This document shows positions 1-17,167 of a stretch of DNA of 17,167 bases, in pieces. The stretch lies in contig BCKQ01000026.1 in assembly GCA_001600695.1 (NCBI GenBank), positions 38,567-55,733 of the forward strand. Direction: 5' to 3'. This DNA comes from Ascoidea asiatica JCM 7603. Taxonomy: Eukaryota > Fungi > Ascomycota. Below the pieces are notes generated by a model. It saw nothing but the letters and a program-made list of their open reading frames with translations, had not been told where the DNA came from and ran no database searches. Positions within the stretch are counted from its first letter, which is position 1, and each line of letters starts with the position of its first letter. The position numbers and the translations under genes are program-made.

Positions 1-273
1 GACAGATTTTTTGAAAACATAAAGTATTACAAATTAATAGGTTCAGTGATCGAGAAGTTACAATTTGCGATAGAAAGAACTTTTGAGAATGGTTTCAAAG
101 TTACTAAAAGATCTTCAAAAGATCTTCAAAATTCTCTAAAAATTCTTGGTCTAGGAACTTTACTTTTTAAAGAGTTGACAACGAAAAATATTGGTTTTCC
201 CATATTTGATCATTTGCTGTATTGCTTAAAAATTACTCAAGATCAATTTTTTGCTCATATTAATGATTCATGA
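1..273 (+). CDS. Possible 3' end of an unidentified gene or pseudogene entering from the left edge
   Basis: Frame 1 is open from base 1 to TGA at 271-273 (DRFFENIKYYKLIGSVIEKLQF...AHINDS*), 90 codons in AT-rich DNA. No recognisable motif. Confidence 0.3.
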   Translation, partial: DRFFENIKYYKLIGSVIEKLQFAIERTFENGFKVTKRSSKDLQNSLKILGLGTLLFKELTTKNIGFPIFDHLLYCLKITQDQFFAHINDS

Positions 274-1193
274 TATTTCAAAATTTAAGCATTAAATCTC
301 ACTTTTTTTTGAGATTTTGTTCTGTATGGATTGGCCATGGCTATAAGATTTGTAGCAAATTAGAACTAGTGTAGACTTTTCTTTTTTCGGCTACTGTACT
401 AAAATAGTTAGATTCAACATAAATGTAACGTAATCAATCAATAACCACAAATTTTTAGTTCAAGGAGATAAAAATATTGATTTGGAGTAAGATTCAGGTA
501 AATATTTATAATAAACTCCTCTTAGCTTGATTTTAATCATACTTGATTGTTTGAGATTTCGCCTTCTATGACAAAGCTGAGCAATTAATTTTTGTTTTCT
601 AGTATTTTAATTTTAAAGTTAAATATGGAAACTAGTATTAAAGAAGAATTTAATTAGAGCCTGTGTTTATGCATTTCAGAAAAGAATTTCATAGGCCCGA
701 ATGCTCTTGCAAAGTTTCTTACGATTTTTTTCCTAGCTAATACGTTATAACTTTAAAAATGAGAAAAAAAATGGGCTTATTTGTATTTAGATCAAACTTA
801 TTACTATTTTCCCATGAAATATTTACACTATTTTGCTAATCTAGAAAGCCTGTTCAATTATTTTTTTTATCAAATTATTAGAATGTAAAAAAGAAATAAA
901 ATCATCTGGAAAACAAAAGTCCAAAACCTTTCTTTTTTTTTAATTTGAAGCGTTTGTAGATTAATGCAAATAATATACAAACAGTAAAATTAGTATCCTA
1001 ACAAAAATAAAATTTAATCGGAATTTCTTTAAAATTGGATCTTAAGAGATTTCGAAGTTTAGTACTTCGTTTATCTTGAGCCAGCTACATTTTTTAACTG
1101 CTTCAGAGGTCACATTCTGCAGAATTTGAAAGTAGATCCATTTCTTGTTTATTACATAAAATATATTGTTTCAACTTAGTTTAACTGCAATGA

Positions 1194-1958
1194 TTATATA
1201 TGAGCGTTTTCATGATGTTCAAAATAAAATATATCTTCTTCCATTATTCTTGAGTTTTGAGATAAATACTTTTTGGAAACTCTTAAAGGCGCATTTTCCA
1301 AATTTACGTCAGTTTTTGGCTCAACTGCCATTCTTTTCTTTCCTTTCGGTTGTTTATGCTTCTTTTTCCTAATAGAAAATTTCATAGTTAGAGGCCTTAA
1401 TTTTGTCTTAGACGGTGCTTTTCTGGATTTTATAGGAGCAGAGTAGGAACTTGAGCACAAGTTCAAGTAATCCATTTTTGTGTTATACCCACTCCCAAAT
1501 CTAGTAGAAGCTGTTTTCGAGTCACCTTCTGAAGCATTGAAGCTATATATTAAATGCTCTTCTTCGTAAAGTACGTTTTCTAAATAAGCAAGATATTGAA
1601 AATAAGAATTGAAAAAAGAGCTTCGATTCCTCCACAAAAAAGATACAATTTTAGAAACGTCATCTGTAGTTCCATTTATTATCCTATTTAATGACATTCT
1701 TGCTATAATAAATTTGTTCCGAGGTTTTGATTTGATTTTTTTACCCTTCCTTTTGGTCTTCAGTGGCTCTTTATTTTTGCTTTGTTGAATATCATAGTTT
1801 ATGAAAGCGCACTCTTTTGCTTGTTTATTCTTGAATTGATTCGACGTTATACTTGATATAGCTGGAAAGCTTTTAGATTCGAGAAAAGATCCGTCTGAAT
1901 CAGTAGATTCTTCGAGCTGAAAGCATAAAGTGTTGTTACTCACAAATATATATTCCAT
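1194..1958 (-). CDS. MATa2: Mating-type HMG-box transcription factor a2-like (MATa2/MTLa2), 254 aa
   Basis: Residues ~78-140 (nt ~1539-1727) read KPRNKFIIARMSL...DVSKIVSFLWRNRSSFFNSYFQYLAYLE...H. This is the MATA-type HMG pattern (PRNxF..R; S+..s..W; Y..LA..E), preceded by a basic tract (KTKRKGKKIK). It co-occurs with an a1-type homeobox gene and does not match the alpha-box pattern (LNxFxAFRxYY). Confidence 0.8.
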   Translation of the reverse strand: MEYIFVSNNTLCFQLEESTDSDGSFLESKSFPAISSITSNQFKNKQAKECAFINYDIQQSKNKEPLKTKRKGKKIKSKPRNKFIIARMSLNRIINGTTDDVSKIVSFLWRNRSSFFNSYFQYLAYLENVLYEEEHLIYSFNASEGDSKTASTRFGSGYNTKMDYLNLCSSSYSAPIKSRKAPSKTKLRPLTMKFSIRKKKHKQPKGKKRMAVEPKTDVNLENAPLRVSKKYLSQNSRIMEEDIFYFEHHENAHI

Positions 1959-2302
1959 TTGAGATAATTTTTTAGCTATTAGTATGATTAAGCCCTTCTG
2001 TGAACAAGGTTTTAGTGTCTCTAAAAGTAATCTTGAAATCAGTGAAATATATTCTCAATAAGAATAAGTTTTCCAAAATATTATTACTAACATTACATTT
2101 GAAATTTCACTTAGTAAGGAGCCACTGACCCGTGGTTTTGGGTGGCAAAGAATATTCTCAAGTACTGGTACAGTCCTGAAGCTCCATTGCTAGAAAGGCT
2201 TACTTTGGAAAGCATTGCTATTTTTTGATTACACACAAAATTGAAATATTTCAATAAAAGTTGGGCTGACCTAAGTTTTTAACTTATCATGTAATCTTAA
2301 AC

Positions 2303-2310
2303 CACGTGAC
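2303..2310 (-). promoter_or_regulatory. GTCACGTG E-box (Cbf1/Tye7-type bHLH site) about 350 bp upstream of MATa2
   Basis: CACGTGAC on + is an exact GTCACGTG on -. Motif match only. Confidence 0.3.
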
Positions 2311-2365
2311 TTTCATAGTTAATTTTAGCTTACAAAGCTAAAGTAGAGATTTTTACAAACTGATT

Positions 2366-2411
2366 TAACGTGTAATTTCAGGTTTAGCGTGCAAAAACAA
2401 ATTACACGTTA
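2366..2411. repeat. 13-bp perfect inverted repeat with 20-bp spacer upstream of MATa2
   Basis: TAACGTGTAATTT (2366-2378) / AAATTACACGTTA (2399-2411), with imperfect pairing continuing outward. Confidence 0.7.
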
Positions 2412-3639
2412 TTTTGTCAGGTTCGTGTAAGTTTTTTTTGTTAAATTATAAGTTTTGCGCGCAAAAATAACTCCCCTTTTTAAAGTAAATTCAATCCACA
2501 ATTCCTCAACACGGTTAGTAAAAATAGTCTTCCGTCTTGTGGACATTTTTATAAAATCCCAAATTCATAAAACCGTTGTTATATAAAATTCAAAAACAAA
2601 TTCCATTTATAACGCTTTATTACGTGCAGATTTTGATGATAGCACGAGCCAGAGTACCGCTAAGTAAGTATTAGTGGTCAATCAGTAAATTCCGAGTGCT
2701 CCCAACCCTGAATGACTTTTATCAATATTTATCTGGAAGTCCAAGATTATTGGATGCAATATAATTTTTAACAACATCCATAAAACTGGCCTCCCAGTAA
2801 AAAATTGAAGAATTCCGCAATTTTGGTCTCAATTTACAAAATCCAAAATAATATTAAAATATTAATTAAATCCAAATAGATTATATCTACAATTGATATT
2901 CTATATTTATTGTATTTTTTTTGTTTCTTTCTATGTACTGTATATATATACGCATTTTTTATTCTACTTAATCTTTCTTTTTTCATTTCTTTTTTTTTTT
3001 GGATTACCGGTCACTCTATTATTTTCTTAATATTTTTATTAAAACTTATAGTTTCAACATTTATTCATATAACAATTATTCAATCATTATTATAAGGAAA
3101 TGACCTTCTATTTTAATTTATAAAAATCTTTGCAAACACAAATAAATATATACTTAAATTCAATTATTGCTTTATAATTTAAATTCAACATGGTTGTCTC
3201 TCGGAATTTCAAAATTTCATTATCAAATAACTATGGAAATGACAAATCTTCCCCAGAGAATTTACTTTGACATGTTCTTTCACATGTTCCGATTGATACA
3301 ATAAATCATTCAAACACCTTTATCGATGAAATCTGTTTACAATAAAAATGCTGATTGCCAAGACAGTATGTGCTGTTTAGCACTTTTATACGTGCCTCGC
3401 TGCAACATATCTGTTGGGATTCTTGAGACATAATGGAATAAATTAAGTTGGTTTAGTGTAACAATTACTAAGGTTCATGAACAATGATGTCAATATTATA
3501 ATTTGAATGATAATAAATATTAGGTATTAATATATGTAATTTAATAAATATAAAACTCGATAATTTCAAAGCGAAATAAAATTAAAAAGCGTGGAGACAA
3601 CAACAAACATATTTATATAGTTTTGGGTACATCGAGCAA

Positions 3640-4052
3640 TCAATTTTCTTCATCACTTGAAAAGTCAATAACTCTTAATTTTCGCTTTTTATTTTTAGTA
3701 CTTCTGTGGCCTCGGCGTAAAAATTCAGAGCTATAATTAACATCAAAACTCTCTAACAGCCAAGGCCAATTTTTAAAGGATAAACCATTCGGATTATTCC
3801 TTCATAGTTTGTTAATCAATTGCACTTTTGTTGAGTAATATTTGTGATACCAATATGGTTCTTCACAGCCGTTGAAAAGGAAATTATCCAATTTGTTTTC
3901 ATTTGAACTGGTCAATTATCTTCACAGTTTACCCAACGTTTTGGATTTAATGCTTTCTTCATAATTGATTCTTCCGATTGGCTACCAACCAGTGAGGGAT
4001 TAAAGGGAAATGCAACATTTGTTGCTTGTCAACAAGTAGGTGGAGCAGCCAT
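3640..4052 (-). pseudogene. Candidate decayed ~137-codon ORF of unknown family
   Basis: AAAAATGGCT start. Reads MAAPPTC*QATNVAFPFNPSLVG...KRWVNCEDN /frameshift near 3915/ LTSSNENKLDNFLFNGCEEPYWYHKYY...NKL*RNNPNG...KNKKRKLRVIDFSSDEEN*. Two in-frame TGA and one frameshift; flanked by AT-rich noncoding tracts. Confidence 0.4.
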
Positions 4053-4131
4053 TTTTAGTTGAAGTAATTTTAGTAATATTAGTGACTGAAGGAAAAGAAA
4101 AAAAAAAGAAAAAGATTAACTCAAATATTTT

Positions 4132-4171
4132 TGACAACGAGTGACAACGAGCACCAACAACTGACAACACA
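4132..4171 (+). repeat. 10-bp-period tandem repeat, 4 units (3 with TGACAAC)
   Basis: TGACAACGAG TGACAACGAG CACCAACAAC TGACAACACA. Confidence 0.7.
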
Positions 4172-4206
4172 TATATTGAACATCCAACATTCAATATAAA
4201 AAATAA

Positions 4207-4214
4207 GTCACGTG
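4207..4214 (+). promoter_or_regulatory. GTCACGTG E-box (Cbf1/Tye7-type site) upstream of the AGE1-like gene
   Basis: Exact GTCACGTG. Motif match only. Confidence 0.3.
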
Positions 4215-4425
4215 TCATAGTTGAAATATATTTGAATTAAACTTAAAAGAAATAAAAATAAAGAAATAATAATTGCCTGTAAAAGCATAAAAAGAAAAAG
4301 TAAAATAAATGAAAACAATTTTAACAATATCATTGGGCATCCTGCATTTAAACTACGTAACATTACTGGTAAGCAAATAAATAGTAACTTCCTAATAGCT
4401 AATAGTTAAATGTAAAGTCTTCTCT

Positions 4426-4432
4426 CGGGTAA
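4426..4432 (+). promoter_or_regulatory. Reb1-type site (CGGGTAA) about 430 bp upstream of the AGE1-like ATG
   Basis: Exact CGGGTAA followed by T-tracts, a typical yeast nucleosome-depleted-region layout. Motif match only. Confidence 0.3.
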
Positions 4433-4863
4433 GAACAGGTTTTTTATCACGTTTTTTGTTTTACTATTTTGGCGATAAAGTACTGTACAGGTCGCATCTA
4501 TTGTTTGCTTTGTTTGGATCTACATGATTAAGTGTGTGAACTGATAATATTGATCACCTGTTAACTTTTATCATATTATCAGACATTTTTGTTGTTGTTA
4601 AATTCTATGGATGTTAGAGTTATTATCAAAAAAGAAAGAATGTTGACGATTGTCAAACACTATTATTTGGGATAACACTAATAATTTTTTTCCTAATATT
4701 CTACTAACTAAATTCCAAGGAATAAGTTGTTTGTTGAATTATTCTTCTTTGGGTAGCCTATTTATAAATTTTGCAACATTCAGAGTTTTAACTCGAGATA
4801 TATGAAGAAATCAACTTGAATCCGATAATATTTTATTATTTCTACCTAAAAACAATATTTATT

Positions 4864-7800
4864 ATGGGACAAGTTTATAGCAAAGAAAAAGATAAAATAT
4901 CTTCCAAAAGAAATGTCCATCTTGCTCTTTCAAATTCTAAATCATTTAGTATCAATAAAATGATCATAAAAAGAAGAAAGCAGTTAGCAGAAAGCAATTC
5001 TGTTTCTGGTGAAACTTTACCGGGAGTTATACAAATAACAAACGTAGATAGTGAATTAGTAGTACAAGGATTTGAGGGGGAGAAGAAACTACCATGCCAG
5101 TTTATACAAAATATGGATATAGAAGAATTTTTTTCTGCTTTTTTGCTTCAAATTCCATCTTTTTCTAGAATTGGCTTTATTTTTGAATCATCACAAGAAT
5201 TTTTAGACACCATGCAGAAATCAGAGAAAAATTTGCATCAAAGTGCTCCTAATGATTTTCTGTTTTCGGAAGAATTTAGTTTCGAACCTACTGGCTTTGA
5301 AAGCAAATTTAATGGTAAGCAGACTGAATTATCTGAAAGACACAATTCAGATCCGAGCCCAAGTGATAGTTGTCTTCGTAATAAATCCAAATCACCTCAT
5401 AATTCGCCAAGGGCTTTTCAGATGGAAAAACCAGAAATTACTGGCCCAGCTGAAGTATCAACCATTTTGGTTTTCAAGCTGTTGTTAATGGTAAGAGGAA
5501 GATGTCTTTCTGACGTCAAAGCTAAACTAGATATTGTTAGAAATGGAGGATTATTGCCAGACGATCTCGATCCTGATATTAAAATAATTGGAGATGTCTT
5601 TAAGGAAACAGATTTTTCTGTTGATACTATTGAGCAAAACATCAACCCTTCAAAAGATTCAATCCAACTCACTGATACTACACATCTCTCATTTTCGAAT
5701 ATAAAAAAGTCATTCAAGTTTTCATTTGTCTATGATGTACCGTTGGATTCAAGTGGAAAATATATTTATTCTATTTATTCCCAGAATCCAAGAGATGATT
5801 CTTTCGTTGAACTTGCTACTTTTTGCTTATGGGTTACTCGATCAATATTATTAGGAGATGCTCCTCTTTTTCCAATAAATAAGACCCAAAGTGAAACTTT
5901 GATGGAAAAGCCACTCAGGGAAGTGTTAACAGATAGTTCAAAAACAGTGAATAATCTCAATGACCATGAGGAATTTTTTCCGAAAACCGCTCTTGGTAAA
6001 TTATTATTTGAAATACAGAATAACTCTTCAAATTCCGCTTCAAGTATTTATTTGAATGATGTTTCGCAATTAAAAGAAGCTACTACATTTTGCTGGGAAT
6101 TAAGTAGTCAGACAAATGATATATTGAAAGAAAAAAGCTCTATGGACAAAATTTTCTTAAATTATCTTAATAAATTAAAATCATTATGTTTAATAGTCGA
6201 GCATTTAATTGAGTTCTCAAAGAAAAAACGATTTGGTTATGCTTTGCAAAAACTTATGAGTAAGTTGCTTGATATATTTACCATTCGAGTGAGTTTGCTT
6301 CAAGAGGAACAGGATATTTTTAATATTTCTTTTAGCAGACTAGTCGAGAGTTTTTCGATAAGCTCAATCGATAATTTTTTAAAAGCAAGCAAATCAGCAA
6401 TGGTAGATGCAGAAAACTACAATTTTTCTATAAAATCGTACATGGATGAGCTTTCAAATCCTCCAGATAGATCTCTGGAGATTCATTTGTCAACATTAAC
6501 CAAGGGAATAAATGTCATGGAACTATCGAGTATCAAACAAAAACCCTCCACTCATTATTTATCAAAAGTTGGAAAAGCTTTTCAATTGTTAGATCAATGC
6601 CTTTTGGAATTAGAATCTGGTGATCAGGACATCTCTATAAATATTGATCAGAGTTTGATTAACAAATCTTTGTTCCTTTCCTATATGAAATTGATTAGAA
6701 ATATTCTTCTGAATTCATTTCGGGATAGGCTAAATTCTAATATGGTGTCTAATTTAAACACATGCATCCAGTATTATAGCAAATTATTCGATCAGTTGAT
6801 AGAAGCAGAGAGGCCTCAGAAGAAACCTGTAACTAACCTGAAAGTTGATTCCTTTCAATTGAACCCGGAAGATTCCTTCAATTCAAGTGCTTCAGAAAAT
6901 TTACTGTGTTCTAGAGGGAGTTTTAAACCTACATCTCTTAGAAGTGAAGAAAATAAACCTTCAAGAGAAGGTGTCTTATGGTGTTATGAAGCAGGTGGAA
7001 AGCCTGGATGGCAAAAGCAGTGGGTATCATTATCAAATGAAAATTTAAAAGGTTATGTTGGAATAAAAGATGGAGAATTAAAGTTGGTCTCAAGCTTTTG
7101 CTGTTATTCTGGAACTGTTAGAAGCTCTGATTTCTTAAATGACAGAAGATTTTGCTTTGAGGTAAAAACAACAACAGGCTCTAAATTGTTTCAGGCTTCA
7201 TCTGAGGCTGACAGAGATTCTTGGTTAGCTGCTATAAAACTTGTTTTAAATCAAAATAATATCCTCGGAAATATACCTAAAAGCCGACATTCTCAAAACT
7301 CTAAAAATAACTCATTGTCATCTCCAAAATCAAAATTGAAAGATGTAGTACCTTTTAAAGAAGAGAAATTTTCTGCTCTGCCAGTTAATGAAGTTAACTT
7401 TCTTCGACTAGTGAGAGAGAATGACGAAAGCAATAAATATTGTTGTGATTGTGGGTCCGAAAAGTCAGTTGAATGGATTTCAATAAATTTATTAGTTGTA
7501 CTTTGTATAGATTGTGCTGGTGTTCATAGAAGTCTCGGAGCTCATATAACCAAAATAAGGTCCCTTACTTTGGATATTTCAGTTTTCACTCCAGAAATTG
7601 TTAAATTATTACATTCTGTTTGTAATAGGCTAGCAAATTCCTACTGGGAATTCTTGTTGCAAGACAAACGCAAATTAATTTTTCCCACCGTTTCTGCTGC
7701 TATGCGATCAGACTTTATATCAAATAAATATAAGAAAAAGTTGTATATTGAGCATGATATAAAAGTTAATAATCATCTTATTTATGGGATACATTCAAAT

Positions 7801-8193
7801 AACGTTCTTTTGATATTGAGATCATTGGCTAATAATGGAAATCCTAACATGCTTGTTATAAAAGGTAAGAATAAAGAAGTAGAGTCTACATTATTGGAGT
7901 ACTCTTTGACACATTTTTCTGGAAGCAAAGAAACTCCAGTGTTTGATATTGCTGAGCTTTTGATTATTAATGGTGCATCTGTAGGAACAATAGTGTCCAA
8001 TAATCTAGACCTACTTCCCCTAGCAAAATCCTTTTGGCAATCTAAAATTGACCGATCTTTAGGTCTTACATCTTCAATTTCAAAACTGAATGAGGCAGCA
8101 GAAAATATTGGATCTTCTCAAAAAGTGCCAAATTCTATATTCAGACAGCCCCTTTTTAAAACCAGATTGCAGGTTCCTCTGAAGCGAAAATAA
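4864..8193 (+). CDS. AGE1: ArfGAP with PH domain and C-terminal ankyrin-like region, probable BAR-like helical region (centaurin-beta/AGE1/Csx2-Cnt5 type), 1109 aa
   Basis: First ATG is at 4864 (the track starts at an upstream TTG). PH domain ~6964-7240 (REGVLW...WQKQWVSL...RRFCFEV...[16 protein letters not shown]). ArfGAP zinc finger from 7444, CDC-x17[24 protein letters not shown], with the catalytic Arg intact. Ankyrin-like [10 protein letters not shown]. The domain call is firm; the AGE1 orthology is less certain. Confidence 0.88.
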
Positions 8194-9065
8194 CTACAAT
8201 ACTTTGATTTTACAAACAAGTTTATTATCTTTTTTCTGAAAGTCTGAAAGATCAATCTAAATCCATATATAAATTTGAAATTAGATTTTTCTATAGTTCT
8301 GAATAGCACTTCAAATGTAGATATTTGCTTCTGTGGTCTTTTGATTATCAGTACTATTTTGAAAAGGAATGCCGCTATTCAGGAACAAAGCGAGAATTTT
8401 CTCATTCATTTTTCATTTGAAGCAGAAATACTATTATTTGAATAGTTTATAAATAAGAGCTGCAGTCCAAATAAATGAAATTATTACTAATGAAGTTAAT
8501 ACAAAGCATAATGTCTACTCTTGTGAAAATAAGAGGATGACCATCACAATAACGAAAAAAAGGAATTATAGCCAATTTGATAGGTTGAATAAGTCTATTG
8601 ATATCATCTCTTTGCTTGTTGAAAAGTAGATGATCATTCACTTATTGTTTTCATACTAAGTAAGCTCAAAAATTAAACCGTAGATTGATCGATAATTCAT
8701 TTTTTAGTGAAAATTGATGTCGCTTTTCTTATATTTGCTTGATCATAACAGATATAAATATAATATATTCAGTGCTACATAATCTTTCTTTCGCTAGCGT
8801 TTCTCAGTTAGCAAGTCTATTTAAAAATAAAATACAAAAGAAAAAAAAGTTAATAATTAGTAAATGAAATTAACACTTCTTAAGATCCTATTTCATTAAG
8901 AACTGAAAGACTATTTTTATATCACCTAACAGTTTTCATAACTAATTATTGATGTATTGATGGTACATAGGTATGGTTATAGTGGGACTGTTTTAAAACA
9001 ATAATTTCCATTAAGTTTGCACTCTAAAAAAGTCTTTTAATTATGTCTTTGCTTTTCTTCAAATA

Positions 9066-9229
9066 CAAACACAGGCCCTCTATAAACTGAACATCGGAAA
9101 GCGCAGATCCCCAAACATCCACATCCAATTGCCATCCATCATCCATACTGCCATTTCCCTGCCATCCACCGTGTTTCAGGTTCTGTGTATAATTCCCGCG
9201 TTCAGTTTATAGAGGGTCTCCAAACACAG
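9066..9229. repeat. Foldback element: ~46-bp imperfect inverted arms (17-bp perfect core) around a C-rich CATCCA-repeat loop, flanked by a 9-bp direct repeat (MITE-like or structured RNA)
   Basis: CCCTCTATAAACTGAAC (9076-9092) / GTTCAGTTTATAGAGGG (9200-9216). Arms extend imperfectly over ~9073-9117 / 9172-9219. CAAACACAG occurs at 9066-9074 and 9221-9229. Confidence 0.75.
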
Positions 9230-10768
9230 AGTTGTGTTATGAATATTTCCTATAAACGAAAGCAAAAATTTATCTATTACACTCACTTTTATTTCTGAAT
9301 TATCAATATTAAAAGACTTTTTTTTCCAACTTATTCAGTATTATTAACGTTACGATAACAAAAAAATAGTTGTGCCAGTAACGTGGTGCTACAGAGAATA
9401 TGGCTCCAAAACAAGCATCTTAAAGGAAATTTATTTGGGCTAAACGATAGGATGGAGATTACTTGTGGCCAGGCTTCCTTTTTACAGGGACAGCAATCAC
9501 CCAAAAAGAATTCGTCCCCTCAGACGATTTTATCGGGTTGAAACAGCTCATAAAAACAATTTGTAGCATATCCCAAACTAGAAAAATTAATTATGATTTT
9601 AAATATTTAAAAAGAACCGTATGATTCAACTACTTAAGAGCTTTCCAAAAAAAACTTATCAAGCTCAAATAACATTTCAAAATTACACTGGCTTCGAAAA
9701 TCTCTTCGCTAAGAGTTGTTCTACTATCAGTGTGAATGTTTCCTGGAAATGAGAACAATCTTTCGGTAGAAGTGGTAGTAGCCTGAACAGCTACGAGCTG
9801 AAAAACCACATCAAAATGAAAGGGACATTGCTTTCCTATACAATTCCGGAATTCAACTATTTTTACTGAATTGTTTTATGTGTTTCTGAAAACAAAAGAA
9901 CTTTGGCATTTTTCAAATTGAGCTGGTGAAAATTATTCTAATGTATTCCTTAGTAATCAAACTACAATTCCGGGATATTCAGATGTATTCCTCAAAAAAA
10001 TGCTCAATTAGGTAATTACGAAGCGGAAATCAAACCGTAGTCTGGTAATGGCGGAAAATGATTACTTTGATTACTTTCTATTCACCCTACTTACCATAGC
10101 TCATTATAAATGGACAAAAAAAAGGCAGATATATTCTACAACTCAGAAGATAAAAATTCTGTTCCGAAAAGTTTTTTATCAAAGACTTTCACGTGTAATA
10201 TTTTTTAAACAAAGCAAAAAAAATTGTTAAACTTTTTTTTGAGTTGATAGAATTTAGAATATTTGTTCTAGTTTCAAAGGGTAATCTTATTCAAATATTT
10301 TATTCACTAAGTTGTAAGAATATCCGCCTTTTTTTGTCCATTTATGATGAGCTATGTCAGTTTGGTTATTATCAGCATGATCTCAGTTGAAGTCAAAATA
10401 TGCTTGAGATGTTTTTTCCGTCCTCCGGAAATCTAAGGTTCTTTGACTTTTGATGCAACAGGTAAAAGATCTTTGAATTGTTACAAGACTAACAATAAAA
10501 TATTTAGCCGGTAAACTGTTAAAAATCATTTTCTTTGAAATTAATGAACAGATAACTTTGATTATTAACATTTAGAACTCTTTTTAAAAAACAAAGCAGA
10601 CCTCAAGCAAAATAAATGCTAAATTAAAAACATTTCTTCTGAAAAAAGAAAATAGTACCTAAAGTTTATTAATACACAATTAACTGTTATCCATAAAGTT
10701 TTTGAAAGTTACATTTTAGTAAAAAAGTAAAGTCAGATTCTATTCCTTGTTCTATAAACTTATCTATT

Positions 10769-13036
10769 ATGAAACAAAGTGTTCATACAATTATTGAAAA
10801 GAAACTCAACAATTTATCTTCAAATAAAAATTGTTTGGAAACAGAGAAGCGTCAAAAAAGTTTTGAGAGCAATATTCATCATTCCAAAAAAGGGGCTAAG
10901 AATCATCAAGGCATTTCGTTCCTTGAGCTGAATCAAGAAGTTGAAAGTAAGCCGTTACAAGAACAAGACAAATGTGCCCATATCCAAAGCTGTACTCATA
11001 ATATTAAAACCAAATCAAAGCCTACTCTGATGATAGATTCTGCATCAACTATATGGTCGTCGACTAAATCTGAATCTAATATTTCTTCGAATTTAGCCAT
11101 TAATCATAGTTCAATGTCTAGTTCTCCAAGTATGGTAAATAATTACTTTTGGTCCGATCCAAAATTTAGTATGTCATCCTTTGAGTCTGAAACCTCAAAA
11201 GTTTCCTCAAAAGAGAAAAATAATGAGATTTTCTATACTAATGCTTACCAAAAGCTAGAAGAAGGTACAATTAACTCACAGTTATCAAAACGTACCGGAA
11301 AGGTAAAAGATGCTTTTACAAAGTTTAAGAAAAATTTAAGGACAGCAAATGACTCAAAAGTTAATAGTAAAGGACCTGGTCTGGTTCAGGTATATTCTAA
11401 TGAGCTTATTAAAAGTTCAAATCCTGTGAGTAATATATCAAGGCCCTATAATTTGGAACATGTAGCCCATGTAGGTGTTGATTCTAATGGAACATATGTA
11501 GGACTTCCTGAGCAATGGGCAAAGCTTCTAACAGCTAGTGGAATTTCAAAAGTAGAGCAAGATGAACACCCTTTAGCAATGAGAGATATAGTGTCTTTCT
11601 ATCAAAAAGCCACTACCACAAATCAGGAAGAAAGAATGTTGCAAAAATTACATTTTGAGAATTCCCCAAAATTTTCTGAGTTTTCTACTGTTTCTATTGA
11701 TAATTTGTCAGGACTTCAAAATTCTTCAATTTTCCCAAACTGCGGTACTATTGAAAGTCTTCATTCCCAAAAAATTGCTAACAAGTATGGCTCAAGGGAT
11801 AATAATTATTTAGCTAATATTTCTGATACCCATTTCATACCTTCAAGACCAGCACCAAAGCCTCCTAAATCTAAACTAGTTTGTCTTGATTATCTGAAAA
11901 CCCAAGATTCAAAAGTCAATGTTTTGAAAATTTCGGAACAAAGTTCAACACAAGATCAGATTTTTGATAAATTAATTCACCAAGATTCAAAAACTACTTT
12001 AAGAAGCATTTCTTCGGCTAGAACCATCAGTGAAGGACCAATAGATATATCGAATGATTTTCATCAACAGCTCTCCCAAAAAGAACCTGAGATTATTGAG
12101 GGGAATATCCTAGATTTTCGATTAAATAAAAAACAAGAAGATACCTTGAAAGAGAAAGCTATTTATCAAAAGCTATTCGAGATTTGTTCTCAAGGGGATC
12201 CAAGATCTATATATAAAAATTTGGTAAAGATTGGACAAGGAGCGTCGGGTGGAGTTTACACTGCTACCTCTGCTGATTCAGACACATTTGTTGCGATAAA
12301 GCAGATGAATTTAAAAAAGCAACCAAAGAAAGAATTGATTATCAATGAAATTCTTGTTATGAAAGCTTCCAAGCATAAAAATATTGTTAATTTTATTGAT
12401 TCCTACTTATTGAAAGAAGAACTTTGGGTGGTAATGGAATATATGGAGGGAGGCTCCCTAACAAATGTCGTCACTCATAGTATATTGACCGAGGGTCAGA
12501 TTTCTGCAGTGTGTAAAGAGACTTTACAAGGTTTGAAATTTCTTCATTCAAGAGGTGTTATCCATAGGGATATCAAATCAGACAATGTGCTCTTGTCTAA
12601 TACAGGCGAAATCAAACTAACTGATTTTGGTTTCTGTGCTCAAATAAAAGATTCTAATCTGAAGAGAACGACCGTAGTGGGAACCCCATATTGGATGGCC
12701 CCAGAAGTTATATCTAAAAAAGAATATGGGCCTAAGATTGATATTTGGTCCCTAGGGATAATGACTATCGAAATGATAGATGGGGAACCACCTTATTTAA
12801 ACGAAAGTCCCTTGAGAGCCTTATATTTAATTGCAACTGTGGGAACGCCTGAATTGAAAAATAAAGAAGGTTTAAGTGATTCTATCAAAGACTTTTTGGA
12901 AAGATGCCTTGAAGTTGATCCAGATAAAAGAGCATCAGCACAAGATCTTTTGTTGGACAACTTTTTGTTAATCAATGATGCTAAAGAGTCATTATCTTCA
13001 TTGGTAGAATTAGCAAAATTACAGTCGGAGATTTGA
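10769..13036 (+). CDS. STE20: PAK-family Ser/Thr kinase Ste20, 755 aa
   Basis: CRIB ISRPYNLEHVAHVG plus autoinhibitory GLPEQWAKLL; FIPSRPAPKPP SH3-binding motif. Kinase motifs GQGASGGVY, VAIKQM, QPKKELIINE, HRDIKSDN, DFGFCAQI, GTPYWMAPE. No PH domain before the CRIB, so Ste20 rather than Cla4. Confidence 0.96.
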   Translation: MKQSVHTIIEKKLNNLSSNKNCLETEKRQKSFESNIHHSKKGAKNHQGISFLELNQEVESKPLQEQDKCAHIQSCTHNIKTKSKPTLMIDSASTIWSSTKSESNISSNLAINHSSMSSSPSMVNNYFWSDPKFSMSSFESETSKVSSKEKNNEIFYTNAYQKLEEGTINSQLSKRTGKVKDAFTKFKKNLRTANDSKVNSKGPGLVQVYSNELIKSSNPVSNISRPYNLEHVAHVGVDSNGTYVGLPEQWAKLLTASGISKVEQDEHPLAMRDIVSFYQKATTTNQEERMLQKLHFENSPKFSEFSTVSIDNLSGLQNSSIFPNCGTIESLHSQKIANKYGSRDNNYLANISDTHFIPSRPAPKPPKSKLVCLDYLKTQDSKVNVLKISEQSSTQDQIFDKLIHQDSKTTLRSISSARTISEGPIDISNDFHQQLSQKEPEIIEGNILDFRLNKKQEDTLKEKAIYQKLFEICSQGDPRSIYKNLVKIGQGASGGVYTATSADSDTFVAIKQMNLKKQPKKELIINEILVMKASKHKNIVNFIDSYLLKEELWVVMEYMEGGSLTNVVTHSILTEGQISAVCKETLQGLKFLHSRGVIHRDIKSDNVLLSNTGEIKLTDFGFCAQIKDSNLKRTTVVGTPYWMAPEVISKKEYGPKIDIWSLGIMTIEMIDGEPPYLNESPLRALYLIATVGTPELKNKEGLSDSIKDFLERCLEVDPDKRASAQDLLLDNFLLINDAKESLSSLVELAKLQSEI

Positions 13037-13966
13037 TTTGACAAAGGATAATTAAATAAAAAATTCAAAACTAGGTTGAATTAACAGTAAAAACTAACAG
13101 TTAGTTTCGTGTTTTTCGTTGAATGTCTTTTTTGGAGAGACTCTTTTTACCTTGGTATACTTCAAAGATAATTTCCTTGTTTTGCATAGTGAGATATCCG
13201 TAAATTTAAAAAAAATACTCTACCTTCAAGTAGATAATATGTTGGTAAAGAATATCTAGAAAATCTTGTTTTGGGCTTAGGCCCTGGGTGTAATAAATCA
13301 ATGCGTCTCCTAAAATACTTCAATTTCTGTTGGACTTTAGAAATATCAAATCTGTTCATTTCTAATTGAATTATCTATTTTTATCTATAACTGAGATCTA
13401 CGTGGTAACTGGAAACTTTTAGCTAATATTGAAAATCTTTGATTTGCTAATTCTCTCAGATATTTTGAACTGTTGTCAAATTATTGTTCGCTAGCTTTAA
13501 AAGGTTGTGATTATCTTGTCTAATCTCATTAGCAATAAAATTTTTTTCTGAGTTTTGAAATAGAAAAACAACAACATAATTGAAGTTGACTCTTTTTTGA
13601 GTTTGTGATCTATTTTCGTTAACTTTCAATCCGTTCATTTATTTTAGGCTGTTGTGATTTTATATAATATATTTAGATGCTTGTTATGTTTCATTATATT
13701 ATAAATGTAATTGTAATAAAAATAAGCTTAAAAATAATGATAGAGTTAGTGAAAAAATTAGTAATAAAAATAGAAATAATCAAGAAAAAAGTATTTTATT
13801 GGATCTTCAAAAACAGCTAAAGGGGTTTTTGAAGATGATGTTTAAAAGATCCTACCAGAAACTCCATTTTATAACAAACTCATTGTTTGATTTTAAAAGT
13901 AAATCATTGATTTAGGAAAAGTTAGAATCAAATTAAAATTCAAATGCACAAAAGCCTTAAGCCTTA

Positions 13967-14798
13967 TCATTTCTTCCTCATACGTTTATTAGTAAACTGG
14001 ATTGATTGTCAGTAAATAACTCTTCAAAGAAATCATGTTTTCAAAAGGATTACATACCCATACATCAACTTGTTTTTTTGTTAGGTTCTTAGAATTAGCA
14101 ATTAATTTACGCTCTTCAGTATTTGGCGAAGGTCGTTTACTATAAATTTCCTCAAGAACTAATCTAGTACCTCTATCAAAAGTTGTTTTCCTAGTTGACT
14201 TTTCTTGTTCGGGGCAAGGCAAAGAAATATCAGATAAATTGTAAAGATAATCAGAGAAGTCTTTTTCGCTTGTGTCAATAACCAATTTATCTGGAAATTC
14301 ATTTGGAGGGTTGTTGAGGATGCAACAGTATTTCCAGGCTCCCTTTAATATACATTCTATGGTGCTCAAACATTTTTTTAAACACATTTCAGATATTGAA
14401 GAGCTTGATGAAAAATTTATATACTCTATTGATCTGTCAGGATGAATGGTTGAATACTTTGAAATTTGTTAGCTTGCCATCTCTAAAAGTTAAAAAAAAT
14501 ATCATATACATACCCTTTCTAGTTGGCTTTTGTAAATTTGAAGAAAAGAAAATAATTCTGAAAAAGTGTGCGCTAGCGAATCTGAAGTTTGCTTGTTTGA
14601 AGGATTATAATTTGCCATTGCATTTACAGACTCTTTGGTGGAGCATGAAAAATCGGGGAAAAATTTTTTAGTAAGAGAATCTATTTCAGAGAGATTACCC
14701 AATACTTCTTCAAGATAATTAGAAATTTCTTGTCCATTTTCTCTTACAAAATTTTCCTTTATCGTGCTTCTAGAGCCTGCTTTCAAGTTGTTGTTCAT
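13967..14798 (-). CDS. MATa1: Mating-type homeodomain protein a1-like (MATa1/MTLa1), 3 exons: 14798-14514, 14456-14058, 13996-13967; 237 aa
   Basis: Spliced C-terminus RKTTFDRGTRLVLEEIYSKRPSPNTEERKLIANSKNLTKKQVDVW|FTNKRMRKK* parallels S. cerevisiae a1 (...QVRVW|FINKRMRSK*), including the intron after VW. It has no TALE insertion and no WVSNRRR, so it is not alpha2. Both introns are phase 0 and restore one continuous frame of 714 nt. Confidence 0.9.
13997..14057 (-). other. MATa1 intron 2 (61 nt) within the homeodomain recognition helix
   Basis: GTATGT donor at 14057, TACTGAC branch point at 14014-14008, CAG acceptor ending at 13997. Removal creates W-F-T-N-K-R. Confidence 0.9.
14457..14513 (-). 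other. MATa1 intron 1 (57 nt) with AAG acceptor
   Basis: GTATGT donor at 14513, GCTAAC branch point at 14473-14468. The first AG downstream is AAG ending at 14457 and is in frame. The intron contains the TGA that ends the track's 106-aa ORF. Confidence 0.75.
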
Positions 14799-15305
14799 AT
14801 TTATAAATTTGAAATTAATCAAAATAGCCTATAGTATTTTTAAGAAGTGATCTTTAGAGATTATTATATTTTGCTTCCTCAAATTCCAAATTAACAGTTT
14901 TGAAAATATTTAAAAACCCTTATCGAATTGACAACACTTTCAAGAAGAAACTGGAAATTATCCTATTTTGTTCTGGCTAATAAATCTTTAAAATTGAATT
15001 ATTATTGAAGTGATTCATTTTTTCAAACCTTTGTTTTTTTTAGCGGACCAAGATAACGTTTTCTGAAACTCATCCATATTTTTCTTCAAATGGTCACCTG
15101 ATTGAGGTCTTTTATAAAACCGGTTAGTGAGATCACATGCTAGTTTACCGGATTAAAATTAAGGTCTCGTTTGCCAAAGCAGAGCATGTACAAAAGAGCG
15201 GAGTCAAAGCACTTTTTTCATGCAAATAGTCGAGGCAGCAAAACTTTTTGTTTCTATTTTATAGTTTTTGAACGTGATATAATATAATAACAGACTACAA
15301 AAGTT

Positions 15306-15312
15306 CGGGTAA
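15306..15312 (+). promoter_or_regulatory. Reb1-type site (CGGGTAA) in the divergent promoter between MATa1 and the 16285 ORF
   Basis: Exact CGGGTAA overlapping the palindrome GTAACGTTAC. Motif match only. Confidence 0.3.
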
Positions 15313-16284
15313 CGTTACATTTTAATTAACTTCTAAAATGCCTGAGCATTTCCAATCGCGGAAAAATGCTTCAACCCAGACAAGGGCAATCCTATTGTTT
15401 TATTAGTCATGTGATCATGTCAATTCCAAGACCTCGGTTTTAAGACAACCAATTATGAGTTCAATCAAACCCCTAAAAAAATACAAGCGATTTCAGTTTG
15501 CTTTTCAATAAAAGTGCAGGAGCTGAATGGGCTTGTTTGTTAGAGGTGCCCTTTTTTGACGTTTTTTTAAATGAATGTTACCTTGAAAATTAGGGAAATT
15601 GGTGAAACTTTTATGGGTAGTAGGGCTATATTTAAGAGCCCTATGTGTGTTTTTTTAGGGGTTTGACTGTAAAAGCGAGTAAGAGTGACAATTTTACATT
15701 TACCAGTTTGAATAATTCAAATAAAATTGCTATAGAAAGACGTAATCAAATATTTTCAAGCAAAACCCTTCTACTTAATCAATTATTTAAACTAAAAATG
15801 GACCTTACAATAGCCTACATTACTAACGGGCCTTAGAAAAGAAATTTCAGGTGTTTGTTGATGAATATTTTTGAATAACCTGTTTTCCAAAGGTTGAATA
15901 ATATGGAGTAAAATCTCGTTTCCTGAGGTGGAAAAACGAGTAAAACAAGAGAGTGTGGTTATCAAGACAAGAGGTCAAAATGTTTTACTCCCATGTCTGC
16001 TTTAACCTCACGTACAGTAAACCAAGAGATTCCGGACACGGTAAAATTTATTAAGGGTAAAGAGCTTATTTTGGGGTGTGTTGTTGTACTGTATCATACA
16101 TAGGCATGCCCCATAATTCTTTAAACATTACGTACGGGTTGCTGTGAAAGTTCGTAGTCTTCTTATTGTTGTTCAAAAATAATCCAACTGGATAATATTT
16201 TTATTAAATGAAAGATCTTTTTCAACAATAAGAAATCAAGAGTTATTTATATTAAAAGCCAAAAGAATAAATAAAAAGACAAAT

Positions 16285-17167
16285 ATGGCTAATTCCATGA
16301 TTAGTGATTTTAATATGAAAGATGAGCAATATCATAAAAAAAATGAATTCTTGGATAACCAAATTATATCAGACAATGAAATATCCTGGATTCTAACAGA
16401 AATTTTTGATAAAAGAGATAATTATTTAAATTTAGATTCGAATAATTCTTTAAATGATAATAAACAAAATTCTTTAAAAAATGATATTAATAATAAATCT
16501 CTAAATGATATACAACATGAACAATTTAAAAAAATAAATTCTGATATTAATTTAAAAATTAAACCAAATACTGATTCTAATGCTGATTCAAATAATAATT
16601 TGAAAGCTGATTTAAGAACATTATCAAAAACTTTGTCAAAATCAGATTCAAAATATTTATCCAATACATTATCTTTAACAAAAACTGATACAAGTAAAAG
16701 TTTTTTTAATAAATTTCATTTTAATAAAAAAGATAAAGATAAAGAATTATATAGATCAAAAACTTTTTCTCAAGATAATTCAAATACTAAAACAATTAGG
16801 AAAAGAACAAATTCCGCAAGTAAAATCAATCTAAATTCTTCAACCTTATTAACAAGAAAATTATCTTCTTTATATACTTCAAAAAAAAATTTAAATGATT
16901 ATAATAATATCAATAATTCCCTTAATTCTCCTAATTCTCCTAAATCTCCTAAATCTACTGATTCACCCAATTTAATCAATTCAACTAATTCAATTAATTC
17001 AAATAATTCATCCAATTCAAATAATTCTAATAATTCAAATAATTCAAAAGAATTAAGGGATTTAAGATTAACTGAATTTCTAAAAGTTTATAATTCAAAA
17101 ACAAATGATTATCAAAATAATTTTTTAAATAATTTAAATAATCTAGGTAATAGTTATAATAGGAATA
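16285..17167 (+). CDS. Asn/Ser/Lys-rich low-complexity N-terminus of an unidentified protein (partial, runs off the window; absent from the ORF track)
   Basis: ATG at 16285 (MANSMISDFNMKDEQYHKKNEFLDNQIISDNEISWILTEIFDKRDNYLNLDSNNS...). Open for 294 codons to the window end despite extreme AT content, which is very unlikely by chance. Confidence 0.85.
   Translation, partial: MANSMISDFNMKDEQYHKKNEFLDNQIISDNEISWILTEIFDKRDNYLNLDSNNSLNDNKQNSLKNDINNKSLNDIQHEQFKKINSDINLKIKPNTDSNADSNNNLKADLRTLSKTLSKSDSKYLSNTLSLTKTDTSKSFFNKFHFNKKDKDKELYRSKTFSQDNSNTKTIRKRTNSASKINLNSSTLLTRKLSSLYTSKKNLNDYNNINNSLNSPNSPKSPKSTDSPNLINSTNSINSNNSSNSNNSNNSNNSKELRDLRLTEFLKVYNSKTNDYQNNFLNNLNNLGNSYNRN
16924..17046 (+). repeat. Coding 9-bp-period repeats (NSP NSP KSP KST; then NS-x / NNS repeats)
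   Basis: AATTCTCCT AATTCTCCT AAATCTCCT AAATCTACT at 16924-16959, followed by repeated AATTCA-xxx units. Confidence 0.7.

What the first reader, a model, noticed from the sequence alone, without database searches (positions are those of the whole stretch)
1194..14798. Expanded yeast MATa locus that appears to have captured STE20 and an ArfGAP gene between a2 and a1
Seen: a2-like HMG and a1-like homeobox genes on the same strand ~12 kb apart, enclosing intact STE20 and AGE1-like genes. Established: in most budding yeasts a1 and a2 are adjacent. The Candida clade MTL carries extra allele-specific PAP/OBP/PIK genes, and mating-type-specific STE20 alleles are known from the basidiomycete Cryptococcus MAT locus. 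Inference: this is an independent recruitment of a pheromone-pathway kinase and a membrane-traffic regulator into an ascomycete MAT idiomorph, convergent with Cryptococcus. It predicts diverged a- and alpha-specific versions of STE20 and AGE1. I cannot tell from the window whether this arrangement has already been reported for this species.
Basis: partly seen in the sequence, partly recalled or inferred. Interest (0 to 1): 0.92.

Follow-up and report, generated by a model that had tools for sequence, protein, structure and literature searches.

The report
Known Ascoidea asiatica MATa mating allele
This is the "a" version of a yeast's sex-determining region, which carries its own copies of two ordinary genes (STE20 and AGE1); the arrangement is real but was published for Ascoidea asiatica in 2019.

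Summary
The window reads a2 (−), AGE1 (+), STE20 (+), a1 (−, three exons), then an MHP1-like ORF. Krassowski et al. 2019 (PMC6692504) report this order for the MATa allele of Ascoidea asiatica. They also report divergent, inverted AGE1α and STE20α (~50% identity) in the α allele.

Tests here: a2 homologues sit in canonical MAT loci. a1 shares a homeodomain intron with A. rubescens a1. AGE1's best hit is A. rubescens. Public contigs show a second allele that joins the same right flank and carries an inverted STE20-like kinase, about 80% identical in DNA, with mostly silent changes. The species is inferred, because organism names were coded.

Details not in the paper's text: the right boundary lies at about 16393, inside the MHP1-like ORF, and a2 lacks the intron of A. 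rubescens a2. The left boundary is unresolved, as the a-allele contig starts at 4301. The scan noted the α allele on another piece of this genome (s1-608932). Other notes there claim a five-intron α2 that the paper did not find; I could not test this.

The parts
1..273 (+). 3' end of the left flanking gene (ADR1 according to the paper; identity not confirmed here)
   Evidence: Open frame from the window edge to a stop at 273; no Pfam hit; no match in fetched A. rubescens DNA; named from PMC6692504
1194..1958 (-). MATa2, HMG-box transcription factor, 254 aa, lacks the HMG-box intron of A. rubescens a2
   Evidence: best hit is the A. rubescens gene beside a1; other hits are Candida anglica MATa2 (PAP-OBP-PIK-a2-a1) and a W. 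pijperi gene linked to SLA2
4864..8193 (+). AGE1a, PH + ArfGAP protein, 1109 aa, intact
   Evidence: Pfam ArfGap E=1e-29, PH E=7e-9; best hit A. rubescens E=1.5e-135; same Met-Gly-Gln start
10769..13036 (+). STE20a, PAK kinase (PBD + kinase), 755 aa, intact
   Evidence: Pfam; top yeast hits named STE20/CST20; inverted second allele on another contig
14514..14798 (-). MATa1 exon 1 (95 codons); intron 1 = 14513-14457, 57 nt
   Evidence: GTATGT donor at 14513, CTAAC branch, AG acceptor, phase 0
14058..14456 (-). MATa1 exon 2 (133 codons, most of the homeodomain); intron 2 = 14057-13997, 61 nt
   Evidence: Pfam Homeodomain E=5e-8; 33% identity to A. rubescens a1, E=1e-9 pairwise
13967..13996 (-). 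MATa1 exon 3 (9 codons + stop), end of helix 3
   Evidence: Intron after the helix-3 Trp at the same place as in A. rubescens a1; both next exons begin FTNKR
16285..17167 (+). 5' part of the right flanking gene, MHP1-like; about the first 36 codons are allele-specific
   Evidence: ORF from ATG 16285 runs off the window; weak match (z about 4, 0 of 300 shuffles) to the RNI-like gene that follows AGE1 in A. rubescens; named MHP1 in the paper
16345..16423 (.). Right boundary of the allele-specific region: last a/alpha difference at 16393, shared sequence from 16394
   Evidence: The a contig and the second-allele contig both end at 16423, overlapping one shared contig that starts at 16394, in three data sets (tables 3, 5, 8)

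Best explanation
The window is the MATa allele (idiomorph) of the heterothallic diploid yeast Ascoidea asiatica: MATa2-AGE1a-STE20a-MATa1, followed by an MHP1-like gene. a2 (HMG) activates a-specific genes and a1 (homeodomain) acts in a/alpha cells (established knowledge of yeast MAT genes, not tested here). Shown: in the outgroup Saccharomycopsis crataegensis AGE1 and STE20 lie on different contigs, neither near MAT genes, whereas here both are inside the a allele and a second allele has an inverted, diverged STE20. Inferred: the MAT genes, AGE1 and STE20 came together beside MHP1 in the Ascoidea lineage. Inversions then stopped recombination between the alleles, and the trapped genes diverged into a and alpha versions. 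Both were kept intact because each haploid carries only one. I give about 0.6 to capture by position with broadly equivalent alleles, and about 0.3 to mating-type-specific specialisation.
For: Gene order and strands match the published description. a2 identity; a1 identity and shared intron; STE20. Closest a2 and AGE1 relatives are from A. rubescens. An 11,656-bp second contig joins the same right flank and holds a colinear inverted kinase at 78-80% DNA identity. 14 of 19 listed differences are at third codon positions and 14 of 18 affected codons are synonymous. Contig depths of the two alleles roughly add up to that of other contigs (25+22 vs 45-50 in X2; a weak indicator by the tool's own caveat). 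Outgroup positions of AGE1 and STE20. A. rubescens keeps AGE1 next to an RNI-like/MHP1-like gene in the same orientation.
Against: Organism names in the read tools are coded, so the species is inferred from gene order, nearest relatives, assembly size (about 20 Mb) and a 2016 data set. ADR1 identity of the left ORF fragment was not confirmed and MHP1 only weakly. AGE1alpha and MATalpha1 were not seen directly. The a contig begins at 4301, to the right of a2, so a2's place inside the allele-specific region rests on the paper. No RNA data.
Confidence: 0.93

Rival explanations
1. The same arrangement in a sister Ascoidea species (e.g. A. tarda, A. xinghuacunensis), which would extend the known pattern to a second species.
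For: Species names are hidden; no exact protein match was found in the collection.
Against: The sequence is held by a 2016 data set with about 20 Mb of contigs, which by my recollection fits the RIKEN A. asiatica assembly (71 scaffolds). Gene order, orientation and diploid a/alpha state match the paper's strain.
Confidence: 0.04
2. Misassembly, or a plain rearrangement in which STE20 and AGE1 are single-copy and shared by both mating types.
For: The a2-AGE1 junction was not tested on reads, and there is a contig break at 4301.
Against: 11300-16423 is one contig with 0 differences in three data sets from two studies. A second, about 80% identical inverted STE20-like gene joins the same flank. 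The paper reports both AGE1 alleles.
Confidence: 0.01
3. One half of a two-locus flip/flop or primary homothallic system, with a and alpha genes on the same chromosome.
For: The relative A. rubescens is a flip/flop species; scan note s1-609015 suggested this.
Against: Both contigs converge on one shared right flank in the same orientation, each at lower depth, as alleles do. No long inverted repeat lies in the window. The paper classifies A. asiatica as heterothallic diploid.
Confidence: 0.02
4. The allele-specific region starts only at about 4330, so MATa2 lies in the shared flank and is present in alpha cells too.
For: The a contig is 12,123 bp in two data sets and starts at 4301; the alpha contig is of similar length (11,656 bp), as expected for a clean two-branch bubble.
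Against: The paper places a2 inside the a allele and lists none in the alpha allele. A short repeat shared with another locus would cause the same break. No scan note on the alpha piece mentions an a2 gene.
Confidence: 0.12

Closest known systems
Ascoidea asiatica MATa allele (Krassowski et al. 2019, PMC6692504, STAR Methods and Data S2A)
   Same: Order MATa2-AGE1a-STE20a-MATa1, MHP1 flank, diverged and inverted alpha versions, diploid a/alpha strain. Almost certainly the same DNA.
   Different: Nothing in gene content. The paper's text does not give the boundary inside MHP1, the a1 exon model or the missing a2 intron (its figure is not readable here).
Candida-clade MTL with PAP/OBP/PIK
   Same: Non-sex genes enclosed in the idiomorph as allele-specific versions; seen directly in Candida anglica PAP-OBP-PIK-a2-a1.
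   Different: Different genes and an independent event. In C. anglica a2 and a1 stay adjacent, while here the extra genes separate them.
Cryptococcus neoformans/gattii MAT locus
   Same: Mating-type-specific STE20 alleles inside MAT (PMC2873909).
   Different: Basidiomycete, over 100 kb and over 20 genes including pheromones, receptor, STE11 and STE12. Here about 16 kb, two extra genes, and no pheromone or receptor gene found.
Ascoidea rubescens flip/flop MAT (FF1)
   Same: Nearest a2, a1 and AGE1 homologues; AGE1 still followed by an MHP1-like gene.
   Different: a2 and a1 are adjacent and convergent at the end of a gene-poor 49.7-kb contig; STE20 is lost according to the paper.

Membership tests
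Budding-yeast MATa idiomorph | a2-type HMG-box gene | tested here: met
   no hit named Rox1/Ixr1 among the 9 found
Budding-yeast MATa idiomorph | a1-type homeodomain gene with the helix-3 intron | tested here: met
Budding-yeast MATa idiomorph | Dissimilar alternative allele joining the same flanks | tested here: met
   Right flank shown; left flank not tested
Budding-yeast MATa idiomorph | Ancestral SLA2/DIC1 flanks | tested here: not met
   No such ORF in the window. This is the ancestral position, not a requirement; the paper gives ADR1/MHP1 for A. asiatica
Budding-yeast MATa idiomorph | Determines mating type | not testable with these tools
   Needs crosses or knockouts
Published A. asiatica MATa allele | Order a2-AGE1-STE20-a1 | tested here: met
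Published A. asiatica MATa allele | STE20alpha diverged and inverted | tested here: met
   (two kinase-domain segments only)
Published A. asiatica MATa allele | AGE1alpha diverged and inverted | not tested
Published A. asiatica MATa allele | Flanked by ADR1 and MHP1 | tested here: inconclusive
   MHP1-like: weak support; ADR1: no confirming hit
Published A. asiatica MATa allele | DNA identity to assembly BCKQ01 | not testable with these tools
   No fungal genome collection; organism names coded
Ste20 (vs Cla4/Skm1) PAK kinase | PBD + kinase without an N-terminal PH domain; best yeast hits STE20 | tested here: met
Ste20 (vs Cla4/Skm1) PAK kinase | C-terminal G-beta-binding motif | tested here: inconclusive
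   Recognisable but altered: Ser where all 57 pattern-matched homologues have Pro
Flip/flop (FF1/FF2) MAT system | a and alpha genes on one chromosome between inverted repeats | tested here: not met
   Allelic structure; no long inverted repeat in the window

The most novel reading that the evidence does not exclude
The published map of this locus is incomplete, and the captured genes are functionally sex-specific. The allele-specific region reaches into the promoter and first codons of MHP1 (shown here). The alpha allele may hold an intron-rich MATalpha2 that the paper missed (scan notes only). STE20a, with its altered G-beta-binding motif, and STE20alpha may do different jobs in a and alpha cells. 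That would make this a two-gene ascomycete model for sexually antagonistic gene capture.
Probability: 0.25. Interest if true: 0.5.

Novelty: already known. Interest (0 to 1): 0.2.

Why it matters
It is one of few ascomycete cases in which ordinary genes were trapped in a mating-type locus and split into a and alpha versions, parallel to Candida PAP/OBP/PIK and Cryptococcus STE20. It therefore bears on how non-recombining sex-determining regions grow. But it was described in 2019, only in a methods paragraph and a supplementary figure, and my searches found no functional follow-up. The value left is a sharper map and a test of whether the two STE20 alleles are interchangeable.

Tried and rejected
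Word-indexed homologue search with a2: no hit (too divergent). Exact look-up of window proteins: none in the collection. Pfam for the a2 HMG box: not detected; the Atlas feature search gave only a lead (0.89). Rox1/Ixr1 identity rejected on homologue names and loci. CLA4 identity rejected (no PH domain; STE20-named hits). Flip/flop rejected (no long repeat; allelic junction). No tRNA and no Rfam family. No pheromone-like CaaX ORF (two chance-like hits). Walking 20 kb either side of A. rubescens AGE1 found no match to the left ORF fragment. BLASTP and the Atlas could not identify the Asn-rich right ORF. Spacer DNA has no tblastx or blastn match to fetched loci, so the suggested pseudogene at 3640-4052 has no support here. 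Searches failed on coordinate slips and were resent corrected.

Full report
Observation. The window holds four long ORFs plus a1 fragments. Pfam identifies 4816/4864-8193 as PH+ArfGAP, 10769-13036 as PBD+kinase, and 14387-13989 as a homeodomain. The AGE1 start is ATG 4864, which gives the same Met-Gly-Gln start as the A. rubescens and Saccharomycopsis proteins. Translations read CUG as Leu; in A. asiatica CUG is ambiguous Ser/Leu (PMC6041473), which affects 1, 9 and 5 codons of a2, AGE1 and STE20.

a2. Pfam misses the HMG box, but a full scan of 1.84 billion proteins gave 9 hits that share the HMG-like core. The best (E=9e-20) is an A. rubescens protein next to a homeodomain gene at the end of a gene-poor 49.7-kb contig, which fits the known MATa end of that species' flip/flop region. 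Another is named MATa2 and lies in PAP-OBP-PIK-a2-a1 of Candida anglica. A third, from Wickerhamomyces pijperi, follows SLA2 (ANTH/I_LWEQ), SUI1, CWC25 and a NAP-domain gene. None is named Rox1 or Ixr1. The window's a2 lacks the intron that A. rubescens a2 has inside the HMG box.

a1. Donor, branch and acceptor signals give three exons, 14798-14514, 14456-14058 and 13996-13967, with phase-0 introns of 57 and 61 nt. The second intron follows the helix-3 Trp exactly as in A. rubescens a1, and both next exons start FTNKR. Exon 2 matches A. rubescens a1 and C. anglica a1.

STE20 and AGE1. The top yeast hits to the kinase are named STE20/CST20, and there is no PH domain. The C-terminal G-beta-binding motif is recognisable but has Ser where matched homologues have Pro. 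AGE1's best hit is A. rubescens, then S. crataegensis.

Second allele. Three public data sets from two studies hold the sequence, each about 20-25 Mb of contigs. Laid on 11300-17167 (5,868 letters), one contig matches 11300-16423 with no difference; in two data sets it is 12,123 bp, i.e. window 4301-16423. A second contig of 11,656 bp matches 16345-16423 in the same orientation with 7 differences, the last at 16393. About 2.1 kb from that junction it carries two colinear kinase segments in the opposite orientation, at 78-80% identity. Both contigs end where a shared contig begins (16394). Of 19 listed kinase differences 14 are at third positions, and 14 of 18 codons are synonymous (one change lies in a small alignment shift). 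So an inverted, diverged STE20-like gene under purifying selection sits on the alternative allele, and the right boundary falls about 36 codons inside the ORF starting at 16285. That ORF is weakly similar to the RNI-like gene that follows AGE1 in A. rubescens, whose motifs I recognise from memory as Mhp1-like. The a contig's start at 4301 is unexplained: either a short repeat or the true left boundary. No further read-laying run was available.

Origin. In S. crataegensis AGE1 lies in an SMC-RSA3-PHD-AGE1-kinase-Recep_L-MT-A70 block, also seen in another yeast. STE20 is on a different contig, and neither has MAT genes within 10 kb. Both therefore left their ancestral sites in the Ascoidea lineage. 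The likely route (inferred) is co-location with the MAT genes beside MHP1, inversions that stopped recombination, and divergence under continued purifying selection. Coding DNA covers only 44% of the interval between the flanking genes, compatible with a non-recombining region but not proof of it.

What is known. Krassowski et al. [quoted passage not shown] One allele is MATa2-AGE1a-STE20a-MATa1 and the other AGE1alpha-MATalpha1-STE20alpha; the paired genes are in different orientations with about 50% identity, and no MATalpha2 was found. They draw the comparison with Candida PIK/PAP/OBP and give gene trees. Mating-type-specific STE20 in C. neoformans and C. gattii is documented in PMC2873909. 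The window is thus almost certainly the published allele; the species assignment is inferred, not read from a label.

Earlier scan notes. The alpha allele was noted on another piece of this genome (s1-608932). Several notes there describe a five-intron alpha2, which would contradict the paper. I had no access to that DNA, so it remains a lead.

Verdict. Real, correctly interpreted, already known. Interest 0.2; what remains open is the boundary map, the possible alpha2, and whether the two STE20 alleles differ in function.

Noticed in passing
window 16285-16423: The allele-specific region ends inside the MHP1-like ORF (last difference 16393), so that gene has a- and alpha-specific promoters and first codons.
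   Followed up: yes
window 4301-4330: The a-allele contig starts here in two data sets; it is either a repeat shared with another locus or the left boundary, which would leave a2 in the shared flank.
   Followed up: partly
run X1: Contig depths of the a and alpha alleles are 37 and 19 (about 2:1) in the 2023 data set but about 1:1 in both 2016 sets. This may reflect a/a/alpha cells or a mixed culture; the tool warns that depth is not copy number.
   Followed up: no
window 9073-9219: Foldback with 27-nt arms (z=-4.9 for 9060-9232), flanked by 8-nt direct repeats matching 7 of 8; MITE-like. No Rfam match.
   Followed up: partly
window 10095-10356 and 15462-15669: Two more foldbacks (28- and 24-nt arms, 96% and 92% complementary), without target-site duplications and unrelated to each other at 16-mer level.
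   Followed up: partly
window 15736-15826: A copy at about 85% identity exists on another contig of the genome: a small dispersed repeat between a1 and the MHP1-like ORF.
   Followed up: no
window 12977-13018: The STE20a G-beta-binding motif has Ser in place of the Pro seen in all 57 matched homologues.
   Followed up: partly
window 2368, 2401 and 10191: The 9-mer ACGTGTAAT occurs as an inverted pair upstream of a2 and once upstream of STE20; possibly a shared regulatory site. Chance level not computed.
   Followed up: partly
window 14014: a1 intron 2 has the branch sequence TACTGAC instead of TACTAAC.
   Followed up: no
another piece of this genome (notes s1-608952, s1-609039, s1-609081): Scan notes describe a five-intron MATalpha2 in the alpha allele, whereas Krassowski 2019 found none. 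Worth its own follow-up.
   Followed up: no
L001:3000-7125: A. rubescens has two adjacent, convergent MgsA_C (MGS1-like) genes upstream of AGE1.
   Followed up: no
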